Assembly (NCBI GenBank): GCA_951406725.2
Contig: OX597822.1
Location: 2,666,001-2,730,000 of the forward strand
Source of the DNA: Octopus vulgaris
Taxonomy: Eukaryota
Direction: 5' to 3'
Length of the DNA stretch: 64,000 nt
This document shows positions 1 to 64,000 of this stretch, one piece after another. The notes beneath the pieces are model-generated. The model worked only from the letters and a program-made list of their open reading frames with translations, made no database searches and was not told where the DNA came from. The position numbers and the translations under genes were made by a program. Each line of letters starts with the position of its first letter. Within the stretch, counting starts at the first letter, position 1.

Positions 1-2148
1 AACCTTTGCTCCTGCCACCGCCTCGTAGCTTTTGATGGCCTCTTCTACCACTGGAAGCTGGCCTTCGTCTGCCACGATGAATGAGGTGTCATCCGCATAC
101 GCCGTAGCTCCTCTTCCACACCATAGGTCATGCGGCGCGCCCACTAGTGCCTCCAATTTCCGCAGCAAAGGCTCAAGAGCCAATACGTATAGGAGCGAGG
201 ACAGGGGACACCCTTGACGAACTGAACGCTCGATCCTGAACGGCTTCGAAAAGGAACCGTTCACCTTGACTACAGACTCGATGTCGCTATACAAAGCAGC
301 GATCCAACCTCGAAAGGTCGGGCCTAGGCCAGCCTCTCCGAGGACCGCCGCCAGGTACCGATGGTCGACCCTATCAAATGCTTTGGACTGGTCTAAATGT
401 ACCAGTGCTCCCCCTGCGCCAGAAAGCTTCCCCACCCTCTCTAAGGAGTAGCGTATAAGGTGGAGATTGTCGTGGATCGTTCTGCCGGGGATAGCGCACG
501 TTTGCGCTTCCCCGACAAGTTTGTCCACGACCCGCGCCAACCTTTTTGCTAGCACCTTGGCCAGAATCTTAAACTCTGTGTTTAACAGAGTTATGGGCCT
601 GAAGTTCCCTATCTCGTCCCCCTTGTTCGGGTCCTTCCTGATCAACGTCACCGCCCCCCGGCTCGCAGACTTGGGAATTCTCCCATTCTGCTGCCAGTTG
701 GCGTAGACGCTAGCCAGCAGGTGCCCGAACAAGTCTGGCATACTTCTATAAAATTCATAGGGCAGACCATCGAGACTCGGCGACTTCTCCCCGGGGCACT
801 TGCCCAACCCCTCGATTACTTACTCGGCTGTGATTGACCCTTCACAGCACTCAGCCTCTCGTGTCGAGAGGCGCGGGCCACCAGACAGGAAGTCCCTAAG
901 GGCCTCACCATGATCCAGCGTCCCGCACCTCCCGAACAACTCGGCGAAGTGCTTGTAAAGTGCCTCACACATCTCGTCCCGCTTCTTGATCGTGCATCCG
1001 TTTTCATCAACAAGAGACCCAATTGTGGAATCGTTTCCACGCTGTGTTTCTATCGTACGGGCCCATCCGGCAACATTAATTCCCTCACGGCCCAATGCTC
1101 GTACTTTAGCCCGGACTCTACATCCCTCATGTTTGGTTTTGAGGTGACGGTCTAATGCCGTTCTCGCCGCTAAAATGTGAGATGCAGAGCCCAACCTCAA
1201 CGCCTCCTCTAAGTTCTTAACTAGTTGCCCTTCTATTCTAACCCTATCTAGTCTTAGTTGTTTACTAAATCTAATGGACTCGAATCGAATGGCTCTTTTG
1301 AGGGTGAACCACCACCTGTTATTAACCACGGCTCCGGTTAACGCCCTCTGCACTAACACCTTAATGCGGCTACGGTATACCTCGCGTGTCAAAATAGACT
1401 TGTTCAGCTTCCAGTAGCCGGTTCCTATCTTAAGTGTGCTATCTATGTCCAGTCTACACGTGACCATTCTATGGTCAGTATAGGGCACCTGGACGAGCAG
1501 TGGACAACTAAAACTAGACTTATCTCTAGTTCTTATCACTATCCTGTCTAGATAAGACTTGAACCTTCCGTTGCCACTCATCCAGGTCCACTCTGGGACG
1601 TTCGGATGGTCAAGTCTGTAACGATCTGCCAGCTGAAACCGCTTAAGCAGATCCACGAGACGTGAGTTCACTTTCCTATAGATCGAGCCAACGCTATCGA
1701 TGTGTACGTCAACGATAGCATTAAAGTCCCCTAATATCATTAAAGTCTTCGACGTCACGAGAAAGCCCTCTAGGCGCCGATAAAAATCAGTTTGGAAACC
1801 TCTAGCACAAGGTGCATAGAGTCCGATCAACCTGAAGGCCTTACTGCTCTATGTCACATCAAGGACGACCAGCCCACCTTCTGGGTCTACATAGACTGTA
1901 CTTGTCTGTAGAGCGAAGTCTTTACGGATCAGTACCACTACGCCCCCTCGCCCTCCGGTCTGGCCAGGAGACATGATTTTCTCGTAGCCATTCAGGAGAG
2001 GCGAGAAGGTTTGTAGGCTGTCCAGCTTGGTCTCTGTAGCAACCATCACATGTATATCATGTGATCTGAGGTCGTCGAGGAAACAAGCCTGCTTCCACTT
2101 CGAACTCAGACCACGCACATTTAAACAACCAAGGTTAAGCGAAGCCAT
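1..2148 (-). pseudogene. Tx1 ORF2 (APE endonuclease + RT), copy 1, disrupted
   Basis: NVRGL, ATETK, YAP, GDFN, SYLDR, TDH motifs; in-frame TAG at 1849-1851 and a copy-specific TAA at 820-822. Confidence 0.9.
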
Positions 2149-2433
2149 TACAAAAAGTAAAAGTTCTACTTACATTTCGTTGGAGAGGTGGGGGCCGACC
2201 TCACCACACATTTGTGGGCCCCTTCTTTCTCCTCTTTCTTCAGATAGTCCGGCAAGTTCGCGATATGCCGGATGGCGTTTGGGTGTCTGTCTTTTAATTG
2301 TTTGAACGTTGTTTATGCAATCCACGCGTGTCTATTTCGATCTTTGTATTTGTTGTACAGTCTTGCTGACTGATGCTGAACCACAATATCATTTATGTAT
2401 TTGTCTTGTGTGTCGAATTCAATTAATATGAGT

Positions 2434-3567
2434 TCATTTTCTTTTTTGTCTTCTTTTTCTGGGCCTGTTGAGCGGGATTTTTTTCCGTGTCTGTGGTGTG
2501 TCTTTGTTTTTATTATTTTTTGTAGGGGATGTGGACGGGGATGCTGCACGAATTCTTTTACGAACTGGTGTAAATCCCCCCTCTGATACCTCCATGGTAT
2601 CGTCTGGGGTGGCAATGGTTTGTTCGGTAGGCGCCGCAGTTTTTAGTGGGGTGGGAGATTTTAATAGTGTAGGGGTTTGTGAGTGCGAGGGCTGGGTTTT
2701 TTCTTCAGTCTGTTTTGGGGTTGGCACCGTAACAGCGGGAGTGGGATTTTTTGTTTTTGTAGGGGTAGGTGTGTTTGCAAGGGTAGGAACTTTTTTATTA
2801 TCTGAGGGGCCTGGTGTCTGCGGTTTCTTTTGCTTGTCTGGACAGTCTACACGAATGTGGCCCTTTTTGCCGCAGGCGTAACAGGTGGGTTTTCGGCCTT
2901 CGACCTGTACCCTGAGGGCTACGTTCTCTCCCACGAGCATCCTCTCAGGAAGGAGCTGCAGGTCCTCCGCTATTCCTTGAATTAATATATTAATGTTACG
3001 CCCGAGCCAAAATCGAGGGGTAGAGCATATTACTTCTAGTATTTTTATTTTGTCCGCCCTTTTATATAACAGGGCGGCCACTACCTCTACCGGATCTACT
3101 TCCGGCGGGGCTTCAACAATCCTGACCCGGGACGTCCTGCGTCCCCTATAGCTTGGGAAAAGTACCACCTCCTTGGTTTTTAGGGGGTTCACAGAATGCC
3201 CGCGGGCCATTTCTTCCCCCGAGAAGCGGACATCCACAGTGCCATATGCCCGTCCCCTGGCGACGTACACGATGTCCTTCCAAATCGGGGACAGGCATTT
3301 CTCGATGGTGCTTTTTTCAAGGTGTTTGAACCTTCTGCTTTGTGGACAGAAAGTTTTAAACACTACGGTCCGCTTCTCGGTCTCCACGATACTGGCGGAG
3401 GGTGATATTTTAACATCACCACCCTCCTCTTGCATTCTTTTAAATAGCTCGACGAGCTGGTTGACATCGATGTCAATTTTCTCGGTAGCCACTGCGGCTA
3501 CCTCAGAAAATTTTTTAACATTGCTCTCCTCAAGAGCACTACTTTCGTGAATAATTTCAACAGACAT
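2434..3567 (-). CDS. Tx1 ORF1, Gag-like nucleic-acid-binding protein, copy 1
   Basis: ATG at 3567 (MSVEIIHESS); CYACGKKGHIRVDC = CX2CX4HX4C knuckle; Pro/Thr-rich linker; ancestral frame probably continued to TAG at 2166-2168. Confidence 0.8.
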   Translation of the reverse strand: MSVEIIHESSALEESNVKKFSEVAAVATEKIDIDVNQLVELFKRMQEEGGDVKISPSASIVETEKRTVVFKTFCPQSRRFKHLEKSTIEKCLSPIWKDIVYVARGRAYGTVDVRFSGEEMARGHSVNPLKTKEVVLFPSYRGRRTSRVRIVEAPPEVDPVEVVAALLYKRADKIKILEVICSTPRFWLGRNINILIQGIAEDLQLLPERMLVGENVALRVQVEGRKPTCYACGKKGHIRVDCPDKQKKPQTPGPSDNKKVPTLANTPTPTKTKNPTPAVTVPTPKQTEEKTQPSHSQTPTLLKSPTPLKTAAPTEQTIATPDDTMEVSEGGFTPVRKRIRAASPSTSPTKNNKNKDTPQTRKKIPLNRPRKRRQKRK

Positions 3568-3957
3568 TATTCTGTTGAAATTAGACAACACAAAAATTAC
3601 GAGTATTGGCTTCCCACAAAACTGGGAAACCTATAGAAAGTTTTTCTTCCAAAGTAGTTCAAAAAAGCAGTTCAAAAATTCCAATTCCCACCCCCATTCG
3701 GGGGAGGGGCACGAAAATAGTCTGGCAGGACTATGTATAGTCACGTGAATAAAAAGCCACAGTGGCTAACAGTTCAACGGTAAGAAATTATTCAATTATT
3801 TCCCGGTAAAAATCGGAGAACAAGACAGTTCAGCAACGTTTAAAGGCAAATTTTCAGTAGTAGGAATTCAACAATTAACAACACAGCAAAACTCTTACCG
3901 GGAAGAAAACGCGTCCAAACCTTAGTACGGTAGGCAAAGTCACTCTTCTGTCAGTGA

Positions 3958-3974
3958 GGTTAGCAAAGCTACTT
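3958..3974. repeat. 17-bp inter-unit spacer / putative target-site duplication GGTTAGCAAAGCTACTT
   Basis: Identical at 3958-3974, 9412-9428 and 14867-14883; resembles SINE-B head GGTAAGCAAGCTACTT (21757-21772). Confidence 0.8.
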
Positions 3975-4202
3975 TATTTCATATAATTTGCCATTTAGGC
4001 ATTTACAAAGAGGGGACAAACAAGGACAGACAAATATAAAGGGTGAAGTAGCTTAACACAGTTACAATTTTCGAATGAAATTACGGATAAGATTATAAAC
4101 AATGAATTTTACGAAGGCAATGTTTAAAAATATTAATGATCATGTCGAAGGACGGACACCCAGCCATCCGGGTAGAACCTTTACTTTCTGATCCGGTCAC
4201 AC

Positions 4203-7200
4203 TTACCTGGTGCCAAACATACCCATCTTGTATGCCACAGGCTTCCATCTTTTCACAAACATATCTCGTGACAGACACCTCTTCTCCAGCCTGATTTTGC
4301 TACTGAGGTGGTAACTAAAAAAGTTAATCAACTCCTGGCCGGAGACAAAGGTGCCTGTCACTATACCTTTCGTACGCGTCTTCCATACTGTTTCTTTCAG
4401 TATGGCTACTACACAGAAAAAACAAGCCTTTCTTTCCCTGTTAAGGAAAGGGGGCGGCACAATCTCGATGATAGACTCAGCTGATAGCTGTACTCTTCCC
4501 ATCACTGACAACAGTTGTTCTACAAAAGCTATCAGTCCCGATAACTCCGGACACTCCACGAATGCGTGCAAGACGGTCTCCCTATTCTGCTCACATCGCG
4601 GGCATGTCGGCGAGACGGCACTACCGTGCCTTGACAGCTTGTCGCGAACAGGTAAAGCCGCACGGAAACATTGCCAGGCTAGGGATTTCTGGTAATTATC
4701 CAGATACCCCGGCCCGAACGTCCTCCGGAACAGGTTGATCAACTGATTTTCATCGTAGACCAGGGTCTCCCCCAAGGCGTCTTCGGACTTAATCTCCACT
4801 AACCCGCTATAGAAATCCGTGGTGGAACTCCTGTTGCCGGCGTTGCCCACCCGAGATAGTAGCTGGAGCGCCTGACGGCACTCCAAATGCCATTCACTCA
4901 GTTTAGGTTTCCGCTTGATCCATGCACCGATGTCCGTTAGGGATGTTAACTGGGGAAGGTAGAACCGGACGTGCGGCGACCACACCTGCTCTCCATCCAG
5001 GTAAAGCCAGAGGTGCCTCAACCTTAACGCGAGTTTTCGCATCCTCAGCCAAGGCATCCCTAGCCCACCCTTTAGCGGTTTCTGGCAGCAGACAGAGCGC
5101 TTTACAAGTGGCTTTCCTCCTTTCCACAAAAATCGGAAAAGGATTCTCTCCAACTTGTTCAGCCACAAATCGGGGCAAGGCACCACGGTCAGACGGTAGG
5201 TGATTACTGATGCTATAAACATCTGCACCACCTCCGCCTTCCCTAGCAGGGATAACGCCCGCCCAGACCAGGTCTGGGTTAGAGCGGTCACCTTGTTGGC
5301 CACCTCACTCCAATTTTTTTCAATCTGGAGGTCTGGCCCGAACCAGACTCCGAGCAGCTTAACAGGACCTTCCGTCCAACGCCCTACGACATTATTGGAC
5401 GGCATCGGCTTGCCCCTCCAGGTGCCGAGTTGCAAACCAACCGACTTGTCCTTGTTAACCTTTGCTCCTGCCACCGCCTCGTAGCTTTTTATGGCCTCTT
5501 CCACCACTGGAAGCTGGCCTTCGTCTGCCACGATGATGGAGGTGTCATCCGCATACGCCGTAGCTCCTCTTCCACACCATAGATCATGCGGCGCGCCCCT
5601 AGTGCATCCAACTTCCGCAGCAAAGGCTCAAGAGCCAATACGTATAGGAGCGAGGACAGGGGACACCCTTGACGAACTGAACGCTCGATCCTGAACGGCT
5701 TCGAAAAGGAACCGTTCACCTTGACTACAGACTCGATGTCGCTATACAAAGCAGCGATCCAACCTCGAAAGGTCGGGCCTAGGCCAGCCTCTCCGAGGAC
5801 CGCCGCCAGGTACCGATGGTCGACCCTATCAAATGCTTTGGACTGGTCTAAATGTACCAGTGCTCCCCCTGCGCCAGAAAGCTTCCCCACCCTCTCTAAG
5901 GAGTAGCGTATAAGGTGGAGATTGTCGTGGATCGTTCTGCCGGGGATAGCGCACGTTTGCGCTTCCCCGACAAGTTTGTCCACGACCCGCGCCAACCTTT
6001 TTGCTAGCACCTTGGCCAGAATCTTGAACTCTGTGTTTAACAGAGTTATGGGCCTGAAGTTCCCTATCTCGTCCCCCTTGTTCGGGTCCTTCCTGATCAA
6101 GGTCACCGCCCCCCGGCTCGCAGACTTGGGAATTCTCCCATTCTGCTGCCAGTTGGCGTAGACGCTAGCCAGCAGGTGCCCGAACAAGTTTGGCATACTT
6201 CTATAAAATTCATAGGGCAGACCATCGAGACCCGGCGACTTCTCCCCGGGGCACTTGCCCAACACCTCGATTACTTCCTCGGCTGTGATTGGCCCTTCAC
6301 AGCACTCAGCCTCTCGTGTCGAGAGGCGCGGGCCACCAGACAGGAAGTCCCTAAGGGCCTCACCATGATCCAGCGTCCCGCACCTCCCGAACAACTCGGC
6401 GAAGTGCTTGTGGAGTGCCTCACACATCTCGTCCCGCTTCTTGATCGTGCATCCGTTTTCATCAACAAGAGACCCAATTGTGGCATCGTTTCCACGCTGT
6501 GTTTCTATCGTACGGGCCCATCCGGCAACATTAATTCCCTCACGGCCCAATGCTCGTACTTTAGCCCGGACTCTACATCCCTCATGTTTGGTTTTGAGGT
6601 GACGGTCTAATGCCGTTCTCGCCGCTAAAATGTGAGATGCAGAGCCCAACCTCAACGCCTCCTCTAAGTTCTTAACTAGTTGCCCTTCTATTCTAGCCCT
6701 ATCTAGTCTTAGTTGTTTACTAAATCTAATGGACTCGAATCGAATGGCTCTTTTGAGGGTGAACCACCACCGGTTATTAACCACGGCTCCGGTTAACGCC
6801 CTCTGCACTAACACCTTAATCCGGCTACGGTATGCCTCGCGTGTCAAAATAGACTTGTTCAGCTTCCAGTAGCCGGTTCCTATCTTAAGTGTGCTATCTA
6901 TGTCCAGTCTACACGTGACCATTCTATGGTCAGTATAGGGCACCTGGACGAGCTGTGGACAACTAAAACTAGACTTATCTCTAGTTCTTATCACTATCCT
7001 GTCTAGATAAGACTTGAACCTTCCGTCGCCACTCATCCAGGTCCACTCTGGGACGTTCGGATGGTCAAGTCTGTAACGATCTGCTAGCTGAAACCGCTTA
7101 AGCAGATCCACGAGACGTGAGTTCACTTTCCTATAGATCGAGCCAACGCTATCGATGTGTACGTCAACGATAGCATTAAAGTCCCCTAATATCACTAAAG

Positions 7201-7603
7201 TCTTCGACGTCACGAGAAAGCCCTCTAGGCGCCGATAAAAATCAGTTTGGAAACCTCTAGCACAAGGTGCATAGAGTCCGATCAACCTGAAGGCCTTACT
7301 GCTCTATGTCACATCAAGGACGACCAGCCCACCTTCTGGGTCTACATAGACTGTACTTGTCTGTAGAGCGAAGTCTTTACGGATCAGTACCACTACGCCC
7401 CCTCGCCCTCCGGTCTGGCCAGGAGACATGATTTTCTCGTAGCCATTCAGGAGAGGCGAGAAGGTTTGTAGGCTGTCCAGCTTGGTCTCTGTAGCAACCA
7501 TCACATGTATATCATGTGATCTGAGGTCGTCGAGGAAACAAGCCTGCTTCCACTTCGAACTCAGACCACGCACATTTAAACAACCAAGGTTAAGCGAAGC
7601 CAT
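4203..7603 (-). pseudogene. Tx1 ORF2 (APE-RT-zf-RVT), copy 2
   Basis: SPGLDGL, FRPITLLN, DQSKAFDRVDH, VRQGCPLS, YADD, C-terminal CPRC...ETVLHAFVEC; TAG at 7304-7306; 1-bp deletion in a C run near 5597. Confidence 0.92.
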
Positions 7604-7888
7604 TACAAAAAGTAAAAGTTCTACTTACATTTCGTTGGAGAGGTGGGGGCCGACCTCACCACACATTTGTGGGCCCCTTCTTTCTCCTCTTTCTTCAGAT
7701 AGTCCGGCAAGTTCGCGATATGCCGGATGGCGTTTGGGTGTCTGTCTTTTAATTGTTTGAACGTTGTTTATGCAATCCACGCGTGTCTATTTCGATCTTT
7801 GTATTTGTTGTACAGTCTTGCTGACTGATGCTGAACCACAATATCATTTATGTATTTGTCTTGTGTGTCGAATTCAATTAATATGAGT

Positions 7889-9021
7889 TCATTTTCTTTT
7901 TTGTCTTCTTTTTCTGGGCCTGTTGAGCGGGATTTTTTTTCCGTGTCTGTGGTGTGTCTTTGTTTTTATTATTTTTTGTAGGGATGTGGACGGGGATGCT
8001 GCACGAATTCTTTTACGAACTGGTGTAAATCCCCCCTCTGATACCTCCATGGTATCGTCTGGGGTGGCAATGGTTTGTTCGGTAGGCGCCGCAGTTTTTA
8101 GTGGGGTGGGAGATTTTAATAGTGTAGGGGTTTGTGAGTGCGAGGGCTGGGTTTTTTCTTCAGTCTGTTTTGGGGTTGGCACCGTAACAGCGGGAGTGGG
8201 ATTTTTTGTTTTTGTAGGGGTAGGTGTGTTTGCAAGGGTAGGAACTTTTTTATTATCTGAGGGGCCTGGTGTCTGCGGTTTCTTTTGCTTGTCTGGACAG
8301 TCTACACGAATGTGGCCCTTTTTGCCGCAGGCGTAACAGGTGGGTTTTCGGCCTTCGACCTGTACCCTGAGGGCTACGTTCTCTCCCACGAGCATCCTCT
8401 CAGGAAGGAGCTGCAGGTCCTCCGCTATTCCTTGAATTAATATATTAATGTTACGCCCGAGCCAAAATCGAGGGGTAGAGCATATTACTTCTAGTATTTT
8501 TATTTTGTCCGCCCTTTTATATAACAGGGCGGCCACTACCTCTACCGGATCTACTCCGGCGGGGCTTCAACAATCCTGACCCGGGACGTCCTGCGTCCCC
8601 TATAGCTTGGGAAAAGTACCACCTCCTTGGTTTTTAGGGGGTTCACAGAATGCCCGCGGGCCATTTCTTCCCCCGAGAAGCGGACATCCACAGTGCCATA
8701 TGCCCGTCCCCTGGCGACGTACACGATGTCCTTCCAAATCGGGGACAGGCATTTCTCGATGGTGCTTTTTTCAAGGTGTTTGAACCTTCTGCTTTGTGGA
8801 CAGAAAGTTTTAAACACTACGGTCCGCTTCTCGGTCTCCACGATACTGGCGGAGGGTGATATTTTAACATCACCACCCTCCTCTTGCATTCTTTTAAATA
8901 GCTCGACGAGCTGGTTGACATCGATGTCAATTTTCTCGGTAGCCACTGCGGCTACCTCAGAAAATTTTTTAACATTGCTCTCCTCAAGAGCACTACTTTC
9001 GTGAATAATTTCAACAGACAT
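7889..9021 (-). pseudogene. Tx1 ORF1, copy 2 (frameshift near 8554)
   Basis: Same protein as copy 1, split over ORFs 8551-9117 and 7889-8536. Confidence 0.85.
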
Positions 9022-9411
9022 TATTCTGTTGAAATTAGACAACACAAAAATTACGAGTATTGGCTTTCCCACAAAACTGGGAAGCCTATAGAAAGTTTTT
9101 CTTCCAAAGTAGTTCAAAAAAGCAGTTCAAAAATTCCAATTCCCACCCCCATTCGGGGGAGGGGCACGAAAATAGTCTGGCAGGACTATGTATAGTCACG
9201 TGAATAAAAAGCCACAGTGGCTAACAGTTCAACGGTAAGAAATTATTCAATTATTTCCCGGTAAAAATCGGAGAACAAGACAGTTCAGCAACGTTTAAAG
9301 GCAAATTTTCAGTAGTAGGAATTCAACAATTAACAACACAGCAAAACTCTTACCGGGAAGAAAACGCGTCCAAACCTTAGTACGGTGGCAAAGTCACTCT
9401 TCTGTCAGTGA

Positions 9412-9428
9412 GGTTAGCAAAGCTACTT
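9412..9428. repeat. 17-bp inter-unit spacer / putative TSD, second junction
   Basis: GGTTAGCAAAGCTACTT followed by TATTTC (3' end of next unit). Confidence 0.8.
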
Positions 9429-9656
9429 TATTTCATATAATTTGCCATTTAGGCATTTACAAAGAGGGGACAAACAAGGACAGACAAATATAAAGGGTGA
9501 AGTAGCTTAACACAGTTACAATTTTCGAATGAAATTACGGATAAGATTATAAACAATGAATTTTACGAAGGCAATGTTTAAAAATATTAATGATCATGTC
9601 GAAGGACGGACACCCAGCCATCCGGGTAGAACCTTTACTTTCTGATCCGGTCACAC

Positions 9657-12600
9657 TTACCTGGTGCCAAACATACCCATCTTGTATGCCACAGGCTTCC
9701 ATCTTTTCACAAACATATCTCGTGACAGACACCTCTTCTCCAGCCTGATTTTGCTACTGAGGTGGTAACTAAAAAGTTAATCAACCCCTGGCCGGAGACA
9801 AAGGTGCCTGTCACTATACCTTTCGTACGCGTCTTCCATACTGTTTCTTTCAGTATGGCTACTACACAGAAAAAACAAGCCTTTCTTTCCCTGTTAAGGA
9901 AAGGGGGCGGCACAATCTCGATGATAGACTCAGCTGATAGCTGTACTCTTCCCATCACTGACAACAGTTGTTCTAACAAAAGCTATCAGTCCCGATAACT
10001 CCGGACACTCCACGAATGCGTGCAAGACGGTCTCCCTATTCTGCTCACATCGCGGGCATGTCGGCGAGACGGCACTACCGTGCCTTGACAGCTTGTCGCG
10101 AACAGGTAAAGCCGCACGGAAACACTGCCAGGCCAGGGATTTCTGGTAATTATCCAGATACCCCGGCCCGAACGTCCTCCGGAACAGGTTGACCAACTGA
10201 TTTTCATCGTAGCCCAGGGTCTCCCCCAAGGCGTCTTCGGACTTAATCTCCACTAACCCGCTATAGAAATCCGTGGTGGAACTCCTGTTGCCGGCGTTGC
10301 CCACCCGAGATAGTAGCTGGAGCGCCTGACGGCACTCCAAATGCCATTCACTCAGTTTAGGTCTCCGCTTGATCCATGCACCGATGTCCGTTAGGGATGT
10401 TAACTGGGGAAGGTAGAACCGGACGTGCGGCGACCACACCTGCTCTCCATCCAGGTAAAGCCAGAGGTGCCTCAACCTTAACGCGAGTTTTCGCATCCTC
10501 AGCCAAGGCATCCCTAGCCCACCCTTTAGCGGTTTCTGGCAGCAGACAGAGCGCTTTACAAGTGGCTTTCCTCCTTTCCACAAAAATCGGAAAAGGATTC
10601 TCTCCAACTTGTTCAGCCACAAATCGGGGCAAGGCACCACGGTCAGACGGTAGGTGATTACTGATGCTATAAACATCTGCACCACCTCCGCCTTCCCTAG
10701 CAGGGATAACGCCCGCCCAGACCAGGTCTGGGTTAGAGCGGTCACCTTGTTGGCCACCTCACTCCAATTTTTCTCAATCTGGAGGTCTGGCCCGAACCAG
10801 ACTCCGAGCAGCTTAACAGGACCTTCCGTCCAACGCCCTACGACGTTATTGGACGGCATCGGCTTGCCCCTCCAGGTGCCGAGTTGCAAACCGACCGACT
10901 TGTCCTTGTTAACCTTTGCTCCTGCCACCGCCTCGTAGCTTTTGATGGCCTCTTCCACCACTGGAAGCTGGCCTTCGTCTGCCACGATGATGGAGGTGTC
11001 ATCCGCATACGCCGTAGCTCCTCTTCCACACCATAGATCATGCGGCGCGCCCCCTAGTGCCTCCAACTTCCGCAGCAAAGGCTCAAGAGCCAATACGTAT
11101 AGGAGCGAGGACAGGGGACACCCTTGACGAACTGAACGCTCGATCCTGAACGGCTTCGAAAAGGAACCGTTCACCTTGACTACAGACTCGATGTCGCTAT
11201 ACAAAGCAGCGATCCAACCTCGAAAGGTCGGGCCTAGGCCAGCCTCTCCGAGGACCGCCGCCAGGTACCGATGGTCGACCCTATCAAATGCTTTGGACTG
11301 GTCTAAATGTACCAGTGCTCCCCCTGCGCCAGAAAGCTTCCCCACCCTCTCTAAGGAGTAGCGTATAAGGTGGAGATTGTCGTGGATCGTTCTGCCGGGG
11401 ATAGCGCACGTTTGCGCTTCCCCGACAAGTTTGTCCACGACCCGCGCCAACCTTTTTGCTAGCACCTTGGCCAGAATCTTGAACTCTGTGTTTAACAGAG
11501 TTATGGGCCTGAAGTTCCCTATCTCGTCCCCCTTGTTCGGGTCCTTCCTGATCAAGGTCACCGCCCCCCGGCTCGCAGACTTGGGAATTCTCCCATTCTG
11601 CTGCCAGTTGGCGTAGACGCTAGCCAGCAGGTGCCCGAACAAGTTTGGCATACTTCTATAAAATTCATAGGGCAGACCATCGAGACCCGGCGACTTCTCC
11701 CCGGGGCACTTGCCCAACACCTCGATTACTTCCTCGGCTGTGATTGGCCCTTCACAGCACTCAGCCTCTCGTGTCGAGAGGCGCGGGCCACCAGACAGGA
11801 AGTCCCTAAGGGCCTCACCATGATCCAGCGTCCCGCACCTCCCGAACAACTCGGCGAAGTGCTTGTGGAGTGCCTCACACATCTCGTCCCGCTTCTTGAT
11901 CGTGCATCCGTTTTCATCAACAAGAGACCCAATTGTGGCATCGTTTCCACGCTGTGTTTCTATCGTACGGGCCCATCCGGCAACATTAATTCCCTCACGG
12001 CCCAATGCTCGTACTTTAGCCCGGACTCTACATCCCTCATGTTTGGTTTTGAGGTGACGGTCTAATGCCGTTCTCGCCGCTAAAATGTGAGATGCAGAGC
12101 CCAACCTCAACGCCTCCTCTAAGTTCTTAACTAGTTGCCCTTCTATTCTAGCCCTATCTAGTCTTAGTTGTTTACTAAATCTAATGGACTCGAATCGAAT
12201 GGCTCTTTTGAGGGTGAACCACCACCGGTTATTAACCACGGCTCCGGTTAACGCCCTCTGCACTAACACCTTAATCCGGCTACGGTATGCCTCGCGTGTC
12301 AAAATAGACTTGTTCAGCTTCCAGTAGCCGGTTCCTATCTTAAGTGTGCTATCTATGTCCAGTCTACACGTGACCATTCTATGGTCAGTATAGGGCACCT
12401 GGACGAGCTGTGGACAACTAAAACTAGACTTATCTCTAGTTCTTATCACTATCCTGTCTAGATAAGACTTGAACCTTCCGTCGCCACTCATCCAGGTCCA
12501 CTCTGGGACGTTCGGATGGTCAAGTCTGTAACGATCTGCTAGCTGAAACCGCTTAAGCAGATCCACGAGACGTGAGTTCACTTTCCTATAGATCGAGCCA

Positions 12601-13058
12601 ACGCTATCGATGTGTACGTCAACGATAGCATTAAAGTCCCCTAATATCACTAAAGTCTTCGACGTCACGAGAAAGCCCTCTAGGCGCCGATAAAAATCAG
12701 TTTGGAAACCTCTAGCACAAGGTGCATAGAGTCCGATCAACCTGAAGGCCTTACTGCTCTATGTCACATCAAGGACGACCAGCCCACCTTCTGGGTCTAC
12801 ATAGACTGTACTTGTCTGTAGAGCGAAGTCTTTACGGATCAGTACCACTACGCCCCCTCGCCCTCCGGTCTGGCCAGGAGACATGATTTTCTCGTAGCCA
12901 TTCAGGAGAGGCGAGAAGGTTTGTAGGCTGTCCAGCTTGGTCTCTGTAGCAACCATCACATGTATATCATGTGATCTGAGGTCGTCGAGGAAACAAGCCT
13001 GCTTCCACTTCGAACTCAGACCACGCACATTTAAACAACCAAGGTTAAGCGAAGCCAT
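9657..13058 (-). pseudogene. Tx1 ORF2, copy 3
   Basis: All APE, RT and zinc-finger motifs present; TAG at 12759-12761; +1 indel near 9975. Confidence 0.92.
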
Positions 13059-13222
13059 TACAAAAAGTAAAAGTTCTACTTACATTTCGTTGGAGAGGTG
13101 GGGGCCGACCTCACCACACATTTGTGGGCCCCTTCTTTCTCCTCTTTCTTCAGATAGTCCGGCAAGTTCGCGATATGCCGGATGGCGTTTGGGTGTCTGT
13201 CTTTTAATTGTTTGAACGTTGT

Positions 13223-14476
13223 TTATGCAATCCACGCGTGTCTATTTCGATCTTTGTATTTGTTGTACAGTCTTGCTGACTGATGCTGAACCACAATATC
13301 ATTTATGTATTTGTCTTGTGTGTCGAATTCAATTAATATGAGTTCATTTTCTTTTTTGTCTTCTTTTTCTGGGCCTGTTGAGCGGGATTTTTTTCCGTGT
13401 CTGTGGTGTGTCTTTGTTTTTATTATTTTTTGTAGGGGATGTGGACGGGGATGCTGCACGAATTCTTTTACGAACTGGTGTAAATCCCCCTCTGATACCT
13501 CCATGGTATCGTCTGGGGTGGCAATGGTTTGTTCGGTAGGCGCCGCAGTTTTTAGTGGGGTGGGAGATTTTAATAGTGTAGGGGTTTGTGAGTGCGAGGG
13601 CTGGGTTTTTTCTTCAGTCTGTTTTGGGGTTGGCACCGTAACAGCGGGAGTGGGATTTTTTGTTTTTGTAGGGGTAGGTGTGTTTGCAAGGGTAGGAACT
13701 TTTTTATTATCTGAGGGGCCTGGTGTCTGCGGTTTCTTTTGCTTGTCTGGACAGTCTACACGAATGTGGCCCTTTTTGCCGCAGGCGTAACAGGTGGGTT
13801 TTCGGCCTTCGACCTGTACCCTGAGGGCTACGTTCTCGCCCACGAGCACCCTCTCAGGAAGGAGCTGCAGGTCCTCCGCTGTTCCTTGAATTAATATATT
13901 AATGTTACGCCCGAGCCAAAATCGAGGGGTAGAGCATGTTACTTCTAGTATTTTTATTTTGTTCGCCCTTTTATATAACAGGGCGGCCACTACCTCTACC
14001 GGATCTACTTCCGGCGGGGCTTCAACAATCCTGACCCGGGACGTCCTGCGTCCCCTATAGCTTGGGAAAAGTACCACCTCCTTGGTTTTTAGGGGGTTCA
14101 CAGAATGCCCGCGGGCCATTTCTTCCCCCGAGAAGCGGACATCCACAGTGCCATATGCCCGTCCCCTGGCGACGTACACGATGTCCTTCCAAATCGGGGA
14201 CAGGCATTTCTCGATGGTGCTTTTTTCAAAGTGTTTGAACCTTCTGCTTTGTGGACAGAAAGTTTTAAACACTACGGTCCGCTTCTCGGTCTCCACGATA
14301 CTGGCGGAGGGTGATATTTTAACATCACCACCCTCCTCTTGCATTCTTTTAAATAGCTCGACGAGCTGGTTGACATCGATGTCAATTTTCTCGGTAGCCA
14401 CTGCGGCTACCTCAGAAAATTTTTTAACATTGCTCTCCTCAAGAGCACTACTTTCGTGAATAATTTCAACAGACAT
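13223..14476 (-). CDS. Tx1 ORF1, copy 3
   Basis: CCHC knuckle; C-terminus differs from copy 1 because of a C-run indel near 13490. Confidence 0.78.
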   Translation of the reverse strand: MSVEIIHESSALEESNVKKFSEVAAVATEKIDIDVNQLVELFKRMQEEGGDVKISPSASIVETEKRTVVFKTFCPQSRRFKHFEKSTIEKCLSPIWKDIVYVARGRAYGTVDVRFSGEEMARGHSVNPLKTKEVVLFPSYRGRRTSRVRIVEAPPEVDPVEVVAALLYKRANKIKILEVTCSTPRFWLGRNINILIQGTAEDLQLLPERVLVGENVALRVQVEGRKPTCYACGKKGHIRVDCPDKQKKPQTPGPSDNKKVPTLANTPTPTKTKNPTPAVTVPTPKQTEEKTQPSHSQTPTLLKSPTPLKTAAPTEQTIATPDDTMEVSEGDLHQFVKEFVQHPRPHPLQKIIKTKTHHRHGKKSRSTGPEKEDKKENELILIEFDTQDKYINDIVVQHQSARLYNKYKDRNRHAWIA

Positions 14477-14866
14477 TATTCTGTTGAAATTAGACAACAC
14501 AAAAATTACGAGTATTGGTTTCCCACAAAACTGGGAAACCTATAGAAAGTTTTTCTTCCAAAGTAGTTAAAAAAAGCAGTTCAAAAATTCCAATTCCCAC
14601 CCCCATTCGGGGGAGGGGCACGAAAATAGTCTGGCAGGACTATGTATAGTCACGTAAATAAAAAGCCAGAATGGCTAACAGTTCAACGGTAAGAAATTAT
14701 TCAATTATTTCCCGGTAAAAACCGGAGAACAAGACAGTTCAGCAACGTTTAAAGGCAAATTTTCAGTAGTAGGAATTCAACAATTAACAACACAGCAAAA
14801 CTCTTACCGGGAAGAAAACGCGTCCAAACCGTAGTACGGTAGGCAAAGTCACTCTTCTGTCAGTGA

Positions 14867-14905
14867 GGTTAGCAAAGCTACTTACCACACAGCCACTCCT
14901 GCGTC
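14867..14905 (-). mobile_element. 5' head remnant of tRNA-derived SINE-B interrupted by the Tx1 array
   Basis: GCTACTTACCACACAGCCACTCCTGCG matches the intact SINE head at 21757-21795; A-box-like TGGCTGTGTGG on minus strand. Confidence 0.85.
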
Positions 14906-15072
14906 TTAGATGGATAAATGTTTGTGTGATGATGTATGTGGCATATATATATGTATGTGTTTTCTGATTAAACGGTTTGTAAAAGTATTTTTCAGAGTGT
15001 AGGCATGTGCGTGTGTGTATGCGTTTGTAAACTGATGTATTTTTTCTGCAATATATATATATATATATTATC

Positions 15073-15298
15073 TTTATTAGCCACAAGGGGCTAAACACAG
15101 AAGGGACAAACAAGGTCAGACAAAGGGATTAAGTCGATTACATCGACCCCAGTGCGTAACTGGTACTTAATTTATCGGCCCCGAAAGGATGGAAGGCAAA
15201 GTCGACCACGGCGGAATCTGAACTCAAACGTAACGGCAGACGAAATAAGGCTACGCATTTCGCCCGGCGTGCATAGATTACCGCCAGCTCGCCGCCTT
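15073..15298 (-). mobile_element. SINE-A (tRNA-derived, Tx1-like 3' tail)
   Basis: Head GGCGGCGAGCTGGC, B-box-like GAGTTCAGATTCC, GTCGAC core, tail TTTGTCTGACCTTGTTTGTCCC...AATAAA. Confidence 0.85.
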
Positions 15299-15319
15299 AT
15301 TTATATATTTATATATAAA

Positions 15320-17010
<1,691 letters not shown>

Positions 17011-17554
17011 TATGTATCATCATTACCTTGTTAAGTGGGATTCCCAAATGTCACACTGAACTTGTGCAAAATATTTCTAGTGTCCATTGTTTATTCGATA
17101 TAAATAATACACCTTTGGGAATTCAGCATAACTCTTGTAGGCTCAATCTGAAACGAAAACCGCAACGCATTTCCGTTTTATTCATTGGGTGTGATACAAT
17201 TTTATTGGTTTCTTTCGATTCGGTAAGCAGAAGATTGTGTTGGTGTTATTTAATTTGACAGCGACGATCAAATGAATCTAAGACTAATGGCTTTACAGCC
17301 AGGACCACTTGAAGTTTTTTTTTTTTTTCTGTCAAAAATGCATGAACGGGCATATTTTCCCATATACCCTTTTATAGTTTAAAAAAAAAATTTTTTTCAA
17401 AATGTTTATTCGGTATATAAATATATAAATATATACGTAACCCTTATATATATATAAATATATATATAAATATATAAATATATACGTAACCCTTCACTCT
17501 GCAACTTTCAAAGGAGCTGAATCAAGGCCAAGTGCATAACGTTTATATATATGT

Positions 17555-17750
17555 TGATTCGCTAGCCTCTGCACGCATTTTTTTCTCTCCTTCTTTCTGT
17601 GTTTCTTCTCTGTGTATCTTTCTGTTGAAGAGCGTAGGCTCGAAACGTAAAAGACTTGTTTTATTTATATGCCTGAGCGCCATACTAATACAATTGTTTG
17701 CTTGTATTCCACCTGCCTTCGTCTTTTGTTTATTTTCATAAAGCTTCCCG

Positions 17751-17752
<2 letters not shown>
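17555..17752 (+). mobile_element. Short Penelope-type element with minimal hammerhead-like motif (family H1)
   Basis: TCTTT-CTGTTGA-AGAGCGTAGGCTC-GAAACGTA-AAAGA at 17617-17654; ends in (TA)n; homologues at 54225, 55262, 61893. Confidence 0.6.
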
Positions 17753-17788
<36 letters not shown>

Positions 17789-18039
17789 GTGCTAGAAAGA
17801 TGCTGGTTTGGGGTAAAAGAAAATGAGGATCAGTCAATTATGAGTTTATTCAACACTTTTCCCTTTCAGATTCACACACTTATTGCAGCGGTCCTTCAGT
17901 TTTTCTAAGCACTGTAGAAGAACTCGGGGGGGGGGGGGGAAGAGGCTTCACCCAGGCCTTTCACGATATCCTTAAAGCTAGTAACGTTTCAATACCCCCT
18001 CGTATATATATATATTATTGTTTGTTTTATTGTATTTTG

Positions 18040-18485
<446 letters not shown>

Positions 18486-18734
18486 AAAATAAAATACATA
18501 CATATATATATATATATATATATTTATACTTATACATACATATGTGTGTGTGTGTCTGTCTGTCTGTAAGTCTGGGGCCCTAAACGTCTCTGCACCTCTT
18601 GCGTTCTTTTTTGATGACTAGTACCAGGATTTAGTGTGTTCCTTTGAGAATCTGTTTCTTTGTTTATAGCGTCAAGCGCAGGTCAAGCTTCGTATCATTG
18701 CCTGTTATTCTTCTCAAATTTCCCTCCAACTAGC

Positions 18735-18784
<50 letters not shown>

Positions 18785-19162
18785 ATTTCTTTGATTTTAT
18801 TTTCCTTGCAATTTATTTGTCTTACCGTGTGTCAACAAGCATATCTCACAAACGTACACCGTACACGAAATCCTACATTTTTACCATAAGAATTCTAAAG
18901 AATTTGTCGCAAATTGTTTAGTTTATTTCTAGTTATCGAAATATTGGTTTCAGGCAAACTATATCTAGATATAAAATACACGACCCACCTCTATGTACCA
19001 TGTCAGATTCCTGGGTAGTCTTACAGAATAATTCAAAGCAATATCATTCTCACACGTAAGTCAAAATAAAATGTTAAAATAATCAGTCACATAGCTTCAC
19101 ATTCCTTATCAAATACCGATGACTTTGACAGCTACTATCTTTTTAATCTTTAATCTTTCATT

Positions 19163-19465
19163 TTTTACTTGCTTCAGGCATTTGACTACGGCACATCCTG
19201 AAGAAAGTTTAGTCGACCCCAGTGACTTTTGTTTCATAAGCCCGATACTTATTCTATCGGTTACTTTTGCCAAAACGCTAAGTTATGGGGACGTAAACAC
19301 ACCCACACCGGTTGTCAAGTGGTGGTAGGGACAAACACAGCCACAAAGACAAACACACCCACACACAGACACATACACATTCATTCCCACCTATACACAG
19401 ACACATGCACATTCACACTCACCCACACACTGCACGGTGTTTTCAGCTTCTGTCTACCAAATCTA
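19163..19465 (-). mobile_element. SINE-B, degenerate, lacking head
   Basis: Similar to 21405-21795 (TACTTATTCTATCGG, GCTAAGTTA, TCTACCAAAT). Confidence 0.7.
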
Positions 19466-20190
19466 TTCCCATGGGAAATAACTTTATCCTGTCGACGATA
19501 ATGTCAGCGCTGGATTCCAACAGAAGGCAGCCACAACATGTTTCCATCCATTCTAGATTTCGTAATCGACTGTTGTTTCTTGATCAAGTCGTTAACCCTA
19601 GCTATGAGTGAGAGTTAAATCTCGGCGGAATTTGAATTCACAACTCAAATAATCAGAATATATGCTCTGATATGTTCGTTAATCCACCGTCTTCAACCTG
19701 TGCTTTAACTCTTGCCTCTGAGCATGACGAAAGCAAGGAGGCACACTGTGGCATCTGAACTCAGAGCGCGCAGACAGTCAGCAAACGGAAAATTTTCAAA
19801 TGACAATCTAGTCCATCTGTCGAGTTTAACGTTGTCCAAGGAATTATTAAAAAAAAAAATAAGCATCCCAATATACATATGAATCTATAAAAATGGATAA
19901 AAGGACAAAAAGAAAGACAGAAAGGAAAATAGAGGGAAAGAAAGAAAAGGAAATCAAGAGAAAGGGACCTGAAAGTTATATTCGTTCATTGGCGATGATT
20001 GAAGACAGTGACTAGGATTACTTGAGACTACTTCGAGAGAGAATGCATCCATGCAATGGGTCAGAGAAATTGTCCTATTCCTATGCCCCTAACGATTCTA
20101 CCATCAGAATGAATTGAAGCGAACTTCATTAAATTTGGAATTGAGCAAAAGTATATAAAGCTAAATCTTTGATAATATTTGCCATAAAGA

Positions 20191-20765
20191 AGGTGGCGAG
20201 CTGGCAGAAACGTTAGCAGGCCGGGCGAAATGCTTTGCGGTATTTCGTCTGCCGCTACGTTCTGAGTTCAAATTCCACCAAGGTCGACTTTCGGGGTCGA
20301 TAAATTAAGTACCAGTTACGCACTGGGGTCATTGTATTCGACTTAATCCCTTTGTCTGTCCTTGTTTGTCCCCTCTATGTTTAGCCACTTGTGGGCCATA
20401 AAGAAATAAGAAACGTTAGCACACCGAGCGAAATGCTTAGCAGTATTTCGTCTACCGCTACGTTCTGAGTTCAAATTCCGCCGAGGTCGATTTGCCTTTC
20501 ATCCTTTCGGGGTCAATTAAATAAATACCAGTTACACACTGGGGTCGATATAATCGACTTAATCCGTTTGTCTGTCCTTATTTGTCCTCTGTGGGTAGTA
20601 AAGAAATAGGTATTTCGTCTGTCTTTACGTTCTCAGTTCAAATTCCGCTGAGGTCGACTTTGCCTTTCCTCATTTGGGGTCGATAAATGAAGTACTGCGG
20701 TCGATCTAATCGACTGGTCCCATCCCCCAAAATTCCGAGCCTTGTTCCCAGAGTAGAAATGAATA
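20191..20765 (+). mobile_element. SINE-A trimer (three head-to-tail monomers)
   Basis: Three CGTTCTGAGTTCAAATTCC...GTCGAC-type cores; monomers 1 and 2 end in the Tx1-like tail plus TAAAGAAATA. Confidence 0.85.
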
Positions 20766-21087
20766 TTTGCCTTAAAGACGGCATCATAAAAGAAGTCTTT
20801 ACATGAAATCTTAAATCCAGTTTGCTCCATTTATCATAGTCTTCGCTTGACTCAATATTACTTCATCGATATCATAAAATGACATTGATTGGTCATTATT
20901 GTTATTGTTGTTGCTGCTGTAAATTTGTTGTCAATAATCCTGCCAATACAATAAAGCCAAGTGTAGGATTTCTTCCTAACCTATTGACCTTCGATCTCTA
21001 ACGATTTCTCTGATTTTATAATTCACTAATTCTCTGGAATTCGGATATTAATGCTGGGCATGAAGCAGAGGGTCGGTGGTTTAGAAG

Positions 21088-21400
21088 CAGCGGGTTGGCA
21101 GAATCGTTTGCTTGCTGGGTAAGATGCTTAACGATATTGTGCCCGTCCTTTCTGCCGAGGCCGACTTTGACTTTCATCATTTCGGCTTCGATAAATTAAG
21201 TACCAGTTGCGTACTGAGGTTGATCTAATCGACTGGCCCCCCTCCCCCAAGATTTCGGGCTTTGTATCTGGAGTAGAAAAGTATATTTTGCCTGCCTTTA
21301 CGTTCTGACTTCAAATTACACCGAGTTCGACTTTACCTTTCATCCCATTCGGGGCTCATGAAATAAGTACCAATTGAGCACTGGGATTTCAGGCCCTGTA
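21088..21400 (+). mobile_element. SINE-A-related copies, degenerate
   Basis: GACTTTGACTTTCATC, TAAGTACCAGTTG, CGTTCTGACTTCAAAT motifs. Confidence 0.7.
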
Positions 21401-21404
21401 TCGA

Positions 21405-21795
21405 TACTCTTTACTCTTCTACTTGTTTCAGTCATTTGACTGTGGCCATGATGGAACACTGCCTTTAGTCGAGCAAATCGACCCCAAGACTTAGTCTTTG
21501 TAAGCCTAGTACTTATTCTATCGGTCTCATTTGCCGAACCGCTAAGTTACCAGCATCGGTTGTCAAGCGATTTTGCGGGGAGAAACACAGACACACAAAC
21601 ACACACACACACACACACACATACATATATACGACAAGCTTCTTTCAGTTTCCGTCTACCAAATCCACTCACAAGGCTTTGGTCGGCCCGAGGCTATAGT
21701 AGAAGACACTTGACCAAGATGCCACGCAGTGGGACTGAACCCCGAACCATGTGGTTGGTAAGCAAGCTACTTACCACACAGCCACTCCTACGTCT
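21405..21795 (-). mobile_element. SINE-B, full length (tRNA-derived head, internal (CA)n, CR1-like tail)
   Basis: A-box TGGCTGTGTGG and B-box GGTTCAGTCCC on minus strand; many copies in window. Confidence 0.88.
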
Positions 21796-22187
21796 ATAGT
21801 AGAAATAATTATTATTATGATTATTATTGTTCAACATTTGCTAGTTTGAGGCAAATTTCTACTGCATCACCTGCTACACCCCCGTGTAACTGGGAGGGTG
21901 CAGCATTGTGTATTCTTTCCTGCTGTAGGGTGTGCACAACCTCTTCCCAATATTGTATTGTGCTACTGTGTTCTCTTTCTTGAGGTGTGGTGCAGTCTTT
22001 TGTTGTATTACTGCTTGTATTTTGTGTTAAATTCTTTGGTTAATTTTCTTGCTGGTGGAAGTTTATTTTATTGAACAGTTGCTGTATAGAATGTCTTGTA
22101 CTTGTGGGTTATTTTGCTTAGGTTGTATTATTGAACTGAAAGTGTAGTGTTGAGGATCCAGGTATAGCTTCGACGTTTTTGCTCATA

Positions 22188-22650
<463 letters not shown>

Positions 22651-22682
22651 ATTGTTTTGGTTTATTGTTATTTTTATTATTA

Positions 22683-22726
<44 letters not shown>

Positions 22727-22741
22727 GTTATTATTGTTATT

Positions 22742-22809
<68 letters not shown>

Positions 22810-22832
22810 CATCATCATCATCATCATCATCA

Positions 22833-22894
<62 letters not shown>

Positions 22895-23733
22895 GTTATT
22901 ATTATTATCATAGCTTTCACCCTAAACCTGTTCGTATTTCACGCTTGATTCAAATTCACTCAATTCTCTGTAAATACTGACATCGTTATTTTTACTCATC
23001 GATTCAGGTCAACTGTGTGAGTCGATGAAGCGGCTGATATCTTGTTTATTTTTAAACGTTGGTTCAACTAAAAATCTCCTATATCGGTTTATATTTCTGT
23101 TGCTTCGCTTTCTTTTCTATTGAACTCTTTATCATTCATTCAAGCCAATACTATTGGATCGACATATCTGTAAAAATAAAACAGATACTTTTTCTGGTTC
23201 TCTCTTCCAATATCGGAAACAGTTGTACTTGTTGTAGTTGTTTTTGCTACTGCAGCTGTTGTTGTTGTTGTTGTTTTTGATGTTGATGATGTTGATGTTG
23301 ATGATGATGCTGTGAGACAATTATGTGATTAGATTTAAAATAATGGCACCAGACATTAGGGCGGTGAAAGGTAAACTTTATGAAACGACGGATTTATATC
23401 TTGCAATCTTACATTATGTTCCTTTTACGTGTTATTTCTAGCCCTCGTAATTGTGAATTTTGTTTTCAATCCTGGAGAGGAGGTGGGTAGATGCCGAGAG
23501 AAATCAACAACTACAGCCATGCCGCAAAAGGTGCGACCTTGACCTTATTTTGAAAAAAAGTGTTATTTTATAAAGGAAGAACACCCCGTCTATTTCTTTA
23601 CCTACCTATCTGTCAATTCATTTTTATAGTATTCTCTTTCTCTGTATATATACAAGTAACCACATTCACACTCTCTCTGCCTTTCTCTCTCTCCCTCTCT
23701 CTCTCTCCCTCTCTCTCTCTCTCTCTCACACAG

Positions 23734-23860
<127 letters not shown>

Positions 23861-23899
23861 CATACACACAAACACACACACACACACATATATATATAT

Positions 23900-23944
<45 letters not shown>

Positions 23945-24489
23945 CATACACACACACACACATATATATATGTATATATTATATTATATTATATTATATT
24001 ATATTATATTATATTATAATTCGCAACCTTACAACCTAAAAGCATAAATATATATTAAAATGAACAAAGGCACTAGTCAGTATTAGTATTGCTAGAAATA
24101 AGAGTCGAAACGACTTAGTAGCCACAAAAGCACTATCTTAATCAGCTGATAAGGGTGATAAGCTCTCTACGGTCGCCAATAGAACCAGATCACCGATGAT
24201 TTCGTACTTTGATACCTGACCCATCTTTAATGCCCATCTGTGGCCCTTATCGCACCTAAGCTTGAACTCCTCTCACCTTGTTAGTTTATAAGATTTCAAT
24301 TGAAATCAGACGCTAATTTCATAAACGGTAAAAATGAAAATTATAAATAATATGGGTGGCTAATTCGCAATTTTACAACCTAAAGGCAGGAATCTATAAG
24401 TCACTAAAGTGGACAAGGACACTGATGAGTACCAGTATTGCTAGAGGTAATAGTAAAGACAACTCAATAGCCACAAAAGCACTATCTTA

Positions 24490-24900
24490 TTTCTTTATTG
24501 TCCACAGGGGGCTAAACATAGAGGGGACAAACAAGGACAGACAGACGGATTAGGTCGATTATATCGACCCCAGTGCGTAACTGGTACTTATTTAATCGAC
24601 CCCGAAAGGATAAAAGGCAAAGTCGACCTCGGCGGGATTTGAACTCAGAACGTAACGGCAGATGAAATACCTATTTCGTTTACTACCCACAAGGGGCTAA
24701 ACACAGAGAGGACAAACAAGGACAGACAAACGGATTAAGTCGATTACATCGACACCAGTGCGTTACTGGTACTTATTTAATCGACCCCGAAAGGATGAAA
24801 GGCAAAGTCGACCTCTGCGGAATTTGAACTCAGAACGTAGCAGCAGACCCAATACCGCAAAGCATTTCGCCCAGCGTGCTAACCTCTCTGCCAGTTCGCC
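24490..24900 (-). mobile_element. SINE-A dimer with 20-bp TSD
   Basis: Two monomers with Tx1-like tails; GCCACAAAAGCACTATCTTA at 24470-24489 and 24901-24920. Confidence 0.88.
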
Positions 24901-25697
24901 GCCACAAAAGCACTATCTTAATGAATAAAAGTATGAATACCTTTATGTAATATCACATATGTACACACACACTGATATATACATATACAGGCATACATAC
25001 ATAAATACAAACGTAGAGACAAATACCGATATATCGGATGCTACACAGCAAACATTCTTGACTTATTAAAATTATCTTCACCTCTAAAGAACGTATCATA
25101 ATTACTAAATGCTATTAAAGCCTTGTGCCAATCGAGAATTCTCCTAAACTGACATACCTTTCAGGAAAAGGACGGGTTTATGGTCCGGAGAGATGAGATC
25201 GGACAATTGTCCTTCCGATGATAGCTACTGAGTCAGAAACCCGTGTCCACTACTGTCTTGTTATCTCTTGTCTCTTTCCTTCGACGCATATCAATTTTGG
25301 AGAAATTCTTTTGTTTTTGAGATTTACACTTCATAAATGAAGCTGGTCTTTGATTATAAATGTGTAATTGCGATATACGGTCCAGAGATAGAAATAACTA
25401 TAATGAGTCAAGAATTTGTTGAATGACATTCCAAATATCTGTGTTTATGTATGATATTCAAATAGAGGCCTCTGGCCACATCGAGTCATAACTCTTAGAT
25501 AACGCGCGTCTAAATTATGTGTGTGTGAGTGCGTGTGTGTATGTTTATGTTTGTATATATGATGTATCTGTGTCTATGTATATATGCGTTAATCTGTGGC
25601 TTTCATCTTAACAATAAAATTGCCCCTCTTGCCATTTCCCAGGATAGCTTGTATTTCTATTGTATATAAAGGCACGCCCATGTACAAGCGTTTAGAA

Positions 25698-25747
<50 letters not shown>

Positions 25748-25776
25748 ATATATATATATGTATATATATACATATG

Positions 25777-25814
<38 letters not shown>

Positions 25815-25873
25815 TGTGTGTGTATATATATGTATATATATATAGATAGCTAGCTAGATATATATATATATAT

Positions 25874-25916
<43 letters not shown>

Positions 25917-25930
25917 CACACACACATATT

Positions 25931-25994
<64 letters not shown>

Positions 25995-26148
25995 CATATT
26001 TTTGCGTGTGTGTATACATACACACACATATACTTTGTTTTTGTATTTATTTGGTTTGAGATAGCAAAATCCTTGATGTGAGTTCATGTGTTGAGACAAA
26101 TCTTATTGTCTCTTGGGAGGGTCATTACGCCAATGATGATAAGACACA

Positions 26149-26400
26149 TGCAATGGTTTAATGTCACTTCTTAATTGTAAGTCAATTGGTTAAATATCTA
26201 GCCGACTAACTAATCGATCGATTATTTAATGTGTTGGTTAAAAAATCAATTGTTTATCTGTTTGTCAATGGTGTCATTGATAAACGTCGACAAAAAAGCG
26301 GCGATTATTTCACCAACACATTAAGCAAACGATCGATTAGTTATTGTCTAGATATCTAATCAATTGTTAAACAATAAAGAAGTGATATTAAATCAGTGCA
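26149..26400. repeat. Imperfect fold-back palindrome (MITE-like)
   Basis: TTTAATGTCACTTCTT...CTAATCGATCG...TTAATGTGTTGGT mirrored by ACCAACACATTAA...CGATCGATTAG...AAGAAGTGATATTAAA. Confidence 0.7.
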
Positions 26401-26436
26401 TGTTATATTTGTCACAAGACACAACAATGTGTGTGA

Positions 26437-26471
<35 letters not shown>

Positions 26472-26475
<4 letters not shown>

Positions 26476-26702
26476 AGGGAACCATTATGTGGAAACCCTT
26501 ACGCTAGAAAAAGATCCGCTATGGTCTCAACCAATAAGAATTATTCTCCAGAAAATTTAGCACATCAGAAACGTAAGCGAGCAAGACAAACGTCGCTTAC
26601 GTTTCTGGTGTACTAAATTTTCTGGAGAACAATTCTTAGTGGTTGAAACCATAGCGGATTTTTTTCTAGCGAAAGGGTTTCCACATAGTGGTTCCCCCTT
26701 AT
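26472..26702. repeat. Fold-back palindrome with ~108-bp arms and 12-nt loop
   Basis: CAGAAACGTAAGCGA-gcaagacaaacg-TCGCTTACGTTTCTG centre; arms complementary to the ends; abuts (TA)n. Confidence 0.85.
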
Positions 26703-26821
26703 ATTTATGTATAAAATACTATTTACTGAATCTCAGTTTTTTTTTTATATTCTAGACCAATGGTGTTAAAATTGATGCTGTCAAATTAATATTCAATTTT
26801 TCACCCTCATTTTGATTTTAA

Positions 26822-26898
<77 letters not shown>

Positions 26899-26902
26899 TA
26901 GT

Positions 26903-26989
<87 letters not shown>

Positions 26990-26999
26990 GCATAAATAC

Positions 27000-27370
27000 A
27001 TATGGAACACGAAAGGCTGCCCAGGCAGATATCTTTTGGTAAACTGACTAGAGAGAAAAGGGCTCGTCACAAAAACTTGAAGCAGTTTAAGAATTTCATA
27101 AAAGACAACCTTAAAGTTTTGAAGATTGGTATGGATTTCGGGGAGACATTGGCTGAAAGCCGTAAATTATGGAGAGAAAGAGAGAGAGAGGCTAACAAAT
27201 ACATATGTGGATCTTTGAACAAAAGTGAATGGTGCATTCTGATTTGAAGTGTTCACACTGTAAGCGGGACCCGAGTGCAGTAGCTGCAGAAACCTAGCAG
27301 AAATTAAAATGCCTTGAGTGTGGAAGATTTCTTCTTCAGAGTGAGATTTTTAAGCCATTTCAAATCACGT
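27000..27370 (+). mobile_element. RTE/BovB-like LINE C-terminal fragment
   Basis: MEHERLPRQISFGKL...KQFKNFIKDNLK...ETLAESRKLWR resembles the RTE tail motif RM..RLPKQ..YGEL...R..WR. Confidence 0.65.
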
Positions 27371-27620
27371 GAGCCAGGGAAAACTCGAGCTACTTGCTTA
27401 GGTGATTCTATCACCAAATTGAAAGGGAAAGTAAGTGCCATACCTGTGGCGCTTCAGCAGAACGAATACTGAGCCTGAAATAATAATATTTGATCCTTTG
27501 ACTGAAGAATTTCTAATATATTTACATGTTTCTTCTTCATGTGCAATTTTGTAACTTCTGTTTGCAAACGAAACATGAGTAATGGAGAATAAATAATTTC
27601 CAAAACTTTTCCAATCAACA

Positions 27621-27691
<71 letters not shown>

Positions 27692-27736
27692 CGTGTGTGT
27701 GTGTATACACATATACATATATATATATATGCATGT

Positions 27737-28029
27737 GGAGGCGCAATGGCCCAGTGGTTAGGGCAGCGGACTGGCGGTCTTCGGATCGTGGTTTCGATTC
27801 CCAGAGTGTTTATTGAGCGAAAACACCTAAAGCTCCACGAGTCTCCGACAGGGGGTGGTGGTGAATCCTGCTGTGCTCTTTCGCCACAACTTTCTCTCAC
27901 TCTTTTCTCTGTTGGCCTGCTCGCTTAGCCAGCGGGATGGCATCATTTGAAGGCTAAAACAATGCGAAGAGCAATATGACCAACGATGTGTAGCAACATC
28001 TGATAGCCTGGTCGATCACGGTGATCACG

Positions 28030-28033
<4 letters not shown>
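27737..28033 (+). mobile_element. SINE-C (tRNA-derived)
   Basis: GGAGGCGCAATGGCCCAGTGGTTAGGGCAGCGG...GGTTTCGATTCCC (A and B boxes); homologues at 34390, 48327, 57692. Confidence 0.85.
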
Positions 28034-28107
<74 letters not shown>

Positions 28108-28501
28108 ACACACATATATATATATATATATGGAAAAGATTGGAAATTATCTTCCGACAAGAAAGTAAATTTGCCCCTCCATCCACTCCACAGCAGAGCT
28201 TATATTTTATTCACTGGTCCATTACAATATATTTTGACTGAAAACATAACCGGTAGTCATTGTTTCTTATATTTCGTCAATAATTCATTGTTTTTCTAAA
28301 TGACATCTGATCAGCGAGTATTTAAGTACCATTTTAACACTGTATCATATTTCCATCTGATCATCAAAATCTACTTTTTCCTCGTGCTATGGCGTTTAAT
28401 AATAAACTTAAACTGAAACAAATCTTCATAACAAGAAACAGTGATGTAACTACAACAACTAGTTTAGCAGCAACAACATCAACGACAGTTACGACGAAAG
28501 C

Positions 28502-28546
<45 letters not shown>

Positions 28547-28810
28547 GACCATCGAATAAAACTTACAGATATAATTATGTCGTCTAGCCAAACTATGAAA
28601 ATTCTGTCACGGAACTAATTTATGTATAATATGAAGGTAATGAATTAAGAAATAGGCGCGATATGAAGAGCAACACGAAATACAACGTATAGAAAAAGAC
28701 CAAGGACACTGTGTTTAACGTGCAGTAGAAAACATTTGACGTTTCGGAAGAGGGACTTTCTTCAAGTCAACAGGAGTGAAAATAGGGGGAATTGCTGCAA
28801 TAAAGGCAAC

Positions 28811-28868
<58 letters not shown>

Positions 28869-29431
28869 AATTAAACTTGAATGTCTCAGAACGTTGTATA
28901 CTGTGATTCTCATCTTGAGAGGATCTCTCGTGTGAATGCATTGTGCTGCTGGCAAACGAGAACCGTCTCTAAAGGCACCGGAGCTGCCTGATTACATGAT
29001 TTTGAAGTATTGCGTCGAATCAGTGAGAGGCGCCAGGTAGCCCGCATAATTGCGAAATCTTGCTTCCCAACTTTTCAAGCACTGATGTTGCAAATAGTCA
29101 GAAAGCTTATTAAAAATTAACTATAAATGACAGAAGCAGTATTGATATCGAACAGCAATCTTTATATCCAACTTAATGTAGATAATTTTGTTAGAACGCC
29201 GAATGTTGCGGTATTCGCCTTGTGAGACTATCTCATATGGAGGTATGGTGCATGAAAACACATATATCTATATCGTTGGCTGACGAGAATCGACTAGTAC
29301 AGGCGAGGGAACTGCCAGATCACATGATTGGACCTACTGCATCTCAAGGAAACTGTTTTTGTCCGAAGGTGCGACAGACTTCTCATATTCTTCCATGATT
29401 TTGCTATTCGTTATTATTGTTGCTGTAAAGT

Positions 29432-29620
29432 TGCACGCCGGGTGAAATGCCTATAGTATTTCGTCTGCCGCTAGGTTCTGTGTTCAAATTCCGCTGAGGT
29501 CGACTTTGCCTTTCATCCTTTCGGGGTCGATTAAATAAGTACCGGTTACGCACTGGGGTCGATGTAATCGACTTAATCCCCTCCCCAAAGCTGCCCTTGT
29601 GGCAAAAATTTGAAATCGTT
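29432..29620 (+). mobile_element. SINE-A-related copy with alternative tail
   Basis: GTTCAAATTCCGCTGAGGTCGACTTTGCCTTTCATCCTTTCGGGGTCG core. Confidence 0.8.
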
Positions 29621-29856
29621 ATTATTGTTGCAGTTGTTTTTGCTGCTGCTTCTGGTTTACAAGTTTAATTTATTGCTGAGATTATTTCGCTGAAATAGTT
29701 TTAAATCTGTTTTCACCTCCATTATTTCTTTTTTCTTACAATAATATCCCATTTGTATTTTTCGTATTTCATAAAAATAAAGTATAGAAACGCCTCTAAA
29801 AGAAGAGTGGAAAAGGATTTTTCTAATCTATATTCAATGTTTCCTAATGTATCATA

Positions 29857-30377
29857 CCGTAAATCAACGAGTATAATCCGCATTTTTTCCCTAAAATTTA
29901 AAGGTCAAAATCCCTAGTGCGTACTATATACGAGGTTAAAAATGAAAAATATCTTCTAAGCAATGTCCGAGTCTCTATTTGCTGTCCGGCAATATTTATT
30001 CAGACGCATTTTGTGATGTCGGGCTTGAAAATACCTTAAGCTAAGCCTGAAAGCAATGAAGTCATAAAAGAATCATCCATAACTTGCAGTAAGCAACATT
30101 TATTAAAATAAAAGTATTCAGAACACAAATTAACATATAACAAAACAATTTGCAAACATATTTACATTCCCATATAACAGTGAAGAACATCACCATTATT
30201 GTATTACACATGTGCGAGAGTGTTTGTTCGACTAGGTGCTGCTGGCTTAATTACGCACGACTCAAGTTAGAGAAGTGGTGCATATGATACACAAAGTTTA
30301 GGTTTTTCGGCGGTACAGCCCCCTAAAAATCTCCTGCGTATTATACTCAAGGGCGGACTATACTCGAGGATTTACGG
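29857..30377. mobile_element. Tc2/pogo-like MITE
   Basis: TIRs CCGTAAATCAACGAGTATAATCCGC / GCGGACTATACTCGAGGATTTACGG flanked by TA. Confidence 0.8.
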
Positions 30378-30610
30378 TATATATTACGAATATCAGGTTG
30401 AATGGGCCTTCAATTTGTTCAGCCAGTGAGAGAGATTTTGCCAACTGTTATTTAAACAATATGTAGACACGAGAAGTTGTACACCTTGTTACAAATCTGA
30501 ATGAAAGTAAAAGTTTTAAAATAATTTTTTGAGATTGTAAACTAAATGTTTAAAGATCAAGAAGCAGATAAACTGTATATGTCAGTAGAAGATTTGATAT
30601 AAGGGAGGGT

Positions 30611-31214
30611 GGCATGACTACAGATTCCTGCCCCCGTCCCGAATTTCGATGATCACAACAATCAGAAAAATAGATATACAAAACTTTTGGGGGAAAGTGT
30701 TTAGGAGGGGGTGGAATGGGTAATTTCGGAAAATTCACCGGTGTCTATTTCAATTCGTCTTAACTTTCAAGAAAATAGATATTTTTTAATGAAATTTTCT
30801 ACAAATATACCTCGGACTATGTAGATTGCGAGAACGTAGGAATTTGGGAGGAAAACAATTGGAGGTTACGTTTGAGAACCGTTCCCCACTCGGGGGTGTT
30901 TCGGAACAAGTCGTCCATATTTGTTTCATTTTCTCCATTTTGTGCGTTTATGCATCCGTAGATTTCTAGTCCTCACACACATTTATATGTAATTAAAAAA
31001 GTTCAAACGAAGAATTTTTCTATTCAATGTCTTTCTGTTAGAAACGTTTAGACCTTTAGCTGGTATTTTTAACATGACGAGCTTTCCGGTGACGAGTTTT
31101 CTGGTGACAGCTCCATTGCCTGCTGCTTCGGTAGAACTCTACGGATGCACAAACGCACAAAACGGTTATGATCATCTAAAGTCGGGGGTGGGAGCAGGAA
31201 TCTATAGTTATGCC
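30611..31214. mobile_element. Non-autonomous TIR element (possibly Merlin-like)
   Basis: TIRs GGCATGACTACAGATTCCTGC / GCAGGAATCTATAGTTATGCC; 8-bp flanks GGGAGGGT and GGAAAGGT match 6/8. Confidence 0.65.
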
Positions 31215-31544
31215 GGAAAGGTTACGTAGGGGGTAAGGAAAGAGAAGACAGAAAAGGGGTAAGAAGATTTGTTGGATAAAGGTCGATCGTTAGTTTGAAT
31301 TCAAAAAAATAGCTTAGCAGAGTTCAGGATATCATGTAGATGGGCCGAGTGTTACGGTACGCGTCTTGTAAAAATAAAGCTAAAACATCATCTGGAATTT
31401 ATCTGTAGAAAATGCTTAACATTCTAAACATGTGTTTGTGTTGTGTCTATCTAAGCGTAAGGGTGCGGTGGGTATGTTTAATTCTAGAATAATTACGAAA
31501 TCTAATTTTCGATTATAATTTCATCTCAGCTCTGTATATTAGAC

Positions 31545-31701
31545 TCAGGTGTGGTCGTGTGGTTACGAAGCTTCTTTAACAACTATGTGGTCTTCACTTC
31601 AGTCCCACTGTGACCCACTGTCACACTGTCTTCTACTATAGCCCCGGGCCGACCAAAGAATCCTAAGTGGATATAGTCAACGGAGACTGAAGGAAACCGT
31701 T

Positions 31702-31702
<1 letters not shown>
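31545..31702 (+). mobile_element. SINE-B 5' half, degenerate
   Basis: CAGGTGTGGTCGTGTGGTT...TTCAGTCCCACTG...TGTCTTCTACTATAGCC. Confidence 0.7.
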
Positions 31703-31765
<63 letters not shown>

Positions 31766-31787
31766 AGACCAAAGTGTACATACACCG

Positions 31788-31837
<50 letters not shown>

Positions 31838-32020
31838 TCTAATGCCAAATATGCCGAAAATAGACACTTCGTCAATAACCATATTTTCGGCATATTTGGC
31901 ATTAATTTTTTTTTTCTTTTGCCCTTGTTTATAAGTTGTTTATAAATTTAACCTTTAAAGGTATTTTTTAATATGCTGGCCATTGATAGAATTTTTTTCG
32001 AAAAATTTTATTCTATATTA

Positions 32021-32073
<53 letters not shown>

Positions 32074-32074
32074 C

Positions 32075-32275
32075 AAAATGGGACAAGAACGCAAAACATC
32101 CCGACAATTAGGTGATACAAAAAAAGGACATCAAAACATCCAGATAGACGATACAAAGAAAACATTCGGAGTTTTCCTTCCTCAGTCGAGTTCAAGATAA
32201 TATTTGCAATTTCGGCTGGTTATACTCGAGATTGCTCCAATCTGGCCAACCCCAAGGAAAAACTAACTAAGAGCA
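32075..32275 (-). mobile_element. Interspersed repeat with hammerhead-like box (family of 18040-18360)
   Basis: Minus strand CTGAGGA-A-GGA-AAAC-TCC-GAAT; flanked by (TA)n. Confidence 0.5.
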
Positions 32276-32277
32276 TG

Positions 32278-32352
<75 letters not shown>

Positions 32353-33224
32353 TGTGTTTGTATGTATGTATGCTTGCATGTATGTATGTATGTATGTCCT
32401 TTCAATGACTGTCTCTACATCCTCCTTAAAAAATAACTTTTTATCCTATCTTATATTCACTCACTCTTTTACAACTTTACGTTCGTTTTTTATCGATTTT
32501 TTTAATTGTTTTTTCCGACGTAATTGTTTTTTATCCTTTTATTTTATTTTATCAGTTTATTATCTCCTTTTACCTTATTTGTATTAATTTCTATTTTATC
32601 TTTTTAATATTTATTTTTCATCTTGTATCTGTTATTTTTTGTTTATTAAATTTTTGTTTTTTCATCTTGTATTTTTCACCCTTTTATCTATTTTATCTTA
32701 TTTTATTCTATTTTATTTTATTTTATATACACACGCACACATACATACAGACACGTATATACACGCACACACACGCATGCGACAACATGCACACACAGAG
32801 GAACGCACATATACCTCCACACACACAACCCCATGCACACACACGCATGCCAACACGCACCTACAGATAAACACGCACACGTACACATGCACACACACAC
32901 ATAAACATACGCAGTCACACATGCATGCACACACACATGAACGACATATACCACCCACGCACACACAACACACACACAACAAACACTTACATACATGCGC
33001 ATGCAGATATGTACATACACACACACATGCATAAACACAGGCATATACACGCACACACACGCACACACACATACAACCCCACGCTCACAACACACACGCA
33101 CATACACACACACGCGCACAAACATGAACGCACATATACCTCCTACACACACATCACACACAACTCACACATACGTGCACACACAGACACACTCGTACAT
33201 ACACGCACACACACACATATACAC

Positions 33225-33400
33225 TTCGCCATTTCTTTCCTCCGTCTTGCTTTTCTCTTGGACTTTCGTCGGTCTCCGGTTTCTGAAGAAGAGCTTTGCT
33301 CGAAACATAAAACACTCTTTCTTTCCTTCCCTGGGCGTCTTTTAATACTTTGCATGTACCACGTTCTCACGGTGTTGCTTTTCTCTTGTGTTTGTATCTT
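33225..33400 (+). mobile_element. Short Penelope-type element with minimal hammerhead motif (family H2)
   Basis: GTTT-CTGAAGA-AGAGCTTTGCTC-GAAACATA-AAAC at 33279-33313. Confidence 0.62.
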
Positions 33401-33481
33401 TTTCTATAGCCTCGGGCCGATCAAAGCCTTCTGAGTGGATTTGATAGACGGAAACTGAAAGAAGCCCGTCGTATATATATG

Positions 33482-33525
<44 letters not shown>

Positions 33526-33526
33526 A

Positions 33527-33858
33527 AGGCACATGGCTAAGAGGTTAGAGCCTCGAGCATACAATCGTGAGGTGGTAAGTTCGAATCCCAGACTGGGCTG
33601 CGTGTTGTGTTCTTGGGCAAGACACTTTATTTCACGTTGCTCCAGCTCACTCATCTGTAGAAATGAGTTGCGACCTCACAGGTACCAAGGTGTATCGGCC
33701 CCTTTGCCTTTCCCTTGGATAACACTGGTGGCGTGGAGAGGGGAGGTCGGTATGCATGGGCGACTGCTGGCCTTCCATAAACAACCTTGCCCAGACTTGT
33801 GCTTGGGAGGGAAAATTTCGAGGTGCAATCCTATGGTCAGTTATGATCGAAGGGTGTC
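33527..33858 (+). mobile_element. tRNA-derived SINE-D nested in a SINE-B
   Basis: GGCACATGGCTAAGAGGTTAGAGC...AAGTTCGAATCCC; SINE-B pieces at 33403-33472 and 33915-34105 on either side. Confidence 0.7.
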
Positions 33859-33914
33859 TCAGCATATATATGTGTGTGTGTGTGTGCGTGTGTGTATTTG
33901 TGTGTGTTTGTAGC

Positions 33915-34330
33915 CCCCACCATCGATTGGCACCGATGTTGGTGAGTTTACGTCCCTGTAACTTACTGGTTCGGCAAAACAGACCGATAGAATAAGTACT
34001 AGGCTTATAAAGAATAAGTCCTGGTGAGTTGATTTGTTCGACTAAAGGCAGTGCTCCAGCATGGCCACATTCAAATGACTGAAACTAGTAAAAGAATAAA
34101 AGAATTTGACTTTGAATCAGAAGGTTGTGAGTTCGGGTCTCGTCGTCGTCACAGTGCTCGTAGGCGCTGGCATCACTGTTTGGTAAGAATTTTCGTTGCC
34201 AACCACATGGTCCTGCGTTCTGTGTCAATGCGTGGCAACCAACTTTCGGTGAGTGTTTTCTACTATAGCCTTGGGTTGGCCAAAGCCCTGCGAGTGGATT
34301 AGATAGACGGTAACTGAAAGGAGCACGTGG
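33915..34330 (+). mobile_element. SINE-B 3' half followed by a degenerate SINE-B 5' half
   Basis: GACCGATAGAATAAGTACT...CCAGCATGGCCACATTCAAATGACTGAAACTAG tail; AACCACATGGTCC...CTACTATAGCC. Confidence 0.75.
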
Positions 34331-34389
34331 GCATATATGCATATGTGTTTTTGTGAGGGTATATATATATATATATATATATAACGATA

Positions 34390-34762
34390 AACGTCGCCCT
34401 TTTCAAGCCTAGCCAGGCTCACGGGCCCGGTTTCCCGGTTTCTGTGGCGTATGTGTTCCCCACAGCTGGACGGAGTGCCAGTCCATCGCAGCGTTACTCA
34501 AGAAACAGGAAGAGAGAGGGAGAGAACTTTGGGGCGAAAGAGTACAACAGGGGTCACCACAACCCCCTGCTGGAGCCTCGTGGGGCTTCTAATGTGTTTT
34601 CGCTCAATAAACACACACAATGCCCGGTCTGGGAATCGAAACCGCGATCCTCCGACGAGGCTCCGGCAGGGGGTGGTGGTGACCCCTGTTGTACTCTTTC
34701 GGCGCAACTTCCTCACACTCTCTCTTCGTGTTTCCTGCCCTAACCACTGGACCATTACGCCT

Positions 34763-34765
<3 letters not shown>
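34390..34765 (-). mobile_element. SINE-C with internal inverted duplication
   Basis: Homologous to 48327-48636; 34655-34735 is the reverse complement of 34505-34582. Confidence 0.8.
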
Positions 34766-34859
<94 letters not shown>

Positions 34860-34903
34860 TATATATATATACATATGTGTGTGTGTATATATATATGTAT
34901 ATA

Positions 34904-34960
<57 letters not shown>

Positions 34961-35044
34961 ATATATATGTGTGTGCGTGCGTATAATTATGTATTTATGT
35001 ATATACCTATGCGCATGTCTCTGTGTTATGTTTGTCTTCCATCA

Positions 35045-35215
35045 CTGCTGCTTGACAACCGGTGTTAGTTTGATTATATCTCCAACAGTTAGAGTTTCTG
35101 CAAAATGAAAAGAAACGCATGAAATAAGTACCTGACTTTGTTTGGCTAAAAATATTTAAAGGCAGTGCCCCAGCATGGCCACAGTCCAATTTCTGAAAGA
35201 AGTAAAAGATAAACC
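35045..35215 (+). mobile_element. SINE-B 3' half, degenerate
   Basis: GCTTGACAACCGGTGTT...GGCAGTGCCCCAGCATGGCCACAG. Confidence 0.7.
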
Positions 35216-35599
35216 ATAAAAAAATATCGAAAGAATAAGGTGAAAACATGGCGTATAAATGAAAACTATAAGTATTCTACGATCGTGTTTGTTACCACAA
35301 ACGTTTGAATTAGTAACAGCCGTTACGTATCTTGAATACATAATGCAAATTTCAATGTAAAAAATATGGATACTAGCTTTAATTAGTTTAAAACTGTGAA
35401 AACCATTGCTTATAATACACGTCCTATAAGAGAACAGAATGGAGGTGACATTACCACTGCTACAGAGACGCAGGAAGTAAGGCTAAAGAGCAATATATAA
35501 TGGCGTTTAAAATGCGTATAAAACGCGATTATGGAAAGCTGAATGCACAGAAATTAACTATATATAAAATTGTATATAAATTGTAAAAAATCACCAAAA

Positions 35600-35663
<64 letters not shown>

Positions 35664-36414
35664 TATATGCATGTTGATTCTGTTGAGTGAGATATAAAAT
35701 TTGGCTAAGCGTAATGAGGGATGCAAATAGGCTAATAAATATAAATATCTAAAGAGGAGAGAAATCTATTTAAATATATACAAGGGATGATGGTTTGGTG
35801 AAAAAGTAATATAATGAACATGTGCGTTTACAGATGTATATGTGTGTGAGTATATATATATTTAATGCGTGTGTGTGTGTGTGTGTGTGTGATTCTGCGT
35901 GTGTATGTGTATATATGTGTGCATACACTTTTATGTGGTATTGGTGTATAAAACCGTTATTCTCCTTTGGCTAGTTACAGAAATGGACGGGAGAAGAAAA
36001 TTGGTTCCTTTGTCAACCAGAGTGGGCCTGGTGCGCTGAAACACTGACCTGGGAACAAAATACCGACCCAGGTTCAAATCCCAGTGGAGACGGAGGAAAG
36101 CAGCTAGAGTCATGACCTGGGTGGGCTCGGCTCCTGTAGAGTATCAGGTATAAGAGCCCAAACACTTGTCGGAGGGGAGTTCTTCGACTGAAGATGTTTC
36201 CTGCTGCGTGGTGCTCGCCTTGCGGCGTGTTTCTCTTATATGTGTGTATGGGGGGGGTGTGCCTCTAAGTGTGTGTATTGGTGTATAAAAACGTTTCCTC
36301 TCCATTCGTAATATTAACTTACTTTAAATTTACTATATGCAATATCAAGAAGACAGATATTTTCAAAGCAATGAACGAACACACACACACACATGTACAC
36401 ATATATACATGCAC

Positions 36415-36478
<64 letters not shown>

Positions 36479-36509
36479 GTAATTATACATATATATAATA
36501 CACCGCATA

Positions 36510-36558
<49 letters not shown>

Positions 36559-36585
36559 TTATTATTATTATTATTAGTAGTAGTA

Positions 36586-36649
<64 letters not shown>

Positions 36650-36997
36650 CAGCAGTAGTAGTAGACGTGAGAGGAAGATGAGGAGGTAGAAGAGAAAGAA
36701 GAGGAGGTGGAGGAGCAGCAGCAGCAGCAGTAGCAGCACTAGGAGAAGAAGCTAGTTTTCTTATGTATTAATAGATATAGCATTGGCACAAAGCCATATA
36801 TAATAAGGGAAACAGTGTTTGTACAGCAGAATGAATTAATTACCCCAGTATATGACTAGTACTGGCGTTATTCATGACACAGTCATGTCATATGAAGTCG
36901 ATCCCTTCTTCTCTCGAGATTTGAACTCAGATCAGGACGTAAAAGGAGGTAGCTAAACACTCAAAGGCAAACAATATTTCTACTCCTAAGACGCCTC

Positions 36998-37400
36998 TTT
37001 TACTCTTTTACTTGTTTCAGTCATTTGACTGCGGCCATGCTGGAGCATCGCCTTCAGTCGAGCAAATCGACCCCAGGACTTATACTTTGTAAGCCTAGTA
37101 CTTATTCTATCGGTCTCTTTGCCGAACCGCTAAGTTACGGTGACGTAAACACACCAGCATCGGTTGTTAAGCGATGTTAGAGGGACAAACACAGACACAC
37201 AAACATATACACACACATACACATTTATATACACATATATACGATGGGCTTTTAGTTTCCATCTACCAAATCCACTCACAAGGCTTTGGTCAGCCCGAGG
37301 CTATAGTAGAAGACACTTGCCTAAGGTGCCACGCGGTGGGACTGAACCCAGAACCATGTAGTTGGTGGTAAGCTACTTACCATACAGCCAGTCCTGTGCC
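36998..37400 (-). mobile_element. SINE-B, full length
   Basis: Colinear with 21405-21795. Confidence 0.88.
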
Positions 37401-37574
37401 TATATCATTATTATATATATTATTACTTTTTAATCACTTAAATTCTCCTGATTTATCTATGTCACTTCTCAACTCCACCCCGCAGCATATCTTGAATATG
37501 ATAATGATGATGACGACGACGACGACGACGATGACGATGACGATGACGATGATGATGATGATGATAGACAGGAA

Positions 37575-38520
37575 AATCCGTTAGCTGCTGACTTGCAGTA
37601 AGATGCATCACCCAAAGGCAGACGCAAAGTTAAAACTAATTACTTAGAGTATATATCTCATTGTTTAAAGTATATGTCCTATAAGCTAATAATGACATTG
37701 CTGCTGTCACACTTTCCTCAACGCAAGAGCTGTTCCAAGTATTACTGTCAACTGAATACTTCGTAAAGAATTTTGTGTTTTGCAGTTTTTGTTGCAAATG
37801 CCCTTGCTCTCCTTGAGATGGTTCCAAGGGTACCGATCTCAATAGGTACCACATACACTTCCGAAGTTCCATGGATTCTTTTCACTTCCAATCTTAGATC
37901 TTTATACTTCCCGACTTGCTTGTCCTCAGTATTTACAATATTCCCGTCTGCAGGTATAGCTACATTGCTGGAAGTCCGTTCTTCGGATTCCTTCAGTAGG
38001 AAAGTGTTATCTGGTCCGTTACGTTGCATTATTGCGTGATTGTCCTGCACTAGTGAGCGTATATTTGTGTCGTGAGTATGTCCATTTTTTAAACTTTTGG
38101 TTTGGTTTATATTGCTTTCTTGAAATGCACTCCATAATATATATACATGCTGTACTTAGCAAAGCTATTTTCTGTATGGTATGCATATTTGTAAGATTGA
38201 GGTTATGCTTATGAAATTTCTCTGCATATTTTTGGTCATTTGCAAAGGAAATCTCTCTTACTGTAAGGCCTGTTCCGCTTTTCAGGTCACATATTCGCGG
38301 GTATCTTTATGTCTTCATTTCGTTTTGTGATATATTACCATCCGTTGGGACCGATCTGTCAATAAGAAGATACTTAATTTTTTGTCACTGCTGATACTGA
38401 TTTCTGGTCGGTTAGCTTTGATATCTTTGCGTGAATATTTGTATATCCCAGAGAATGGTTGCTTTTTCCTTCCAGAATGTTTTTCTGGTGTATGCTTAGA
38501 GAATTTTGTTTCCATTGATA
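37575..38520 (-). mobile_element. Degenerate R4/Dong-like LINE fragments (restriction-like endonuclease region)
   Basis: VAIPADGNIV...KVGKYKDL...VVPIEIGTLG-like segment (37748-38050) and KANRPEI (38315-38515); short plus-strand LLTCSKMHHPKAD at ~37583-37623. Confidence 0.55.
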
Positions 38521-38639
38521 ATCCCTAAAATTTGCAAACCTTTATTCCATCTGCTCTCTTCTGTATTTACTGACTCTTGAGCTAATTTTGTGGAAACTAG
38601 ACACGCTTAGTGGTATCACGAAACTTTATTTGATGTGAA

Positions 38640-39038
38640 AGACATCGACGTGATCTGCATCGTTCTAAGGGTCTACAGGCGGTCACAGGGATCAAAATCA
38701 AACAGGATAAGTTGGCGAGTCTGCAGCCTATCACCTAGAGAAGCAAATACATGACATCCAACAGCGTTGTGGGGCACTGGACAGACGGACGGGCTAAATT
38801 GCGCGGCAGATTGTTTGACCAAGATAACCAAAGCAAGAAGAATTGACTGGATATCTGCAAGGTGGCCGCTCTCAACCAGAAATGGGTCGACGGGTAGTTA
38901 TCCCTAAACAGTCGGACAGAGACGACGAGCACATACGTCGTCTCCGTTATCTAAACCTGTATGGCCGTTGTGCTTTGCTCCAGTTCACGTCTCACTGCAC
39001 TTGTGCGCCTGTCCTTTTGCTGTTATATATGAAGGGCT
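38640..39038 (+). mobile_element. Old degenerate Tx1 ORF2 fragment
   Basis: AVTGIKIKQDKLASLQ...MTSNSVVGHWTDG aligns with array ORF2 AVAGAKVNKDKSVGLQ...MPSNNVVGRWTEG; stops and frameshifts. Confidence 0.75.
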
Positions 39039-39251
39039 CATGATGATGAGGAGGAGGAGGAGGATGGTGGTGGTGGTGGTGGTGGTGGTGGTGGTGGTGG
39101 TGGTGGTGGTGGTGGTGGTGGTGGTGGTGGTGATGATGATGATGATGATGATGACGATGATGATGGTGGTGATGATGATGATGATGAATTTGCGGGCGGA
39201 CAGGGGGTAACTTGATCATATCAACTCCAGTGCGTAATTGGTACTTGATTT

Positions 39252-39364
<113 letters not shown>

Positions 39365-39405
39365 TATATGTATATATATATACACACACACATATATATG
39401 TATGC

Positions 39406-39436
<31 letters not shown>

Positions 39437-39790
39437 TATATGGAGCGGTGGTGAAAGGCGAAGAGGGTGTTTTGGAATGAGAAGGGGAGAAGCTAGAAAT
39501 TATACGAAGTTTATGTGTTCAGTATCCAGTGTTAAGCGGCAGAAGAAAGTAGGTAATGGCGGCTATATTTATCCAACATCCTCATCTGGTTTCCATAATT
39601 GCTACACTTTCGTCTATTAATACCTCACTGCTGTACATTGTGTACATACACGCATACACACATGCATACATGCATATATATATGTGCGTGTGTATGTGGG
39701 TCTATATACACAAACATGTACACACAAACATATATATATATATACATATATACATATATAACACACTTTTATATACACACATGTCTATGC

Positions 39791-39848
<58 letters not shown>

Positions 39849-39926
39849 ATATAGACACATACACACATTTGCATATGTTTATAACATATATGCATATATA
39901 TATTCAATATATCTATATTATATATA

Positions 39927-39989
<63 letters not shown>

Positions 39990-40103
39990 ATTCATACACA
40001 TACGCTTGCATACGCGCATGTGTATGTATACACGCACACATATGTGTATGCGTACATTACATATACACATATATATGTATATACATATATATATATATAT
40101 GTA

Positions 40104-40143
<40 letters not shown>

Positions 40144-40550
40144 TGTATGTATTTATATATATATACTGCAAAAACATATATAAACGTGTGTGAACTAGGT
40201 GCGTGTATAAACGTACACATGTACACACCACGCATTCGCACATACACACGTACACAGACATGAACTCACACACAATCACATAAAGATATATATACATATG
40301 TATACCATCCATATATGAACTGTGTAAGCACATGATAAACGATCACAAACATACATACATACATACACTCATAGGTACATATATACATATATAAGTGCAT
40401 GCATGTAGGCATATATGTATCCATATATGCATCCAGATGCTTATATGCTTAAGTACATATGTATGTGTGTATAAATATATGCATACCGCACATATGCATG
40501 CACACACATACACATACACACACATGGTATACACGCATACACATAGATAC

Positions 40551-40607
<57 letters not shown>

Positions 40608-40639
40608 CGCACACGCACGCATACAAACGCATACAGATA

Positions 40640-40677
<38 letters not shown>

Positions 40678-41103
40678 CATACATGCATACATACATACAT
40701 ACATACATGCGTACATATATACATACATACACACACACATAAATACATACATACATACATACACACACACACAAATACATACATACATGCGTACATACAT
40801 ACATACATACATACATACGTACACACATACACCCGTATGTGCGCGCGAAGAAACATGTCAAACTGAAAGAGAAAAAAAATTGGAGAAATATAAATAGAGA
40901 TAAAGAAGCAATTGAGATAGAAACTGGAGCGAAGCCAAAGCATGAGGCCAGCCTAACACCATAGAAGATTGGGTTGGGGGGAGGGGGGAGTAAATGGCAC
41001 TGGTGGTGGTGGTGGCGGTGGTGAGGGGGGGAGATGGCGGAGGAGAGACAGATTTGGGCTGGCCTCATTTGATTGTATCATTTCCATCGTCAAAAACATT
41101 GCA

Positions 41104-41303
41104 ATCATCATCGTCATCATTCAGCATCATCATCGTCATCATCATCCTCATCTTCATCATCATCATCATCTTCGTTTTCATCATCATCATCATCATCCTC
41201 ATCATCATCATCATCATCATCATCACCATCATCATCATCGTTATCATCATCATCATCATCATCATCTTTATCATCATCAACATCATCATCATCATCATCA
41301 TCG

Positions 41304-41340
<37 letters not shown>

Positions 41341-41477
41341 CACCTTCATCATCATCATCGTCATCGTCATCATCATCATCATCATCATCATCATCGTCAT
41401 CATCATCCTCACCTTCATCATCATCTTCATCATCATCATCATCGTCAACATCATCATCATCATCATCATCATCATCG
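41104..41477. repeat. Long interrupted (CAT)n trinucleotide repeat
   Basis: Directly visible. Confidence 0.95.
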
Positions 41478-41974
41478 ACAAGAACAACAACAATAGCAGC
41501 AGCAGCAAAGAAGCAGCAGAAACAGCACTTTCCTCAGTAACAATCCTCATTCCCATCCAGGTAGTCATTATTTTCATCGTCGAACCTTCATCGTCACCAT
41601 CAGCATCATTATCATTGCCGTCGTCATCATGTCCCTCATTAACTTTGTCGTCATCATCATCATCATCATCTATTTTACCGCCCCCACCCCATCATCCTCA
41701 TTTGCCTCACCATCGTTGTCATATAGTGATGGTTATAATACATGTTTGTTTCATCACTTTTTCAGCAGTGGTGGTCAGTATCTACGACGATGATTAACGA
41801 AAACTACGACCTAGGAAATTGCAACAAGGTCAGAGGAAATTAATGAGTGGTTCTGCGGTCTTTTAGGGATAACAACCAAATTTCTCCCAAGTCATACGCT
41901 AACGTTTTTAGGAAATATGAGATGTTATATTCCTACTAGCACCTAAATAAGCAAAATAGTCGTGACTTGAGTAA

Positions 41975-42371
41975 TCTTTATATATAAAAGTGAAGTTGTG
42001 TGTCTGTCTCCTACGATTTAGATTCCTAACTACTCCCACATTTTGCGGTGCAGTTTAACCAAAACCGGGTATCTTATAGTCGTGATTCATATCGAGCCCT
42101 TCTGGGTATTAGCGCGCGTCTACGATGAGTCTAGGATTTAAAAAAAAGTTTACCATTATTTTTTTCCATTTTAATGCATTTTTTCGCTATTATATAAAGG
42201 AAATAACTCTCTAAAAATGTCTACGATGAGTCAACGATTTAAAAAAAAATTTACCATAATTTTTTTTCCAATTTTAATGCATTTTTGACTATGTTTTGGC
42301 TATAACTCTCTAAAAATGCTTCTATAGTTATTTCCCTTACAAACCCGAGCAACGCCGGGCGATACTGCTAG
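41975..42371 (+). mobile_element. Non-autonomous Helitron-like element
   Basis: Starts TC after A, ends CTAG before T, subterminal GC hairpin CCCGAGCAACGCCGGG, internal ~100-bp tandem duplication. Confidence 0.75.
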
Positions 42372-42710
42372 TTAGCGATAAATTTGGATTATACATACGA
42401 GGTGGTATCAAAAAATCCCCAGACTAGTTATGTTTAATAAAAAAACAAACAGTTTATTTAACTGAGGGATGGTGAGACAAATGATTTTTATAGAGCTTCC
42501 AAGGTAGATGAACGAATCGATAACCTCAAATAGCTTATCCTTAACAAAAGTTTTAGTGGAGTTACAAACAACACCACACGAGGATTGATGCATTACAACT
42601 GTTTTTTTTTCAAGTTGATCGTCAAGCCCTAATCCTCGCAGGCCGAGTCAAATGCAGATACAAGAGATTATAGACATGTTTCAGAATGACTGCTAAGATC
42701 GCAATCGTCA

Positions 42711-42791
<81 letters not shown>

Positions 42792-43252
42792 AGCATTGCT
42801 AGAAATAAAAATCAAAACGGACTTCTAGCCACGAAAAGGCTTGCATAAAATAAGTGCTTTCCCGTAATTAAAAATTGCTTTGACTCTTATTTCTAGCGAT
42901 GCGGACGCTAACTAGTACCCTTAGTCATAGTGACGTCTATACTTCTGCCTTTCGGTTGTAAATTGTGACTAAGTCACCTTTAATTTATATGATGGCATCT
43001 CCCGTCGAAGACTATGTGTGGATTTTTGCCGAAAAACCTGCACCACAAAAGATTTGTTTATAGTGATCAAATGTTCATGCTGCACATGCGGTCTGTCTCT
43101 CCATCGAATCGACGTTTTCTGCATCACGTGTCAGATGTCGAAGTGACTGCAGGGATGAAGTGTTTTGCTGAAAAACACAGCGCACCAAACGGTCTAGGAA
43201 TTGAAATCGCGATCGCTAGAAGGTGAATGCAAAACTTTAAGCACTAAGCCAT

Positions 43253-43396
<144 letters not shown>

Positions 43397-43397
43397 C

Positions 43398-43433
<36 letters not shown>

Positions 43434-43468
43434 GTAAATGTAATATATGACAATTATTCGGTAGCCAT

Positions 43469-43529
43469 GATAAAACTCCGAGTTTCGGATGTCGAGATGG
43501 AAATCCAAGCCGCCATCTCTTCAGTTATC
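43469..43529 (-). ncRNA. Type I hammerhead-ribozyme-like motif
   Basis: Minus strand GATAA-CTGAAGA-GATG...CATCC-GAAA-CTCGGAG-TT-TTATC: stem I, both core boxes, stem III. Confidence 0.5.
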
Positions 43530-43621
43530 TGGCCATCGGAAAAATTCTATGAAAAATGACATTTCTTTCTTTTGTTATCTTACCATTTTTATCAATATAT
43601 ATATATATATATATTTATATA

Positions 43622-44505
43622 CAAGGTGGGGAAGCAAAATTTACAATATTTTGAGGCAGGGATAGAAAGACTATGTATGACCAATTAGTTTATTGAAAGT
43701 CATGATAATTTATTTGCCACAAGAAAATTTACATAATAGAAAATGTTATTATTCCATGTGTCCTCCTTCTTTCTCAATAATTGCCTTCAAACACTTCCTG
43801 AAACTTGTACAAGTGTTCCTCAAATATTCAGGAGACAACTTCTCCCATTCTTCTGTAATAGTATCTTTAAGAGAGTCGACATTGCTTTGTGATGTTCTAT
43901 TGGTAGCATGTTCTAAAACGCCCCAAATAGCATGATCCAGAGGGTTTAGATCTGCGCTAGAAGGCGGCCATAACCATGATTTTAAAAAATTGCTGAAGCT
44001 GGATTTGCAGAAATCTTGTATTTTTTTAGCTGTGTGGACTGGAGCACCATCCTGTGTCCCTACATAATTACCATCTGGGTAGTTTGCTTTAAGCCATGGC
44101 AATATCTGGTATCTCAAAGTCTTGTAGTAAGTATTAACATTGATCTTTTCATCAGCTTTGTAGAATTTTATGTGCATTTTCTTTCCATCTGAAGCCACAA
44201 CACCAAAAGCCATAACTTGAGCGGGATGTTTTGTTTTGAATGTCTCCTTAAACTCAGCTGTCGATTTTGAGATAAATCTGTAATTTCTGCGATTCAGAAC
44301 AGCATCGACAGTGAAGATCTTTTCAGATGAAAAGATCGTTACAATGGAGGACTTTTTCTTGAACCATGTGATTATTTTCTTGCACCTTTCCAATCGCTTT
44401 TCCTGCTTAGCTGTTGTCAACAAGTATTGTGGTGTTCTTGTGTAAGATTTTAACCTCAAATCATATTAACTTAACGTTCATTTTAAATTTTGCTTCCCCA
44501 CCCTG
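43622..44505 (-). mobile_element. Tc1/mariner DD37D (maT) transposon, internally deleted
   Basis: TIRs CA(A/G)GGTGGGGAAGCAAAATTTA at 43622-43643 and 44484-44505, TA flanks within (TA)n. Confidence 0.9.
43749..44459 (-). pseudogene. DD37D transposase catalytic domain (N-terminal HTH deleted, first D lost)
   Basis: FSSEK (for FSDEK), QDGAP, WPPSSADLNPLD; 37 residues between second and third D. Confidence 0.88.
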
Positions 44506-44556
<51 letters not shown>

Positions 44557-44565
44557 ATATATATA

Positions 44566-44605
<40 letters not shown>

Positions 44606-44614
44606 TATATAAAC

Positions 44615-44697
<83 letters not shown>

Positions 44698-44741
44698 CAT
44701 ATATAAATATATATATATGTACGCGTGTGAGCATGTTTGTT

Positions 44742-44930
44742 CCCACCGTCGCTTGACAACCGATGTTGGTGTATTTACGTCGCCGTGACTTATCTGTTCA
44801 GGAAGTGACCGATAAAATAAGCACTAGGCTTAGAAAGAATAATTTCTGGGGTCGATTTGTTCGACAAAAGGTGGTGTTCCACCATGGCCGTAATCAAATG
44901 ACCGAACCAAGTAATAGAATAAAAGAATAA
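44742..44930 (+). mobile_element. SINE-B 3' half
   Basis: GCTTGACAACCGATGTTGGTG...ACCATGGCCGTAATCAAATGACCGAAC. Confidence 0.75.
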
Positions 44931-44934
44931 ATTA

Positions 44935-44975
<41 letters not shown>

Positions 44976-45114
44976 AGGTATACTTGCCATCACAGTATGG
45001 CTAACCACTAAGAGTGGGTGTTACTGTAGCTTGTAGCTCCAGGAGAACATCGTCTCCAGTTGGCTTTAGGCACACTTTCTGTGCCTTTATGGTATTTGCA
45101 AAGGGAGGTTACTG

Positions 45115-45206
45115 AAAGGGGTCCCAATGCAGATACTTATATCGTTTTTCCAGTGACTAAAAGTTACTGGAAAAACGATATAAGTATTTACATTGAGACC
45201 CCTTTC
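45115..45206. repeat. Hairpin with ~40-bp arms
   Basis: GAAAGGGGTCCCAATG...TATATCGTTTTTCCAGT / ACTGGAAAAACGATATA...CATTGAGACCCCTTTC. Confidence 0.8.
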
Positions 45207-45225
45207 ATCGAAAACCGGTGATTGT

Positions 45226-45270
45226 CGTACGATGATGACAGGTCAAAACCTAGAAACTGCAGTCCGTGCG
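45226..45270 (+). ncRNA. Minimal type I hammerhead-like motif (C3 replaced by A)
   Basis: CGTACG-ATGATGA-C-AGGT-CAAA-ACCT-A-GAAA-CTGCAG-TC-CGTGCG; palindromic stem III, GUC site. Confidence 0.5.
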
Positions 45271-45343
45271 TATCACTTAGGTTGACGAGGGAAGGATAAC
45301 ACGTGGTTCGCGGCTATATTTAAGAAATGATTATATATATTAT

Positions 45344-45441
<98 letters not shown>

Positions 45442-45976
45442 GATAGATAGATAGAAAAAAAAAATATATATATATATATTGAGAAGTATGCATAGAAGAA
45501 AGCACGGGCTTTTGAATAAGGGCGCCTATTCAAATCATTTGAAGTAGGAAATCTCCAGAATTAACCTTTACTGACTTGTATGTAATCTCTGATATAAAAC
45601 TTGTAATAAACTTCATTTCCGCCCATCATGTACTTGCCGCAGGATACTTAGCTATGAATTGCAAGGGTGTGGCACAAGTTTATGTCAATACGATCTGATG
45701 TTGTACAAATATTTCATCATGTGATCTTGTTCATTTTGTTTTTGAAAGGCCATTTTTCTTGACGTTGTAAATCATTGGCTACTCTTAAGAACCATCTCGA
45801 AGACCTATGGGCATGTGGCAACGTGTTAGGATTGGCGGGCCAAGATACAAAGACCTAGCTATCATCTGACAAGATAAACCAACCATATAAGTATGTCAGC
45901 GCGCGCGAACACACACACGCACTCACTCTCTCTCTCTCACACACACTCTCACTCACACACACGCATGTATGTATGC

Positions 45977-46099
<123 letters not shown>

Positions 46100-46184
46100 C
46101 ACACACACATGTATATATATAAATATATCTACATATTTATATATGTATGTAGATAGATACATATATAGGTATTATCTGTGTATA

Positions 46185-46406
46185 CAGTAATCCCTCGCCA
46201 TATCGCGGTTCGCCTATCGCGGTTTAATATTTAAGCTTACATCGATTCCTCCGTGGTGTTGTTTTGCGTTTATAATAAAATAAATATATACAAATTATAA
46301 CAATAATTTTTAAAATATACAATACGGTACTGTTTCTACTTCACAGATTTTCACCTACTGCGGTGTGTTTTGGAATCTAGCACCCGCAATAGTCGAGGGG
46401 TTACTG
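46185..46406. mobile_element. Tigger/pogo-like MITE
   Basis: TIRs CAGTAATCCCTCG / CGAGGGGTTACTG with TA flanks. Confidence 0.8.
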
Positions 46407-46438
<32 letters not shown>

Positions 46439-46679
46439 TGTATGTATGTATGTATGTATGTATGTATGTATGTATGTATGTATGTATGTATGTATATATG
46501 TATGTATGTATGTATCTATGTATGTATGTATGTATGTATGTATGTATGTATGTATGTATGTATGTATGTGTATGTATGTATGCATGTATGTATGTATGTA
46601 TGTATGTATCTATGTATGTATGTATGTATGTATGTATGTATGCATGCATGTATGTATGTATGTATGTATTATATATTAT

Positions 46680-47027
46680 GCCATCCAATAAATGTCTTAA
46701 GGCTGTATCATGCGCGGGGACATAGAAATAATCGGACTGAATACCCGATCGCGCGGTTAAACCATTGGGAGTGAAGGACTCCCAGCCTTTGTTAGGGCAT
46801 CCTTCTAGGAGAAGGTAACTCAGATAACTGGGATAACTCCTACATAAAACCTGCGGCTCGGTGGTTACCGATGATGCTGACTTGTTCTTCTTTTCGGATT
46901 ATGGCTGCTGTTGCTTAGTGACTGGGATTGTGCACAGCCTTTCCTCACTTCTTGCACAGGCATTGCACGATAACAACATTGATTCAGCTTCGTGCAATGG
47001 CCATAACGAGGGGGCAGCCACCACCAT
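46680..47027 (+). mobile_element. (ATGT)n-tailed interspersed element, truncated copy
   Basis: Direct repeat of 47540-47910; flanked by (TATG)n. Confidence 0.7.
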
Positions 47028-47036
47028 GTATGTATG

Positions 47037-47067
<31 letters not shown>

Positions 47068-47357
47068 TTTCTTCTATTCTTTCATTATTATAAATCTTCC
47101 ACTGAGGAAGAAACCGATTTCCAACAAAGATACAACGCTCCATTTTTGGAACGTAGTTAACACAAGCAAATTCAGATTTGGTACTTGAGAAAAGTCTTGC
47201 ATATTTTACTGTTACTCTCACATATTGCACTTATAATGTACGAATTACCCGGTCGATTTCTTTTTCTGAAAATCCCAGTTTATCCAGATTCTCTATTAAT
47301 CATTTACTAACAAAACTTAGTGCTCCAATTTTTATGTATGTATGTATGTTTATGTTT

Positions 47358-47910
47358 ATGTCAGGTCACTTTCGAGTGCTACTGGTAACATGTAACCCAG
47401 TACAACCTGTTGCATGGTCGGGTCGTCGGCGACTAAACCGGCAACCCCACCAAGCTTGCTGAGGAGGGTGTTTATTGGACAACCTGCGGGATGAAAAACA
47501 AAACCCGTCAAAGGGCGGGGAAACTCTTGAGAGTCAACAGCCATCCAATAAATGTTTTAAGGGTGTATCATGCGCGGGGACATAGAAATAATCGGACTGA
47601 ATACCCGATCGCGCGGTTAAACCATTGGGAGTGAAGGACTCCTAGCCTTTGTTAGGGCATCCTTCTAGGAGAAGGTAACTCAGGTAACTGGGATAACTCC
47701 GACATAAAACCCGCGGCTCAGTGGTTACCGATGATGTTGACTTGTTCTTCTTTTCGGTTTATGTCTGCTGTTGCTTAATGAGTGGGATTGACTCAGTCCA
47801 CAGCCTTTCCTCACTTTAAAAAAAATCTTCTTGCACAGTCATTGCTCGATAACAGCATTGATTCAGCTTCGTGCAATGGCCATACTCGATAACGAGGGGG
47901 CAGCCACCAT
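47358..47910 (+). mobile_element. (ATGT)n-tailed interspersed element, longer copy
   Basis: Shares ~350 bp with 46680-47027; (TATG)n on both sides; no ORF. Confidence 0.7.
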
Positions 47911-48324
47911 GTATGTATGTATGTATGTATGTATCTATCTATTTTTATATGTGTGTGTGTATTCTATAGCAGCGGTGTTATATCTATACTGGAGTAGACT
48001 CTTGTTCGAATGGCATTGTATGTCGTCTTAGTAACAGTATCATGTCTCAGTGAGAGCTAGTACTTTGTTGATATATTTGGACAGCTGCTGATAACGTGTG
48101 TTATATCCTCCACAGAAAAGTAATATGATCGACACTTAATGTTTCATTAAGAGATTACAAGTGCTACATTGTTCCGTTTCTTCAAGAGATATTTTGAAGC
48201 TGTCTCCTGCTTTTGGATAACAAAAGCATAGCCTTCAATATGTGACATGATGTAGCAGTCACGAATCTAGGAGTGGACACTTCGTGTTAATATCATCATT
48301 CTTATCTACTTTACAGAAAACATA

Positions 48325-48633
48325 AAACGTCGCCCTTTTCAAGCCTAGCCAGGCTCATGGGCCCGGTTTCCTGGTTTCTGTGAAGTATGTGTTCTTCCCA
48401 CCCAGCTGGACGGGACGCCAGTTCATCGCAGCGTTACTTAAGGAACAGGAAGTGAGAGTGAGAGAATGTTGTGGCGAAAGAGTGCAATAGGGGTTGCCAC
48501 CACCCCCTGCCGGAGCCTCGTGGACCTTTTTAGGTGTTTTCGGTCAATAAACACACACAATTCCCGGGCTGGGAATCGAGACCGCGATCCTCCGACGTGA
48601 GTCCGCTGCCCTAACCACTGGACCATTGCGCCT

Positions 48634-48723
<90 letters not shown>

Positions 48724-48822
48724 CTGTGTTTTTATGAGATCCCCTTTTAGTAGAAGGAATAGCTATATCTCTTTGATGCTATTTCTAAATTCGTGTGTTG
48801 GTGAGGCAATTGTTGCTAAACC

Positions 48823-48871
<49 letters not shown>

Positions 48872-48952
48872 ATATGTATATATATATATGTGTGTCCGAC
48901 CGGGAATCCGCTGCCCTAACCACTGGGCTATTGCGCCTCCACCGTTTTCTTT
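48325..48952 (-). mobile_element. Composite SINE-C insertion with 23-bp TSD
   Basis: TTATCTACTTTACAGAAAACATA at 48302-48324 and 48953-48975; full SINE-C 48327-48636 plus second head 48895-48941. Confidence 0.75.
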
Positions 48953-49407
48953 TTATCTACTTTACAGAAAACATACCAATGCTTAACTTGTTTTGTGACA
49001 TGTAGAATGCCTCCTTTGCATAACCGAGACTTGCGCTACTGGGTTCGAATAGGGTTCATCAGGAAGTGAATGCTTCTTCAAGAGATCGCTTCCGAGGCTC
49101 AGTCAATATTCTGCCAAAAACATGAAACAGCTGTCGGACCTGTAACAGCATAGCTGCTCCTCTTTAATTTTCTGTATTTTTGTACTTTTCAGCTTTTACT
49201 TTCTCAATAGTTACACGTAGACCGTCTTTTATTCTTTTGTTCTTTTACGTGTTTCAGTCATTCCTGAGCGTTATACTAATACATCTGTTTCTTTTGTACA
49301 CCACCGGTCATCGTCTTTTGCTTTTTTCGTAAACTCTCCCTATATATTACGGAGATGTACTTGCATAGCAAGTGATTTGATCTGAGATCGTGTGCTGAAA
49401 CGAAAAC

Positions 49408-49565
49408 AATTGCAGCGTGGAAGGTGTTTATAAGCCATTTAAGAAACACACAAAACCGTTAGATTCAGTTCAACATTTAAATTTAATTTGTCAAAATATT
49501 TTCGTCGCTTTAAGATCGCGACCTGTTCACTGACAAAAATCCGTGCACCTTCCACGCTGCAATTG
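49408..49565. repeat. Short element with 20-bp inverted repeats enclosing a hammerhead-like variant
   Basis: CAATTGCAGCGTGGAAGGTG / CACCTTCCACGCTGCAATTG; minus strand TTGTCA-GTGAACAG-GTCGC..GCGAC-GAAAATATTT-TGACAA at 49488-49536. Confidence 0.55.
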
Positions 49566-49833
49566 TCTCCCTATATATATATATGTATATATGTATGTAT
49601 ATGTACATCACTGTTTTCATGGGGTGTTATAATTAAAAGCAACTATACATCAACATGAAAGATGGCTCATTAATTTTCTAGAGTACAACATATTTATCAT
49701 TCTTTAGCAGAAATAGTGATGACATGACCTTGACTTCGAAGTTTCGGCCAGATAAACTTCAGACAAACACACGCATATATACAAATACATATATACATAT
49801 ATACATATACATATAGATATATATATACATATA

Positions 49834-49921
<88 letters not shown>

Positions 49922-49931
49922 CATCTCTCTT

Positions 49932-50000
<69 letters not shown>

Positions 50001-50329
50001 ACTAACGCACATGCCCATTCATACATGCATGAATATTTTCTCCACAGTAAATGCGTAATGTCCATGAACTTTATCTACACCCGCCCAGTCACCATCCGGT
50101 TTTGCGTTGGCGCACCTCGTTTAAATTTATGCAATTTCACAGAATAGAATAATGAAATCCGGTCAATAACGGCGACGTTTTCTTCTAAAGCAGTTTCTTA
50201 CATATAAGAATATGTAGCGCTATGCTTATATGCATGTACGTGTCGGTATATATAAATCTCTATAGATATATATATATATATACATTTACATGCAGACACA
50301 CACTCACACACACACACACACACACACAG

Positions 50330-50361
<32 letters not shown>

Positions 50362-50584
50362 TCGTATATATACACGCACACACATATCGTATATATATAT
50401 ATATATATGTATGCATGTATGTATGTATGTATATATGAGTATATATGTGTGGTATTTATAGTCTCACCAATATAAAAATAAGCGTGTATCTTTCCTGAAG
50501 GTATTTTTCTGAATCTGATATTTATTCACATGCGTGAATTTGTGTATATGTATATATGCATGGATGTATGTTTATATGCGGTTT

Positions 50585-50624
<40 letters not shown>

Positions 50625-50626
<2 letters not shown>

Positions 50627-50835
50627 TTAATCCAAACAAGAAAACAAAAACAAAAAGACAACAACGCAAGGACGTGGAACAAATAAAGTATTATTGGACT
50701 CTCAGAAAAGAAGGAAGAAGGAGGGTTTGACGTTTCGAGCAGAGCTCTTCGTCGGAAACATATGGAGAAGGAAAGATCCCGAGAAGGGGAGACAGAGGGA
50801 AAAAATCCCTAGTGATACAGACCCGGTCAAACCGT
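50625..50835 (-). mobile_element. Family H2 hammerhead element
   Basis: Minus strand GTTT-CCGACGA-AGAGCTCTGCTC-GAAACGTC-AAAC at 50725-50759. Confidence 0.62.
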
Positions 50836-50975
50836 AAATAAACATACATACATGCATATATACACACATACAAATTCACGCGGGTGAACAAATATCAGAT
50901 TTAGAAAAATATCTAAAGGAAGTGTCTACAGGCACTTTTCTATCGATGAGACTATAAATACCACACATACGTACA

Positions 50976-51033
<58 letters not shown>

Positions 51034-51139
51034 AATATGTGTGTCTGCATGTAAATGCATATTATATATATCTATAGAGATTTAGATATACCGACACGTA
51101 CATGCATGTATATAAAATGTGCCTAAGATATGTGAGGAC

Positions 51140-52226
51140 ATACATTTTGGGGGTCATTTCAGCATTTTTTGCTAACCCTGTACAATCTTTGTTTCAGAAA
51201 ATAATAAGGGCATGCCCTCAGATTACTCACGAAATGAGGCATGCTGTTATTGTGGTTATAAAGTCTGAGAATAGCGTTTTAGAATATTTCGATTTTTAAA
51301 AGTTGTCAGATCTTTCGTCTATAGGGTTTGTAAGGAACTTGAGACTAAATATGGAATCGTATCACCAGTAGCAAAGTATAAAAAGCATTCTAAATACTCT
51401 TAAATCATCAGAGCACCTGGATTTATCCAGCAAGTTTAACAGACCATTGATTACAATTCCAAAAATTCCATGAGGTCAATTGTGAAAGATCTTCATATGT
51501 CAGAATGAACAAGCAGAAATGTTACCCACGGAAACATCAGTTATAAGTCTGATGAGGAAAGGTCAATTTGTCAGAAAAAGCAAAAGAAAATTACTACATT
51601 AGATCTAAAGGCTTTTAAGCAAACTGAAAAATCCAGCAGAAGGAGATATGGTTTGTTTTTTCTCAAACGAGAAAAACTTCCACCAAAATCAAAAATGTTA
51701 ACAAGAAATGGCAGTTGGTTATGTGCAGAACCTTCTGAAGTTCCAAATGTTATGCATACAAAATTTCCTGCAACGGTTATGGTTTTACGGGTTGTCAGCT
51801 AAGAAAGATATGTGATACGCCCTTATTTCTTTCCACGATGCCTTAGAGTTAACTCTACTGCCTACATTGAAGTCTTGGAAATAATTGTTAAGCCCTGGGT
51901 AGGCAGTGTAGACAGATCTCAATCCATTGGACTATTGCATGTGGAGCATTATTGAAAGAGAGGTTAATGAAAACGCCCATAACACCGAAGATTCTTTGAA
52001 ATCTGCCATAGTCAGAGTAATGTCCAAAATGAACAAGGAACCACTCGATTGGGGCATGTAGATGATTTAGATCCCATAAAGAAGCAGTTGTTGAACTGAA
52101 GGTGGCTTTATTGAATAACATTATAGAAAAGAAAGTTTATTTTTATTCCCATAGCATTTTTTGATAAAGTTATTATCTGTTATTTTCTTTATAAACATAA
52201 ATCTGTCCTCAAATATCTTACGCACC

Positions 52227-52229
<3 letters not shown>
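51140..52229 (+). mobile_element. Degenerate maT-like Tc1/mariner transposon
   Basis: FSNEKNF, HTKFPATVMVL, DLNPLDYCMWSIIE fragments with stops; ends CACCCTG before (TA)n; left end approximate. Confidence 0.75.
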
Positions 52230-52271
<42 letters not shown>

Positions 52272-52276
<5 letters not shown>

Positions 52277-52455
52277 AACCCAAACAAGAATAAGCAAGAA
52301 AAACAACAACGCGATGACGTGGAATAAGTACTATGTTATTGGACGCTCACAGGATTTTACATTTCAAGCGGAGCTCTTTATCAGAAATATAGAAAAAGTT
52401 CAAAGAAAGGAAGACAGAGAAAGAAAGTCACCAACGATACATACACGGTCACATA
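52272..52455 (-). mobile_element. Family H2 hammerhead element, degenerate
   Basis: Close homologue of 55797-55975. Confidence 0.6.
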
Positions 52456-52861
52456 AATGTATACATGTATATATATATATGTATATAAATCTACAAATAC
52501 ATTCATACACACATACATACATACATACATACATACATACATACATACATACATGCATGCATACATACATACATACATACATACATACATACATACATAC
52601 ATACATACATACATACATACATGCATACATACATACATACATACATATAAGCAGTTCATACAGCCGAAAATGAAACACGCTTTAAAACAGAGCAGTAATA
52701 TATTTATAGAAGGTTTGATTGATATGCCCGGTCAGGAAGTGACCTTTATAGAGGTTATGTACCTCCACCCGTTTGTCTGACAGCTAAGTTAGCCTATACA
52801 GCTTAGCGCATTATAGGTGCGAAACTAATGGTCTCGCTGACCGGCCATAACAATCAACCTC

Positions 52862-52920
<59 letters not shown>

Positions 52921-52945
52921 GACAGGGACAGAGAGAGAGAGACAC

Positions 52946-52974
<29 letters not shown>

Positions 52975-52976
<2 letters not shown>

Positions 52977-53630
52977 TGTGAATCGGAAGTGCGTTATTTG
53001 TCCGCCATTGATTTTCATGTTGCCTGCCCAAACAATTTCCTTATGACCACTTCTTGACATGTGGTAAAGAGCTTTCTAGAGATGGTATCTCCTTGCTTGA
53101 CACCCTTCTCAGTTGGGACCCTTACTTGTGATGACAGAGCTCTATCTGTGGTGCATCTAGCGATAGCATTTCGGAGCAGTCTCATATATTACGCATCGAC
53201 ACCTTGCGCTTCTAGAGATTTCAAGTCCTGCGTTCATCTCAACGCTATCGAAGGTATTTTTCTGTAATCAACAAAAGCGATGCACAGTGGAATCTTGTAT
53301 TCGTTCGCTCATTCTATGAGCTGTGATAGAGTGAATCTGTTTGGACAGCTGCAATGATATATGTGGTTCGAAGACGAAGCACAAGGTCGAATACAAGTGG
53401 GAAGTGATAGAGAGTCGAGGAGGTAAAGGAACACGTCCACTTAGGACACAAAATGAATATGCATCGACTTATGGATGCTGAAATCTGAACGAATATAAGG
53501 GTAGGATGGAAGGCATTCAACTCAATCAACGATGTGCTCAAAACAAAGCTAGACTATGTCTTATGTGCCAGACACTTCCATATTACCATTCTACCTGCGC
53601 ACTTTTTCAATGCAAGTGAAATGTGGGCTA
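52975..53630. mobile_element. RTE-clade LINE RT relic with inverted 5' segment
   Basis: Minus strand YKIPLCIAFVDY...GVKQGDTIS...KINGGQITHFRF; plus strand VKEHVHLGH...IRVGWKAFN...SEMWA. Confidence 0.7.
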
Positions 53631-53949
53631 TACACACACACAGACACACACACTCACACACATGTAAATACATATATATATATATTTACAATTGTGACTA
53701 AAAGTGGCTGAGGGTGCAGGAGAGTACTTACATTGCTAGAAACAAGAGTCAAAGACCCTTATAGGGACAAAGTAACGTTGTCTACGTACGTCAATGTGCT
53801 TTGCGGATGTAAGGGTTTTTGACTATTGTTTATATCAAAGTAGGTGCTACCTTACACCCCGAGTCACTATTGGTGACACTTGAATTTCTCCTTTCTGGTT
53901 TTATATTGAGTCTAACCAACTACGTTATTCTATATACATGCATGTATAC

Positions 53950-53980
<31 letters not shown>

Positions 53981-54000
53981 TGCAACACACATAAATATAC

Positions 54001-54056
<56 letters not shown>

Positions 54057-54224
54057 ACTTATATATATATGTATATATATATATATGTGCGTATGTATTT
54101 GTGTATATATGTGTGTGTTAGGGGTGTATGAATGCATACATACAAACACCCATCCACCCATGCATACATGCATACATACATACATACATACGTACATACA
54201 TACATATACATGCATACATAATAC

Positions 54225-54422
54225 ATGATAGATCGTTAGCCACTACACACATTTTTTTCTCTCCTTGTTTCTCTCCTTGATTTTTTCTGTGTCCCTTTCT
54301 GTAGAAGAGCGTAGGTTCGAAACGTAAATGACTTTTTCTATTCCTGAGTGTTATACTAATACATCTGTTTGTTTTGTACACCACCTGTCTTCGTCTTTTG
54401 CTTTTTTCGTAAACTCTCCCTA
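54225..54422 (+). mobile_element. Family H1 hammerhead-like element
   Basis: CTTT-CTGTAGA-AGAGCGTAGGTTC-GAAACGTA. Confidence 0.6.
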
Positions 54423-54849
54423 CATAATACATATATATATACATACATGTGTGCATACAAACGAATCGTTGAGAGAGAGAGAGAATTACGAGTGAAGTGT
54501 TGAAGTTATAATAAAATATGGTTTAATGTAACACTTAACTGAAATCGTCATCAGTGAAGAACCTCAGACGATGAAGTATTTTTAAAGGCTTATTTCCTTG
54601 TTTCAGAAGATTGAGGTTGTGTGTTGTTGGGTTGTTTTATTTTGCTTGTATTGGGTGGATTAGCGTTCATTATTTCCATTTGATGATAAAAATTATTGGA
54701 GTTGGCAGATTAATGCAGCTAAGCATGGAGAGTTTTCTGTTTATAACTTCTTCGAAATTACAAATTGGATAAGTTTAATTTGTTATTTAGAGATGTTAGA
54801 ATGAGAATAGATGTGGTTGTACGGCAATTTACTCAGGAATTTATCCTTT

Positions 54850-55045
54850 TATTCTTTTACTCTTATACATGTTTCAATCATTTGACTCTGGCCATGCTGG
54901 AGTAACAGCTTGAAGAGCTTTAGTCGAACAAATCGATCCCCGGACTTTTTTTAAACCTAGCACTTATTCTATGGGTCTCTTTTGCTGAACCGCTAAGTTA
55001 CAGGGACGTAAACACACCAACACGGGTTGTCAAGCGACGACGGAG
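54850..55045 (-). mobile_element. SINE-B 3' half
   Basis: CATTTGACTCTGGCCATGCTGGAG...GCTAAGTTACAGGGACGTAAACAC. Confidence 0.75.
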
Positions 55046-55119
55046 TGACAAGCACAGGCGCAAAGACGCACGCGCGTAGATACATATGTATCTGTGTATA
55101 TATATATATATATATATAT

Positions 55120-55160
<41 letters not shown>

Positions 55161-55261
55161 TATATAACTTAAATTCGAGCTGTGTGGACAATACGGAACA
55201 GACACGGTGCCTCAACTAATTCAACTGAATCTTAGTTATATATATATATATATATGTTCGC

Positions 55262-55452
55262 CATGGTAGATCGCTAGCCACGACACATTCTTTATTTTCT
55301 CTCCTTGTTTCTTTCTGTGTTCCTTTCTGTGGAAGAGCGTAGGCTCGAAACGTTAAAGACTTTTTCAATTCCCGAGCGTTATACTAATACATCTATTCGT
55401 TGTCTACACTACCTGCCTTCGTCTTTTGTTTTTCTTTTTGTGAATTCTCCGT
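55262..55452 (+). mobile_element. Family H1 hammerhead-like element
   Basis: CTTT-CTGTGGA-AGAGCGTAGGCTC-GAAACGTT-AAAG; (TA)n both sides. Confidence 0.6.
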
Positions 55453-55796
55453 ATATATATATATATATGAATTTCCAAATTTTGGTTGGTAGAGATATAG
55501 AGTCCAAGTGGGTACCGTACTCACCTTTGCTGGTTATTAATGCTGGCTAACCTCAGTGAGTGTATCAAAAACGCCAGTTGTTTTAATTTGCTAACCTCAG
55601 TCTATCTTCACATCGGTAAATCCATATGTCTCTAGAAAGGCGTCATGTTTTCGGTAGAGAAAATAATGAAGCTATACTGCAGGAGAACAAATTTATATTC
55701 AGTTTCATTCAGTAATTAAATACTGAATATAACTAGATATAAATCTCTATTCTCCTTTACTATAAATTCTATATATATATATTTATATATATATAG

Positions 55797-55975
55797 TCAA
55801 TCCAAACATGAACGAGCAAGAAAACACAACAACGCGAGGATGTGAAGTAAGTATAGTGTTATTGGACGCTCATGAAAGGAAAGAAAAGAAAGAGGACTTC
55901 ACGTTTCGAGCGGAGCTCTTCATCAGAAATATAGAAAAAGTCCAAAGAAAGGAAGACGGAGAAAGAAAGTCGCCA
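55797..55975 (-). mobile_element. Family H2 hammerhead element
   Basis: Minus strand ATTT-CTGATGA-AGAGCTCCGCTC-GAAACGTG-AAGT (canonical CUGAUGA, but G at the cleavage position). Confidence 0.62.
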
Positions 55976-55977
55976 CA

Positions 55978-56084
<107 letters not shown>

Positions 56085-56265
56085 AATATTAGGGAATAAA
56101 TCCAAACTTACAGGGAAAAATCAGATTTAGGATTGAATCCAATTTTATAGTAAAATATTATATTATATTAAAATTAGAGACAAAACCACTATTAGGCAAA
56201 TCATACAATGAAAAACTTAAGCCAATACATAAGATTATTTAATTTATATTATTTAAATATATAAC

Positions 56266-56304
<39 letters not shown>

Positions 56305-56316
56305 GGGAGAGAGAGA

Positions 56317-56482
56317 TACGACTGGCTTCTTTCAGGGTCCGTTTACCAAATCAACTAACAAGGCTTTGGTCGGCCCGGGGCTATAGTAGAAGACGCCCCC
56401 CCTCCCAATTTGTCACGCAGTACGACTGAACCCGGAATCATTTGGATGGGAAGCAAGCTTCTTACCACCCAGCTACACCTGT
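56317..56482 (-). mobile_element. SINE-B 5' half
   Basis: CAAGGCTTTGGTCGGCCCGGGGCTATAGTAGAAGAC...GCAAGCTTCTTACCAC. Confidence 0.75.
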
Positions 56483-56846
56483 TTGCGAAATTGAAATTTC
56501 TTCGTGCCTCGTACATTTTTTTTTTACCGTGGTCATGGTAGGCGTCCAATCGCTGAAGAATTTCGTTGGAATAAAAGCAGCGATAAGTGATGTTTGTTAG
56601 TAACATTGGATATTTTTTTTCTTTTCCTTTAGGTAAATAATTAGTTTTTAACAGCGGAACGGTGACAGTAGTGGTGCCAAATAATGTTAGATAGTAGGAT
56701 GGGTAATTTTGTATGTGTTGGCATGTGCTAAAGGAGGAAATAAAGAGCAAGAGTGAACCGACTGCAATGGAGTGGAAGTTAAATTGGGCGAACAGCAAAA
56801 GACAAGGGAAAGCAACAGGCAAAGGTCGGCAGGTGCATATGCATAT

Positions 56847-56879
<33 letters not shown>

Positions 56880-56953
56880 CAAATATGCACAGATATATAT
56901 AGAGAGATACATACATAAACATATGTATGTATTATATGTATATATTAATATAA

Positions 56954-57038
<85 letters not shown>

Positions 57039-57232
57039 TACAAACATATATACGCATACATATACACCCACTCATATACACACATATACACGTATATACA
57101 TATATGCATATATACATGCAGTTTTTATATATATATTTATATACGTATATATTTATATTATGTATATATATAGGTATATATGCATATATATATATGTATA
57201 TGTGCATATATGTATATATGTATATATATGTA

Positions 57233-57340
<108 letters not shown>

Positions 57341-57660
57341 TAGATATACACGCACACACACACATATACAAACAACCAACAAATGCGCACACGCAGATAC
57401 ACACACTCAGACAGATAACAAGACAGACAATTGATATTCAGATACGTACAAACATATACTTTTGCATACATCCACATTAAGCATTCAGTTATTCACAAAT
57501 TCCACAAACTGTCTTCGCTGAAACAACACAGACCGGTCTCTGTGCTCATGGTGGTCTTCAGTTTTACAATGGAACAATTTAAATGAATATCGATGAAATA
57601 TATACGTGCCGGAACAGAATATAGCAGAAGGTCATATGATTGCGTAGATACACAGATATA

Positions 57661-58165
57661 AACAAATATCCATGCACAAATGCACATGTATCGGCGGCGC
57701 AATGACCCCGTGGGTTGGGCAGCGGACTCCAAGTCGTAAGATCGCGGTTTCGATTCCCAGACAGAGCGTTGTGAGTGTCTATTTGTCCAACAAATATCCA
57801 TGCACAAATACACATGTATCGGAGGCGCAATGACCCCGTGGGTAGGGCAGCGGACGCCCGGTCGTAAGATCGCGGTTTCGATTCCCAGACAGAGCGTTGT
57901 GAGTGTCTATTGAGAGAAAACACCTAAAGCTCCATGAGGCTCCGGCAAGGGGTGGTGGCGAAACCTGATATATACTCTTTCACCACAACTTTCTCTCACT
58001 CTTTCCTCCTGTTTCTGTTGTCCCTGTATTTCAAAGGGCCAGCCGTGTCACGCTGAATCTCCCCGAGAACTACGTTAAGGGTTCACATGTGTCTGTGTAA
58101 GTTCACGAGCAGGCTGTTCCGTTGATCGGATCAACTGGATCCCTCGTAATCGTAACCGACGGAGT
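57661..58165 (+). mobile_element. SINE-C with 128-bp tandem duplication of head plus flank
   Basis: AACAAATATCCATGCACAAAT...GGCGCAATGACCCCGTGGG repeated at 57661 and 57789. Confidence 0.8.
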
Positions 58166-58197
58166 GTCACGACGACATACGTATAATTTTTTTCGTG

Positions 58198-58515
58198 AAG
58201 GTATGTGACTCAGAGGTTAGGGTATTCGGTTCACGGTCGTAAGGTCGTGAGTTCGATTCCTGGCGGCGCGTTTTGCCCTGAGCAAGACACTTTATGTCAC
58301 GTAGCCCCAGTCCACTCGGCTGGCAAAAATGAGCAGTACTTGTAATTTAAAGAGCCAGCCTTGTCATATTCTTTACCCCACTGAATCTCTCTGAGAACTA
58401 CGTTATGGGTAAACGTGTCTGTGGAGTGCTCAGCCACTTGCACGTTAATTTCACGAGGAGGCTGTTCCGTTGATCGGATCAGATGAGATCCTCGTCGTCG
58501 TAACCAACGCAGTAC
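58198..58515 (+). mobile_element. tRNA-derived SINE (D-like head) sharing its tail with the preceding SINE-C
   Basis: GAGTTCGATTCC B-box; GAGAACTACGTTA and GGCTGTTCCGTTGATCGGATCA shared with 58050-58150. Confidence 0.7.
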
Positions 58516-58565
58516 CAGTTATATCATATTTCCATAAACCGACATACATGCAGATAAGCAAGTAG

Positions 58566-58625
<60 letters not shown>

Positions 58626-59021
58626 GTGTGTGTGTGTCCGTATGTAGTTATTTGTATATGTATAGATATACAACAGTTCACACACAACAACAAACAAAAA
58701 AAGTAATCAAAAATGGAAAAAATAATGAAACTTTCTTCTCGCGCTTGCCTCCTGTTATCTTTGGGGAACAGCAAATGACAGAGATACGTCCCTTTCCACT
58801 AGATATAACTACTACTACTACTACTACCACCACCACCACCACCCCTACTCCGAACAACAACAACAATGATAATAATAACAATAATAACTATAACAACAAT
58901 AAGAATAGCAACAATAACAATAATAATAACAATAATAATAGTAACAATAATGATAATAATAGCAATAATAATAATAGCAATAATAATGATAACGGTGATA
59001 ATAATAATAATAATTATTATT

Positions 59022-59352
59022 TCATTTATTTGCCACAAGGGCGAAAGATGAGGGGGACATACAGAGACAGACATGACGTGTGGAGGTTTACTTATGATAA
59101 TGAAATGATTTTAAAAAATCATTTCACGATGCACACTGGAAACGAAGAGACATCTGCATAGCATACAAAGGCACATGAAGAAGTGGCAGGGAGGATGATA
59201 GACGTGTGGCCCTCCTGGTACAGGAACGCCTCTAGGGGTAATCGAGGGACCCGGCTATCCGGGATGTCCCTGAAACCCTATGAGCAACTACTCTTTCCAA
59301 TTCCTTCTCTCCGACTCAAGGTCTATACTTGGAGAGGTACCATCAACTCTTG
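59022..59352 (-). mobile_element. Probable 5'-truncated 3' end of a second Tx1-like family
   Basis: Terminus TTTATTTGCCACAAGGG...GAGGGGGACATACAGAGACAGACA resembles both the array 3'UTR and the SINE-A tail. Confidence 0.5.
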
Positions 59353-59390
59353 CATAATAATAATAATAATAATAATGATAATAATAATAA

Positions 59391-59490
<100 letters not shown>

Positions 59491-59731
59491 AAGAAGAAGA
59501 AGAAGAAGAAGAAGAAGAAGAAGAAGAAGAAGAAGAAGAAGAAGAAGAAGAAGAAGAGTAATAATAATAATAATTCTTTCTACTGGAAGCAGAAGACCTC
59601 AAAATTGGGGTAAGGAATTAAGACGATTACTCGATCCCAGGGTTAAACTGGTACTTAATTTATCGACACTGAAGGATGAAAGGGAAAGTTGACCTCAGCG
59701 GAAATAATAATTCGATATAAACGTATCTGTC

Positions 59732-60150
59732 ATGACCTACCAAAAACTGAGCAAATATAAAGATCTTGAAATAGAAATCAGTAAAATGTGGAACCTGAAG
59801 ACTAAAACAGTACCTGTTGTCATAGGTGCCCTGGGAATGATAGAAAAAGGGGCTGAATGCTACCTAACTCAGATACCAGGAAATCCAAAAATTGCAGAAA
59901 TTCAAAAGATAGTGCTCATGGGAACTGCTCATATCCTACGCAAAATACTTTCTATGTAATCTCAAGTTTTAAAACAAACATAATTTTCGTATGGTTTTTA
60001 GACACTCACTAGTACAACACTAAGTTCAAAACCAAATATATGGCACCCTAGGCATAATACCAACATGAACTTCCAACTTGTTGTCTCTTGAGGTATCTGG
60101 CTGAGACTTGGAGCCAACTTGTACAAATGTAAAGCAAAAGTCAAACATAG
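59732..60150 (+). mobile_element. Dong/R4-clade LINE 3' end (RLE C-terminus + 3'UTR) followed by (TAA)n
   Basis: KLSKYKDLEIEISKMWNLKTKTVPVVIGALG...IQKIVLMGTAHILRKILS. Confidence 0.82.
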
Positions 60151-60239
<89 letters not shown>

Positions 60240-60761
60240 TAATAATGATCTTAACTGATTGGAAGTGTTATCATGTACATTGTTTTGTCTTGGTATAAAA
60301 GATGGGCTACAGCAAATATTCTGCTCAATACCACAGATTTGCTTGTCAGTTGTTTGACCTTAACCAGTTGAGCATGTCCCTTAGTGGCTGACGATATGTG
60401 CATCTCTGATCACGAGCAGAAGTAGTGGGGGAACATCATAGCCATGTGTTGAGAAGGATTCTTTGGGGTTTGAATAATTCACCTCTGGAAACATGGGTGT
60501 TTCGTTCAACGTCCTTAAACAACCCTTATTCAGGGACCTTTTGAGCAGGATGGGTTACTCGATCTGAAGAAAATTCTAACTGGGCTCCACCTGCAAGGTC
60601 ATGTGCTGTTTATCTTGATATGAGATCACCATGTCGCGCACATATGGTTGTGATGCATGTGCCTGGTGTACCCTTATCAGACGGGTAGTCATGATGGGTA
60701 TACTGGGCTTCGTATATTTTACCCCAGTGTCACTTTGATGGCATGCTCTGCTCGCTCACTC

Positions 60762-60818
<57 letters not shown>

Positions 60819-60831
60819 TATAATCATAATA

Positions 60832-60884
<53 letters not shown>

Positions 60885-61092
60885 GATGGTTTCAAATTTT
60901 GGCACAAGACCAGCAATTTTAGTGGGAGAAGTAAATCGGTTGCATTGACCCCAGTGTTCAACTGATACTTAATATATCGACCTCGAAATGGATGAAAGGC
61001 AAAGTTGTATTCGGTAGAATTTGAACTCTGAACGTAAAGATGGACTCAATGGTGTTTATCGTTTTACCCGGCGTTGTAACGACTCTGTTACC
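60885..61092 (-). mobile_element. SINE-A-related, degenerate
   Basis: GACCCCAGTG...GGATGAAAGGCAAAGT...AATTTGAACTCTGAACGT. Confidence 0.65.
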
Positions 61093-61095
61093 TCA

Positions 61096-61169
<74 letters not shown>

Positions 61170-61892
61170 AACATAAACCACTGAGGAAGCATCTTTACAG
61201 TCGATCGGCCTACTGGAAATAGCAACTTAATCTTAAATTAAGCGGTAAGTGTATTACACATTAGATACACAATGTAATTCTAGATACACTATGTGTGAAA
61301 ACTAACAAAAAAAGAAAAGGAAAGAAAAGAAAAAAAAAGAAAAATATAAAAAAACAAAAAAAACTACAAGCTTAGTTTAGCCACGGATGGCACTGCATTG
61401 ATCAGATCTCGTTCAGCGTTGACCTGCGAGGATAAACAACAAGTAGAAACAAAACAAACGGAACCAATATACGGAAAGTTAAGTTTCCATATCGCTTCCA
61501 TATTGATTTTCTGCTGAGTTATTTTGCTTGCATAAAACATTCAGAAGAAATCATTTGACTGGGTTTTTACTAATAATAGTATTAAAACCGAACCAGTATT
61601 TGGCTAGTCTAGACAGTTCGGCATCGGTCTCTAGAGATAGAGGAATTGGGATCGATTTCTTTAACTTGCTTGAAATCTGAGAGTATTCTACTAATTGTTG
61701 ATGTTTTTTCTGGTCGTTGTTGTTGTTGTTTTTATTGCTGTATTTCGTAGTTATTGCGTTAGTAGTGTTATTTGATAATCCTGTGGCTGTCAATAATAGA
61801 CACTAATAAGCTATGTACAAAGAATAACATCGAGGAAGGGGCTACTACTGCTCTCGTTGCTCTATAGACCCAGATCAACCTTGATACCCCAT

Positions 61893-62300
61893 GATAGATC
61901 GTTAGCCACTACACACATTTTTTTCTCTCCTTGTTTGTATGTACATATATATAGAGTGCATTTGTGATCTCACGGAGAGTAAGGGCCGGATGGAAAACGT
62001 TTAATATATATTTTTTTCTCTCCTTTTTTCTTTCCTTGTTTTTTCTGTGTCTCTTTCTGTAGAAGAGCGTAGGCTCGAAATATAAAAGACTTTTCTATTC
62101 CTGAGCATTATACTAATACATCTGTTTGTTTTGTAAACCACGTGTCTTCGTCTTTTGGTTTTTCGTAAACTCTCCCTATATATATATATATTCCTGTTTC
62201 CGAAGAAGAGCTATGCTTGAAATATTAAGCAACTACTCTTTTCCTTCCACCGGGCGTCATATTAATACATTGCTTGATAGTGTTGGTGTGTTTGCGTTCC
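61893..62300 (+). mobile_element. Partial tandem of H1 and H2 hammerhead-like elements
   Basis: TCTTT-CTGTAGA-AGAGCGTAGGCTC-GAAATATA-AAAGA (~62053-62090) and GTTT-CCGAAGA-AGAGCTATGCTT-GAAA (~62196-62232). Confidence 0.55.
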
Positions 62301-62531
62301 TGCACTTTGCGATTCGGCACAAAAGATCGATAGAATTGTTACCAGACTTAAAAATTAAGCACTGGGCGCGATTCGTTCGACTAAAATCTTTCATAGTGGT
62401 GTATCAGTCTAATGAATTAACGAAAGATAACAGATATAAACACATACACACACACACACATATGCACACAAAAGCACTCTATATATATGTACATACTAAC
62501 ATACGCACAAACTCACACACAAACACACACA

Positions 62532-62585
<54 letters not shown>

Positions 62586-62835
62586 AATGCATATATATAT
62601 ATATATAAATGTATATATATATGTATATATATATACATATATATATATATACATATATACATATATATATATGTATATATATATACATATATATATACAT
62701 ATATATATATGTATATATATAAATACATATATATATATGTATATATATACATATATACTTATATATACATATATACATATATATATACACATATATATAT
62801 ATGTATATGTATATATATATATGTATATATATATG

Positions 62836-62903
<68 letters not shown>

Positions 62904-62916
62904 TACGCATATATAT

Positions 62917-63378
62917 ATGGAGCGTAGGCGGGAAAGATATGCCATAATATACATCTGGAAGATCCTGGAGGGAAGTGTCCTGAACTTTGGCATCGAGAGT
63001 TACGCAAATGCCAGAACTGGGCGCCACTGCGTGGTGCCTAGGACTCCAAACTTGCCATCAAGATGTAGGACAAGATTCTGTGATAGCCTGGGCTTCCGAG
63101 GCCCACAGCTCTTCAATATCCTCCCGAAGAACCTGAGAGACCTGCATGGGGTGGATACAGATGTCTTTAAAATGGAGCTGGATCTCTTCCTGTCAGGTGT
63201 CCCAGATGAACCAACTTCACGGCAGGAGGGGCAGATGAGGGCAGCTGCATCGAACTCTCTCATGCACCAAATAGCAGTTGCTAGAAAGCCTCCATGAAGT
63301 GAAACCAAGTAGCAACACCAAATGGCGGTGCCCCAGCATGGCCACAGCTCATAAGCTGAAACTAGAATCAATCAATCA

Positions 63379-63381
<3 letters not shown>
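62917..63381 (+). mobile_element. CR1-like LINE 3' end with (AATC)n tail
   Basis: [18 protein letters not shown]...[15 protein letters not shown]...[17 protein letters not shown]-terminal motifs. Confidence 0.8.
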
Positions 63382-63442
<61 letters not shown>

Positions 63443-63473
63443 CATATATATATATATTTATAATTATAAGCAT

Positions 63474-63840
63474 AATTATAATTAGGGGTCAGCTAATTGT
63501 TTCACTACACACCGAATTTAGAAATAGGAGTTAAAAATTGCTTTTTTACTACCATAAGTATCTCCCAGATAGCAACACATTTTTTTACGTAGGCAGAGGG
63601 AAAAATAATGAATCAACACGACTTCGATTAGCCACAGACGCGTTTCGAGATTAAAATATTTAATTAACTTACTTTCCGTCATCAGTGTAGCTAATCGAAG
63701 TCGTGTTGATTCATCGTTTTTCTCTTTGCCTACGTAAAAAAGCGTGTTACTGTCCGGGAGATTCTTACGAAGGAATTTTAAACGCCTACTTCTAAATTCG
63801 GCATGTGGTGAACCAATTAGCTGACCCCTAATTATAATTT
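63474..63840. repeat. ~360-bp fold-back element with an apical hammerhead motif
   Basis: Arms AATTATAATTAGGGGTCAGCTAATTG...AATCAACACGACTTCGATTAGC and their reverse complement; (TA)n both sides. Confidence 0.85.
63634..63688 (-). ncRNA. Type I hammerhead ribozyme motif
   Basis: Minus strand ACA-CTGATGA-[32 nt]-GAAAC-GC-GTC-TGT; palindromic ACGCGT stem III; stem II base imperfect. Confidence 0.6.
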
Positions 63841-63901
63841 TGTTTAATTATATATACATGCATATATATATATACATATATATATACATATATATACATA
63901 C

Positions 63902-63944
<43 letters not shown>

Positions 63945-64000
63945 TATATGTATATATACACATATATATAAGTATATATATATGTATATATATATATATA

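Follow-up and report, generated by a model that had tools for sequence, protein, structure and literature searches.

A LINE of the L1/Tx1 type at a fixed base of an abundant tRNA-like SINE in Octopus vulgaris

A 64,000-nt stretch of the Octopus vulgaris genome (GCA_951406725.2, contig OX597822.1, positions 2,666,001 to 2,730,000, forward strand; hereafter the window) begins with a tandem array of LINEs separated by short spacers that resemble the head of a SINE. The question raised by this locus is whether the LINE uses the SINE, or the parent tRNA of the latter, as a specific target, as was proposed in a preliminary description. The three copies in the window very probably represent a young LINE of the L1/Tx1 type that occupies, throughout the genome, one and the same base within the head of a tRNA-like SINE present in high copy number, the likely means being an endonuclease that recognizes the sequence.

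The array in the window and its LINE

The array consists of exactly three LINEs of ~5.44 kb arranged head to tail, all on the minus strand, which split a single SINE such that its head lies at 14884-14903 and its body past the left edge of the window (Table 1). The array units measure 5454 and 5455 bp, with pairwise identity of 99.0-99.4%. The 17-mer that marks the junctions is found without mismatch at 3958, 9412 and 14867, compared with a chance mean of 0.06 in shuffled sequences even at 3 mismatches; the initial count of at least three units of ~5455 bp, with this 17-mer at each junction, is thus made exact. From 14884 onwards, the outer 17-mer continues into the SINE head, as had been claimed (92.5% match to 21757-21795), and the remainder of the SINE, predicted to lie beyond the left end of the window, is found directly where copy 1 stops, at contig position ~2664555 and hence ~1,446 bp before the window begins.

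Table 1. Features of the array and of related sequences in the window
Feature	Position	Strand	Remarks
LINE copy 1, 5′ two-thirds	1..3957	-	extends left to contig ~2664555, then SINE body (L031, L281)
17-nt spacer	3958..3974	-	first part target-derived, last part element-borne
LINE copy 2, full length	3975..9411	-	mosaic: 5′ part resembles copy 1, 3′ part copy 3
30-nt 3′ UTR segment	4005..4034	-	also in tail of second abundant SINE (20351-20380, 24516, 24701)
17-nt spacer	9412..9428	-	
LINE copy 3, full length, 5438 bp	9429..14866	-	terminal AAATA, without poly(A)
3′ UTR 9-mer antisense to first nine target bases	9500..9508, also 4046-4054	-	
ORF2 of copy 3	9657..13058, lower end estimated from copy 2	-	APE endonuclease, RT, zf-RVT; broken; intact copy 1133 aa
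Premature stop, endonuclease region	12759..12761, also 7304-7306, 1849-1851	-	common to all three copies
ORF1 of copy 3	13076..14476, lower end estimated from L152	-	CCHC zinc knuckle; frameshifted; intact copy 466 aa
Outer 5′ spacer	14867..14883	-	
Host SINE head with A-box-like motif	14884..14903	-	insertion point immediately 3′ of motif
Uninterrupted host SINE copy	21631..21795, approximate ends	-	empty-site reference

The zinc knuckle of ORF1 is recognized by the PF00098 profile (E 1.8e-5; 466-aa ORF in L152), whereas ORF2 matches RVT_1 and zf-RVT above the cut-off and Exo_endo_phos just below it, in split pieces; the catalytic residues of the ORF2 endonuclease align with those of the L1 endonuclease. 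Among solved proteins, the closest to ORF2 is L1 ORF2p (E 1e-66), with R2 at 2e-19, and the closest named protein is an Argonauta hians ORF (63% in the RT region); the atlas and homologue searches returned no named Tx1 reference among the homologues. The octopus LINE is of the L1/Tx1 type, the Tx1 label being one that we assume from the architecture (zinc knuckle in ORF1, APE-RT-zf-RVT order in ORF2) and not from a tree with named references. Of 60 full-length copies, eight retain an ORF2 frame of 1140 codons or more and two keep both ORFs; judging by these frames, the family appears to have been active recently. Because copies with intact ORF2 and ORF1 exist naturally, an assay of nicking would not require repair of the APE domain. 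The element is also present in sequencing runs of three organisms; among the runs listed, none of those containing it is an RNA run.

None of the window copies is coding-intact. All three carry the same premature stop, which is seen in none of the 60 other aligned full-length copies, and four public runs from three organisms show the other base at this place. The three copies form one clade, with common variants that are missing from the 60 other copies. The 5′ part of copy 2 has eight variants in common with copy 1 and its 3′ part has five in common with copy 3, and no variants are common to copies 1 and 3 alone; this mosaic is consistent with unequal exchange within a stacked pair or, alternatively, with a polishing error. 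The trimer is a dead mosaic, probably amplified by recombination, which is likely to have grown from a stacked pair through unequal exchange; its mosaic pattern could be an artefact of assembly or polishing. The public sequencing runs yielded short contigs only, none of which spans the array or its outer junction.

The insertion site across the genome

Specificity was assessed with a 24-mer inside the 3′ UTR, which is internal to the element and includes no target bases; 104 of its 108 exact matches in the 2.8-Gb genome were inspected, and the endonuclease protein was also used as a target-free query for element copies. AAGTAG comes directly after the terminal AAATA in 103 of the 104 inspected 3′ ends, always at the identical base, so that the flanks, the tabulation of which had been suggested in the preliminary description, are not random. 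The SINE body follows 94 of these 3′ ends (93 by alignment score and L045 by eye), compared with a threshold of over 20% of flanks within a single class of sequence (PMC4494074). Six other 3′ ends are succeeded by the 5′ end of a further element, and in two cases (L151 and L190) the SINE body is lost soon after the AAGTAG motif. The insertion at L178 occupies a non-SINE site that has the first nine target bases in common, which points to read-out of the sequence itself, and L188 is the sole off-target insertion of the 104. By our estimate, a random insertion would hit the target base on the given strand with a probability of ~1/100,000, or 1/10,000 if the SINE were ten times more abundant; the count behind this estimate is at least 53,949 exact matches to a 33-mer of the empty site. 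The LINE thus shows a fixed site and a fixed orientation in the SINE, and the proposal that the SINE is targeted is borne out.

With respect to the 5′ ends, 80 of the 104 copies were resolved as full length, 22 are truncated or interrupted, and two lie at locus edges, the latter being copies 2 and 3 of the window, which are full length there. Upstream of the 80 full-length copies, the SINE head is found in 71 (67 by pattern, 4 by eye) and the 3′ end of another element in nine; hence the 17-mer is not a constant 5′ end of the element at non-SINE loci, the alternative that had been raised at the outset. In the sequencing runs, X12 (organism B) is the only one among the contigs listed that bridges the element-SINE junction by a 31-letter rule; the X1 and X13 contigs cross the junction by fewer letters, and two element contigs of X16 end at it. 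A pattern search of metagenomes for the flanks of a distant homologue gave 70 matches, none of which was confirmed.

The same site is found in older relatives of the young family. Among 15 older copies with 73-89% endonuclease identity, the 3′ end is kept in five, all of which are followed by AAGTAG and four of these by the SINE body, the site being unscored in the 10 copies without a recognizable 3′ end; L266 agrees with the older copies at the AAGTAG site. The older copies and the young family form one clade (100/100), in which the target base has been kept through subfamilies down to ~72% endonuclease identity. At 58-66% identity, three sister lineages have recurrent sites of their own, in 8 of 8 (B), 6 of 8 (C) and 3 of 4 (D) copies with a 3′ end. 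The SINE-targeting clade possesses a conserved endonuclease hairpin that is different in these lineages, and the hairpin aligns with the L1 loop that was grafted from Tx1L; in that experiment, the loop alone failed to transfer specificity (PMC1950540). Related lineages with differing sites and hairpins constitute a natural series for studying how APE endonucleases gain or switch specificity.

Junction structure, 5′ joining and choice of the site

Four truncated copies (L076, L167, L178 and L183) show a 16-bp duplication of their own target, with one mismatch in L167, which would place the second nick 16 nt downstream; among the 22 copies not resolved as full length, a clean duplication is missing in most. 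The full-length copies with T at position 13 of the downstream target have a 5′ copy with TAACC at its end in 23 cases of 23, and a 17-nt spacer is present in 16 of these 23, compared with 11 of the 53 others (76 copies). In the array itself, the 17-mer differs from its own downstream target 16-mer (L281) by one extra base and in the last positions. Where the target varies in its first 11 positions, the variant reappears on the 5′ side of some copies (L145, L150 and L168) and is missing there from others (L165 and L179). In full-length copies, the last bases of the spacer are borne by the element, likely as a result of homology-assisted 5′ joining. The original description of the spacer as host-SINE sequence accordingly holds for the first ~9-11 bases only, the spacer being a hybrid of host and element. 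Read-through RNA shows no sign of having overwritten the 3′ duplication (subtype discordance p=0.67), and an Rfam search of the 5′ UTR (14480-14910) gave four weak hits and no ribozyme family.

From these junctions, we infer the nicking, the strand order and the position of the RNA 5′ end as follows. The APE domain would nick the bottom strand just before AAGTAG, reverse transcription would begin at the AAATA end, and the top strand would be cut 16 nt downstream of the bottom nick. The RNA 5′ end may lie a few bases inside the left duplication of the donor, such that the finished cDNA could anneal by homology to the 3′ overhang, which would explain why 5′ ends are precise, why so many copies are full length and why one extra base is seen where target and leader mismatch. 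Every insertion would restore a target, and more elements could then stack head to tail. A close parallel is the 5′ joining of R2, which likewise involves RNA-borne target sequence at the 5′ end and precise 5′ junctions, without poly(A), and in which co-transcribed target sequence correlates with the structure of the 5′ junction (PMC6795142). In contrast to R2, which employs a restriction-like nuclease, the octopus LINE has an APE endonuclease, a leader of only ~5-8 nt, no ribozyme match in Rfam, and a mode of 5′ joining that is deduced from junctions alone.

The element RNA might, in addition, help to choose the site. To the first nine target bases, the 3′ UTR has an exact antisense 9-mer at 80 nt from the 3′ end; it is the sole such 9-mer in 5437 nt and was reached by 12 of 3000 shuffles. 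A version of 6-9 nt is present in 16 of 23 tail clusters, including those of ORF1-only families with unlike tails, and when the duplication is read through, the motif closes a predicted stem (-16.6 vs -6.9 kcal/mol). Pairing of the motif, whether with target DNA or read-through RNA, is nevertheless a doubtful explanation of the site, because seven of the 23 tail clusters, including some whose copies are very short or deleted, do without the motif, and because the three sister lineages with recurrent sites of their own show antisense matches of 4-5 nt only, with covariation with the target in 0 of 3. Equally doubtful is the broader suggestion of an RNA address at both ends, that is, the target-like 5′ leader and the antisense motif of the 3′ UTR, under which site choice and full-length joining would be partly RNA-directed and retargetable through RNA, with the passenger elements keeping the address.

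Targeting through tethering to Pol III factors at the SINE promoter, in the manner of TRE5-A of Dictyostelium, would account for the insertion point immediately 3′ of what we take, from the box consensus, to be an A-box-like motif, parting it from a B-box-like motif. It is also favored by the preference of occupied sites for one SINE subtype (49:8 vs 13:17 in empty copies, p=5e-5), a bias that is weaker against the 61:39 obtained by hand count of the first 100 empty sites listed. Tethering without sequence read-out is very unlikely, however, given the single-base precision, the use of the near-cognate non-SINE site at L178 and the re-use of array-internal spacers where an intact promoter is missing; tethered elements integrate at a distance and at no fixed base (PMC3706591).

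The possibility that the true or ancestral target is a tRNA gene, the SINE being hit as a look-alike, draws on the similarity of the SINE head to tRNA-Lys(TTT), its best match among 36 tRNA sequences, with a score of 54 against a shuffled maximum of 33.8 +/- 3.7 (top 48 in 200 shuffles). The host may correspond to the octopus SINE OK (tRNA-Lys). ARAGORN at a lowered threshold called a tRNA in one of two SINE heads and, applied to the window, found no genes; Rfam detected no tRNA in the SINE loci and the head, where microsatellite noise or weak hits were all that it returned. Furthermore, none of the 104 3′ ends enters a tRNA gene in the flanks read, and the target motif is absent from all 36 tRNA sequences sampled, Lys-TTT included. 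The parent tRNA, which had been offered as an alternative target, is therefore a highly improbable one. Three SINE families of octopus, OK, OR1 and OR2, are cited in PMC4758252.

The flanking SINE bodies differ by a mean p of 0.088 and the element tails by 0.026 (88 copies), and the SINE distance exceeds the element distance in 372 of 400 sampled pairs; the insertions are thus independent, having occurred one by one into pre-existing, diverged SINEs. Movement of SINE and LINE as one composite, or segmental duplication of a single old insertion, as the SINE head upstream and body downstream of nearly all full-length copies might suggest, can be rejected with near certainty on this ~3.4-fold greater divergence of the SINE bodies, which moreover come from both SINE subtypes, whereas truncated copies, older subfamilies and ORF1-only families occupy the same base and flanks beyond the SINE head are unrelated between copies.

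ORF1-only passengers and comparison with known elements

In the wider group, a degenerate version of the terminal motif followed by AAGTAG identifies 875 junctions; since this pattern includes target bases, it gives a number of junctions and is no gauge of specificity. A large share of the junctions sampled come from elements of 1.5-2.25 kb that encode a distant ORF1 and no ORF2. Their ORF1 is ~25-44% identical to that of the full element and their 5′ ends differ, although the 3′ terminal motif is common to both. Derivation of these passengers by internal deletion of the partner LINE was considered and discarded on the low ORF1 identity and the unlike 5′ ends. Given the same terminal motif, they likely borrow the ORF2p of the full element. 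The ORF1-only elements are stacked head to tail in mixed arrays, both among themselves and together with the full element (L263, L279, L154 and L186), including one of seven units plus a full element (L261-262). Such arrays are impossible by simple duplication, so that target regeneration is real; the earlier explanation of arrays by target regeneration thus stands for mixed-family arrays elsewhere in the genome, but the trimer of the window looks amplified by recombination.

Tx1 families are known to target DNA transposons, LTR elements, snRNA, 5S, satellites and microsatellites; examples in PMC4494074 include Tx1L in Tx1D of Xenopus, the crocodilian Tx1-Mar in Mariner-N4_AMi and Tx1-9_AMi in Harbinger, as well as Tx1-8_Crp and Tx1-4_AMi, which use LTR elements. 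The octopus LINE resembles these transposon-targeting families, as they are described there, in being a two-ORF APE LINE of the L1/Tx1 type with a fixed site in another transposon, in tandem stacking and in the presence of non-autonomous passengers at the same site. It differs in the host, a SINE head that offers at least 53,949 exact empty sites, in its specificity of 103/104, where the threshold in that source is 20%, and in its passengers, which encode ORF1, whereas theirs are snRNA-headed SINEs. With Keno (U2), Mutsu (5S), Dewa (tRNA-Leu spacer) and Kibi/Koshi (microsatellites), as outlined in PMC4494074 and PMC3706591, it shares Tx1-type sequence-specific insertion in a multicopy sequence; its target, in contrast, is a dispersed selfish retroposon rather than a host RNA gene cluster or a microsatellite.

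The passengers are similar to the ORF1-only LINEs HAL1, HeT-A and Ag-Sponge (PMC5786205), but the octopus elements are site-specific, occur in mixed arrays with an autonomous partner and, at the ORF1 identity given above, are no simple deletion derivatives of it. Dada elements (PMC8869645, PMC3706591) also insert at the Pol III A box or close to it, with the duplication at times replaced by another sequence; unlike the octopus LINE, they are DNA transposons, their duplications measure 6-7 bp and their targets are genuine tRNA genes. An annotation of octopus repeats lists 13 recently active L1-Tx1 families, and the word 'target' is absent from the text searched (PMC13282606). A LINE that targets a SINE was not found in the papers searched, and a prior annotation may exist in Repbase or in Kojima and Fujiwara 2004. 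What is new, within that literature, is a SINE as the single-base target of a LINE with ORF1-only passengers; the targeting of other transposons by Tx1 elements is known.

In this system, the usual relation between LINEs and SINEs is reversed: a LINE lineage lands in a dispersed SINE, with its own ORF1-only passengers on top. The SINE is likely a low-cost landing site for the LINE and, by inference, may serve as a 'safe harbour'. With ~80% of the young copies full length with precise ends, and intact copies in existence, the system is directly testable and of interest for site-specific gene insertion. The system is also relevant to repeat annotation, since hundreds of SINE copies in this genome carry an interruption at a single base.

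Sister lineages and their recurrent sites

The sister lineages of this L1/Tx1-type LINE group, denoted B, C and D, also occupy recurrent sites. Lineage B (L381-L387, L400, L401), which is young and carries ORF2 frames of 1140 codons, is found at one fixed site within another short repeat in eight of eight cases, with a 16-bp duplication, and its copies occur in tandem on contig C2. The young lineage C (L388-L395, L399, L402) occupies one site within another element in 6/8 cases and forms long tandem arrays, including six copies on contig C5 spaced by about 5.28 kb. The older lineage D (L346, L396, L397, L349) shares a common site in three of the four copies that have the 3' end.

Passengers of the host SINE site

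The 5' ends of the families of passengers, ORF1-only elements inserted at the same SINE site (L079, L160, L161, L263), contain TGCGCATG-type palindromes that resemble NRF1 sites; this similarity suggests that these families may possess internal Pol II promoters. Stacked units are also observed, as is a pair of closely spaced 3' junctions in opposite orientation (see the table), and at L214/L275, a passenger of roughly 100 bp with an internal deletion, retaining the 5' and 3' ends only, occupies the same site. The host SINE itself is often flanked by (TA)n.

A second abundant SINE

A second abundant SINE has a tail that matches the 3' UTR of the LINE group in alignment, most closely that of lineage D (loci L346, L349). 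Given this alignment, a relative may be the mobilising partner of this SINE. Copies of the second SINE are also inserted in each other's heads, at two recurring positions.

Coordinates of the features discussed
Feature	Location	Description
LINE group 3' UTR	window 4005-4034	segment aligned with second SINE
Second SINE tail	window 20351-20380, 24516, 24701	segments aligned with 3' UTR
Nested second SINEs	window 20190-20620	
(TA)n	window 21620-21640	example beside host SINE
L261-L262	G000:C1:223.69-223.72 Mb	full element and seven stacked 2-kb ORF1-only units; second, inverted stack nearby
Paired 3' junctions	G000:C1:111116893-111116966	two, opposite orientation, 49 bp apart
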